Assembly: GCF_964194155.1 (NCBI RefSeq)
Contig: NC_135890.1
Span: 91,574,001-91,638,000, forward strand
Length of the DNA: 64,000 bases
Origin: Cetorhinus maximus
Taxonomy: Eukaryota
Reading direction: 5' to 3'
Under the pieces are notes generated by a model. That model was not told where the DNA came from and made no database searches. It saw only the letters and a program-made list of their open reading frames with translations. Shown piece after piece: positions 1 to 64,000 of this stretch (the first letter of the stretch is position 1; every line of letters starts with the position of its first letter). Position numbers and translations under genes: made by a program.

Positions 1-2245
1 CACCCCTCCCTCTGGCCTCTTACCTGCTCTTGATCTTTTCATTGAGAACTGTCGCGTGACATCGGCCATCTTAATTTCTCTGCTCCTCTCCCATTCCAAC
101 CTGTCACCTTCTGAACTTTCTGCACTCCGTTCCCTCAGGTCAAACCCTGACTTTGCTATCAAACCTGCTGACAAGGGTGGCGCTGTTGTTGTCTGGCGTA
201 CAGACTTCTACCTTGCAGAAGCTGAGCGCCTACTCACATTTCTTCCTACCTCCCCTTCGACCATGACCTCACCACCGAACATCAAGCCATTGTTTCCAGG
301 ACTGTCACTGACTTCATCTCCTCTGGAGATCTTCCCTCCACAGCTTCCAACCTCAGTGACCCAAACCTGCACAGCCCGCTTCTACCTCCTTCCCAAAATC
401 CACAAACAGCACTGTCCTGTTAGACCCATCGTGTCAACCTGTTCTTGCCCCATGGAACTCATTTCTTCCTATCTTGACTCCATTCTCTCTCCCCTTGTCC
501 AGTCTCTTCCCACCAACATTCATGATTCCTCTGATGCCCTAGGTCCTAACAAACAATTTCCAGTTTCCTGGCCTTAACCACCGCCTCTTCACCATGGATG
601 TCCAATCCCTCTACACCTCCAATCCCCATCAGGATGGTCTGAGGGCTTTCCACATATTCCTTGAAGAGAGGCCCGAACAATCCCCATCCACCACTCCTCT
701 GCCTGGCTGAATTTGTTCTCCTTTAATTTGTCTCACTTCCTCCAAATAAAACGTGTGGCTGTGGGAACCTGCATGGGCCCCAATTATGCCTGTCTTTTAG
801 TGGGGTATGTGGAACATTCCTTGTTCCAGTCATACTCAGGTCCTCTCCCACAACTTGGTACATTAATGTCTGTATCGGTACTGCTTCATGGTCTTGTCTG
901 GACCTGGAAAACTTATCGATTCTGCTTCTAATTTCCACCCCTCTCTCTCCTTCACATGGACCATTTCTGACACTTCCCTTCCCTTACCTCTGTCTCCATT
1001 TCTGATACTGTCCACCAATATTCATTACAAGCCACAGCTATCTCGACTACAGGTCCTCATACTCTGCTTCCTGTAACCACTCCATCCAGTTCTCTTAGTT
1101 CTTCCACCTCCATTGTGTCTGTTCTGATGATGCTCCCCTCCAAAACAGCACTTCTGACATGTCTTCCTTTTTCATTAACCGAGGTTTCTTTCCTACTGTA
1201 GCTGACAGGGCCTTCAGTTGTGTCTAGCCCATCTCCTGCACCTCCACCCTCCCCACTTCCCCTCCCTCCCAGAACCATGATAGGGTCCCCATTGTCCTCA
1301 CTTTTCACCCCACTAGCCTCTGCATTCAAAGAATCATCCTCCAACTCCAGCATGATGCCACCACCAAACACATCTTCACCTCACCTCCCCTGTCAGCAGT
1401 CCATAGGAATTGTTCTCTCCGTGACATCCTGGTCCACTCCTCCATCACCCCCAACTCCTCATCCCCCTTCCCACGCAATTGCAGAAGGTGCAACACCTGC
1501 CCCTTTACCTCCTCCCTCCTTACTGGCCTAAGGCCCCAAATACTCTTTTCAGGTGAAGCAGCACTTCATTAGCACCTCCTTCCATTTGGTCTAGTGCATT
1601 CGCTGCTCCCAATGCGGTCGTCTCTATATTGGGTAGATTAAACACAGACTGGGTGACTGTTTTGCAGAACACCTTCAGTCATGACCTACCTATCGCTTGC
1701 CATTTTAACACATCATCCTGCTCTCATGCCCACATGGCTCTCCTTGACCTGCTGCAACGTTCCAATGAAGCCCAATGCAAGCTGGAGGAACAGCACCTCA
1801 TCTTCCGATTAGAGTACCTTACAGCCTTCTGGACTTGACATTGAGTTCAACGAATTCAGACCATGAACTCTCTCCCCACTCCTGACTTTTTCTTTAATCC
1901 AATTTTTATTTATTTAAATAAAAATATATTAAAAAACGAAATGATTTGTTCATTCTTTCAATCTTCTTTAATACAGCACCCCACCCCACCAAACACACAG
2001 GGCCATCTGTCACTTGTTTTTATGTTTTCTTTTCACTAGTACTGTCCTTGTTCTGCTGTTAACACCTTCTGCCATCTTACCTTTATGACACACTCAGCAC
2101 CTTCACCCTTCACCACTCCCATTAACCCTCCCTTTGCTTTGGGTCCGTGACATCTTTGTCAATCACAGTATAATATCCATCACATTTCTACTTCTATTTA
2201 GCGCTCTCCGTAGATGCTGTTGACCGGCTGAGTTTTATTTCTGAT
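1..2245 (+). mobile_element. Degenerate Penelope-like retroelement (RT + GIY-YIG), truncated by window start
   Basis: Frameshifted ORFs carry PLE RT motifs IKPADKGGAVVV, ARFYLLPKIHK, RPIVS, MDVQSLYT and GTCMGPNYACL. A GIY-YIG remnant (LV*CIRCSQCGRLYIG) lies at ~1585-1635, followed by a pLTR-like tail. Paralogous to the 44390-49570 element. Confidence 0.9.
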
Positions 2246-2344
2246 GGTACCTGTGGTGAGTGGCCCTTGGATAGTTCTTATCAATAAGGATTTTTCTCAA
2301 GTTTCCGCCGGGCACCAGATCCATTGTTGATGAACCGGCGACAG

Positions 2345-2520
2345 CTTGGGGCATGCGCAGTAACCAATAACAACACGTTGCATGGTAGTGATTGGCTAAG
2401 TGATGCCTACGTTATTGTCCCTGGTTGGCTGAAAACATGATCGCAATTTATGTTACCCAATGAGCGGTTAGGAAAGGCCGCCTCTGCCTCCGGCGGACCA
2501 ATCAACTGTCGGGGCGGGTC
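2345..2520 (+). promoter_or_regulatory. FICD CpG-rich proximal promoter
   Basis: NRF1-like GCATGCGCA (~2351), CCAAT/ATTGG boxes (~2364, ~2390, ~2458, ~2498) and GC box GGGGCGGG (~2510), directly upstream of the FICD ATG. Confidence 0.6.
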
Positions 2521-2573
2521 CGGGAGCTGGTGGGGACTTGGGGGCCGACGGCGGTGCCCCTGCAGCGCTCGCT

Positions 2574-2799
2574 ATGGGCCTGAGCGGCAGGCGGGTGTCT
2601 GTGGCGGCGGCGGCGGCTGTGCTGCTCGGCTCGCTGACCGCGGTGCTTTTGCCGCAGCTCAGGGGCGGCTTGTGGTCGCTGCGATGCCGCCTCTTAGAGG
2701 TGAGCCTGGAGGAAGATCCGATCACCGGGCTCAGCCTGACCTACAGCGGAGTGGAGCTGAGCCAGCTGGAGGAGGCCTGGTCCCTCAGGCAGGAAGCAG
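2574..2799 (+). CDS. FICD: FICD coding exon 1 (short cytosolic tail + type II TM helix)
   Basis: MGLSGRRVSVAAAAAVLLGSLTAVLL...RQEA-G. Ends GCAG|g at the N-gap in phase 1, which matches the phase-1 acceptor at 9560. The T of the donor GT is hidden in the gap. Confidence 0.75.
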
Positions 2800-2800
2800 G

Positions 2801-3076
2801 NNNNNNNNNNNNNNNNNNNNNNNNNNNNNNNNNNNNNNNNNNNNNNNNNNNNNNNNNNNNNNNNNNNNNNNNNNNNNNNNNNNNNNNNNNNNNNNNNNNN
2901 NNNNNNNNNNNNNNNNNNNNNNNNNNNNNNNNNNNNNNNNNNNNNNNNNNNNNNNNNNNNNNNNNNNNNNNNNNNNNNNNNNNNNNNNNNNNNNNNNNNN
3001 NNNNNNNNNNNNNNNNNNNNNNNNNNNNNNNNNNNNNNNNNNNNNNNNNNNNNNNNNNNNNNNNNNNNNNNNNNNN
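2801..3076. other. Assembly gap (276 N)
   Basis: Run of N. Confidence 1.
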
Positions 3077-3615
3077 GGGGGATATGGGGGGGGGGGGATG
3101 GGGGAGGGGGATGGGGGAGGGGGGGGGATGGAGGGGGGGAGGGGGGGGGGATGGAGGAGGGGATGGGGAGGGGGGGGGGATGGAGGGGGGGGATGGAGGG
3201 GGGGAGGGGGGGGGGATGGAGGAGGGGATGGGGAGGGGGGGGGATGGAGGGAGGGGGGAGGGGGGGGGATGGAGGGAGGGGGGAGGGGGGGGATGGAGGG
3301 AGGGGGGGGGGGATGGAGGGGGGGAGGGGGGGGGGATGGAGGGAGGGGGGGGGGGGGATGGAGGGAGGGGGGGGGGGATGGAGGGAGGGGGGGGGGGATG
3401 GAGGGGGGGAGGGGGGATGGAGGGAGGGGGGGGGGGGATGGAGGGAGGGGGGGGGGGATGGAGGGGGGGAGGGGGGGGGGATGGAGGGGGGGAGGGGGGG
3501 GGGATGGAGGAGGGGGGGGGATGGAGGAGGAGGGGGGGGAGGGGAGGAGGAGGGGGTGGGGTGGGGGGGTGGGGGGAGGGGGGGTGGGGGGGAGGGGGGG
3601 TGGGGGGGAGGGGGC
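3077..3615 (+). repeat. G-rich low-complexity minisatellite, approx. (G7-10 ATGGAGG)n
   Basis: Almost pure G/A with recurring GGGGGGGATGGAGG. The Gly- and Pro-rich ORFs over it are artefacts. Confidence 0.95.
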
Positions 3616-3949
3616 GGAACCGGCCTGTGGAGCCGGTCACCGGCCCGTGGATGTGCTGGGAGTGAGGGAGGGGTCACTGGAGAGGTGGCTGGAATGGCTG
3701 CTTTCTTCCTTCTCTGTCCCGGTTACCGGACACGGGGATCCCCCGTTTGGACCTGTTTGCCGCCTGGTAAAACTGGGAAATTGTCGCAGCCTCCCCGAGG
3801 TTGCTGCTGCTCCCGATCACCAACTCACTCTGACACCCATAAGAATCTAAGGGTCGTAGGGTTACCGTTTTGGGGCGCTGAGTGTTGAACTCCCTCAGCA
3901 ACTCGTTGCTCCTTAAGAGCCCTTTAACTTCCACATTTATCACATTCAA

Positions 3950-4450
3950 AAGCAGCAACTTGCATTTACGAAGCGCCCTTGATGCAGCAAACCATCACAG
4001 CAGTACAGACAAAAACTGACACTGAGCCAAAAGGCGACCAAAAATTTGGTCGGAGAGGTTTTTAAGGAGAGACTTAAAATGATGAACAGGACGGAGAGTT
4101 TTAGGGGTGGAATTCCAGAGCTTAAGAATTTCTTGGCAGCTCAGCTGCCAGTGGTGGGGTGATGGAGGTTGGGGATGCACAGGCCAGAATTAGAAGAATG
4201 TAGCATTATTCTTTAAGGGTTATGGGGCTGGAGGAGGTGACAGAGATGGGGAATTAATGGTATTGTCGCTGAAGGATTTGAACACAAGGAAAGGGGAATT
4301 TTAACATTGAGGGACCGATAACCAGGGCGTATGGCACTTGGTGCAAGTTAAGATGCAGGCAGCAGAGTTTGAGTTAAGTGTGAGTTTAAGATGGGAGGCT
4401 GGCCAGGTAGCCATTGGAAGAGTCAAATCTGGAGCAGTTTTCCCTTTAAG
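3950..4450 (-). mobile_element. L2-type LINE 3' fragment
   Basis: Minus strand ends AAGGGCGCTTCGTAAATGCAAGTTG (L2-type tail). The peptide NSAACILTCTK resembles the L2 ORF2 C-terminus. Confidence 0.6.
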
Positions 4451-5454
4451 AAGCTGTGCAGTCACCTGAAAGTTGCCAAACACAAATCAGCCCTTTAACT
4501 TACTGCACAAAACAATTTAGAAGGCCCACATGCTTAACAAATTATCCTCAAACCACAAAAATAAATGAAAGGGTTTTGTTGATCTGGAGGTAATATGGAT
4601 TATGCTTTCAGGGCTGAGGCAGGGCAGAGATGTGTGGTGTTACAGAGCTTTAATCATCCAGTTGTGAACTATTCCAGATGGCTGCAGCCTGTCTAACCTG
4701 CTAAAATTTTTATAGACTTATCCTAAAGTCGTTTTTCATTTGGGATATACTAATGATTGAGTGAGTTGATAAGCAACACACTGCAAATTATCTGATAAGC
4801 TATATGACTATAGCAGATTGAATTTATGATATTTTAAAAATTAGTGGAAGTGCTTTTTTTTGAATTTGTTGTTTACCCCTACTATTAAAAAGTTCAGAGC
4901 AAGAGATCGTCTTGGCACCCCGTCTGCAGTCGGGGAACTGTTCATTTTTCGGAGGATTCAGTTATTAGTTAATAAGTGTGAATGAGTGGAATTTGAGAAC
5001 ATAATTTGCCTTTGGTCTGTGAGAATTTAGTGCCCTTTAAATGAAAGTAGTTGCAGTATCACATTCAACCTAACTGCTGCTGTGATTCAGTCAGATGAAA
5101 TGGCCACTGGGATGGTGAGCCTGTCGCAAACATCTATAAACTGCCAGTGATCATGCTGAATGCTGCCAGAACATGGTTCTTTGTTCCATGTGCTTGTCTT
5201 TGCAGATACCTAAGAAATGGTTATAAACTCATTTGAAAATTTTAAAATTGCAACATTTAGCGAATAAATTTTTAACCCTTTCCTAACTGCTGTAATTTGT
5301 CCGTTTTAATTGCCTTTGCCTGGTTCTGTGCTGTACCATACAGTATGTATGCACTAAGCCATCAGAACAAGTCCCCAAATTTTGCTTTCTGTTGTTTTGC
5401 CAGTCTTGAATATCCACTGGGCGGATGATTTGATCCTGATTTCTACAACCATGT

Positions 5455-5607
5455 ACTTGTCTTGTGAAGAAAGGTTAGACAGGTTAGGCTTGTATCTGCT
5501 GGAGCTTAGAAAAGTAAGAGGCAACTCGATTGAAACATAAGATCCTGGGAGTTTTGACAAGGTGGATCTGAAGAGAACGTTTCCTCTTGTGGGAGAATCT
5601 AGAGCTA
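5455..5607 (+). mobile_element. Older CR1 3' fragment (host), continues at ~9120-9372
   Basis: Encodes EERLDRLGLYLLELRKVRGN (CR1 ORF2 C-terminus). The rest of the 3' end and tail resume after the nested insertion. Confidence 0.75.
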
Positions 5608-8600
5608 GGAACATAGGAGCAGGAGTAGCTATTCAGCCCGTTGAGACTGCTCCTCCATTCAATATGATCATGGCTGATCATCCGCTTCAATGCCTTTTTC
5701 CCACACTATCCCCATATCCCTTTATGTCATTGGTATTTATAAATCCGTCAATCTCTGCTTTAAACAAACTCAATGACTGAGCTTCCACAGCCCTCGGGCA
5801 GAGAATTCTAAAGATTCACAATCCTCTGAGTAAAAAATAAATTCCCCATCTCTGTCCTAAGTGGAGCTTAGAAGAGTAAGAGGCAACTTGATTGAAACAT
5901 AAGATCCTGGGGGTTTTGACAAGGTGGATGTGAAGAGAACGTTTCCTCTTGTGGGAGAATCTAGAGCTATTTTGAAATTGGGTCCCCTGGTTCTCGACTC
6001 TACCCTGTCTACCCTTTAAGTATTTTGTAGGTTTCAGTGAGATCACCTCTCATTCTTCGAAACTCTAGAGAATGCAGGCCCAGTTTCTCCAATGTCTCTT
6101 CAGAGGACAGTCCCGCCATCCCCGGAACAAGCCTGGTGAACCTTTGTTACACTCCCTCTATGGCAATAATATCCTTTCTAAGGTAAGGGAACCAAAACTG
6201 CACACAGTATTCCAGGTGCAGTCTAACCAAGGTTCTATACAATTGAAGCAAGACTTTGCTACTCCTGTACTCAAATCCTCTTGCAATAAAGGTTAACATA
6301 CCATTAGCCTTCCTAATTGCTTGCTGCACCTGTATGTTAGCTTTCAGTGACATATTGACAAGGACACTCGGGTCCCTTTGTACACTTACACTTTCTAATC
6401 TCTTACCATTTAAGAAATACTCTGCACATCCATTTTTCCTACCAATGTGGATAACCTCATATTTTTCCACATTATATTCCATCTGCCATGTTCTTGTCCA
6501 CTCCCTAAGTCTGTCCAAATCCTCTTGTAGCTGCTTTGCATCTTCCTCACAACACACATTCCCGCCTAGCTTTGAATCATCCACAGACTTGGAAATATTA
6601 CATTTGGTCCTCACACCCAAATCATTGATATATATTGTGATCAGCTGGGGCCCAAGCACTGATCCTTATGGTACTCCACTTGTCACAGCCTGTCAGCGCA
6701 AGAATGACCTGTTTATTCATACTCTGTTGTCTGCCTGTTAGCCAATCCTTAATCCATGCCAGTATATTACCTCCTTTCCCATGTGCTTTAATTTTGCTAA
6801 CCAGCCTCCTGTGGGGGACTTTATTAAAAGCCTTCTGAAAATCCAAGTATACGATGTCCACTGACTCCCCTTTATCAATTCTGTTATTAACATCCTCAAA
6901 GAACTCCAACAGGTTCGTCAAACATGATTTCCCATTCATAAATCCATGTTGACTATGCCCACTCAGATCATTATTATCCAAGTGTCCATTTATCACTTCC
7001 TTTATAATAGATACCATTTTCCCTACTACTGATGTAAGACTAACAGGTCTGTCATTCCCTGTTTTCTCTCTCCCTCCCTTCTTAAATAGTGGGGTGACAT
7101 TTACAACCTTCCAATCTATAAGAACCATTCCAGAATCTATAAAATTTTGGAAGATGATCACCAATGCATCCACTATCTTTATCGCTACCTCTTTTAACAC
7201 TCTGGGATGTAGACAATCAGATCCCAGGGACTTATCAATCTTCAATCTCATTAATTCTTCCAATACAACCTTCTCACTGATACTAATTTCCTTCAATTCC
7301 TCATTCTCCCTAGTCCCTTGGATCGCTAATTCTGGGGGATTTCCTGTCCCTTCCTTAGTGAAGACAGACACAAAGTAATCATTTAGCTTCCCTCCCATTT
7401 CTCTATTCCCGTTATAAATTCCATTGATTCTGCCTGTAATGGACCCAAATTTGTCTTAGCCAAATGTTTCCTTTTTACATACCTATAGAAGCTTTTACAG
7501 TCCATTTTTGTTTTTTGCTAGGTTATATTCATATCCTATTCTCACTTTATCAGTTTCTTGGTCCTCCTTTGCTGTATTCAAAAATGCTCCCAACCCTCAG
7601 GTTTATTACTATTACTGGCAACTTTAAAGGCCTTTTCTTTTCATCTTATTCAATCCTTAACTTCCTTTGTTATCCATGGTTGACTGACTTTTTGAGTTTT
7701 TGTGCCTTGAAGGAATGTATAGTTGCTGTAAACTATGTAATAATTATTCAAAGACTATCCATTGCCTATGTACCATCATACCTTTTAATGTATCTTCCCA
7801 ATCTATCTAGGCCAATTTGCCCTTGTACATTCATAATTTCCTTTGTTCAAATTTAACACTCGGGCTTCAGACTGAACTATCTCACTTTCAAACGATGTAA
7901 TATTCTATCATTATGATCACTCATCCCTAAAAGTTCTTTTACAATGAGATTATTAATTAACCCTTTTTCATTACATAATACTAGATCAAAAATAGCCTAT
8001 TTTCTAGTCCGTTCCTCAACATACTGCTCTAGAAAACCACCCCGAACACGTTCCCGAAACTCATCCTTCACAGCATTAGGGCTCATTAGGTTTACCCAGA
8101 CTATGTGCAGATTGAAGTCACCCATAAGTACTGTTACCCATGCTGCATGCTTCTCTAATCTCCTGATTAACACCATGTTTCACCCTGCCACTGCTATTTC
8201 GTTGCCTAAAAATAACTCCTACCAATGTTTGCTGCCCTTTGCTGTTTCTTAGCTCCACCCAGATTCCACATTTTGTTATTCCGATCTGAGATGCTCCCTT
8301 ACTAATGTACTGATCCCATCCCTTATTATCAGCGCAACACCACCACTTTTTCATTTTGCCTGTCTTTCATAAATGTCAAATGCCCTTGAATATTCAGTTC
8401 CCAGTCTTGGTCACCCTATGGCCACGTTTCCATAATGACAATTGGATCATGCCCATTTACCTCTATTTGTGCTTTTAAATCATCTACCTTGTTGCGAATG
8501 CCGTGTGCATTCAGGTAGAGTGCCCGTAACTTTGTCTTTTTGACATTATTCTGCATCCTAAATTTAGTTGTTGGTTGCCCTTGTTTCACCTGTCTTCCAT

Positions 8601-9110
8601 TTTCACTTGCTACTTTCCACTTCGCATTACCAGCTTTACTTCCTTCTAACTTGAGCTACCCCTTAGGTTCCCACCCCCATGACAAGCTAGTTTCAACCAT
8701 CCCCAACAGCACCAGCAAATCTTCTTGTGAGGATATTAGGCCCAGTCCTGTTAAGGTGTAATCTGTCCATCTTGTACAGGTCCCACCTACCGCAGAAATC
8801 TGATACCCTCTCTCCTACACCAATTCTCTAGCCACCTATTCAATTGATCAATCCTCCTATTCCTGTGCTCACCAGCATGTGACACTGGGAGTAATCCTGA
8901 GATTACTGCTCTTGAGGTCCTGCTTTTTAATTTCCTTCCTAACTCCCTAAAGTCTGCTTTCAGAACCTCTTCCTACCTAATGTCGTTGGCACAAATGTGG
9001 ACCATACCTCTGGCTGTTCACCCTCCCCCGTAAGGATGTCCTGCAACCACTCCGTTACATCCATGACCCTGGCACCAGGAAGGTAACACACCATCCTGAA
9101 GTCACATTTG
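5608..9110 (-). mobile_element. CR1 LINE, ~3.5 kb (ORF1 esterase end + ORF2 APE/RT), nested in an older CR1
   Basis: RT motifs QHGFMNGKSCLTNLLEFFE, YLDFQKAF and LGPQLITIYINDL. APE segment IWVELRNSKG. ORF1 SGNH-like RMVCYLPGARV near 9070-9100. CR1 3' tail at ~5610-5660. Confidence 0.92.
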
Positions 9111-9559
9111 GTCAGTATCTTATGGGAGAGCTGTTATTTTTAAACAGACATGAGGAGAAATTCTTCCTCTGAGGGTCGCGAGTCTTTGGAACTCTTCCTT
9201 AAAAAGCAGCAGAAATAGAGCCTTTGAATATTTTTAAGGCAGAGGTAGATAGATTCTTGATAAGCAAGGGGCTTACCTGGAGTTGAGGTTACAATCCAAT
9301 CAGCATCGATCCTATTGAATGGTGGAGAAGGCTTGATGGGCCAAGTGGCGTACTCCTACTTCATATGTTTGTAAAAGTCCACATTGCTGTCTGCAGGGCT
9401 TGACGTAATGGGTGACAATTAGCTGAGGATCTGATTCGAACGTGGTTAATATGTTCCTGGGAAGTAATTATATTACAAAATGTCCACAAATCTGGCTCAG
9501 TTCCACATTACATTGTACATTTGGCTCCATCTAAATTAGAAACTGATTTTTAATTTCAG

Positions 9560-10641
9560 AAATCAAGTTAGAAGCTAAAGCTGCTCTGCACCAGGCTCTG
9601 GAGATGAAGCGTCTTGGGAAGCGAGAGAAGGCATACAGATTATTCGTGCATGCTCTCAACATGGACCCCAATTATGTAGATGCTTTGAATGAATTAGGTG
9701 TCTTCATGGAAGAGGAGAAGGATGTTATTCAGGCTGACCATTTATATACAAAAGCTCTGACTATTTCTCCATGTGACGAGAAGGCACTGGTCAACCGTGA
9801 CAGGACATTACCGTTGGTGGAAGAAATTGACCAAAAACAATTTAGTATTATTGACCGAAAAGTTAAAAAACTGATGGCTATACCCAAAGGGAATGCAGCA
9901 CTGCACCGTGTGATGGAAGAAAGTTATTACCATCATATTTATCACACTGTGGCTATTGAAGGGAATACATTGACCCTGTCTGAGATCAGGCACATCATAG
10001 AAACTAGGTATGCCGTGCCTGGGAAAAGCCTCATGGAACAGAATGAAGTTATAGGGGTTGATGCAGCCATTAAGTATCTCAACAAGTCTTTAGTATCCAG
10101 AATTGGATCAGTTAATATTGATGATATTTTGGAGATTCACAAAAGAGTTTTGGGATACGTTGACCCTGTAGAAGCTGGAAGATTTCGGACTAATCAAGTC
10201 TTTGTGGGTCACCACATCCCTCCCCATCCACGGGATGTAAAGAAACAAATGCAGGAGTTGGTCCAGTGGTTAAATTCTGAAGAAGCCATGAGTCTACACC
10301 CTGTTGAATTTGCTGCCCTTGCACATTATAAACTCGTCTATATCCATCCCTTTGTAGATGGGAATGGAAGGACAGCCCGATTACTTATGAATCTTATTCT
10401 AATGCAGGCAGGTTACCCACCTGTCACCATCCGCAAGGAGCAACGGGCTGAGTATTATAGTGCATTAGATTTGGCCAACGAAGGAGATGTAAGGCCATTT
10501 ATTCGTTTCATTGGAAAGTGTACAGAAATGACACTTGACTTACTGCTGATTGCAACAGCTGATCATTCTGTTGATAAAGGTTTACCTGAAGCTAATCCAA
10601 ACCACTCCGATTATACGCAAACAATTCTAATTAAAAACTAA
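9560..10641 (+). CDS. FICD: FICD coding exon 2: TPR repeats + Fic domain (BiP AMPylase/deAMPylase)
   Basis: Acceptor tttcag|AA ATC AAG TTA GAA GCT. Inhibitory helix TVAIEGN, Fic motif [12 protein letters not shown] and N-glycosylation sequon NKS. Stop TAA ends at 10641. Confidence 0.97.
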
Positions 10642-11841
10642 CTTGTCTCATTGTTCCACATCCTTATTTATAGACTCCGGTTGAGTTGGTGTGAACATCA
10701 CCATTCTAAACTTTAAATTCCTTTCGTTCCGAAATTTGCCAACTTCTTTACTGAAGGGTTGTTCACATGTTCATGTTAGGCTTTTGCTTGGCTTTATCAG
10801 AAGATCCTGAACCAGCTGTGCATGTTTGTTTCTGCTTTTGGAATACTGGTTACTTACCAGTTCAGATCTGCAGATTAAAGCTGCCAAAAAAAAGCACTGA
10901 GCCCAATATGAAGTATTCTGGGTTTTTTCAAGATGAATTATACAGGGTGTGATTTAAATTGGTCATATTCTGAACTTGGCTGTTACTGCAAATTAACTGG
11001 GACTGCATTTTTTAGGCTGTTCTGTGATCCTCACTGTCTCTCTTACCCCCAGATGTGAGTGTTTGTATTTACAGTGCCAATTTTTTAATGATCTACGTAT
11101 GATTTATTTGAATATAGTGAACATACTGACAGATTGGACTGCATGTACTTTCAACAGCTAATTAAAATGTCATGCCCACAATTTGGAGGGAGGGATGTGA
11201 ATTATCTGCAAGAGGCTGGAGCACTTGTGGGGGGTGGAATAACTAAGGGCTGCAAATTCCAACAGTTGTGCCTGGGCAGCAGATTTCTTTATTCACGTTG
11301 GCTCACGTCTCTCAATACTTACTAGGAGCTCCAGCAGTTTTTTTTAGAAAAGTGAATGAATGTTTAATGTCTCATGGTATTTTTGGCACATCTAATAGAT
11401 TTTCACCCAGAGCTTTTCCCACTAGCTTTGTACTTGCTAAAACTGCAGCATGTAATGAAGCTGTGGTGGATGTTCTGATACTTTTAAGTAATCTCTCCAT
11501 TCTTTATTTAAACCAAACAGTACTAATTATAGATTACTAAGCACAGTTCTAGAATGCCAAAAGATTATTAGTACACATTGTTGAATTTTATCCAACGCCG
11601 GGATTCTTGGAGTGTTGGTTGAAGACAATTATGCTAATAAAAGAACTGAGAGAGACCCACATTATTCCTTCAAATCATCAGTTGCTGTGGCTACAGGAGA
11701 AACTATTTGTTTCACCGTTTCTAGTCTTTTAATTAAAATCTTGCACTTGAGAAATCAAAAGGATCAGTGTGAACAAACTTCAGTGGACAATACACCAATT
11801 GGCCAGTGAGATGTTTGTGAATTGAAATTGCACTTTGTATA

Positions 11842-11912
11842 AATAAACCTTATTTAAACAGGTTATTAAAACATAGAATTTTATATATAGTATTTAAGAT
11901 GTAAAAAATAAA
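11842..11912 (+). terminator. Candidate FICD polyadenylation signals
   Basis: AATAAA at 11842-11847 and 11907-11912, ending an AT-rich ~1.2-kb 3' UTR. Confidence 0.55.
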
Positions 11913-12358
11913 ATATTTTGCCATCTATGATAGCCTTGAGATTTATTTTTGCTAAGCAGATATGGAACAAGGGTCAGGGGTGGGAAGCACTTGTCCAAAG
12001 TGTGGTTTTTGACAGAGATTTGATTTTCTAATTGCCAGAAAACAATCCAATTTCAACTTGTATCGCTGCTGCAAACTTAGTGATATTTTCACACACACAC
12101 ACTTGAAACAATGTGCTTTGAGAAATAATGCTTTTGCTTTGTCACCAAAACCATTCAATGCTGTATTGAGAGGGGAGTAATGCTGGAGCCCAATCAACTG
12201 TAACTGTACAGAACCAACACCTGTAAGGTTCCTACTTGTGCAGCTGGGAGACCCTCACTGACTTGAGATTATCTGGAGAAGAGGGGGAAAAATTCCAGCC
12301 TTTGGTCATCTGTCAGGCTGACTAATGGTCAACAATGGCCCAATCTACCATAGCGGGC

Positions 12359-12445
12359 AAGTTCTGATGAAAGGTCCTAGACCTGAAAAGTTAACTGTTT
12401 CTTTCTCCACAATACAGACTGCCTGTTGAGTATTTCCACCTTTGT
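12359..12445 (+). mobile_element. PLE pLTR fragment with degenerate hammerhead motif
   Basis: AGTT CTGATGA AAGGTC CTA GACCT GAAAAGTT AACT, followed by the same tail as the PLE 3' ends at ~35000 and ~49440. Confidence 0.6.
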
Positions 12446-12759
12446 ACTATATCCCTGCCTGGTTCAAGTATCAAGATTACTGAATCTTCCACATTGTGCT
12501 GCTACCTTGGTTTCAAATTTTACCCAATTGTCACCTACAAGCCGAAGACATCATTTTCTTTTTGCTTTCTTTCTCTCTCCCACCCACACCCTGACCAGTC
12601 TAAAGAATATTTTACAAAAGGATGTGGACACAAATAAGTGATGTTAGTATTGGTTGATCCCTTTGTTTTGCCACCCAAAAGTGTAGTGGTGTTGTTTCTT
12701 AGGCTACTACCAGTCCAAGCCCGAGTGCAATGAAGAAGAGAGATCGATCATCTTTCAAG

Positions 12760-13090
12760 GCAGTCCCAAGTGCTTTAGAACCAAATTAATACTTTTGAAG
12801 TATAGTCAATATTGAGAGAAAGGCGGCTTTCAATTTGTACACAACAAAGTCCCACAAACAACAATATAATAATGACTACACAGTTTTGGTGATGTTGGCT
12901 GAAGGATAAATGTTGGTCAGCCACTGCTCTTCAAGTAGTGTAATTTAATATTTTACATCCACGTAAGAGGGCAGATGAAGCCTTGGTTTAACCCCTCATC
13001 TGAAAGGCAGTACTGAGAGTATTAGCCAAGATTTTACACTCAAATCACTGGAGTGAAACTTCAGCCCACAAACTTCTGTCTGACAAAGCT
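12760..13090 (-). mobile_element. Deu-domain tRNA-SINE (AmnSINE/SacSINE-like), old copy
   Basis: Similar to 17051-17466: TTTTACATCCAC...GGTTTAAC...CTCATCTGAAAG core plus tRNA-head remnant. Confidence 0.6.
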
Positions 13091-13757
13091 AAGAGTAAGC
13101 ACCAGGTGAGTTCTAGTTTCAGGTACAGAATCAATAGTCTCACTAGCTCAGATACAACATGAAAGGATAGATTTTGCTTATCAATCTAGATTTGTACCTT
13201 TTTTAAAGAGTTTTTAATTAAACACACTGCTTTCACTTTGAACCAATGGAATTTTCTTATAAACCCAGTCTTAATCCTCTGTGATCTTTAGACAATGAAT
13301 CCTAAACATGATTTTTAACCAATGTTGCATTACAATGCAAATATATAAAATATCACAGCAATATATCAAAAAGTGAAGTCAAAGTAACAATGAAATGGTC
13401 CCTGTGATCCTGCTGTACAAACACATATTTCTTTTTACCAAAAAATGCAAAGTAACAGTAGCTTCCAGGGCACTTGTTTAAAACTAACCAAGTAGCAGTT
13501 ACAAAACACACATACAAGCCATTCTCTGTAAATACATAAGAGCAACTGCTTAAAAAATTCTGACGGAGAAAAGCAACATGGAGCTTCCATCAAGGATATT
13601 TAACACTTGTCAAACTCTTAAAAAAAATTATTTACATTTCAGTACGGCTCATCAGAATCCTTAACCAGATGCGTAAAGATGCAAATGGTTTCTGTAAAGG
13701 CAGTTCACATTTTTTCTAGATGTTCAGCAGTTTAATAACATATGCTGTAATCACAGG

Positions 13758-13947
13758 TTACTTTCTCAACAGCATCTTTGCAAAGTCTGCATTGGTCATC
13801 TTTTTGGTCTCTTCCATTATAGAGGAATCACCTTTCGAGTTGCCATCCTGATCCCTCAATGTACCATTTTCAGTATTTGCTTCAGATACAGGCAAGCGCT
13901 GTAATGCACGAGGTATAAGTGCAAGTTGTGTCCGACCTTTGCCTCTC
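13758..13947 (-). CDS. SART3: SART3 exon 19 (last; LSm-interaction motif)
   Basis: ttctag|G AGA GGC AAA GGT = RGKGRTQLALIPRALQR...KMTNADFAKMLLRK*. TAA at 13758-13760. Confidence 0.93.
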
Positions 13948-15212
13948 CTAGAAAAATATCAGGATTCATGAGACAATTCACATGGATCAACATGCAGTCC
14001 CAAACTTGCTGACTATTTAGCAAGTTCTGGATACTCATTTTCATTCTCAAGCCCTATTTAAAGGATTCTTGACTTTATCCACACTTATTTTAGTTTAATG
14101 TATTTATGTCAACGTTCCAATTCAGTCACCCACATGTTATATTAGCTCCCACTTGGATGGGAACTGTTCTGCCTTTCTAATGATTGTCTACCTGTCCTCT
14201 TCAGTCGTCTCCATTTCCAGTCACTATATTTGACAATTTTTTTCATCCTATTCTCCCACCCATCCAACACTATATCATACTATCATTGAAAATATTTGCT
14301 CTCCCCAACCTCTTTCTAGATAAGTGCACTGACATCAAGGATCTGACCAGAAACTAGCGATAGGTTAAATGCTGTCTTAAGGTCCTTCCCGTCATTAAAA
14401 CTCCCCTAGTTACCCATTCCACCGCATCCCTTGCCCAAACGCCCTCTGCTGGTGACTCTCATTTTCATTCCTATCTGTTCCCTTAAACATCCAGCACTGT
14501 TTAAGAATCTCATTTAAGCTAATCAAACAGTGGCATTTTCCGTTATTGAAATATTATCCCTATTTCATCCTCAGCAATTTCAACCTGCACCAAAACTCAT
14601 ACTGCAACTTGACCATTTATGTCATGGTCACTGTAGACTTCACTCAACCGCCTCCCACACTGATCTTTCCCACACCAAACCTGGCTAAACTAGTCCCTCC
14701 AAGGTTACAATTTACCAACAAGATTAGTTCTCATTTTACCTATAAACATTTCCATACCCAGCTCCAACCTATACTCATTCCACAACAATCCGCAGCTTTT
14801 TCCCTATTACTACTTGGAAAAATAAGTCTAAGATGCAACATCCACCTGCTTAATCCCTTCCTCGTTATTAAATTCTATCCCAATATGCAATACTTTCCTA
14901 ATCTGTATCCTGTTCCTGTATTCATATGTAGGAGAGAGAGAGACAAAATTAAAATTGTTTCAATATGGAATGGTTGAACTCCTAAACTGTAAAAGATCAG
15001 TTTTACAAAGTCAATTATCATTGTTCCTATCTGAATAGAAAAACTGTTGCAATATTCTTTGAAAAGACTCGACTTCAAAATTCACTTTGACATGAGATAT
15101 AATTAGATAGATATATAACTAGAGAGAGAAAAAAACACATTACTGACTAATCATTTGCATTGCTGGTTTTGACACATGCACCTGGTCCCCAATTACAAAT
15201 AGTTGGACATTT

Positions 15213-15356
15213 GAGGTGTCAGCTGTGGCTCAGTTCATAGCACCCTCGCCTTTGAATCAGAAGGTTGTGGGTTCATGTCCCACTCCCGGAAACCAAGAAC
15301 TGTGAATGTACTCGAAAGAATTACATGCGATCTGTTGATAGCTCGAAAGAGTTACA
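15213..15356 (+). mobile_element. Short tRNA-headed SINE, solo copy (same family as the 20035-21105 array)
   Basis: GAGGTGTCAGCTGTGGCTCAGTTCATAGCACC...GGTTCATGTCCCACTCCCGG...CTCGAAAGAGTTACA. Confidence 0.85.
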
Positions 15357-15587
15357 CTGTAACCACCACAAAAGGCAGACTAAATATAACTGACCCACAT
15401 ATGAAACAGGAGCCTGCATTAAAAACAAACACAAAAATGCAACATTTATAAAATATGTTCCTGACTCAGGAGCGATTATTGTCCAAGATGAATTTCTGGA
15501 ATCAGCTTTAGATAGAATTGGTAACCAGGGAGTTGCTTAACTGAATCATAGCTGTTTCAATTTTGTAATAGTTTGATCAGCACTTAC

Positions 15588-15775
15588 GCTCCATACACCT
15601 GCCGAGGGAGCAGAGAGCCAGATGATCTGCTGGTTTCAACCTTGCTAGTCTGTTTCCTCTGCGGAGGATTACTGATGGCCACGCTGATTGTGTGATCTTT
15701 AACCACCTGTCCATCCAACTTAAGCACAGCCTGGGAGGCTTGGGCTTCATTCTCATATTCAGCATATGCCAAACC
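15588..15775 (-). CDS. SART3: SART3 exon 18 (RRM2 C-half)
   Basis: GLAYAEYENEAQASQAVLKLDG...PRQVYGA. AG/GT ends, 188 bp. Confidence 0.95.
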
Positions 15776-16574
15776 CTGAAACAAAAGTCATTTAAATGTT
15801 ATTCAGATTCCAAAAATTAGAAGTAAGTTGAGAATAACTTATTCACATTTAATAGTTGCTAATGCATGGGACAAACACATGTCAATCAAACTGGGTTGAA
15901 ACATTCAGATCCAGAGATTACAAAGCTAGAAATGGTCTTCAGATCCTCTACATGGATTCAAATAACACAAAGCTAAATAGCTTATGGGAGTTTTTATTTC
16001 CTGGTTTGGGGTGGCAGGGCAGGGCAAGGAGGTGGCAGAGTTCAAATTTGTGAGCCTCATTTGGTATGCGAGACTATAGGACAGCTGGTTTGGGGCTAAT
16101 TTTTTGATAGGCATCTTCATGTTGCAATTACTATACTAATAGACTTAATGGTTCTCCAGCACTCAGGCAGAGTGTGCACCTCCTGCCCTGTCAGAAGGAC
16201 ACTACCCTTCCCACAAAGAATTTCAGTATTAGTTTGAAAAGACTGAAGGAACAGGCTGTCTTGTGCATTGAGAGTGACGAAAGTTGAGATTTTAATCTAA
16301 TAAAGGGCAAGTAGTTTTCAGTCAACATGAGAGTTCACAGGAAAACCAACACAAGTCAACTTGGCCAGTGGAATGTGGAGAAGATTCGATTATTGGTAAG
16401 GAAACGCAATTTGATGCTTACAATTTCCAGGCTTATGGACAAGTAGTTCATTGAAATAAATTAACTTTCCAGAGAGGGCAAGTTACTCAAAGTTTATTCA
16501 AAATCTGAAATGTTCTTGCTTCACAGGTGATTGACAAACGCCACCTATTCAATAGGCCACTGTATAAGATGTAC

Positions 16575-16727
16575 CTTTGGCTTTCCAGAGCGATTAGTGA
16601 CGAGACGGATCTCCTTTAGGTTTCCATGCTCTTTGCAGATCTCCTCCAGTTCCTCTTTAGTGCAGGAGAAAGGTAAACCTGAAATAAAGACCTTGTGTTT
16701 CTCTAAGCTGGTGCTGTACTTAAACAC
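16575..16727 (-). CDS. SART3: SART3 exon 17 (RRM2 N-half)
   Basis: VFKYSTSLEKHKVFISGLPFSCTKEEL...TNRSGKPK. 153 bp, phase 0/0. Confidence 0.95.
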
Positions 16728-17050
16728 CTGGAGAAGAAAAAGCACAAAACATTAAGAAAAAAATGGATTTCTTTAAAGCTCTGCTGCTTCTGTTCAATGT
16801 TGTGAATCTTGTAAACACTAGTGCCTCATTACTGCCTTCCACTATCTGGGAAAGATTTGCAAAATAGTGGATACCAGAAAAATTAGATTATAAGGAGATA
16901 TGACAAAGGAAGTGGAGAAATGAGAATACAGTAGAATCAGAAATTTATGGAGGCAACTAGTCAGCACATTGTGTCTGTACTAAAATGACATATCCAGTCT
17001 AATCCTACTTTCCAGCTATTGATCCGTAACCATGAAGGTTGTGGCACTTT

Positions 17051-17466
17051 TCACAGCCAATGAAGTACTTTTGTAGTGTAATCACTGTTGTAATGTAGGA
17101 ACTGCAGCAGCCAATTTTTGCATAGCAAGCTCCCTATGTTTGCTAGGGAGAGCGATGTGATGCGATAATGACTAGATAATCTGTTTATGTTCTGTTGATT
17201 GAGAGATAAATATTGACCAATGCACTGCAGACATCTCCCCTGCTCTTCCTTGAAATACTGCCATGGGATATTGTACATCCACCAGGCAGATTGGGCCTCA
17301 GTTTGATGTCTCATTGGAAAGATGACACCTCCAACAGTGTAACACTCCTCAGTACTGCACTGAAAAGTCAGCCTTGATTTTGGTGCTCAAGCGTGGAAGT
17401 GGGACTTGAATGCAGAACCTTGTGATTCAGAGGTGAGGGTGTTACTAAATGAGCCACGGCTGACAC
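17051..17466 (-). mobile_element. Deu-domain tRNA-SINE inserted into a CR1 3' end
   Basis: tRNA head GTGTCAGCCGTGGCTCA...GGTTCTGCATTCAAGTCCCAC plus Deu core. Flanked by CR1 3' sequence at ~16960-17050 and ~17470-17764. Confidence 0.7.
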
Positions 17467-17872
17467 TATATGGTGATATCCAAGTACTACTTCTCAAATG
17501 CAATGAGGATTTCTGACTCCATCACCCTCTTAAGGCAGTGAGTTCCAGATCCCCACTACCCTCCAGGTAAAAAATAGCCTCTCTCCTCAACTACCCTCTA
17601 ATCTAATTCTACCAATTACTTTAAATCAATGCCCTCCGGTTATTGACCTCTTTAACGAAAGGAAATAGATTATTCTTAACCACTCTCCAGTCCCTCATAA
17701 TTCTGTACAATTAAAATAATTTCAGTTGAATATCCCCTCAGCCTTCTCTGTCCAAAGAAAACAATCATAGACTTGTTATGATACAGAAGGAGGCCATTTG
17801 GCCCATTGTGTATGCACCAGCTCACGAATGAGCATAATGACATAGTGCCATTCTCCTGCCTTCTCCCCATAA

Positions 17873-19205
17873 CCCTGCACACTGTTTCTATTCAAATAAT
17901 CAGCAATGCCCTCGTGAATGCCTCGATTGAACCAGCCTCCACCACACTTCCAGGCAGTACATTCCAGGCACATTGAGAAAGATGAGGGGGATAGTTTGTC
18001 TTTGTTGCAATTACATAGGATGTCATTTGTGACATTAAGAGCCATTTCTGTACTACGGTATCCTTTTCAGCAACATTTCAATTATTAATGCAATGCCAAT
18101 CATCCTTTCTGGTCAAGTAAGGAAACAACTTAAACAGTTCAATCTCACTACTGTGTGTAGCAAATGCTTCTTGGAGATTTGAAAAATTTCAAATTCGTGA
18201 ATCTTTTTTTTGTTCGACTTTTCTTTCTCTCTCTCTCTCTCAATTCAATCTTTTTTGTCCTCTTTTTATTTCCCCACAGACAAATGTTTGTCTGGACATG
18301 AGCACAACTCAAAAGTGCATCGTTTAATCCCCTGAACTTGCCGACCAATTTGTGCATTAATAGTGCCATGCGTCATCAGGTTGCCATTACTTTTCTCGCA
18401 AAATTCAGCCCATTCTTCCCATTCTACAGATTTGAGCACAAAAAAGATCCCATGTCCCCTATTCTTTAAGTAGTGAAATGGGATCTTTTACATCCACCTG
18501 AGGGGGGAGCCGAGGCCACAGTTTAACGTCTAATCCGAAAGACAGCGCCTGCAACAGTGCAGCACTGCCTTAGTTTCTGTACTATATACTATGTATTTCT
18601 ACATCCTGCACTGGAATATTAGCCTAGGTTTTTGTGCTCAAATCTGTAGAAAGGGAAGAATGGGCTGAATTTTGCGAGAAAAGTAATGGCAACCTGATGA
18701 CGCATGGCACTATTAATGCACAAATTGGTCAGCAAATTCAGGGGATTAAGAGATGCACTTTTGAGTTGTGCTCATGTCCAGACAAGCATTTGTCTGTGGA
18801 GAGATAAAGCGAGAACAAGAAAGATTGAATTAAGAGAGAGAGAAAGAAAAGTCGAAGGAGAAAAAAAAAAGATATTCACGAATTTGAAATTTTTCAAATC
18901 TCCAAGAAGCATTTGCTACACACACTAGTGAGATTGAACTGTTCAAGTTGTTTCCTTTCTTGACCAGAAAGGTTGACTGGCATTGCATTAATAATTGAAA
19001 TGTTGCTGAAAAGGATACCGTAGTACAGAAATGGCTCTTAAAGTAACAAATGACATCCTATGTGATTGCGTCAAAGACAAACTATCCCCCCTTATCTTTC
19101 TCAATGTGTCTGGAATGCATTGCCTGGAAGTGTGGTGGAGGCAGGTTCAATCAACGCATTCAAGAGGGCATTGGCTGATTATTTGAAAAGAAACAGTGTG
19201 CAGGG
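17873..19205. repeat. Long inverted repeat: arms ~17873-18445 and ~18629-19205, ~185-bp spacer
   Basis: Arms are reverse complements at roughly 90-95% identity by eye. Mirror ORFs 18148..18369(-) and 18704..18928(+) both begin MALLMHKLV. Confidence 0.95.
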
Positions 19206-19536
19206 ACAACCCCAGTCTATCCAATCCTTCCTCTTAGCTAAAATTCTCCATTCTTCAATGTTACAAAATGTTTAAGGAAACAATGGTTTGTGAGAGGATT
19301 GAAGGAAACATCTCAGAAAAGAACAAGATGAGAGCAGAATTCTATCAGAATTGCACCTCGAGTATCTTGTTCAATATTGTTTTGAACCATATCACAAACA
19401 AGCCAATGGAATTTAGAAATGTAAGTGGACCTGTGATTAAATGGGTCCTTTCACTACAGCCAATTGGAACTTCTTGAAAGAAAAGTCGCACAAAGGAAAA
19501 TATTAAAAATCACAACACAGATACCAAAAGTAGTAC

Positions 19537-19982
19537 CTTAAATTCTGGATTCTTTGCTTTGTCGACACAGGGTGAAACAAACATTGGCCGACCCTCTAAC
19601 TCCTGGCGGTCCAGCCGCAAGGCATCGGTAGCCGCTTTCTCCTCCTCAAACTCCACATAACAATATCCTCGAAAAAGTCCTCTATTACTGTAAACAGGGC
19701 GGATGTCTGCAATCTGACCAAAGCTTTCAAATATCGCCTTCAGCCTCTCCTCGGGATTGGGCATTGAATATGAGAGATTACTGACAAACACAGTCAGGTC
19801 ATCCTTGCTGTTATCGTGGAGAACTTTGTTCCTCGTGGCAGCTACAGCTTTTTGTTTTTGCAATGCTGGAGTCTCTAGGATCTTTGTGTTGTTTTTACGA
19901 CCAAACAGACCACATTCTGTTGACATATCCTCTTCCTCAGCTTCTTCCGGTTCCCCAGCTCGTGACTTTTTACTTGGTTGAT
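19537..19982 (-). CDS. SART3: SART3 exon 16 (RRM1)
   Basis: tttcag|AT CAA CCA...TVFVSNLSY...FRGYCYVEF...RPMFVSPCVDKAKNPEFK|gtacta. 446 bp. Confidence 0.95.
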
Positions 19983-20034
19983 CTGAAATTTAAAGATGAA
20001 TTATTAGAAATTTCCCTCATGGTCATAAATGGAG

Positions 20035-21105
20035 CAGGGAATGGGAAACTCTTTCAAGTTATCAACAGTCACAGATTGCAACTCTTTCGAGTACAATCAC
20101 AGTTCTTGGTTTCCGGGAGTGGGACATGAACCCACAACCCTCTGATTCAAAGGCGAGGGTGCTATGAACTGAGCCACAGCTGACACCTCAGGGAATGGGA
20201 AACTCGAGTTATCAACAGTCACAGATTGCAACTCTTTCGAGTACAATCACAGTTCTTGGTTTCCGGGAGTGGGACGTGAACCCACAACCCTCTGATTCAA
20301 AGGCGAGGGTGCTATGAACTGAGCCACAGCTGACACCTCAGGGAATGGGAAACTCTTTCGAATTATCAACAGTCACAGATTGCAACTTCTTTCGAGTACA
20401 ATCACAGTTCTTGGTTTTTCCAGGAGTGGGACATGAACCCACAACCCTCTGATTCAAAGGCGAGGGTGCTATGAACTGAGCCACAGCTGACACCTCAATG
20501 TGAAACTCTTTCGAGTTATCAACAGTCACAGATTGCAACTCTTTCGAGTACAATCACAGTTCTTGGTTTCCGGGAGTGGGACATGAACCCACAACCCTCT
20601 GATTCAAAGGCGAGGGTGCTATGAACTGAGCCACAGCTGACACAAAATTCTTTCGAGTTATCAACAGTCACAGATTGCAACTCTTTCGAGTACAATCACA
20701 GTTCTTGGTTTCCGGGAGTGGGACATGAACCCACAACCCTCTGATTCAAAGGCGAGGGTGCTATGAACTGAGCCACAGCTGACACCTCAGAGAATGGGAA
20801 ACTCTTTCGAGTTATCAACAGTCACAGATTGCAACTCTTTCGAGTACAATCACAGTTCTTGGTTTCCGGGAGTGGGACATGAACCCACAACCCTCTGATT
20901 CAAAGGTGAGGGTGCTATGAACTGAGCCACAGCTGACACCTCAATATGAAACTCTTTCAAGTTATCAACAGTCACAGATTGCAACTCTTTCGAGTACAAT
21001 CACAGTTCTTGGTTTCCGGGAGTGGAACATGAACCCACAACCCTCTGATTCAAAGGCGAGGGTGCTATGAACTGAGCCACAGCTGACACCTCAGGGAATG
21101 GGAAA
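20035..21105 (-). repeat. Tandem array of 7 x ~150-bp tRNA-derived SINE units
   Basis: Each unit has A-box-like TGGCTCAGTTCAT, B-box-like GGTTCATGTCC and two ACTCGAAAGAGTT motifs. Bounded by direct repeat CAGGGAATGGGAAA (20035-20048, 21092-21105). Confidence 0.95.
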
Positions 21106-21216
21106 GACAAACTGAAGCAACAGAGGTGTTAATGGTTGGTTCATTATGTTATGAAAGATACACAGCTGATGAGCATTGTTTGATTAAGGATTCAGACCAC
21201 ATACAAATAGGTCAGG

Positions 21217-21360
21217 AGGTGTCAGCTGTGGCTCAGTTCATAGCACCCTCGCCTTTGAATCAGAGGGTTGTGGGTTCATGTCCCACTCCCGGAAAACCAA
21301 GAACTGTGAATGTACTCGAAAGAGTTACAATCTGTGACTGTTGATAACTCGAAAGAGTTA
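21217..21360 (+). mobile_element. Short tRNA-headed SINE, solo copy with 15-bp TSD
   Basis: Reverse complement of the array unit, flanked by TACAAATAGGTCAGG at 21202-21216 and 21359-21373. Confidence 0.9.
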
Positions 21361-22279
21361 CAAATAGGTCAGGTGCCCCTTTGCAGGGCTGTTAATTAGT
21401 TTATTAGTGAATTAATTTCACTGTTGTACTCAGAGTATGAAGAGAGTCAGCTAGAACACTGGGTTAGTAGTTAGGAAGCAAAGATCTATAATGCTGCATA
21501 CTGTGAATAAACTTACTAACAAGGAAAAGATCTGTGTCCTCTTCCATACTTCACCATCTGGCTTGGATCTGTTTAACAAGGGGAACAGTCCCATAGCAGA
21601 ATACAAGCCCAGTGGTGGTGAAAAGAAACTAGTGTAAACCAGTGTTAAATCTGTGATTTTGATCTTGATCATCAGCAATCCCACAGCAGCTTCAACTTTT
21701 ACCTAGTTCCTTTAAAACAGCAAGCTTTCCAAGGCACCTCATAGAAGACAAGAGAGATGTATGGGGAAATGGGAGAAGGGTTAGGAGGCTGATGGAGAAA
21801 ATGACACTGATGAGCTCTTCAAAGGAGGACAAGAGCCCCTTACACCTCTTATATCTATCTATCCTTATATACTGTAAAATTAGAACTATTCACAAGCCGA
21901 TAAGAGATTTGAAAAAGATTTTTAAAATAAACTACTACATCCTAACCAACTCTACCTTCTGATTTCCTAAATTGCTGTACTATTTGTGAATACATTATAT
22001 ATTATTTACAGTTGAAGTATCATATATAAAAATGACTAAATCCATCATTTAAAATGGGGATACATCTATGCCCCAGTTTAATTATCCTCGCCCTCTAACC
22101 CTGCTTCACGTGAAGACTACACTTGGCCTTGACTCCATGGGACAGTAAAGAGTAGAAGTCATTAAAAGTAAAAACAAAACATTCTGGAAATACTCAGCAG
22201 GTCTGGCAGCATTTGTGGAGCAAGAAACAGAATTAACGTTTCAGATTGATGACACTTCATCAGATGTCAGTTCTCCTCG

Positions 22280-22620
22280 CAACAGAAAAGATTAACAGGT
22301 GACCTAATAGAAGTTTTGATAGAGTAGATATCTGCTGAGTGGGTCAATAACCATAGATTTAAAATAATTGGCAAAAGACCTAGACAGGAGACAAGAAGAT
22401 TTTTCTCCCTCACACAAAAGATTATAAAAGATCTGGAACACTTTACCTGAAAGGGTGGAGGCAGTTGATTCCATTTATGATTTTAAACGGGAGTTGCACA
22501 GTTATTTGAGGATCACAGACAAAAAGCTGGTGTGTGGAACAAAGTACAACTGCTCTTTCAAGAGCCAGCATGGATACAATGGGCAGATTGACCTCATTCA
22601 GTGCTGTATGATTCTACTCT
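22280..22620 (+). mobile_element. Old CR1 3' fragment
   Basis: TGGAACACTTTACCTGAAAGGGTGGAGGCAG...AAGAGCCAGCATGGATACAATGGGC CR1 terminal pattern. Confidence 0.6.
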
Positions 22621-23082
22621 ACGAAATCTGCTACTAATTGAGTAGTGAGAGTATGGTCGGTCATATTTTTCTGGGTGCAGGAGTAAATCAGGGAGTATCT
22701 GAAATTAGAAAATTCTGTTCTAGCCAGGTCCTGTTGAGTGGTTAGTCAGCCAGTACTAAATTTCCCAGCCTCAGATACCCAATTGAAATTATGTCAATCC
22801 ACTTAAATATAAATATTGAAATAACTAACCTATTGACCTAAAAGAACATATAGCTGTAAACTGAGCTTTGTGGTTCATTTAATACAGCAGCAATTCTCCA
22901 TAAGGCTGAAAGAATGAAAGCTTAAACTTTCCCCATGTTAGAACACAGTAGTTTAAAAACAAACTTTTGCCCTAATTACTGACGCACTCTACGAGATATC
23001 CCCTTGTTAAAATATTGGCACACATGGGATAGGTCTCACTCATTAACTACATGAGTTACAATCTTTTCACAGGGTGTCATAC

Positions 23083-23242
23083 CAATTTGGGTGCCCCATT
23101 CCTCTTCATCAGCTTTGCGTTTGTCTCCAGGTAATGCCTGTTTCTGGGCCTTTTTCGCAGCTTTCTTTTCAGATCTATCTTTCTTCCGCTGCATATTTTT
23201 CTCCTCTTCCTGTTTTGTCAGCAGGGCTTCCTTTGCTGCAGC
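23083..23242 (-). CDS. SART3: SART3 exon 15 (basic, NLS-like region)
   Basis: AAAKEALLTKQEEEK...GDKRKADEEEWG. 160 bp, ends phase 1. Confidence 0.92.
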
Positions 23243-24947
23243 CTGGACAAAATATTAAAAATAGGGGTTAGAAAACTAAATTCACCTCAAGGAGGAAATC
23301 TTTTCCTTTTAATGGTATTTAAACTAATCTCCAGATGGCCTGGTCGAGTGAGAGGCAAGGATACTAATAAACATGAATTAGCTATCTTAGTATATGACTC
23401 AATATATCTATCCCCCATAGAAACTAGTGCTATTCGCCTAATAAACAGTTAAAGAATTACATTTTTAAGTTACTAAAGTCAATGTTCAGACCAGAGGCCT
23501 ACAGAGTATCTAGGAGAAGATGTGGTACTGTTCCTGAAGTTTGTGTTCAAGCCTGGTTGCTACCCCTCTTCTTTCGGGCAGGAAATACTAATCATGTCAG
23601 GTGGGTCTGCTGTTGATTTGGTGGATAGAGGTGGAAAAAGTGTCGGGTGGTGTGAAAGAATGACAGGGCTGGTTTATGGGATGGACACCTTTCATCTCAA
23701 GGCAGTGCACACCAGGGGATTGATCCAATTGTTTAATGGACTAACAGCCCCACAATGTTTTGTCAGCATTTTCTGTTTCATTTTCAGACCTGCTACATTC
23801 ATAGCACTTTTTTCTTGTCTGGACCACTCCATATCTTTACATGTTCTCAACCAGTTGAATGTTCTTTTTATGTCTTCCCATCACCTCACTGATATTTTTT
23901 TTTAAAATCATCCGACAACCTTATATTAAGGATTTAATCCATTTCCTTCCTGCCCGCAACTGGCTTGTTAGCTCTGATGAAATATCATTGACTGAAACGT
24001 TAATTCTTTCTCTCCACAGATGTTGCTTGACCTGCTGAGTGTTTTCCAGCATTTTGTTTTAATTTCAAAATTCCAGCATTTGCAGTACGTTCTTTTAGTT
24101 TTAGTGGCTTATCTGTTCTCCCCTCTTCCCCCTTTTGTCTTTAATTTAACCAAATTTAAAATGTTTACTTGTCCTTCTGATGTAGGATACATATCCAAAT
24201 GTTAAAGCCTGCTATTTCTCTTCATGGATGCTAACTGATCTAATATATTTCCAGCATATTCTGTTTTTATTTTAGATTTCCAATATTGCATTTTTTTTCT
24301 TTTTGATCTGCAATTAAAACATTAGCCAGCCTGATGCAACACACTGTCTCAAAGTCTCCTAGTATTGGTTCAGCTGGATTGGCTTTGCAATAATAAAAAT
24401 TCAAACCAGACAAGCCATACCTCAGGTTAGCTACAAAAACATTGAAACTTTCTTCGGATTCAAAATGTTATAAAACTTCCTATTTGCCACAGAAATTTCT
24501 GTTGTTTACTGTGTTGACTGGGGAGTCAGTCAGCGCACTGCATTTGAACTGGGATCATTTAATGGTATACTATAGAAGGTGCTTTAACTCAGCATCAAAC
24601 TTGCATACATTGGATCTGGAAGTACACAATACTGAGAATCAGTGCCAAAAGTGGGAAAGAACTCTAGTCTCTGGTATTGAAGTCTCCAATCCTAATGACA
24701 CACAGAGAATTCAGAGGCTGAGTCATTCCAAGCCACCCCTGCACACCTTCCTATGGTCAGCCCTAAGAGCAACTTTGGCAGAAGTTACTTACCAGCCTCT
24801 CTTAATGAATATCAGTGATTACAGTGCATCCTCTATAGCACTGATTAATCATGTCAGAAACTATTCCATACCAAGCATTGGAAGAATCCCCTAATATCAC
24901 CAAAACTGACCTCACCTGACAAAAAGTACAATTCGCTATATACTTAC

Positions 24948-25024
24948 TTTGGCCCTCTGCTCATTAACTCGGTTAAGTCTGGTCTCCGTCTTCTCTACAG
25001 CTAGGTCCCAATCCTCCAAAGAGC
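24948..25024 (-). CDS. SART3: SART3 exon 14
   Basis: SLEDWDLAVEKTETRLNRVNEQRAK. 77 bp. Confidence 0.93.
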
Positions 25025-26955
25025 CTGAAAAAGGAAAGGATAAAAGGATGTTTTACTACTCTGAATGAGTTTCATTATTCCTGTTCAAGTTTCTCTAAAA
25101 TTACTGAAGGAGATGGCACAATGTTAAAAAGAGCCAGCATAATTTCTTGACATTCCTTGATTGTAACTGTTACAGAATCATTTGTAGTTTGACTTGTGCT
25201 TAGAAGAAGTTTGATAAAACTTAGCCGAAAGGATTGATTTCCTTCAGTTCAGCAAATTTTTCTACTGAGTCACTGAGCCATACAGAGCAGATATGATCCC
25301 AGAGCTGGGACCATGCTGTATCAGCTGACCTCAGGGCATAGGTTAGAGTGCTACAATTGATCTCAGCGCTGCTGGGCTGGAGGAAGAAAATCAACCTTGG
25401 TTACTGTTCCTGTTTGCTATAGAGTGACACTTGTTGATTGTGTGTGTTGGACACTGGGTGAGTATACAATCTGATTCAGCCATGATACCTCTTCGATCTA
25501 GTGCCCGCTTTCTGCTGAAAGTCACACATGACTCAGGGCCACCTGGCTAAGTAATGAAACATGGTTAGTTCCTGTGGAATGTAAAGTGTGAACACCTTCA
25601 GGATAGAACTAAAAGTGAAAGAGAGGGAGAACATCAATTTATGTAGCAACATACATCCTCAGGATGTTCCAAAACAAATTATAACCAATCCATGATGTTT
25701 GTTGTACAGCCCCTTTATGAGGCAAACATCACAACCAAATTTGAACACAGTAATTTAATAAATGACCAGATAATTTTAATGATGTTGAATGAAGAACAAA
25801 TGTTTCCTGGATACTAGGATAACTCTCTGCTCTTCTTCAAATAATTCCATGACATCTTTTATACCCACTAGCTCTCAGCCTAACATGTTATCTGACAATG
25901 CACAGCATTGAAGTGTCATCCTAGGTAACATGCTCAAGCTTATTGCGGGGCTTAAAGGGGAGAGTGAAAAAGTGAAAAACTTATCAGAAATTGGAAGTTT
26001 AACCATTTGGTCTGAGCACTGTTTCAAAGATTCATCTAAGGGTTGAGAATTCTTATGCTTTCTGCTTACTTCTGGCAAGGCTGTCCCTTCAAATCTCCAA
26101 CTATCCCATGGTTGTAGACTCCCAGTTCAACAAAGGTGTCGCAAGTGTCTTAAGCTTAGCCACCTCAGGTCAGAACTCTCCTGTTTCTAAATGTTCATTA
26201 ACTCTGGAGTCTTGCATATAGGAGCTCCCTCTCTCTCTTCTCAGCTTGGCTATCCCAGAAGTCCAACTCACTGCTAATAGAGTCCTTTAGTTATCAAGGG
26301 TTTAAACCCTTTTATCCAGAGTTTCAGCTCAATTCTGCTTGATAGAATTGACCCCTGCAGCATATTTGTTCTAAACTAAACTACTTGAAAATAGAACCAC
26401 ACACAATGTACTCCCACTGTAATTAACTTATTGTTTACCCCTTTCTTTTCCTATTCTTTATCCCCCAGTTGGTTATGTTCAGTTCCTGGAAGCTAGTTGC
26501 TTTTTACAAGAAATTATCTTCCAGAAAAACCTAGTTCTTAAAGGAACCATCACCCCCAACATAAAACATAGTTTTTTTTCCCCCGAGAAGAACATGGGCC
26601 ATCAAAATTGAGAATAAGAAAATTCAGCATTCTTGGGGCTAGAAGCCTCTCAATTTCTATGGAACTACAAAGCAGCAGAGGAAGAACCCAAACCTTTCCT
26701 GGGAAAGGGCACTTGTTCCAGAGCTTGGGAGAGAACTTTACAATCTATAGGATCAGTCATCCTTCGGTTGTACTGTAACAGCATTTGACTGCTCCAAGAT
26801 CAGTTCTTAAATTTTGGCTCTATCAAGTGCCCTGACAATCTGTCTTCTATCAAGTTACGGTCACACATTAGAAATAGTCACATTTACCTACTCTAGCCAC
26901 AACTGCCACGTGGAGATATAGGTCAATATCAGCAATTTGGCAGGGGAGTCGGGGC

Positions 26956-26984
26956 GGGGGGGGGGGGGGGGGGGGGGGGGGGGG
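26956..26984 (+). repeat. Poly-G tract (29 nt)
   Basis: Homopolymer in SART3 intron 13. Confidence 0.9.
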
Positions 26985-27381
26985 AGAATAGAACCTGGTA
27001 AAGTGTTAGCATTTACAAAAGATTCCAGAATGCACATCAACATTTGCAGCGAGTTCATGGGAACGTGACAGTATTTGCAGTGGGTCCTTGAGAGTAAGAG
27101 GCTCCTGGAAGAATGTCAACATTTGCATGAGGCCCCTTATCCACTGCCTTCAAAACAACTCAGTCTCAGAAATAGCACGTCACATATTCCAATGCAAAAT
27201 AGTATAAATGAAATCTCATTTCACTTATTCCACCCAGGTAGTGCTTTGCTTAGCCATCATGAGTGAGGATTGTGTTAACAGCTTCACTTTCACATTACAC
27301 ACCCTCACTTTATTTTCAGCCACATAATGATGTGGTCTCTGGTATTCTTTATCACACTCTTGACATTATACATGAACTCAC

Positions 27382-27494
27382 CCTCTACCCTTTCAAAGGC
27401 GAGCAACACATCACAGACATGCTCAGGATAGTCAGTGGTACATTGTACTGCTCGATGTAAGGCCTTCCTGCAGTGCTGCGGGTCACCATGAGCT
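27382..27494 (-). CDS. SART3: SART3 exon 13 (HAT repeats)
   Basis: AHGDPQHCRKALHRAVQCTTDYPEHVCDVLLAFERVE. 113 bp. Confidence 0.94.
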
Positions 27495-28098
27495 CTGCAA
27501 TATCATAACAAGCAAACAGAAAATAAATCAAATACTTTGTTAATGGATGCAGATACACATGCAAGCAGTGGCGCCTGTCATGATATCCACAGATCCACAG
27601 ACACTCTCTTCACCCAATCATTTTACTAAGGTCACAATTATGTTTCTTCTCTATCCCTGTGGCCAGAATAATTATTTTAATAATATACTCTTACTTTTCA
27701 TTAGTCCTGGTTCATTCTTATCAGGTATTTGTTATTTCTATAAGCTTTCAGTATTTATATTATTGTTATATTTACATATACCCTGACCTTTGGTTCTCAT
27801 CCCTTTTTTTTAATCTTTAAGTTATTACTGTATCCACCAAGCGCTCTCCCTCTTTACTAGTCAAGTTTCTTGCCATGGTCTTATCTGTCCTTTCTGTTAG
27901 GACTTTGGTTTCCACACAGTTCGGGTGCAACCTGTCTCTGTGGTACAGCATGTAAAAATGCCCACTGCAATAGAGTACCAAAGAGCACCCACTGCCGGTA
28001 TACCATACTCCCACATCATACCATACCTTCAAGTAAGGATGGAAGATAGTTTGTGGGAAAAAAATGTAAACTGCCGTTTGATGAGACTGATGCCTTAC

Positions 28099-28208
28099 CG
28101 CTCCAAATTGTAATACTCCAGCCACATGTTGGCATATGTTGCATTTCCTTTGGTCATTATTCTATCCCAGAGTTCCCGAGCTTTCTGCATATTTTTTGAA
28201 AGTCTTGC
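28099..28208 (-). CDS. SART3: SART3 exon 12
   Basis: ARLSKNMQKARELWDRIMTKGNATYANMWLEYYNLER. 110 bp. Confidence 0.94.
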
Positions 28209-29346
28209 CTAGAAAAGAATTTAACATAGTAAGCACACAAACAGGGGGTGAGCAATAATCATAATCCAGTTCAACCTTCCAATAAGCAAATACACAGTAC
28301 AAACAAAATCTTCTCATCCCCAAGTACTCTGCATAAATCACCTCTCTTCATCCCTGGGGTCAAATAAGCCACCCTCACACTCATGGATATTTGTCACAAA
28401 CCAGTTACCTTCATCCTCAGGGATGAATGATAGTGTAAATCACCCCTAGGCACCCCAGAAACAAACCACCTGTCCTTATTATTAGACATGCGACAGACCT
28501 TCTGTCCCCTCAGGAATGCACATATAAAGCAGCTCACTCCCCAGAAGCACACAGCACAAACCATTTTTTCTAATCTCTAAGGAGATTAGCAGATCACCCC
28601 TTCCACTTTTAATAGGAATACTTATGCCTGACAAATTGCCTAGTTATCCTTTGCATAACTATAGGAAAAGTAGCTGAAGTCAGTAACATTAACTGTTCAT
28701 AATGAAGATTTTAAATGTACATATAGGAGGAAATAAAAAACTGGCCAATTCATCCCTGGTGAATATTATTCAAATTCAAGGAGCCCTGGCAATTATTTGG
28801 AGAGCATTTAATTAAGTTGGACAGTTCAAATTATTGAGTCAGCACAGATTTTTCAGAGGTAAGTGAGGTCATATAACCTCAGTAGTTGCTGAGGCTACAA
28901 GAAGAAAAGACTGCTGAATTTAAAAGTAAAAGTTCAGTATAACATAATGGTATAGCACAGACTATATTTACTATTTTCCTTTTGGGGAAATCAGTGTAGT
29001 TCATATACTATATATAAACTATATATTTAAATATACACACACATTCACTTGTAAACTAAGCTCTGAAGCAAGCTGTGGTATGATGCCCTGACAATTTTTG
29101 AAGAAGTGAGAAAGATAATGTGCAGGAAGATCCAATAGCCAAAGGCATTTTTAAAGAAAGATGTTTTTGTTAACCTGGGCATCTTACCAAAGTACAAGAC
29201 TAGTGAAAGTATTCATGAAATTATGAGTGGCTAAAAACTCACCTATGAAATTAATCTGAAATACAGAAACCAAAACATCAAAGCCGAGAACAAAAAGGAC
29301 CCCAACTCTTTTCTCAAAAGCTCCCTGGTTCCATGTGTAATCTTAC

Positions 29347-29405
29347 CTCAATCCTCGCCCAATTCTGTAAAATTGTACATGAGGGGTCCCCACTCTCACC
29401 AAATC
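29347..29405 (-). CDS. SART3: SART3 exon 11
   Basis: FGESGDPSCTILQNWARIE. 59 bp. Confidence 0.92.
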
Positions 29406-30940
29406 CTGCAGGAATGCCAGAAGTTACTTCAATTTTTTAATCAGCCACAGTTTAAAAACACCAGATTAAAGAGACTGAAAATAATTTCCCTAGTGAATAA
29501 GTCAAGTTAACTCCTAAATCAAGGAGAAATACTGGATGGAATTAGGAACCCACCCATTAATGTCCTGAGTGAGTATATAGGTGGCAACTAGTAAAATATC
29601 TTTCCTCAACCATACAAGGGATGAAAATCAACATATTTAACAGAGTGGTGAGGGAATTAACAATTATAAACTACTAACATTTTACACATGCATTATAAAT
29701 ACGTTTACCACAATTGAAACAGAACACCAAGGCTAAGCAAGGAACTTGTGCTGCAGTACTGAATAGTAGAATGCTTCTATAATAAACAAAAAGCCAGTAA
29801 TATCCCTTATTTCATTAGTTGAGCTGCCACAAGTGCAATGCCAACTCCCTCCCAAGCCCTTCTATATTAGCTTCTTACATTTTCCTCTAAAATGAGACAA
29901 CAGAATCAAAGCCATTGAATGTGGCAGAGGGTTAGCAGCTGATGTAATTTTCATTCAATGACAACATCCATAACATAGAACTAATGTAGTCTCCAGGGTT
30001 TAATAATCCTTAGCCAGCAATATTAAAAATGTTCTCTCAGTAATATGGTAAAAGAGCAGATTAACAGGTTTGTGAAAAGCCAAAGTATTAGTAAGTCAAA
30101 ATAATTGAAACACAAAGAATATTTCCTAGGAATATTCAGAAGATCATTATACTAACTTTCTATTCAAATTCTGTACCCCAGAGACTTTTAAAGAAAGAGG
30201 TATCTGAAGAAGGAACAAGACCAAAAGAAATACTCTACGTTAGAGGTACATATTGTAGAGTTCTGAAGGTCACCTGAGAGGATTGTGTGGGACACCAGCT
30301 ATCATCACAAATCATTTCAGTCCAGGAGACAGTAATTCAGCCAACTGTGCCCATTGTAACTCAACCAATGGAGGTAACTATTCTATTTACCTACACATTT
30401 ATTCCAACTGTTTATATAATTCCAGTCCTGCAGAACTTCACTAGTGGTCAATAATTTATTGACCAGGCACTGTCGAAGTTCTGCACGGAAGCAAGGAAAT
30501 ATGGTATCCTATAGTTAGAAAGTTAACAATTCTGACACAGGCAACTCCAGATCCATTAACTCAGTATCTATAACAAATAAAATAATGGAATCCATTCTAA
30601 AGTACAGCTATAAGACTACATGTACAGTAATAACTGAATAAGAAAGAGCCAACATAGATTTAGAAAAGGAATATTCTGTTTGACAAATGTGATAAATTTT
30701 CAATTTGCCTGACAGAATAGTAGAATAAATAATGAGTTTTCAAAAAACAGTTGGATGCTATAATGGATTGATTAACATATTGAAGAGAAATTAACTTTAA
30801 TGAAGGAATGACCATTTCCGACCTCTGCCTCTTCTTTATGCTCAATAATACCAAGTATTCTTTCTGGCCAGTCAATCACTGTAATAAATGACTACAGCAT
30901 AACTGACAATTCATTTTAAAACATAAAAGTACAAACATAC

Positions 30941-31018
30941 GTTGCTCTATATCCTGTTTCAAGTAGTCCACACCACGACTGAAAGCTGATCTGAGCTCCT
31001 CCAGTTCTTGACTGGAAT
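30941..31018 (-). CDS. SART3: SART3 exon 10
   Basis: SSQELEELRSAFSRGVDYLKQDIEQ. 78 bp. Confidence 0.92.
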
Positions 31019-32574
31019 CTATTCAAACAAAATGACAAAGAATTAACAGGAAAGCAAACCTCTACACGAAAAGAAAGAGGGCGACCTTATGTCAAGTCTG
31101 AGGGAGTGGGAGAGAGGGAGGCAACATTATGGTCAACTGTTTAAAAACAACAAAGTTATGGGCTTAGTCTCAGGGCTGAAGATAATTATAACCTCCATCC
31201 AATTCTGCCTCCACTGATAAAGGAGAGTTCTACTGTCCAGATGTTAGTTCTTAGTGCCTCATATCCCCCTAATCCTACTGTGGAAACGGGTTCATGTTTT
31301 CCTTTATTCAACAGCAGGAAGATCGTAAGCCAAGCATTGTGCCTTTCATTTGCTACAAGTAAGAGTCTCCTCTCATGATTATGGAATGCTACTAATAACT
31401 GTGACACTTTGGTGGTGGGGGTCACACCACTGTTTGAATCGTAGGGGCCTTAAGTAGGTCCAGCTCTAATGTTGTGAATTGTCATTTGGACCTTTTTTTA
31501 CCAATCTCATAACTGCTTCTCTTTGTTCAGACATTGTGCGTTTCACTTTCAAATCTGCAGTCAGCACCCTCTCCTCAAAAAAGCACAGCCTTGTTCATTT
31601 GCTCTCACGTTGTTTCCTCTCTAGGGTCTACCCAATTTCACACCCACCTTTCCAACTTCCTGTTTGATTCCCTTCAATTTAGTTTCTGCCTGTGTCTCCC
31701 TGCCATGCTCAATCTCTCCAACATACTCAACTTGTCTTGTCTCACCAACGTCCTCCACCACCTTTCCTCTATGTTCCAGCTCCACAGGGTTACACTAACC
31801 TGTCTCCACTGCTACCTGCCCAACTCAACTAATGAATCTTCAAAAAAAATATTCTTTCTCCGCCACCTACCCCACCCCCCCAAAATCCCCCACAACATCT
31901 GGCCTATTACTTCCAGAGTCACTCAAGTTTCCATCTTGATCTCCTCTTCTTTCATATCTGCCTCTTGTGACATCACCCACAGTTCTGATTAAAGTGACCA
32001 CAGGTATGCTAATGACGCCCTGCTCTACCGCTACACCACATCGCTCAATCCATAACGGACTTCCTGCTGCCCAGCTGCTCCTCTGACATTATGTCATGAC
32101 TTAGCCCGAACTGCCTCCAACCAAACAATAGGTAGACCACAAGACTTGTTTTTAATCCCGCCCAAAACCTTCTTCTCTTAGCACCAACTCTATGGATGTT
32201 TCCTCATTTTGAACCAGGCTGTATAGAAACTGAGTCCCTTTCCATCCCATAGCTGAATCTCAAAGCTGTCATCCTATCCGTTACCAAGACTGCTTACTTT
32301 TAATCTCACAACATCATCCAACTTTACCCCTACCTCATCCTACTATTTCAATGACAGATTCTTTCTGCCTCACTGAAGCTCCCCTGTTCAACATGTATTT
32401 CACCAGACTTTATCTCAGCCTACCCTAACTCCACACCACAATATCTCAGTCCCTACCACCTTCTACTTTCCCAAAAGGTCCTCAGCATTATGACCAGCCT
32501 CCCAAGTCCAGTACCTTCTCTGCCAACCGCTTTTTCCTAAAAAAAACTTTTCATTCTTAGTACCTCAGCATAGC

Positions 32575-33305
32575 TCTGAGATTCAGAGGGATCTGGGTGT
32601 CCTAATGCATGAATCACAAAAAGTTAATATGCAGGTACGGCAGGTAATTAGGAAAGCTAATAGAATATTATCATTTATTGTGACAGGAACTGATTACAAA
32701 AGTAGGGAGGTTATGCTTCAGTTGTACAGGGCATTGGTGAGACCACATCTGGAGTATTGTGTACAGTACTGGTCTCCTTATTTAAAGAAAGCTGTAAATG
32801 AGTTAGAAGTAGTTCAGAGAAGGTTTACTAGACTAATACCAGGAATGGGCGGGTTGTCTTATGAGGAAAGGCTGCACAGGTTAGGCTTGTATCCCCTGGA
32901 GTTTAGAAGAGTAAGAGGCGACTTAATTGAAACCTTTAAGATCCTGAGGGGATTTGACAAGATGGATGTAGAGAGGATGTTTCCTCTTGTAGTAGAATCT
33001 AGAAGTATGGGGTCACTGTTTAAAAATAAGGGCTCTCTCATTTAAAACAGAGATAAGGAGAAATGTTTTCTCTGTGCGTTGAGTCTTTGGAACTTTCTTC
33101 ATCAAAAGGCGGTGGAAGCAGAGTCTTTGAATATTTTTAAGGCAGAGCTAGATAGATTCTTGATTAACAAGGGGGTGAAAGGTTATCGGGGTAAGCAGGA
33201 ATGTGGGATTGAGGTTACATTCAGATCAGCCATGATCTTATTGAATGGCAGAGCAGGCTCGAGTGGCCGAGTGGCCTATTCCTGCTCCTAATTTGTATGT
33301 TCATA
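32575..33305 (+). mobile_element. 5'-truncated CR1 LINE (~730 bp)
   Basis: LYRALVRPHLEYCVQYWSPYL, RRVRGDLIETFKIL and a CR1 3' tail. Confidence 0.9.
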
Positions 33306-33545
33306 TCTTCCTATGTTCATATTAACCTGCATCTAACTTTAGCACAGCATTCCTGTAAGACTTCTCCACTCTCCTGTGTTAATGAAAAAGTGAACTTGCC
33401 TCAAATCAGACATTAATTGCAATGAAAAACATTACCATTCTCAGAAACATTTTATTGCCGTTACCAAATTTACACTTTGCCATTGCTAGATAACATTGTC
33501 ATTGAGATAAAACTGAACAAGTAGACAGTCACTTTTTTGCTGTAC

Positions 33546-33653
33546 CTTGGCTGAAATTGACTCTCCGTCTCAGGTAATCAAGAAATGCCTGCCAAAGCTC
33601 CACGTAGTCTGTAGCCTGAATGAACCCAGCATTCAATGCTTTTTCAAATGTCT
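33546..33653 (-). CDS. SART3: SART3 exon 9
   Basis: TFEKALNAGFIQATDYVELWQAFLDYLRRRVNFSQ. 108 bp. Confidence 0.94.
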
Positions 33654-33809
33654 CTACCAATAACAATAAAAACATAGTAAATTCCATAGAAATTATGTCT
33701 TACAGGTAGCAACCAAGAATAACTGTACAATGTCATAGAACATTGTTACTCAACAACCTAAAACCTTACAAGCACATTCAGAAGGTGCATGGATTAATTA
33801 TAAATTTAT

Positions 33810-35122
33810 TCTATATACCCGCCAACTCCCGTAGCTACCTTGACTACACTTCTTTCCACCCAACTTTCTATAAGGACCTTACTCCATTCTCCCAGTTTCT
33901 GCATCTTATTTGTTATGACGATGCGATCTTTCATACCAGTTTGTCTTCTTTTACCCTCGACGTGGTTTCCCCTTCACCGTGGTGTATAGGACCTCCAACC
34001 ATGTGCATCCCATTTCCTGCACTACTACTTTCATCCCTTCCCTTCCCCTTCCTCCAAGAACCACAATGAAGTTCCTCACCTTGTCCTCACCTACTACCCC
34101 ATCAGCCTCCCAATATGTAATGGGTCATCCTCCACCATTTTCGCCACCACCAGCCGGATGCCACTACCAAATGCACCTTCCCCTTCCTTTCAGCGTTCTG
34201 AAGGGAACATTTCCTCCACTACACGGTGGTCCACTCTTGAATCAGCCCCAATGCCCTCTGCCCTTCCCATGGCACCTTCTCCTGGCACCCTTTTACCTCC
34301 ATCCTTCCCACCATCCAGGGCCCCAGAACAGAGCTTCCAGATGAATCAAAGATTTACTTTTTTTTTCAATTTAGTATACTGTATTCATTGCTCATGATGC
34401 AGGTAAGGGGATCAAAGGTTACGGGGAGAAGGCGGGAGAATGGGGTTGAGAAACTTATCAGCCATGATTGAATGGCGGAGCAGACTCGATGGGCCAAATG
34501 GCCTAATTTCTGCTCCTATGTCTTATGGTCTCCTCTACATTGGGGAAACGGAAGGCAGATGGAGCGACCACTTTGTGGAACATCTTTGTTCAGTCCACAA
34601 GCATGACCATGAACTTCTGGTCACATCATTTTAATTCTCTGTCCCACTCCCAATCTGACCTCAGCTACCTACACGATTCCAAGGTAACTCAACACAAGGT
34701 TAAGGACTAGGAACTTTATAGCCTTCTGGACTCAACACTGAGATCATAACCTCTGCCTCCATTTTTTCAGACAGCGGCTACTGATGATGAGAATGAATTC
34801 CGATTTACAGCATTAGACCCACGTTTTGTTCCTCTACTTGTCAAATTGCCAAATTACCATCCCCCTTTTCCTTGCATCATCATCCCCTTTGTCATTTAAC
34901 CTCTCGTCTTCCACCTATCACATACCTGCACTTTTGTTCTTTCCTCGCCACCTTCTTTCCTTGTCTCCGTACTTCCTTAAAACCTGTTAAATCTCCAGTT
35001 CTGATGAAAAATCATTGACCTGAAACATTAACTTTGTTTCTCTCCCAACAGATGCTGCCTGGGTGTTTCCAGATTATATGCTTTTATTTCAGGTTTCCAG
35101 CATTCACAATATTTTGCTTTTG
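33810..35122 (+). mobile_element. 5'-truncated Penelope-like element with pLTR; short CR1 tail inserted at ~34402-34528
   Basis: GIY-YIG remnant NLVYCIHCS...LLYIGET is split by a CR1 3' fragment. Terminal repeat with CTGATGA...GAAAC at 35001-35026. Confidence 0.8.
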
Positions 35123-35421
35123 CATGGGTTAATTACACCCGATTAAAAGTATAATTATCCATTAAACTCAGCACCAGGATTGGGAAGGAAAGGAAGAGCT
35201 TCCCAAAGATGTCTTAGAAATGTTAAGTGGGAACAAACCTAACCAGAAGGTAAGAGTTTTTATTCCAGTTTCATTTCTCCCTCTCATTCACTCTGATTAA
35301 ACGGAAAAGGAAAGGGAGGTAGATTTAAAAAAAGTTAGAAGGAATTCTGCTGTCTCTGCCTAAACATGAAACTAAGCTAAGGCTTTTCTAATGCAATGGG
35401 CTGTTCTCAGTACAAAGTTAC

Positions 35422-35560
35422 CTGTTATAATCTTGTGTTCAGCTTTATGTCGCTCTAGTGCTAGAAGATATCGTTTCCATAACCCAACTATCCAAGGGCA
35501 ATTTCGAACAGCTCGCTCATGTGCAGACAAAACTAGATCTTTGATCTTCAGCTGTCTGTC
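35422..35560 (-). CDS. SART3: SART3 exon 8
   Basis: DRQLKIKDLVLSAHERAVRNCPWIVGLWKRYLLALERH. 139 bp. Confidence 0.95.
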
Positions 35561-36713
35561 CTGGAATGGCAAACATAGATTTGCAGATTGGAATCAAATC
35601 AATAGTGATGCCTGAGTAGTGATAGAAAGGAAAAACAGATATCATAAAGTATGGAACAAGAGAAAGCAATTCAGCCCAGAACTCTTCTCTTACAACATAC
35701 TATTTATTGTTTCACAGACATGGATTCAATCCACTTCATTCAGTCTGCAATAACTGAAGAAACAACGCTTCCAGAATCTGAACACCAGAGAAAACGGACC
35801 TTAGGGAAACTTTATTCTGTTCGACTAAAGGTGGATCAAGGAAGTGGGTCACTCTATATCTCATCCACTGTTTTGCACATCACCTGTTTAAAAGCAGGTA
35901 AGAAAACAGGGGTTCTGAATAATAACCAACTAAAGGAAGATTATGCGAGGCGGGAGCTCTGTATGCAAAAGGAATTTGGAAAGTGGATTCTGTACAATTG
36001 CCAACTAGTGGTGCATCAAGGAAGCTCCAGCAAATGCTGGATTAATGACGAAGAGACTCTACATACTTTCCAATTAAGATAATCAGGAGGGAGCCTCATC
36101 TGCAGTCCAAACAAGTCATGTGGTAGTCTGAAATAGCAGACATTTATCAGGGATAGTAGATACCACCATAGGTTTTTTGTACAGACCATGGAGCTACTCA
36201 GCCATTTAGTTTAAATCTCCATAGACAATGGTACTTGCCCATTATAAAACTGTTACACATTGTTCTACTTAAAGTCATCAGATTAATTAGTGGCGAGAGC
36301 ATAGCAAATTTATAAAATTCACAAGATATTTAGAGATGTTGAAGACCAGTCTGCCCATCTTAATCCAACCATCCTGAACAATCTGAAAATCCCACATTTC
36401 AATTGGTTCCTAAATGATTTCAGGATTTTTGCCTCCAATCTATCCAAGAATCCAGTCTTTAAATTGATCATTCTTTATATTCAAATCACTTTCTTCAGGC
36501 CTCTATTAAACCAAAGCTTCATCTGTCTCTCAAATGGATGTAAAATGTCCCATGGTCCTAGCTCAAGAAGGGCAGGGAAGTTTTCCCTGTTTTCTGACCA
36601 ACATTGATCTCTCAAACAACATCCATCACAAATACCAGTAAAACTGCTCCACTGAAGACCACGGAGGACTCTAGCACTCAGCCAGAGGTCACTTTCTCAG
36701 AGAAATTCCTTAC

Positions 36714-36869
36714 CAGATAGAGAGTGAAACGTGCCCACAAGTCTGGCACTAAACAGTTCTCGGATAGTGCCCGTTCGAAGATAATCTGAATCCGTGCTGG
36801 GTCTCCATCCTTCATTTCAAAGTCAAGGTAAGCTTGATACTCTGCTAATTTTGGAGGATCTGCTACCAA
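36714..36869 (-). CDS. SART3: SART3 exon 7
   Basis: LVADPPKLAEYQAYLDFEMKDGDPARIQIIFERALSENCLVPDLWARFTLYL. 156 bp. Confidence 0.95.
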
Positions 36870-38058
36870 CTGTAATGGAATAAACAAAAATGATTTGGGA
36901 AACATAATTCTCCAATAAGTCAATGAATTCTTTTTCCAAGATCGAATATTTCAGTGCTCATTACATAACAGCAATAATCCCATTGGCATGCACATCACCT
37001 AATTCATCAATAACAACAGAAAATAAAAATAGAAACTCTATTTCTCTCTGCTCAGATGATACCTGAGCTGCTGAGTATTTCTAGTTTCCTCAAATAATTC
37101 CTCAAATTAGAAACCATACCACAACAGTAATGCTGGACAAATCTAATACAAGGCTGGGATCACTCACTTGTAATACAATTGTAAAAGGCGGCCCTACAAC
37201 CTAAATGGAACTAAATGTATACACCAGTCAACCAATATCCAATCAGGTCCCAGGATCAGTGCTACATAACTCTCACAGCAAATCAATTCGCCAGAGTAAG
37301 AAGCACAAGGGATGAGTCAGTAAACACTGCGTTTTAAATCCTTGACAAAAACAAAAAAAAAAAAAAATCGATGAACCTGGTAATTCTGTCCAGGCTCCAA
37401 AAAACAAAAAGTAAGTTGGCCTCAAAGAGATGCATAAATCAACTATGGATTGACTTGTTCTCACTCCCAACATCCAGAGAACGCCTCTGGTTTAGTGCCA
37501 TCTTGGACAGGCCACGTTCAAGAACTTAACACGTGGAAAAAAGTAGATTAATAGCCATATTTTTGACTCATTATCGTGCTGCTCCATTGGGGCATCAGAA
37601 TGTACATCTTTAATAAATAAGTTAATTCAATATGTGGAATCAGAGATCTTGGGATCATGTCAGCTACTTGTCACAAGCAGTGCATGATCAATGCAGATGA
37701 AATTAAATAAAATTAATGGCTAAATGCTCTTCAAATTAAATAAAATTATCAATTGAGTATAACCACTTTGGCTGCCAGATCTGGGCCACCACATGGTCTT
37801 GGAGTGAAACTAAACTCCATATTTCTCTTTAATCTACTGATTTTATTTTTCATTGCCACTTTACTTGCTGAGTCACAAACTTTTATTTAAAATGTACATT
37901 ACAGTGAAAAACATCAAGGTAGTCACACAGACTGAAATATCAACTGCTAGCTGTGAATTTTAAAATTCATTTTCTTTTATAATGCATTTTGAACAGGTCT
38001 TAACTAAGGACACACCTCCAGAACTCAAATGCTAGAGTAAAATAGGGTTAAACCATAC

Positions 38059-38183
38059 CAGATTTTCTTCATAGGGCTTGCGTTTTTCCATCTGTTGTAG
38101 GGCCTTCTTGTACAGTTGTGTCACAGGTTCATCAGGCAACTCATCAGCCCACTCCTTGTACTCAGCATATGTAGTCTCCATAT
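38059..38183 (-). CDS. SART3: SART3 exon 6
   Basis: METTYAEYKEWADE...YKKALQQMEKRKPYEENL. 125 bp. Confidence 0.93.
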
Positions 38184-39425
38184 CTATACGGGACACAAAC
38201 AGATGGCAGTAAGCAATCCGATCAAGAAGAGAGTGAAATAATCACGGCTAAGGCTCCACTTCGGATAGCAACTCCACAACATTAGGATGCATTCATTTAG
38301 AATAAACAGTGTGCATCCTTTACTCATATACTGAACCTCTCTCAAAAAGGAAAGCACAAACAATCTAGCCCTATATATCTGCAAAGTGCCTGCTATACCA
38401 TTCCAAGACTGCCAAATGTTGTAACTTCAACTAGGTTAGGCAGCTCTGATTATTTGGTTTTTTTTGGGGAGCAAGAAGAAGAGTTCTTAATTCTGCACTC
38501 CTGCCAAGAACTAGTGCAACTCACACAGGTGCGGTCATAAGGCTCAAATGTTTCCTGGGCATGAGATAAAGCACAAAATGTAAAGAAGCACTCAGAAACC
38601 CATCCAACAATCCCACACATCTTGGACATGTGAGTGACAAAACCACAGGGAGATCCTCCAATGCATTTACTCTATGTTTCTTTTCAAGTCACCTGATGCA
38701 AAGTGGGGGAAATATATAATTTTTAAGAGCTTCAAATAATGAAAGAGGGGCTCCAGTCTCTGACTCCATAAGCTACATTTTTAGGATACGATCACTTGAG
38801 CAATGTGCCAGTAGGTAGGCCAGCAAGAAATTAAGAGGGAAGGGAAAGCTAGCAGCAACACAGCAACAAAGTTTTTTTTAAGTCTTTTGATGAAGTTGTC
38901 AACAAGTTTAGGAGTCAGTTCTAGAATATTTGACTGCATATGGAACTTAGTAGGGAGGTCTCATTTGGAATTAATTGTAAATATTGTAAAACATGTTGAA
39001 AAGTCAATTAAAAGTGGAGGAACCTGGAGCTCAAAAACTAAGTTCAAGAGTATGCTGACATAACTAGTTGGTATATGCCCCATTGTTGGAGGAAAAAATA
39101 TTGCCAGGGAATACAATTAGTGCCTTTGGTGAAAGGTCTGGATAATGTAGATAGAAATAGATTGCTTGACTTTCTCATTAATGGTTAATTAATCTGAAGA
39201 TGATAAAAAGTTGGTGTGCACATACAATTTTCAATGGTCTTTTGGAAGCAGTGAGTGCTGTGGGCAGAATCCCCCTGCCTCCCAGTAATTTATGTTCTTG
39301 CTCCAATTATGAAAGATTTTACAAGTGCCTGTCTAACACCTACTCTACACGAAACAAATCCAACATGACTCCCATATTTCTCATAGATGCACATTTAGCC
39401 ATGGGTAAATTCAAAAGCATCTTAC

Positions 39426-39531
39426 CAAGCAAAGGGACACCCAGCTGCCTCTTGAAGAGTGTGTGTATTCGGTCAAGTTGTGCATTCACCATCTCCTGCT
39501 GATCCGAAGTCAAAATGCTGCCAGCTGAGGG
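39426..39531 (-). CDS. SART3: SART3 exon 5
   Basis: ctcttag|PSAGSILTSDQQEMVNAQLDRIHTLFKRQLGVPLL|gtaag. 106 bp. Confidence 0.88.
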
Positions 39532-40195
39532 CTAAGAGAGGAAAGACATTCATTTAATTAAACTGTCAATTACTGGATTTGAAATGGAGGAACTGACTTG
39601 AACATTCCAGAAGACCCCAATCCTCCTAAACATTTTGATTTCAAGTGAACAATTTAAAATTTCACTGCAACTGAGGGAGAATTTCAGAAGCTGACAAAGT
39701 GTTTGAAGCAGTTTACCTACTGCACATGGTGTCTCCATAATCCGTAATCACTGTTCCTTTCTCAAACACTTATACACATCTTTTTATAATTACATAATAA
39801 AACACTTCAATATTTCTGTTTAATATTTTCTAATTCAACAAGGTACAGAGTATGAAACAGAACTATCTACATACACAGACTTCAGTGAGAATTAGCAACC
39901 TGAGGCTCATCCTAAGTTTGCAAATTCATATCAATTGTGAGTTGCACCTGAATCAGACTGAGCGTCAAACGCCCAAATCCTACAATTATTCACAGCCTCC
40001 TTAATCCTGTTTAAAAATCTCTGCAACACTCGACCAAGATTTCAATGCAGGTATGGGCAAAAAGTTTAAACGCCCAAATAAGTACCTCATTCCCTCTCCC
40101 AACTGAAGGAAAATTCAACATCACTGCCTGGCTGACGAATTAAGCAGATAATGCACCAGTGCAAAAATCGAGATACAAGTGCTGCCACAGACCAG

Positions 40196-41059
40196 TGTCA
40201 AGAAGATATAATAATGTCTATAATGTTATTGGGAATTATTTTAAAATGGAGTTCCAGTGGTGTCGGTGTCTGTGTGTGTAAGTGTGTGTGTATGTGTGTG
40301 TGTCTTAATTGGATTAAAGCCAGATGGTCTAAAGGCTTTGATGTATAGAAGGGAAGTAGGTTTGAAATGTTAATTAGATAAACATAGGGAAGTAAGAAAG
40401 TGAAGTGTAAAGGGGGAAATTTGCATTTTTAAACAAACCATTCAAAAGAATGGGTGAAATATTACACCAAGCCAAAAGAAGCCAAACAATGTGTTTAGCT
40501 AATAAAATTGGTGCTATGAAAGGAATTTATTGTTAGAAGAGGTAAAGTTCAAAAAACCTAGTGATACAATGAGAATCTGCATTCAAAGAGGAAAATATGT
40601 ATGAAGGAAGAGAACGCTGTTGGTAAAAAAAGAGGGATTCTAAGATCTAAAGCCTCCGGTCTGTAAGCCTCAAGCCACTGTCTGCAAGGACCCAGAGCTT
40701 AAAGAAACTCATTTTTAATGTGACTGTCCAGAGTGTGCTTTGCCATGGGTCTGTTTAAATCTGTGTGTTTTACTGTTGCCTTGACGGAGGTATAACTGGG
40801 AGTCAGATTAATTAGGGGATTTTTAGAAGTTATTATAGTAGTAATTTGTAGACGTATATATGTGCTTACAATCTTTTAATTAATAAAGATTTAATTTAGT
40901 TTTATAAAAAAAACCTCTTGAGACTCGGTGGTCTTATTATAACTGAACTCAAAGCCTGCATCTCGAAACATAAATTGCAAAAATTGGTTATGACTGTTGT
41001 TTCAAGTTTCCCTCTGGGGTTTGAACAGCTCAGCATTCACTATCAGCTGTGTCATAATA
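40196..41059 (+). mobile_element. Probable solo LTR
   Basis: ~860-bp block starting TG and ending CATAATA (possible CA->TA decay). Contains (TG)n, AATAAA at ~40882 and a U5-like end. The 4-bp flanks are imperfect (CCAG/TCAG). Confidence 0.4.
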
Positions 41060-41596
41060 TCAGTGAACATTATTTCATCAGTGACCCAAGTTCAAACCCA
41101 ATGTAGGCATTGGGGTATAAGAATCCCTTCTATTAGCTAAAATTAGTCTGGACCAAGTGAATCCAGTTTCTAATCAATGTGAATCTGCAGCACAAAACAG
41201 CCCATAATTTGGCACTAAAATCTCACTTTCACACTGCAAGAATGACAACTGTGTAAAAAGAAGTGTTGTGCTGCTGCACTTTGATTTGTAGTTAAAGTAC
41301 ATTTTTCAGGCAGAAATGGAAGCTGAAAATTGAAGCTATTCCACTCCTTGTTATTAATATCCCTCCCAACAAAAAGGAATGTGTTCAAGCTGAATGCATT
41401 AGTTCAAGAAACCTCAGTTTAAATGGATTTTCACAGATGAGTAAATCGAAAAAAATGAACAGTTTACAATATAATATTTTCTACACAACTAGCCAATTAT
41501 TTCTTGCTAGTTTGCATCTAGCTCCATGCAACACAGAGTCTTTACAAGTTTACCATTTGTTCACATTATGTTAATCTAGAGTTCTCATTCTCTTAC

Positions 41597-41781
41597 CTGT
41601 AAGGTTCCTAAAATAGCATTTTCAAACTCTCTAAAGGCCTCCCAGATTGCTACTCCTTTTGTCATATGTAGTCCAACAGCAGTTAAGGCTCGATCAAATA
41701 TACCACGAGCTCGCTCAATACCACCCTGCTGACCAATCCCACCAATGGAGTACTGGGCATATTCCAGCCATATTTCTGGAC
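41597..41781 (-). CDS. SART3: SART3 exon 4
   Basis: PEIWLEYAQYSIGGIGQQGG...AVGLHMTKGVAIWEAFREFENAILGTLQ. 185 bp. Confidence 0.95.
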
Positions 41782-42944
41782 CTGTAATGAAAATTATTTG
41801 TTAACATTAGTGTATCAAAACAGAATTAAACCAGTACATGTATTCTGACAACCAAGCCTTAAGTTATTACCAGATGCCCACATCAAGAGGGCACACATAA
41901 CAAACCTGGTTTCCAGAAGGTATAAGGGGGGAAATGCCCCTTCACACAGAGCAGCACACAACACAATTTCGCAACTGTAATAAAACTCATTCCTGTCAGA
42001 CACAATTTGTCCTCTTAGACAGGTCTCAAAACCTGATTCTACTGTGGAACACCCTGCATTTAGACCCTAAAATTATGTTGTGAGATAACTGATCACAACA
42101 ACTTGTTCACATTCTACTTTTAGCAGAGGCATTAACCTAATTATTAAAAAGAGGTTAATACCTTCACTAAAATACTAGAGAGGAGTATTTGTACACTTGT
42201 ATCCAGTGACATTATTTCAGGGTCTAAGTGTTCATTCACTTTTACATCCTGGTTGTTCTACAGTGGAGTCAACTATGCCCACCACATTGTGGAGCCTGTC
42301 CAAAAGTCTGCTTTTTGTCCAGTGGGTTGAGTTTTAATATAGTAAAAGAGAATAAGAAATGAAGGCAAAATCATTGGGAATCTATTCATGGAGATTTCTT
42401 TGCAGTTTTGACGACTAAGATGAGTGTCAACTAACTGGACACCAATTTTATCAGTATCTACAGGTTCTACAGTTTGACACGCTTAAATACCTGAGTGAAT
42501 AATGGAGAATATGATGATCACAGTGTCTACAATAGATTCTAATATGGGGAACTTCATCAGCCTTAGCAGCGTACCATCACTCCCAGTTACATGAAATATT
42601 TGATCACTTGTCTGCTTGGATTTTTAATTTCTCAGTTAACCAACAGCCAGGATTAAAGCCGAATGTATGTAACAGAGGAGAGCTAACTTTCAGGACAGCT
42701 TAATTTTTGAAACTACACAGTGCCTGGAAGTTATTTCTATTAACACATTAATAACTTTATAAACCCCAACACCTCTTTCCTTCTCCCCACCTCACTTCAT
42801 TGAGCCAACTAAGAAGGATGAGCACTACTCAGCCAACAGGTGCGACCTATCTTCAAGACCAATAATGGCCGGGGAGGGTTTGTTTGGTTTGATCAGAGAA
42901 TTCTGTGGCTGTTCATAGACAAAGTGTAAAGAAAAGGAATTTAC

Positions 42945-43049
42945 AAATATAATCTTTGATAGCCTTCTCAAACAGCTCGTAAACTTTCTCCCTGTCAGAT
43001 GCTTCTTCTGCCATTCGAATTTCATCCTTCAGCCAGTCCAACCAAAGCT
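42945..43049 (-). CDS. SART3: SART3 exon 3
   Basis: LWLDWLKDEIRMAEEASDREKVYELFEKAIKDYI. 105 bp. Confidence 0.95.
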
Positions 43050-43344
43050 CTGCAAAATACAATTACATTTGTTTCCCATTAAAGGCAACATTATTCATGA
43101 TTACATGATCTTTGGCAATATGATTGCAACATCAACAGCACAGGATAATCACATACTCAGTCTCCAGGGAAAAGGTCACAGAATATAGAAATTAAAGAAC
43201 AGCTAGAACTATAATAAAGATCTTGTGAAAATGGATTCATTCTTCAAACTCTACAATTACGTTACAAAATTTGGTCTACTTTAAAAATGCTACAATAACC
43301 TAGGTTTCAGTTGGAGACGCAACTGTCAGTGATTATAATCTTAC

Positions 43345-43471
43345 CTTCAGTAAGTGGGAAAAGTTCACTCATCTTCTGTCGAGCAGATCGCAATTTCTCC
43401 AGCTCCCCCTCCTGACGCAGCAATTTAATTAGATCCACATGACAGTTGTAGTCGTAGGCACTGATGGAAAG
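43345..43471 (-). CDS. SART3: SART3 exon 2
   Basis: LSISAYDYNCHVDLIKLLRQEGELEKLRSARQKMSELFPLTE. 127 bp. Confidence 0.95.
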
Positions 43472-44389
43472 CTGAAAGAAACAGAGCACAAATCACTACT
43501 GTCCCCATATCAACATTACCAGTGTGTTCTAAATATTACCATCACACATCTGTCATTTTATTTAACAGCGTAATAGCTGATTAGTTACCTATAAATCTAG
43601 TGTTTCATTCTTAAATTGTCACACACATCAGATCAAAACAGATGTCTGCTCTGTCTATGGCAAGTCAAGTCATTTGTCTCAATTAGCAACAAACTGGCCA
43701 GTGGTCTAAGAAGTATAAAATCATGAAAGGCCATAAACAACAGGAATAAAATGTTTTAAACAGATGAACAGAAGAGTTTAAAAATATATCTTTGGCATGA
43801 CTCTGTCAGAATCTACATTATTTTACATTACTGCACAGCACTGCTACACCATATAATACACAATGCATTCTTCTGTAAAAGTGGAGCGGTATTGCCTTAA
43901 GGACAGAAAGTTTAAGTTAAATAAACATGGAATCGAGTCAATCAGAGTTCATTGATTTTTGGTAAGGGGTATTTGCAGATGGGAATTTAGCTGCAAATTT
44001 CAGAATGCAGGTTAGGAGCAGCCATTATTAAGTGACTGCCTTTTTTTAAAAAAAAAGAGGAATTTTTTAAAAATGGGGTGTAAACCATTCCTGACTTCTA
44101 TTCAACAAGTCTTTTCTGCTGTTCTTGCATCTCTCCATCCTGAGATCCACATTCACTGCCATGCGCTGCCACATGTACACACTCAACCTTCCTCTCCAGC
44201 AGCACCCACTCACCCTATCTCAAAGCTGTCCTGCTCCACAGTTTCATTTCATTCTTTGCCTCATTTGATGCCTCAGCAAAAAATCTTTTTGCTTTCTTTC
44301 AGGTGTTAAGGACCACTAGCTCCAACAACTCATGGATACCAACGCCCCTCCAGATCCCTCATTCCCTTCCCTCTGACCTCACCACTTCT

Positions 44390-47300
44390 AGTCTTACTTC
44401 TTGCCACGTATTCACCATGCCCTCCGACCTTCTCCTCTCTGACGCCGAATGATCTGTCCTCGGCAAAGAACTCAGCTTTGTCCCCTTATGTCCTCAGCTT
44501 AATGAATTACAAGCTGAGCTTGACATTGAGCTCTTCTTCTGGCACCTTCATCTCCTTGCCCACTCCTTTGGGCAGGAGTCTTCCTTCCACTCAATAGACC
44601 CTTTCACCCATCTGCAATATTCTCCCTCCACCTGGACTTCTTCCTCTGACTCTTACCCGCTCTTGATCTTTTCATTGAGAACTGTCAGCGGGACATCTCA
44701 ATTTCTGCTTCCCTCACTCACTCTAACCTGTTTCCCTCTGAACTTGCTACACTCCGTTCTCTCAGGTCCACCTTGTTATCAAACCTTCTCAAAAGGCCGT
44801 TGTGTTGTTGTCTGGCATACTGACCTCTGCCTTGTGGAGACTGAGTGCCAACTCTCAAATACTTTTTCCCTTCCTCCCCCTGGACCATGACCCCACCAAA
44901 CATCAAGCCTTTGTTTCCCGAACACTCGCTGACCTCATTTCCTCCTACATTCATCTCACCCTATAGTTCCCCAACCCCATACAGCTCACTTACATAAGAA
45001 CATAAGAACTAGGAGCAGGAGTAGGCAATTCAGCTCCTCGAGCCTGCCCTGCCATTCATTACAATAATGGCTGATCTCATTTCGGCCTCAACTCCAATTT
45101 CCCGCCCTCTCCCCATAACCTTTCAACCCATTACTAATTAAAAATCTGTCTATCTCTTCCTTAAATTTATTCAGCGTCTTGGCATCCACTGCACTCTGAG
45201 GTAGTGAATTCCACAGATTCACGACCCTTTGAGAAAAGTAATTCCTCCTCATCTCTGATTTAAATCTACCACCCCTTAGCCTAAAACTATGGCCTCTCGT
45301 TCTAGAGTGCCCCAGAAGAGGAAACATCTGCTCCACGTCTACTTTCTCTATCCCCTTTAGCATTTTATATACCTCAATTAGATCAATCTCCTCTCATCCT
45401 TCTAAACTCTAGCAAGTACAGGCCTAAACTACTCAATCTCTCCTCATAAGACAAGCCCCGCATCTCTGGAATCAATCTACTGAGCCTCCTCTGAACCGCC
45501 TCCAGTGCAACTATATCCTTCCTCAAGTAAGGGGACCAAAACTGTGCACAGTACTCGAGGTGCAATCTCACCAATGCCTTGTACAGTTGCAACAACACTT
45601 CCCTATTTTTATACTCTATTCCTTTAGCAATAAATGCCAAAATTCCATTTTCCTTCCTTATTACCTGCTGTACCTGCATACTAGCTTTCAGCGATTCATA
45701 CATGAGGACACCCAGATCCCTCTGCACTGAAGCATTCTGAAGTTTCCCTCCATTTAAATAATGTCGCCTTTTTATTCTTCCGATCAAAATGGATAACCTC
45801 ACACTTATCCACGTTAAACTCCATCTGCCAAATTTTGGCCTATTTACCTAACCTGTCCATATCCATTTGTAAATTTCTTATTTCTTCATTGCAACTTACT
45901 TTCCCACCTATTTTGGGGTCATCTGAAAATTTAGCTATGGTAACTTCTATCCCTGAATCCAAGTCATTAATATAGATTGTAAATAGTTGGGGCCCAAGGA
46001 CCGAATCCTGTGGCACCCCACTAGTTACAGCTTGCCATCCAGAAAAAGACCCATTTATTACAACTCGCCACTTTCTGTTGGTTAACCAATCCTCTATTCA
46101 AGCTAATATATTACCCCTAACTCCGTGTGATCTTATCTTGTGTATTAATCTTTTGTGCGGCACCTTATCAAAGGCCTTCTGGAAGTCCAGATATACTGCA
46201 TCTGCAGGATCCCCATTATCCACTTTGCTTGTCACATCTTCAAAGAACTCTAGTAAATTAGTCAAACAAGATTTACTCTTCATAAAACCATGCTGACTCT
46301 AATGGATTGCATTTTGACTTTCCAAATGCCCCATTACTATTTCCTTAATAATGGATTCCAACAATTTCCCAATGACAGACGTTAAACTAACTGGTCTATT
46401 TTCCTACTTTCTGCCTCCCACCCTTTTTGAATAAGGGCATTCTTCCAACCCACTGGAACCTTTCCAGAATCCAGGGAATTTTGGAATATTATAGCCAATG
46501 CATCCACTATCTCTGCTGCCACTTCCTTTAAGACCCTGGGATATGTCACCCTTTAATCCCAATAGTTTGCTCAGTACTTTTTCTCTAGTGATGGTGATTG
46601 TTCTAAGTTCCTCCTTCTCTATATCCTCTGCACTACCTGTTACTATTGGGGTGGTATTAGTGTCCTCCACTGTGAAAACTGAGGCAAAATATTGATTAAG
46701 CGTCTCTGCCACTTCTGCATTCTCCACTATTAATTCCCCAGTCTCATCCTCCAAGGGACCAACATTCACTTTAGCTACTCTCTTTACTTTTATATACTTG
46801 TAGAAGCTTTTGCTATCAGTTTTTACATTTTGCGCTAGTTTTCTTTCATAATTTACCTTTGCTCTTTTTATTATTTTTTTAGTAACCCTTTATTGATCTT
46901 TAAAAGTTTCCCAAACTTCCAGCCTGCCACTGACCTTTGCAATTTGGTATGCCTTAGTTTTTGCCTTTAAGTTATCTTTAACTTCCTTGCTTAGCCATGG
47001 ATGCTTTTCCCCCCTCTTACCATCTTTCTTCCTCATTGGGATATATTTTACTTGGGAAGAATTGAATATCTCCTTAAATATCTGCCACTGTTCATCAACT
47101 GTCCTACCTTGTAGTCTTCCTGCCCAGTCCACTAGGGCCAAATCTGCCCTCATACCTATGTAGTTACCTTTGTTTAACTCCAGAACACTAGTGTGGGACT
47201 CAAGTTTCTCACTCTCAAACTGAACTTGAAATTCTATCATGCTATGTTCACTCTTCCCTAGAGGATCCTTTACTATGAGATCATTAATTAATCCCATCTC

Positions 47301-49570
47301 ATTACACAAAACCAAATCCAGAATAGCCTGCTCCCTGGTTGGTTCCACAACATTTTGCTCCAAGAAACAATCTCTAATACACTCTATGAACTCTCCCTCA
47401 AGACTACCCTTGCCAATTTGATTAGTCCAGCCTATATGCATATTAAAATCACCCATGATTATTGCCGTGCCTTTCTTACATGCTCCCAGTATTTCCTGGT
47501 TTATACTATGCCCTACTGCTAAACAACTGTTTGAGGACCTATGGATTACTCCCACCAGGGACTTCTTTCCCTTGCTATTTCTTATTTCTACCCAGACTGA
47601 CTCTACATCTTGCTCTCCAGTGCCTATATCATTCCTCACTATAGCACTGATCTCTTCCTTTACTTCTACTTCATTCCCAAGATCCATAAACAGGACTGAC
47701 ACAGTAAACCTAACATTTCAGCCTGATTCTGCCCAACTAAACTCATTTCTTCCTACCTTGACTCTATTCCCCCCCACCGTACAGTCTCTGCCCACCTACA
47801 TCCATAATTCTTCTGAAGCCCACCCTGACTTTAAAAGTTTCCGATTTCCTGGCCCTAACATCTCTTTACCATGGACGTCCAATCTCTCTACACCTCCGTC
47901 TCCCACCCGGATGGTCTGACAGCTCTTTGCTTCTTCCTCAAACGAAGACTCAACCAGCCCCAATCCACCACCACCCTCCTCCACCTGGCTGAGCTTGTTT
48001 TCACTCTGAACAATTTCTTTCAACTCCACTCACTTCCTTCAAATAAACTGTATTGCAATGGGTTCCCGCATGGATCCTAGCTATGCCAGCCTTTTTGTTG
48101 AATACATCCAAATTTTCTTGTTCCAGTCCTACTCGGAGCCCCTCCCTCAACTCTATTTCCGGTCCATTAGTGACTGTATCAATGCAGTGTCCTGCTCTCA
48201 CCATTAATTGGAAAACTTCATCAACTTTGCTTCCAATTTCCATCTTTCATTCAGTTTCAAATGGTCCATATCTGACTCTTCCCTTTCCTTCCTTGACTAC
48301 TCCTTCTCCATTTCTGGAGATAGGCCATCAACTAATGTTCATTACAAGCCCAATGACACCTGGCTACATTTCCTCACACCCTACACCCTGTATGGATTCC
48401 ATTCTCCCAGTTGCTCCGTCTTGATCGCATCTGTTCTGACGATGCAACCATCCACAACAGCACTTCAGAGGTGTCTTATTTCCCTCAACAAAGGACCCCA
48501 CTCCCCCAATCACCCCACAGTGGTTGACAGGGCCCTTGACTGTTTCCGCCATATTTCCCGCACTTCTGCTGTCACCCCTTCCTCTCTCCCAAAACCATGA
48601 TAGGGTTCTCCTTGTCCTCACTTTCAACCAAACAACCTCCATATTCAACAGATCATTTTCCACCACCCTCAGCATGATGCCACCACCAAACATATCTTCC
48701 CCTCCCCTATCAACATTCCGAATAGATCGTTCCCCATGATACCCTGGTCCATTCCTCAGTCACTCCCAACAACCAGTCTCCTTCCCATGGCATCTTTCCA
48801 TGCAAACACAGGAGACGTAACAGCTGTTTATTTTACCTTCTCTCCTCTCACCATCCAAGACTCCAAACACTCCCTACAGGTGAAGCAGCAATTTGTGTGT
48901 ACTTCTTTCAATCTAGTCTACTACGTTCGCTGACCTAAATGTGGTCTCTTCTATTCTGGGAGACCAAATGGAGATTGAGTGATTGCTTTACGGAACACCT
49001 CCGTTCAGTCTGCAAACATGACCCTGAGCTTCGGGAGCCCTGTCATTTTAAATCTTCACCTTTCTCTCACATTGACATTCCAGCCCTTGGCCTGCTGCAC
49101 TGTTCCAGTGAAGCTCAATGTAAATTTGGGGAACAGCACCTCTTTCAATTAGGCTTTTTACAGCCTTCTGGACTCAACATTGAGTTCAACAATTTCAGAC
49201 CATAAACTCTGTCCCCATTTTGTTTCCTTTTCTTTCCTTGTTTCATTTTTTTTTTTCCCTTTCAGTTACCTCCTCTTGGCAGGTTTCTTTTCTTGCCCCA
49301 TCACCATTTTCTTTGGCCCTGGAAGATTAACTCTTCTGTCATTCAATCTCTCTTGTCTTTCACCCTATCACAGACCTTCCTTGCGTCCTTGTCGCACCCA
49401 CCTCTTGCTCAAAACCTATTACACTTCTAACTTTGCCCAGTTCTGATGAAAGGTCATTTAACAGCTAACTCTGTTTCTCTCTTCACAGATGATGCCTGAC
49501 CTTCTGAGTTTTTCCCCAACATTTCGTGTTATTATTTCAGATTTCCAGCATCCATAGTACTCTGCTTCTT
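44390..49570 (+). mobile_element. Degenerate Penelope-like element interrupted by a CR1
   Basis: 5' part 44390-44991. RT resumes at ~47662 (FYFIPKIHK, MDVQSLYT). GIY-YIG remnant at ~48910-48970, pLTR at ~49430-49570. Confidence 0.85.
44992..47661 (-). mobile_element. CR1 LINE ORF2 (~2.7 kb, APE + RT), 5'-truncated
   Basis: ESVWVEIRNSKG, IIMGDFN, KSCLTNLLEFFE, YLDFQKAFDKVPH. (TTCTTATG)n tail at ~44992-45010. Possible ACTT TSD (44988-44991 / 47662-47665). Confidence 0.93.
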
Positions 49571-50896
49571 GGTTAGGTCTTTTCTGTTGTTCTGTACGCT
49601 GCAAATGTTTCATTTTTTCATTTATTTTAAAGCCTTCCTTTTAAAGCTTGGCAGTAAAGACATTTTTATATAAACAAGAAAGGAGAAATGTGCACATATA
49701 TATACTATAGATAGCAATTACAAACATTGGCATATTGCCTGTGTCTTTATGCTTCTATAGAATTATCTTATTTAAAATAAATCCATTCCAGCTTGCATAA
49801 AATGCTTTAGTGCACAGAAAGGTGGCAGAAAAAAAATTGGTCATTGCCACAATCGGGCATTGTTACACTTGGGCTACACAACCGTAAATGGGACACACAA
49901 TAAAGAATCATGCTTTTATTCACTGGAGACTCACAGCCTAAATATAGAAAGTTGTTTACACAAGGACTAGGTGCACAACCTAGAAAACTTCCACAGCTTC
50001 ACCACTTCTCATATATGCCTGATACCCCAGGATTTTTAAACAAATGTCTTCACTCAGCAACGTTTCAGTTGTCGACAGTAAATCCTGCCAGATGTTTTTT
50101 TAAAATACATGTTCACTCTGTATGAACAGAGTTCATCACACCAGTAAGCATCATGGATTGCATAATTCAATAATCTGTTTACGAGAGAGTTGACTTATAT
50201 ATCACAGTCATTAAACCAGCCCATTACACCTCTAGCACTCAAAACTTTGTCCAAAGTGTTAAGAGCAGATAAACAAAAGTAGAAATGCCTGTTTTTGTAC
50301 TCAATGTGCCAAATTTCTGAGATTTAAGTGGAGATCAAGATCACCAGGGGTTTAGCAATGATGACAGGGTCTTTACTGTGTGATGAGACAGTCGCTTCAA
50401 ATCCTTCAGAATTCTTGGTGGTCATCTCCTTGATCACTTGTATCCAGCTACTGGAAGATACATCCTATTCTTTCAAATCGGGGTGAAGCTGCTTTACTGC
50501 TCCTAGTCAGAAATCTATGTTCTCTTCTCTCTCTCTCTCTCTCTGTAGATGAGCCAAAGCAGTTTGCTTTATTTCTGGCTCTTTGGATGATGAACCCTGA
50601 CTAAATGGTTTTTAGGTGATCCTTCAGGTAAATTTGAGAAGGTTATGTTTCTCTCCTCCAGGTAATTAGTCAATTGAAATGTTTGGTTTTGTTTTATTTT
50701 CTCCCTTATGGTGATCACTCTGCGGAGGAGGGGAAGAATCAGTGAAAGGGGATGGGAGGGTGTGTTGGTGTGTGGGGTAGGGGTGTTGGTGGGTGGGAGG
50801 GGGTGTCAGGGCAGGGCGAGGAGGAGGGGAGCAGGGCCGGAGTTTTAAATCCCGTGGGCTCCGAGTCTCGGCGTCCCTCCCTAGCCCGGAGCGCAC

Positions 50897-51040
50897 CTGC
50901 TCTTCCAACCGTTGGATTTCCGCCTCGTTTTCTTGCTCATCCTCCGAAGAGTCTTCCATTTCCTCCTCCGAGTCCCCCCCGCTTCCGAGTTCCAACTCCT
51001 CGGCCTCACTCGACCGCCGCCTCTCCATAGTCGCCATCAT
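50897..51040 (-). CDS. SART3: SART3 exon 1 (acidic N-terminus)
   Basis: MMATMERRRSSEAEELELGSGGDSEEEMEDSSEDEQENEAEIQRLEEQ|gtgcgc. Phase 0 joins exon 2. The 19-exon CDS totals 2769 nt, open throughout. Confidence 0.9.
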
Positions 51041-52122
51041 GCGAACCAATGCTTGAAAGGCCAAGGCGCCCGATTCAAATGAGAAAACTTCACATTCCGA
51101 AATACACATCTCCCTCTCACAGAACCCTTCTTTATTTTAATAAAAGCTTTAGAGTGATGCAAAATTCCACACATTGCAGCAGGAAGCGAGTTGAACATAT
51201 TTTTCTGGAGAATAGGGGATAAAGGGGGCTGATATATACGTCATAACAACGCGATTCCAGGGCTTTCATGAAATTGACGATTAAATATGATGGAATCCAG
51301 ACGTCGCGGGCATCAAGAGTCGCCATGTTTGTAAGGGCGCGATGTTTTGTCGATTGAAGCAGATACTTTCACCCCATGTGCTGTCAGATTGAGGTGTGCA
51401 ATCGGTGTTTTGTTTACCTTCCTGCAAGCTCCCTTCAGAATTGGCCAGATGTCTTCCACACACATTTTTTCACCCGTCATTTTGAGCATTTCCCTGTCGT
51501 GTATTTCTAGCATTTTATTGTTTCAATTCCCTTCACTTTAACCTTTTTGCAGTTAAACAGTTTCACATATTTCATAAAAGCAAAATACTGTGACTGCTGG
51601 AAATCTGAAACAGAAACAAAAAAAGCTGGAAAAACTCAGCAGGTCTGACAGCATCTGCGGAGAGGAAGATAGGTAACGTTTACGAGTCCGTAATGGAAAT
51701 GCGTAAATCAGTCAGCATCCCACGTAAAGCATTGACCTGTTTACAGATACTGACAGGCCTGCCCAGCATTTCAATTTCCAGCACTTAGTTGTGTTTTTAT
51801 GTCATTGAATTCTTCTTTTGCTATTGACTACAATTTATTGTATTTTTCGTGGGATCACAGAGAAGTTGAAGCAGGCTGGTCAACCTGGCAGCCTACTATT
51901 TGGACAACCCCTGTCCATGGCTCAGCAGGCGGAGTTTCTATGGTGATTGGGCCCGGTGACGTTGTCGCACAATTGGCGCGTTTATCTGTGACGTCACCAG
52001 ACGGGGGGTGCGGCCCGTCAATCAGTGAGGTAATTGCGTTACCCGTCGGCTGGTGACTTAAAGGCGCAAGGGGCGTAGCCAGTCAGGTAACGGCCTGTCT
52101 GTGACGCAGTCAAGTCTTGGCG
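51041..52122. promoter_or_regulatory. SART3/ISCU divergent promoter region
   Basis: Start codons ~1.08 kb apart. YY1-like CGCCATGTT at ~51321, ATTGG at ~51947, palindromic CRE TGACGTCA at 51989-51996 and extra TGACG half-sites. Confidence 0.7.
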
Positions 52123-52209
52123 ATGGCGGTTGTAGGCTGGCGTTCGCGCTCTCTCCTGCGGCTTGTAGTCCAGGCTCGGGCACCGCTCGCTGCTGCTTAC
52201 CACGAGAAG
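52123..52209 (+). CDS. ISCU: ISCU exon 1 (mitochondrial presequence)
   Basis: MAVVGWRSRSLLRLVVQARAPLAAAYHEK|gtaaca. Arg-rich and acid-poor, ending in YHEK. Confidence 0.9.
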
Positions 52210-53269
52210 GTAACACAGCTGTAGAAGGGGAAATAGCAGCAACGGCGGCTGAGTTTGAGGGCCCCACGCCCACTGTCAATGCGCCGGGAGCTTTCTTGTT
52301 GCACTGGGTCAGACGCTGTAAAAACAGTGCGGGGCGGGCGCTGGCGAAATAAGGAGAGAATGCTGGAAATAGTCAGAGGGCATTAATTAACCCAACCTTT
52401 CCTCAGGCTGACGACCCTGATAAAAGAATGTACTGATAGAGTAATCCCACACGGGCTGCCTGACCTGCGTGTTTCCAGCACTAATAAAGGGAAAGGTGAA
52501 GGGAGGTGAGAGTTGTGGATGGCGTTGGAGGGAGGAGGAGAGATTGGGACGGGTGGGTAAAGAAAAAAAGGCATTTATATCGTGTCCTTCACGACCATCG
52601 GGCGAGACAAAGCAGTTTATAGCCAATGAAGTAATTTGTCTAGTCACTGTAATGTAGGAAACTCAAGCAGCCCGTTTGTGCACAGCAAAACAAACTCAAT
52701 TCAATTCCACTTCATTGTCAATACAAACTCATTTTGGGTACATTGTTATTCATATTAACAAGTGAGTGAAGAAAATTTTCCTATCTTGGATCTAGCTAAT
52801 TAAAAATATGTATTAAAAGCTATTCCAGCATTAAAGTAATCAGTGAGTCATTAGGTGTGTATTCTTGTCCATACATCAAACTCCTGCTAAAAGGTGATGA
52901 GGGGCAAATCTCCATGGAGAAGAAGCTTCATCAGTGCAAACCAGAATCTGAAGGAGCCTCTTATTTAATGGTGAAAGAGTCACAAGCATTTGTGTTGTAT
53001 CGTACAGGGCCCAGATACTCCATGTTGTACAGGTAGCCATTAGAGTGTAATCAGCTTTCATTTGAGTGTTTAAGAAAACAGAAATGAGTTAGAGAAAAGT
53101 GTTTTTGATCAATGATTGAACAATGAGTGCAGCCTTGTGATGTTGATATGCACTTAGAAATCCATAGTGAAGTTTTAGTCTTCTCTGAGGAGAGGGAGGA
53201 ATTAGTAGCTAAGTGTGAAGACTCTTCATATCGGTGGTAAAGGGATTATTTATTTCTTCCATCAAGGAA

Positions 53270-53720
53270 GGTGTGTACCACTGGCTGGGCCAGCATTTAT
53301 TGTCCATCCCTCATTGCCCTTGAGAAGACGATGGTCAGCTGCAAGCCGTGTGGTGTCAGAACACCCACAATGCTGTTAGAAGGGAGTTCCAGGATTTTGA
53401 CTCAGTGATAGTGAAGGAATGGTGATATAATTCCAAGTCAGGTGGTGTGACTTGGAGGTGACCCCATGCATCTGCTACTCTTGCCCTTTGAGGTGGTAGA
53501 GGTCACAGGTTTGGAAGGTGTTGTCAAAGGAGCCTTGGTGAGTTGCTGCAGTGCATCTTGTAGATAGTACACACTGCTACTGTTCGGAGGTGGAGGGAGT
53601 GACTGTTTAAGATGGTGGATGGCAGGCTGCTTTGTGCTGAATGCTATTGAGCTTCTTGTGGTGTTGCAACTGCACTGATCCAGGCAAGAGGATAATATAA
53701 CATCACACTCCTGACTTATA
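53270..53720 (-). mobile_element. Non-LTR retrotransposon 3' fragment
   Basis: Minus strand ends ...CTTCTCAAGGGCAATGAGGGATGGACAATAAATGCTGGCC, a LINE-type terminus with a degenerate ORF2 C-terminus upstream. Confidence 0.55.
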
Positions 53721-53906
53721 TCTCTGGTAAAATTGCTTGTCAGCCTTTCAATTGGAATGCTGCATGATGTGGGGGAACCTTGGAAGGAGAGAATTGGCTT
53801 TCAGACTTCGATGTTACAGATTAGAAGCTGATGCTGAAAATTTAACATTTGTAGTTCAACTATTTCTTTTCAAGTTGTGTAATTTCTTCCCACCCCATCT
53901 ATACAG

Positions 53907-54020
53907 GTAGTGGACCACTATGAGAATCCCAGAAACGTTGGATCCTTGGATAAGAATTCAAAGAATGTTGGAACAGGCCTGGTTGGTGCACCAGCTTGTG
54001 GTGATGTCATGAAACTACAG
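53907..54020 (+). CDS. ISCU: ISCU exon 2
   Basis: VVDHYENPRNVGSLDK...GAPACGDVMKLQ (first Fe-S Cys). 114 bp. Confidence 0.97.
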
Positions 54021-55316
54021 GTAAAATTGCTGCGCATATGTAATAGAGGGGTGCCCTGGTCAAGTTTTGTTCCCAGTATGAAAGTGAGTTGTACAGATAG
54101 GGATTGGTCCAAGTTTCAATGAGATCTTGGCTAAACAAGCTGACATCAGCAAGAGTGCAACAGTTGGCCTCAGTGCCATTGGGTTAAGTGAGTTAAAAGT
54201 TAGAGTCCCTACTCTTGGTTTGTGATCAAATGATCCCTGTTGAAAACATGCAATGGGAAAGGATAATGATGCTTTTAAACCAGCTAGATTCATAGGTTTT
54301 TTAAAAAAAGGCCACATAGTCAAATGGCAGAGAGCAGCACACCTCTGGAGCCTTACTTCAAGTTGGTGCCTTCAAATGGGAGACACAATTTAGACAGGAA
54401 ACTGATCAGTAATACCACACCAGAAACCATTCAGTCTTTTAACTGCCTTCACATTTTGTAAGGTATTTCTAGAAATATTAACCATTTCAGGAGAGTGGAG
54501 ATGCTACATTCAATGTAGTTTCTATGCTGTCATTGTAGAAAATATGCTGTCTTTTATCCTTTGTATTAATGGGTACTAAATTTAAGCAGTTAAAATTAAA
54601 GTGAAACTAATTGTTGTAATACCTGTATTCTTGCTGCTTGGATCCAGTAGTGTCTCTGAACAAAGCACTAACATTCAGTGGCCAAATTGTGTAGAGATTT
54701 CTTGCTGGTGTTTTTGGATTTTGCAGATTGACACAATGTTGAGTTTCAGCTAACATGATATTTACAGGAGTGAGCACCTACATATGTCTGATGTCTTCCA
54801 AGATGGGTACTGGTATAAAGTCCAAACATATTTTCCAGTTTAGTGGTGCTGTGCAACTTCAGAGAAGATTTGCTTTTCTGTAGTCAGGGTTGCATTATTG
54901 CATCACTTAGTGTTTGGCTTAGTTGAACAACCAGACAGTGATGAAATTTTCTAGAGGATTCCTTCATCTTGTTTGACTGATCTGGAATTCTGCAATACTT
55001 AATAGATGCACCATTTCCTAATTATGTCTCCTGTCCAATGTGATATTTCAAGCCAGTTTATCCCTGAAACTTTGGGACTGCGCTGAGGCCAAATGGCTCC
55101 TCTCCTCTTCAAGAATGTCACCAGCCTGTTGCACTAGTGGGAGGAAAATGCAGAGATATGGTTGCTCTTTCTCCCAGTCACCCCCTTGCAGTTGCAGTTT
55201 AATACAATTCTGCCTGGTAATACTTAAATAGTGATTTTAATTTTAAGCATTGTGATAGATTGTAACTCAGACAGAAAAGATTACAACTTGTTTGCATTTG
55301 ACTGTCTCTTCTGTAG

Positions 55317-55427
55317 ATTGAAGTGGACGGTAATGGGAAAATTGTTGATGCAAGATTTAAAACATTTGGTTGTGGATCTGCAATTGCTTCTAGCTCACTG
55401 GCTACAGAATGGGTCAAAGGGAAAACG
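55317..55427 (+). CDS. ISCU: ISCU exon 3
   Basis: [37 protein letters not shown]. 111 bp. Confidence 0.97.
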
Positions 55428-56112
55428 GTAAGGATATTTAATCTTCAAACTCTACCTCATGACAGCCTCTGAAGTACCTCAATGGAAATACAGAAGGAAC
55501 CAAAATGCTCTACTAAAATACTGATAAAATTAAACTTGGTCACTGGGAGTAAGTTTGTAACTACCCAAGACATTGGTAATTCCTCACCAGCAGATTATTT
55601 ACATTAACAAATATCCTCTCTCCCCAATTCGTTTATCCAACATCCCATAACTAGTCCATTGTACGATTGAGATTTTGTGAAATGCATTGTGAACACATGA
55701 TAGTTCCTCTTTCACCACAGCAGTAGAGACTGCCTGAAAATGTATCTGAGGACAATGTAGAAAAAGTACAGTTTTTGTCTTATAGGTAATGATTCAGCAA
55801 CAGGAATTGCTGGTGCCAAAATTAACACTTAATGACAGGACAGTAAAATAATCATGTAGCACTGAATGGTAGGGATGCCAAGTACACTTGCTGTCATTCT
55901 TGTGGGAAATGCATTGTCTGATCCTGATCTGAGTAAGAACCTTGTGGTGTATGCTCATGTACCATTGCACTATACAATGGAGCAACATAGTAAAATCTCA
56001 TCAGAATATTAGACATGTTTCTGCTGCATCTTGTAATTGTCTGCTATATTTTGTGCCTTGTGGTTACATGCTCAGTTTGATGAAATTATCATTGGCCTTC
56101 ATTGGATTGTAG

Positions 56113-56191
56113 GTTGATGAAGCCTTGACGATTAAGAACACAGACATTGCTAAAGAGCTCTGTCTTCCTCCAGTCAAACTGCACTGCTCAA
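56113..56191 (+). CDS. ISCU: ISCU exon 4 (LPPVK HSPA9-binding motif)
   Basis: VDEALTIKNTDIAKELCLPPVKLHCS. 79 bp. Confidence 0.97.
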
Positions 56192-58052
56192 GTAAGTTTG
56201 GATTCATTTTATAGTGATGCAAAGCAGATGTGACAGATTTGTTTGTTAACAGAAACAGCTCAAATTTGCATAGTGTATTTAATTAGGGAGGTGGCTGAAC
56301 GCCAGGTTCGAGAGGCTTTAAGACTTCTGTTGGTGTGGGCAGGGGGAGGATATGGGGAGAAAATTCCAGAGTAGGACAAGGTGACTGCTGGCTCAGTCAC
56401 CAGTGGTAAAGAGGATACTCCATGAAAAGCAGAGGGTACAGTTTTGAGATTCCACATGTCTCCACTCATAATATTTTCTCCTTTGGCTCAACATCCATTG
56501 TTTAACACCCGAGTTTCCTTTTTTTTAAAAAACTTTTTATGCTAAGGCTACTATACAGATTGAAAGTGGAAGAGAGTCTTGGGGATGGACAACATAATGT
56601 GGTTTGCAGCTCTTTCTGGGTTTGAGAAAGACTGAGGCTCTGAGAAACCATGAAGTGGTGGTATCAGGCACTGAGGAGTGTTTGGGAAGGCAGCTTTGGT
56701 CTTATCCCTGTTATGCTGCAGAAAATTCTGCCTCGTCCACAAATTTGTCACATAGCTAGGCAGATAGCACAGCAATAGTGGTGGTGTGATAATTGGATGT
56801 CAAGACAAATGAAGTATGAAACTAGACACAAATCCTTTTCTTGATAGTTTTATTTACAGAAATGCCGCATCACATTTGTCTGCCTCCTACCTACTAGCAG
56901 AATCCTTTATACTCTTTTTTTCAGTGGAAAAAGTGAGTTAATTAATCAAATTAACAAATCAAATTAAGTGATAGCCCCTTAAATGGGCATAGAATCCCTT
57001 TATATTCTTGAACTCCACAAAACAGATGGGCAAATTAATAAATTTAAACAAATTGACAGCTTAAAGGGGCACAGAATCCTTTTCCCTCTATAAAGGGATT
57101 CTGTGCCTCTTTAAGGGATGTCTGAGTACTAAATTAAACAATGCCCTTCACCTGTGTATCAAATATAATTAACATACTATTAATAGGGAGGTGAGCTGGG
57201 TAAACTTGGCATACATCTGAAAGCAGATTACTGTACATGCTTAAGATGTTGCTCCTAGTAGTTAGTTTTATTAACTAAGACAATGATGAAACATTCCAGC
57301 ATACTGAAAGCAATAATGCAAACACAGAAGTTATTAAAGAGTTAAAGGCTAGAAGTTACTCTTTGCTATATAAGCAGATGAGCACTATATTAGATGAGTG
57401 TTTAACTTCATGTGACCTTGCCTATCCATTGAGGAGTTAACCCACTTAAAGTTGACAGAATATTACTCAAAAGCATTTGTCTGCTATTATTACTGATTAT
57501 TTCCAGACAAAAGTGTTGATAAAAATGCAATAAAGGTACAAAATGTGTTAACAGTTTAGGTAACCTGCTTGATATGATTCCTCTTGCAGCCTCACTATGC
57601 TGACTGGTTTAAGTGGTAGCACTTGTGTTTCGGATTCAGGAGCTTGTAGGTTCAAGAACCACTCCAGGACTTTACATATTCTTGACTGACCTTTCAGTGC
57701 AGTTACTTTCCTTTATCTCTACTTAAGACTCTCCTGCCTCCATCCTTAATTGGCTCTACTCAGTTGGCATAAGTTGTTCGTAGAGCAAGAGAGCTCTGTC
57801 TTTTGATGCTGCAGCTCCAAGAAGTACTTTTATTATGACACAAAGCCATTCTACTGGGTCTGACCTTTCTGCAGAATATATAAACTCCATTATGACCAGT
57901 AGTGTCAGAATCTGTTGCTCTTCAAAATAGCTGTTGAATTGAGGCAGGTTCAATTGAGTGAAAATGTGTGGCTCATTTCCTTTCTTGGGACACAGTCAAG
58001 TAGAGGTTTGTGAATATAAGCTGCACAATTTAATTGCTTCTTTTTGTTTCAG

Positions 58053-58117
58053 TGCTAGCAGAAGATGCAATCAAAGCTGCTCTGGCTGACTACAAAGTGA
58101 AACAACAGAAGAAATAA
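58053..58117 (+). CDS. ISCU: ISCU exon 5 (last)
   Basis: (M)LAEDAIKAALADYKVKQQKK*. Total CDS 456 nt. Confidence 0.96.
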
Positions 58118-59264
58118 CTACAAATTGCAATGTCACCATGCTTCAGCAACTAAGGGTGCAACTATTAGTGACCCAATTGTGTAGTGGAATTTCAATAAGC
58201 TAAGATAAATGTTGCATTGAAAGACAGCTCTAAGTTTATTAAATGGACTCTTAATGTGTAATTCAATTTATTGCTTTGTTCTTGTGGATTATAGAAAATT
58301 ATTTTGGGGAAGGTGTTCAGTTTCTTGAAATATTAAGAACATGGATGAGAAGATGTAAACACAAGTTGGTTTAGCTGCATAATCACCTTGATTGTATACT
58401 TGTTCCCCAGAAATATATTATAAACATAAGTAATTAGTTTATTATCTCAGTTGGTTGTGTATGGGATTCATCAAGAGTTAACAGCTTTTGGGTACCTGTT
58501 AATATGGTTCACAAAACAGTGGGCACAGGCTCAAATCCCACAAGTGTCCAGTTCTGCTGGACGAGTTTCTTTAAGTGCTGTATCTTATTCTGCCTGTGGA
58601 ATGAGAGCTGAAACAGAAGCAATCTGATATATTTCATCTCTACTTGCACAGTGCACCTTCTAGAATAACCTTAGCATCACATATTTAACTTCCAACATTA
58701 TCATGATGATGATGAATCCTGTCATTTTATTTACACATTGCCAAAGGATTACTCAAGATAAATGAATCACTGATGTGATGCTAATTACATTTATTGTATG
58801 ATTTCACTCAACTGTAGTACAAGTTGCCTGAATTCTCTCATTATTTGAGTTGCAGTAATTTTGTGGATGTTCTAGCAGTCATTGGAAGACAAATTGATTT
58901 GTAACTAATTCAAAAATACATCTGTTGTGGCAATTTTGTTTTATGGTTTCAAATTTCCAAGGTGCCCATTTAAGGAAATATTAACTTTTACATTTGCCAT
59001 AAGTGTTTCATTATTCTTTATTATAAACAATTCTTTACCTTTAAATGCACTAAATAGCTTATTTAATGTTTGGACCAGTTCAGATTTTCCTTGTATGATC
59101 TAGAAGAAAGTTGTCTTGGTACACAACTCTCCCATTGAAAGCCAGCACTTGTTTTAGGATTTATTTTAACATTTTATTCCATTCGAAAACCAGTTGAATT
59201 CTAAATCAAAGTGGGTTCACGTTGCTTTAAAATTCCCTTTATGGGCATATGCTGCAGCTGCTGA

Positions 59265-59270
59265 AATAAA
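59265..59270 (+). terminator. Candidate ISCU polyadenylation signal
   Basis: AATAAA followed by GT/T-rich sequence, ~1.15 kb after the stop. Confidence 0.5.
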
Positions 59271-62244
59271 GTTTATTTGTTAAAGGGACAGACCCTGAAG
59301 ACATGCATTCAAGCTAGAGATACCAGTTTCTGGATTGTTATGGCTCACAATCTATTTTCAAGCTACCATGATGGATCAAGTGATTTTTCAGGGTGGTTCA
59401 GTATTCATTTCGAGAATAGCAATAGGTGGTTTTGAGGGGCTAACTTCCAAAGTGGGGGAGGAGTAGGAGAGGAGGTAAAAGTAGAGGTTTTACAGGAAGG
59501 AGTACCACCTTTAGGGGTAAATAAGGGGTATGTGGTTTTATTGACTGGCTTATTATTGAATGAGGAACAAAACGTAAAGCAAAAGGGGCATGCAAAACTC
59601 AATCACTCAATTTGAGTCTGGAAAGGGACCCTATCCCAAATATGGGAAATTGTGTCCTGTCAGGGCTGGGAAAGTCAGATGAGCCTACTGGTAGAAAGTG
59701 TGATATACATCTATTTGCTTGTGAAGCACTTGAACTTTGGTTAAAATTAGATTTGATTGTAACTGTTACTCATATTCATTTGCTTAGAGCAGCTTAACAA
59801 TTTACATCAGGCTTCATCTCACTGAAGTGTTTTCAGTCTGCCTACCAAAAGATTCAAAAAAGGCATGTGGAAGGCAAAATAGAGTTCAGATCACACAAGG
59901 GCTTATATTTGTATGAATAGATGTTAGGCAATATGGGCACAGACCTGAATGCAACACCGTGTATTCTTTAAAGGTGTTACACAATAGCTATAGCAAACCT
60001 AAAATTTGTAATGGTGACCCAGTTTAGTAATGCAATTGACTTTATACATATATGGTGCACTGAGTTCTGTTTTGAATGTAAATTTTGAATTACAAAGATA
60101 TCGAGTAGATAAGATTTATGACTGAGCTCTTACAATGTTTTGCTAATTAATGTCATTTTATTTAAAGTTAAATTTAATACAAACAACAAGGACAAAAAAA
60201 TCAATTTATCTGACTGTTTATTGTGCCTGAGATTTAAACTTAAAGCCACAGGTTTTTTTTATTCAAACAGTGACAAACATTAGCTAGATTCTAAGTTTAG
60301 TCTTTGATTTAGGGATGGGTGAGTTTCCTTGAACATGATCCTGGTTTTGAATCTACTAAACCACCTAATTGTCAATGTTTGCTACAGTTGCAAGTGCAGT
60401 AAGACAATAAGATTATCTGTGCTCCTTTGTTTCAAGGCACTCATCACATTCGACAGGGCCAATAAAGCCATGGTGAAAATGAATGATAAGCACCAGCGTT
60501 TGGAAGAATCTCTGCCTTATTTGCTAATAGCAGCCAAGAAAAACTGTTATTGCTGCAACTAATAGCTGCTAGGTTGGCAAATATATGGTTACCAATAAAA
60601 CACTAAAATAAGTAACTTGTCCAACACAAACAAAATCTGGACTCCAATTTTGAAATTAGGAGCATGTTAAAATATGTAAGGAAAATCAGCTGTGAAAAGG
60701 AAATATCTGGACATATGACATACCCTACACTCAAAGCTAAATGTTAAATTAATCTGCTTTTTACAATACTTCAGTAATCCTTTACTGCATAAAATGATGT
60801 ATGGGCATAGTAGCTATGATGCAGAAAAGTGCATGGGAAGAACTGCTAAAGTCACTTACAAAATAGTTGGTCCCCTGAAGTTGTTAGTTGCATTAAGAAA
60901 CCAAAGTACATAAAACTTCCATTTAGTGGCAGGATTTTGAGAATTAAAGGTGAGATTACTTTTCTAGAATGGTTGTGGAACATGCTAAACAAGAAGATTT
61001 GTTACTTGATCCATGATCATGTGTTTCCAGTATTTCAATATCTAATTCTTTCAAGCCATGAGTTATTTAACCTGAAAGAGCCACCTCCAAAAGCAAAATA
61101 CTGTGGTTGCTGGAAATACTCAGCAGGTCTGGCAGCACCTGTGGAGAGGGATACAGTTAATGTTTCAAGTTGAAGATGGCTCCTCTTCAGAACTGCTGGG
61201 TGCTTCCTCCAAATGGTGTTAAACGTGAGGAATACTGAGGGAGGGTGGTAGGTGGTAATCAGTAGTTTCCTTGCCTATGTTTGACCTGTTCTGAAGAAGT
61301 CATAGTTGACTTGAAATGTTTCTCTCACCACAGGTCCTGCCAAGCCTGCTGAGTACATCATTTTCCATTTTTATTAGAGCTATCCTTGTCAGTCTTACAC
61401 TAAAGACAGAAGCCTTGTGATGTGACAGTGCTCAACATTGAAACTTGGCTTCTGTGTGTGATGAGATACCTCTGTAGAGGATCAGAAGTTTGAATAGGAT
61501 GTTGGCAGCTCTTTTTTAGTAGCAGACATTGGATCTGAAGATGCTGGTGTAGAATGGGAATGGTTGTCATGTATGCATGTGTGCTATTGTCTGCAGAAAG
61601 CATACAATTCTGCAGCAGCAAATAATGAAATATCTCCTGTTCCCATTAATCACAGCATATGTTTATGATCCACTGCTAAGGAGGAATCCGTTTTAATACT
61701 GTAAGCTACTGAGGCATTACTAATGATTGTGGAGACCAGCCTTATCTTACATTGACAGAAAGTTAGATGCTTATACCTGTGACGATAATATTGACAAATA
61801 TATTTAAGGTGATTACCACTAAAATCAGTAATATGGATCAATTTTCACTTACATAAGCTCTCTTATGGTTGACACAGAGCAACAGGTATAATTTTATATC
61901 AGGTGTTCAAGCCAGGTAATTAGGTCAGGAGCAGCAGAGCGTATTGCTGTTTTGCCTCCTTTGTCTTTATGCATCGGGTATTGATTCATTTCATATTCCA
62001 TGGTCTGTTTTGGGTGACTACAGTTGCACGTTGGAGAGTTTTTAATTTTCTGTTTGTGCATCTGTTCTGGAGGTTCCTCGTGTTTAGGAACATTCAACAC
62101 CAGAGATCTTTTACATCAGGTGTATCATGAGGTGGTTGTGACGACTTTGAACTCCGTTCAGCTTTCCAAGTGTCATCAGGATTGGAGTTGTAGTGTTTAA
62201 GGTTAAGCACATGGGTCCAAAAGGGCTTGCGCAACTTCAGGGAA

Positions 62245-63000
62245 GACAGTGGCATAACTCTAATGTCATTGGTCTAGTAATCCAGAAGTTGAGGCTAAAG
62301 CCCAAGGCAGTTGGTGGAATTTAAATTTAATTATTTAAAATTAAATTAATAACATTTAATTGATTTAAAAAATCTGGAATTCAAAGCTAAGTGTAATGGT
62401 GACATGAAGCTATTAGCGATTGTTGTAAAAACCCATCGGGTTCATTAATGTCCTTTAGGGAAGGACATCTGCCTTCCTTACCTGGTCCAGCCTACATGTG
62501 ATTCCAGACCCCTAGCAGTGTGGTTAACTCTTAACTACCCTCTGAAACGCAAGCCACTCAGTTGTACCAAAATGTTCCAGAAAAGTCAAAAAGGAATAAA
62601 ATGGACAGACCACTTGGCATCAACTTAGGCACTGGAAAGAACAGCACACCCAGCTCTATCAACCCTGCAATGTCCCCCTTACTAACATCTGGGTGTTTTT
62701 CCAGAAATTGGGAGAATTGTACCACAGACTGGTCAAACAACTGCCTGACATCATCATATTCACATAATCATACAGCCAATGTCTGAGACACCATCATCCA
62801 TTTGTGTGACCAATCCCACCAGCAGGACACACCCAGCACAGGTGGCAGCACAATGGTATACAGGTGGGAATTGCCCTGAGAGTTCTCAAAATTGACTCAA
62901 CCTCATGAATTCCCATGGCATCAGGTCAAATATGGGCGAGGAAACCTATCGATTACCACCTACCGCTCTCATAGCTGATGAATCAGTACTCCTCCAGATC
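62245..63000 (+). mobile_element. Degenerate interspersed repeat (tRNA-like head + LINE-like body)
   Basis: CAGTGGCATAAC...TAGTAATCCAGA head followed by broken coding-like sequence. Family not determined. Confidence 0.4.
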
Positions 63001-64000
63001 ATCTGCTGCCTCATAAATCTGCCTTATTTAATAACATAACTTTGTATTGTGTATTTTTCACACATAAAAGGCTTGTTATTTTAGGGCGTGTTAAAGCGTT
63101 TAGCATTAATTCCTGATAACACAGGAGGAATTACGGGATTACAGTGGGGGCTAGTAAGTGCAGCCGGCTTCTGCTGTCATACTGCGGCACTGAAAGCTGC
63201 TGTGTCCTACATTTATTGATCACAAAAAACCAGACACAAATATTGTGATGTTATGATAACGTATTCACCATCTTGGGCGATCGCAAACAAATGTGACTGT
63301 TCGTAGCTAATATGACCCTGGCCCAAGAAGACCATGTACCGGAATTCTGTTAGATTGGATGCTTGGAAACCTTTGTCCCATAAACTGCGGAATATTGTTT
63401 TGAAAGTAATTTGATGTGCTTAGAGATCCTGCTAAATGCCATAGCTTGAAACATCATTGAGTGAGCATCAGCAAATATGTCTAAATACATTTTAATAGAC
63501 GAACTTGGCAGCTAAAAAAGGAAAAACATGTGGAGTTGAATTCAGACAATCGATGAATTAATTAAGCTGACCTTTATAAAACATTTTTTTTCGACCAAGA
63601 AATGGGAAAACAAAATTCGGGTGGGGGTACCGGTGATTGAACCCGGTACCAGGCTTTGAACCCAATACCAAGGCACTAGCTCTGACACCGACCTACATCC
63701 CCACCTCCCTGGGCCCCCTCATTAAAGGGGTTGAAAGGTCTGACCCCGTCATTGACTCATTACTATTTAAAGATTGGATGAGCTAAGTCAGCCGCACAAA
63801 ATATTATTGAGCCGCCTTTGTACTGCTCATTATTTGACGGCCGATGAAGATACCAAAAAGTCCGAAAGCTCCACTTGCTCTTCCTTCCAGTCATTTCATC
63901 TTTTTCCATCACCATTAACACCCCCTCCCTGCGCAGCAAGAACCATTCTGAAGCTCGAACCACTCTATCATTCTATATCAGTTGGTCAGTCTGCCGAGGC

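What the first reader, a model, noticed from the sequence alone, without database searches (positions are those of the whole stretch)
20035..21105. Seven-unit head-to-tail array of a young tRNA-headed mini-SINE, built at one target site with mixed junctions
Seen: 7 near-identical ~150-bp units on the SART3 sense strand, 53 nt upstream of the exon 16 acceptor. The outer direct repeat CAGGGAATGGGAAA looks like a 14-bp TSD. It recurs at some internal junctions (~20189, ~20339, variant ~20788). Other junctions have short unrelated fillers (CAATGTG ~20496, CACAAAATT ~20641, CAATATG ~20942). Inference: unequal crossing-over alone should give uniform junctions, so the mix suggests repeated retrotransposition into the same site and/or RT template-jumping between SINE RNAs. 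Units lack an internal T4 Pol III terminator except at one junction (AAAA at ~20644 on +), so multimeric Pol III transcripts are plausible.
Basis: partly seen in the sequence, partly recalled or inferred. Interest (0 to 1): 0.8.

Follow-up and report, generated by a model that had tools for sequence, protein, structure and literature searches.

The report
Stacking SINE driven by Tx1 retrotransposon
The seven-copy repeat is one of many stacks of a young short retrotransposon that was pasted several times into the same spot; such stacks are known in other animals, but here the joints record which RNA molecules were copied, so one can test whether the inserting enzyme reloads in place.

Summary
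Confirmed. The array holds seven ~141-bp tRNA-headed SINE units in a SART3 intron. Four target-bounded blocks are separated by copies of a 13/14-bp target. Two related organisms carry the empty site with one target copy. Stacking is family-wide: 1,854 of 10,644 exact tails lie within 30 nt of another head. The likely driver is a Tx1-clade LINE; an intact copy shares the poly(A)-less terminal hairpin, the TSD length and mixed LINE-SINE stacks. Window units come from at least three template types, so plain duplication fails. Non-target fillers are ends of other copies' RNAs: one runs past its donor's TSD, and the window filler recurs at three other arrays. Stacked sites score no better as targets than single sites, and chance re-hits would be ~0.14%. 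Best reading: repeated priming at a regenerated target plus RNA-to-RNA jumps, largely non-independent. Time-separated re-insertion and later duplication also occur. TSD-separated tandem SINEs are known (crocodilian SINEU-3/Tx1-Mar, clam SINEs), so this is a new variant of a known kind.

The parts
20035..20047 (-). Downstream (3') target-site copy; 13 bp, 14 with the T shared with the SINE end
   Evidence: single copy in the empty sites of organisms B and C
20048..20188 (-). Unit 7, majority haplotype; block 4
20189..20201 (-). Internal target copy
20202..20338 (-). Unit 6, 4-nt loss in the terminal hairpin (same loss in L084 unit 2); block 3
20339..20351 (-). Internal target copy
20352..20495 (-). 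Unit 5, distinct haplotype shared with dispersed copies (e.g. L082 unit 3); first-primed unit of block 2
20496..20504 (-). Foreign filler, one substitution from the filler at 20942-20950; RNA-to-RNA jump joint (includes the first G of the next head)
20505..20643 (-). Unit 4, 5'-clipped by 2-3 nt
20644..20647 (-). T4 run: end of a terminator-bearing SINE variant joined directly to the next head, no target copy
   Evidence: same joint class at many loci
20648..20787 (-). Unit 3, variant with a built-in terminator
20788..20800 (-). Internal target copy, one substitution
20801..20941 (-). Unit 2; first-primed unit of block 1
20942..20950 (-). Foreign filler recurring in arrays on contigs C3, C6 and C11; matches the 3' flank of monomer L085 on C10
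20951..21091 (-). Unit 1
21092..21104 (-). Upstream (5') target-site copy
21216..21358 (+). Separate monomer of a sister subfamily, inverted to the array, with its own 15-bp TSD (21202-21216 / 21359-21373)
15213..15352 (+). Third SINE locus in the window, another tail subfamily, 94% identical
19537..19982 (-). SART3 exon (RRM) downstream of the array; host gene context
   Evidence: donor site read

Best explanation
The unit is a young, lineage-specific tRNA-headed SINE (roughly 15,000 copies, estimated) that ends in a hairpin instead of poly(A). It is copied by a Tx1-clade LINE ORF2 protein. Shown: SINE status, true TSD, multi-template make-up, RNA-derived fillers, and a Tx1 partner for the family. 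Inferred mechanism: the endonuclease nicks a loose target and primes at the base of the hairpin. At the RNA's 5' end the RT either jumps to another SINE RNA, keeping that RNA's 3' flank or U-run as filler, or joins the 13-16 nt target overhang. Copying the overhang rebuilds upstream flank plus target with a 3' end at the original nick, and a new RNA is primed there. The window array records 3-4 primings and 3 jumps. I think most of them were non-independent (one burst or a reloading complex), not chance re-hits. Later duplication adds units in some arrays.
For: Empty site with one target copy in two organisms. Window units include a terminator variant, a filler-bearing variant and a distinct haplotype. 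36 of 85 sampled arrays differ at two or more subfamily features and 65 of 85 at one or more. The L035 filler equals the flank of monomer L227 including 4-5 nt beyond its TSD; L223 and L224 share a filler with different T numbers. The window filler has 5 junction matches in 4 arrays, 2 of them in this array, with uniform upstream and varied downstream partners; L085's flank overlaps the SINE head by 6 nt. The intact LINE's ORF2 is 50% identical over 100% to Xenopus Tx1 ORF2, has the same hairpin end, and forms LINE-TSD-SINE and LINE-TSD-LINE stacks. Sequence-only estimate: ~9 million effective targets and ~0.14% re-hit, against 17% of tails followed by a head. Stacked sites score like single sites (34 vs 32, p=0.92), and this site ranks 12th lowest of 66. 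5' and 3' units are equally diverged (n=80, p=0.46). Human L1 ORF2p shows non-templated addition and template jumping in vitro (PMC10830420, passages).
Against: Ancestral-type short units sit 3'-most in 8 arrays versus 5'-most in 1, which favours separate insertions over time. 34 of 53 arrays have uniform target/head joints, and about 4 of the other 19 are matching artefacts; uniform joints are what duplication predicts, and all window target joints are uniform. Block repeats occur in L144, L141 and L116. No donor was found for the L058 and L031 fillers, and no occupied donor for the L059 filler. All 30 sampled LINE ends sit at T|A targets, whereas the array's subfamily uses T|T targets (78 of 88; sample partly selected for T|T), so its exact driver may be an unseen sister Tx1. 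The re-hit estimate ignores chromatin hot spots, and a second insertion lies only 110 bp away.
Confidence: 0.5

Rival explanations
1. Time-separated re-insertion. Each target-bounded block is a separate event in a different generation at a site that is intrinsically hot, or made hot by the first SINE (open Pol III chromatin, homology-assisted 5' joining, or pairing of a copy's read-through RNA with its own target copy). Template jumps occur within events.
For: 8:1 polarity of ancestral-type units. Different SINE subfamilies and LINE pieces stack at a preferred site inside an old DDE_Tnp_4 transposon. A neighbouring insertion lies 110 bp away. This is the published reading for SINEU-3 (PMC4494074) and Drosophila tandems (PMC5932611).
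Against: No higher target score at stacked sites, unlike P-element tandems (PMC5932611). No age gradient overall. A filler seen in 5 junctions genome-wide occurs twice in this array.
Confidence: 0.3
2. One insertion followed by unequal exchange or slippage between TSDs and units, with gene conversion from dispersed copies supplying the variants.
For: Uniform joints in 34 of 53 arrays. Block repeats in L144, L141, L116. Rare haplotypes repeated through L032 and L143. Suggested for clam arrays (PMC11481361).
Against: Cannot create joints lacking the target copy or carrying another locus's flank. Window blocks 1 and 2 differ in make-up. Joints of different length or U-run length occur within arrays such as L074, L124, L156, L117.
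Confidence: 0.1
3. Arrays spread as multimeric read-through Pol III transcripts copied whole from master arrays.
For: Units lack T4 except at one joint. The preferred-site target sequence appears as filler at unrelated sites (L157; L158 and L224). The L144 filler equals L143's joint sequence.
Against: Most joints carry the local target (113 of 175), which a distant master cannot supply. Partners downstream of the window filler differ among loci. L144 units flanking the filler do not match L143 units.
Confidence: 0.08
4. Assembly artefact inflating one unit.
For: No laid record spans the array.
Against: Each unit and joint has its own variants, several shared with other loci. 1,854 such joints genome-wide. 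Both outer junctions are present in short-read contigs.
Confidence: 0.02

Closest known systems
SINEU-3 / Tx1-Mar of crocodilians (Kojima 2015, PMC4494074; parts 2-3 of 5 and passages read)
   Same: SINE moved by a Tx1-clade LINE; preference for a site in an old DNA transposon; tandem copies sandwiching a TSD; 5' additions from other templates.
   Different: SINEU has snRNA heads and poly(A) tails, and its tandems are read as sequential insertions at a strongly preferred target. This SINE has a tRNA-like head and a LINE-like hairpin end, stacks up to 12 units in the sample, and also stacks at unique low-scoring sites.
TSD-(SINE-TSD)n and TSD-(SINE)n-TSD arrays of the clam Scapharca broughtonii (PMC11481361; section 15 and passages read)
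   Same: Both architectures, also in introns, 4-15 units.
   Different: About 3% of copies; highly similar units; unequal recombination suggested. Here ~17% of tails, mixed templates, and both architectures within one array.
Target-site triplications by L1 (Weber 2006, PMC1687206; passages read)
   Same: Different RNAs at one site; the paper raises the idea that the machinery stays and recruits a second RNA.
   Different: A few cases of two elements, against about two thousand scorable joints here.
Double-insertion TE tandems in Drosophila, including R1 (PMC5932611; passages read)
   Same: Target copy in the joint; later expansion by unequal exchange.
   Different: P-element tandems form at better-than-average targets; not seen here.
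Dip/B2/Ves multimers (PMC8466645; passages) and squamate SINE-derived satellites (PMC10702118; passages)
   Same: Head-to-tail SINE multimers, up to eight units for Dip.
   Different: Poly(A) SINEs whose joints were not analysed in the passages seen; squamate satellites derive from portions of SINEs.
SacSINE1/DeuSINE of sharks (name recalled; abstract of PMC5499810 read)
   Same: The 5' ~73 nt align with an old long SINE at window 17040-17466 that I recall as this family.
   Different: Central domain and L2-type tail are absent and replaced by a ~70-nt tail ending in a Tx1-like hairpin.

Membership tests
tRNA-derived SINE (SINE2) | Short, dispersed, high copy number | tested here: met
   ~141 bp; 4,602 exact 44-mer and 10,644 exact tail matches, controls 0 and 2
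tRNA-derived SINE (SINE2) | TSD and empty orthologous site | tested here: met
   TSD found at 108 of 168 clusters, mode 14-16 bp; empty site in organisms B and C
tRNA-derived SINE (SINE2) | tRNA-derived head with A and B boxes | tested here: inconclusive
   A/B-box-like motifs by eye (recalled consensus); head aligns to an older SINE head; ARAGORN and Rfam found nothing
tRNA-derived SINE (SINE2) | Pol III transcription | not testable with these tools
   No RNA holder listed; variable U-run ends at joints are indirect support
Tx1 clade (partner LINE) | Two ORFs; ORF2 with APE endonuclease plus RT, closest to Tx1 | tested here: met
   L211 ORFs of 731 and 1303 aa stop to stop; PF03372 + PF00078; 50% identity over 100% to Xenopus TX1 149 kDa protein. 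No tree built
Tx1 clade (partner LINE) | Target preference for a repeated sequence | tested here: met
   Recurrent site in an old repeat bearing DDE_Tnp_4; preference is loose
SINE-LINE partnership | Shared 3' end and insertion signature | tested here: inconclusive
   Only the ~15-nt terminal hairpin is shared. TSD length and mixed stacks match. The T|A target matches the ACA subfamilies (41 of 45), not the array's subfamily (T|T, 78 of 88)
SINEU | U1/U2 snRNA head and poly(A) tail | tested here: not met
   No Rfam match; no A tail
Satellite / SINE-derived satellite | Uniform repeat unit with locus-independent linker | tested here: not met
   Linkers are locus-specific target copies or foreign flanks
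Catalogued Dfam/Repbase family | Match to a library consensus | not testable with these tools
   No Dfam or Repbase search available

The most novel reading that the evidence does not exclude
A Tx1 ORF2 complex recycles its own target. After each 5' join it re-primes at the regenerated nick and strings several different RNAs into one event, sometimes picking up sequence from other sites being attacked nearby (L144 carries L143's target joint from 1.5 Mb away; L005 resembles L053's from 1.2 Mb away). The ~2,000 joints would be a genomic record of processive, multi-RNA target-primed reverse transcription, with RNA-primer pairing steering each subfamily to its own target class.
Probability: 0.35. 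Interest if true: 0.78.

Novelty: new variant of a known kind. Interest (0 to 1): 0.55.

Why it matters
Whether L1-type machinery can stay at a site and load a second RNA was raised in 2006 from a handful of cases (PMC1687206), and template jumping is shown in vitro (PMC10830420). This genome offers thousands of young, readable joints and an intact Tx1 element, so the question becomes testable by statistics and by assay. It also shows how ~150-bp tandem arrays can be born directly from retrotransposition. Fillers identify active source copies. If multi-RNA insertion is real, it bears on concatemer risk in retrotransposon-based gene insertion. For SART3 no effect is shown; the array lies upstream of the likely branch region.

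Tried and rejected
DNA-mode search of the own genome returned nothing because common words are skipped. ARAGORN and Rfam: no hit. A negated-upstream pattern to find the LINE returned 47 matches; the 30 loci read were all SINE variants or truncations. The LINE was found instead from mixed stacks. Donor searches for L058 and L031 fillers found no matching source copy. The L059 filler search gave a second array and an empty look-alike site only. A linker-bearing consensus or a fixed dimer master was rejected. An age gradient along arrays was not found; my tail-type age ranking there was not supported by divergence and is not used. No RNA holder listed. Earlier-findings look-ups returned nothing. 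A retrozyme/rolling-circle origin was rejected on reasoning: it would not place local target copies between units. Seven paper searches were answered; none listed a description of this SINE. The library lacks most subscription journals, and supplements of the cited papers were not read.

Full report
Observation. The array is real: 20035-21105, period 150, 7.1 copies, units on the minus strand, which is the SART3 sense strand. In sense order it reads target-[u1 filler u2]-target-[u3 T4 u4 filler u5]-target-[u6]-target-[u7]-target. Contigs from two other organisms cross the site with one target copy. X5 record 12 runs 19156-20038 then 21104-21194, and X9 record 18 runs 19176-20045 then 21104-21170, with 14 and 11 differing letters in about 880 upstream bases. 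The repeat is therefore a TSD and the insertion is lineage-specific. Depth on the unit is orders of magnitude higher in organism A than in B or C, which fits a young expansion. The host is probably a cartilaginous fish; this rests on a recalled SINE family and on a ray protein being the highest-identity hit.

The family. A 44-mer of the unit has 4,602 exact matches and the tail motif 10,644. With 46 of 68 sampled units matching that motif exactly, I estimate about 15,000 long-form copies. 1,854 tails are followed within 30 nt by an exact head, 17% raw. I read 174 clusters, 89 monomers and 85 arrays of 2-12 units. This sample is enriched for arrays by design and comes mostly from contig C1. TSDs were found at 51 of 87 monomers and 57 of 81 arrays, mostly 14-16 bp. 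Of 175 joints, 113 were local target copies, 20 direct or U-run joints, 39 called foreign and 3 unparsed. About a dozen of the foreign calls are short or mis-anchored target copies on inspection. The head aligns to an old long SINE at 17040-17466. Short forms with a longer A-rich linker look ancestral.

The driver. Mixed stacks revealed a second element with the same kind of end. Its tail has 171 exact matches. L211 holds an intact two-ORF copy with endonuclease and RT domains. The best solved relative is human L1 ORF2p, and it is 50% identical over its full length to Xenopus Tx1 ORF2. It lacks poly(A) and ends in a 5-bp stem-loop like the SINE's terminal inverted repeat. The fold program predicts that hairpin for the LINE end but a longer alternative fold for the SINE's last 61 nt. 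In 8 of 30 LINE ends read, a target copy and a SINE head follow, and in 5 another LINE piece (some are the same or duplicated loci). A preferred site lies in an old repeat carrying a DDE_Tnp_4 fragment. Caveat: all 30 LINE ends sit at T|A targets like the ACA subfamilies (41 of 45), while the array's subfamily uses T|T targets (78 of 88). Either a sister Tx1 moves it, or bases after the RNA hairpin pair with the primer and select the target. Both are inference.

Fillers are RNA ends. The L035 filler matches 20 nt of the flank of monomer L227 on another contig, running past its TSD to a T3. L223 and L224 share a filler with different T counts. The window filler has 5 junction matches in 4 arrays on 4 contigs, plus monomer L085, whose TSD contains the filler followed by the first 6 nt of the SINE head. 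The seventh match, L235, is a different filler. Units upstream of it are near the majority haplotype; units downstream vary. A homology-assisted jump onto L085-type read-through RNA fits, but L085 as donor is not proven. Against: two other donor searches were empty. In a comparison of 24 fillers with 168 flanks, only L035-L227 and L144-L143 matched at 13 nt or more outside the preferred-site class.

Why one site several times. Window blocks 1 and 2 cannot derive from each other or from u6/u7 by duplication, so there were at least three primings. A matrix from 66 non-preferred sites gives about 9 million effective targets, or about 0.14% chance that a new insertion meets an occupied site, assuming ~12,500 loci. 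Stacked and single sites score alike (p=0.92), and this site is 12th lowest of 66. First and last units are equally diverged (1.15% vs 1.05%, n=80, p=0.46). The rare filler occurs twice here. These points favour non-independent events. Against: ancestral-type units are 3'-most in 8 arrays and 5'-most in 1, which suggests real time-separated additions, four of them at sites outside the preferred repeat. 34 of 53 arrays have uniform joints, block duplications exist, and chromatin hot spots are not modelled. I put reloading or bursts at 0.5, stepwise re-insertion at 0.3, duplication as main origin at 0.1, multimer RNA at 0.08 and artefact at 0.02. More than one route acts family-wide.

Comparison with the known. 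It works like SINEU-3/Tx1-Mar, where tandem copies sandwich a TSD (PMC4494074, parts 2-3 and passages), but it is not SINEU. Both clam architectures (PMC11481361, section 15) occur here within single arrays. Target triplication and the stay-and-reload idea are in PMC1687206 (passages), double insertion in PMC5932611 (passages), in-vitro jumping in PMC10830420 (passages), and SINE multimers in PMC8466645 and PMC10702118 (passages). Searches listed no description of this family; Dfam and Repbase could not be checked.

Verdict. A real, well-explained feature of a known kind. What is new is a poly(A)-less tRNA-head SINE tied to Tx1, stacking at ordinary sites at high frequency, with joints that name their templates. 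Interest 0.55; about 0.78 if processive reloading is shown.

Noticed in passing
L144/L215 (C1 ~149.86 Mb) and L143/L216 (C1 ~148.38 Mb); L005 and L053 (C1 ~6.67 and ~7.89 Mb): A foreign filler equals the target joint of another array 1.2-1.5 Mb away (15 nt exact in the first pair, 14 of 15 in the second), yet the flanking units do not match the donor's units in the first pair. Unexplained; may be concurrent local events.
   Followed up: partly
L211:713-6851 (-): Intact two-ORF Tx1-clade LINE without poly(A), suitable for an activity assay; a long CAG-rich simple repeat lies upstream.
   Followed up: partly
L186, L193, L195, L197, L202-L204: LINE fragments at independent loci begin ~202-206 nt from the 3' end, some in target-separated tandems; suggests a defined short LINE RNA or a strong RT stop.
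   Followed up: no
L212:3460-3822 (-) and many loci: The preferred target lies ~850 bp past a DDE_Tnp_4 (Harbinger-like, name recalled) fragment in an old repeat of 70-80% identity.
   Followed up: partly
sampled clusters: SINE subfamily predicts target class (T|T versus T|A), implying two drivers or RNA-primer pairing.
   Followed up: partly
window 21202-21373; also L081, L082, L085, L118: A second, separate SINE insertion lies within ~0.1-1.5 kb, mostly in opposite orientation; in the window it could pair with the array in the SART3 pre-mRNA.
   Followed up: no
L092-L110 (contig C24 and small contigs): One SINE-bearing segment is repeated at 19 places, i.e. spread by segmental duplication.
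   Followed up: no
window 17040-17466 (-): Old full-length SINE, recalled as SacSINE1/DeuSINE-like, whose head resembles the young SINE's head; likely donor lineage of the head.
   Followed up: partly
window 3086-3614: Long G-rich low-complexity tract next to a stretch of N (2801-3076).
   Followed up: no
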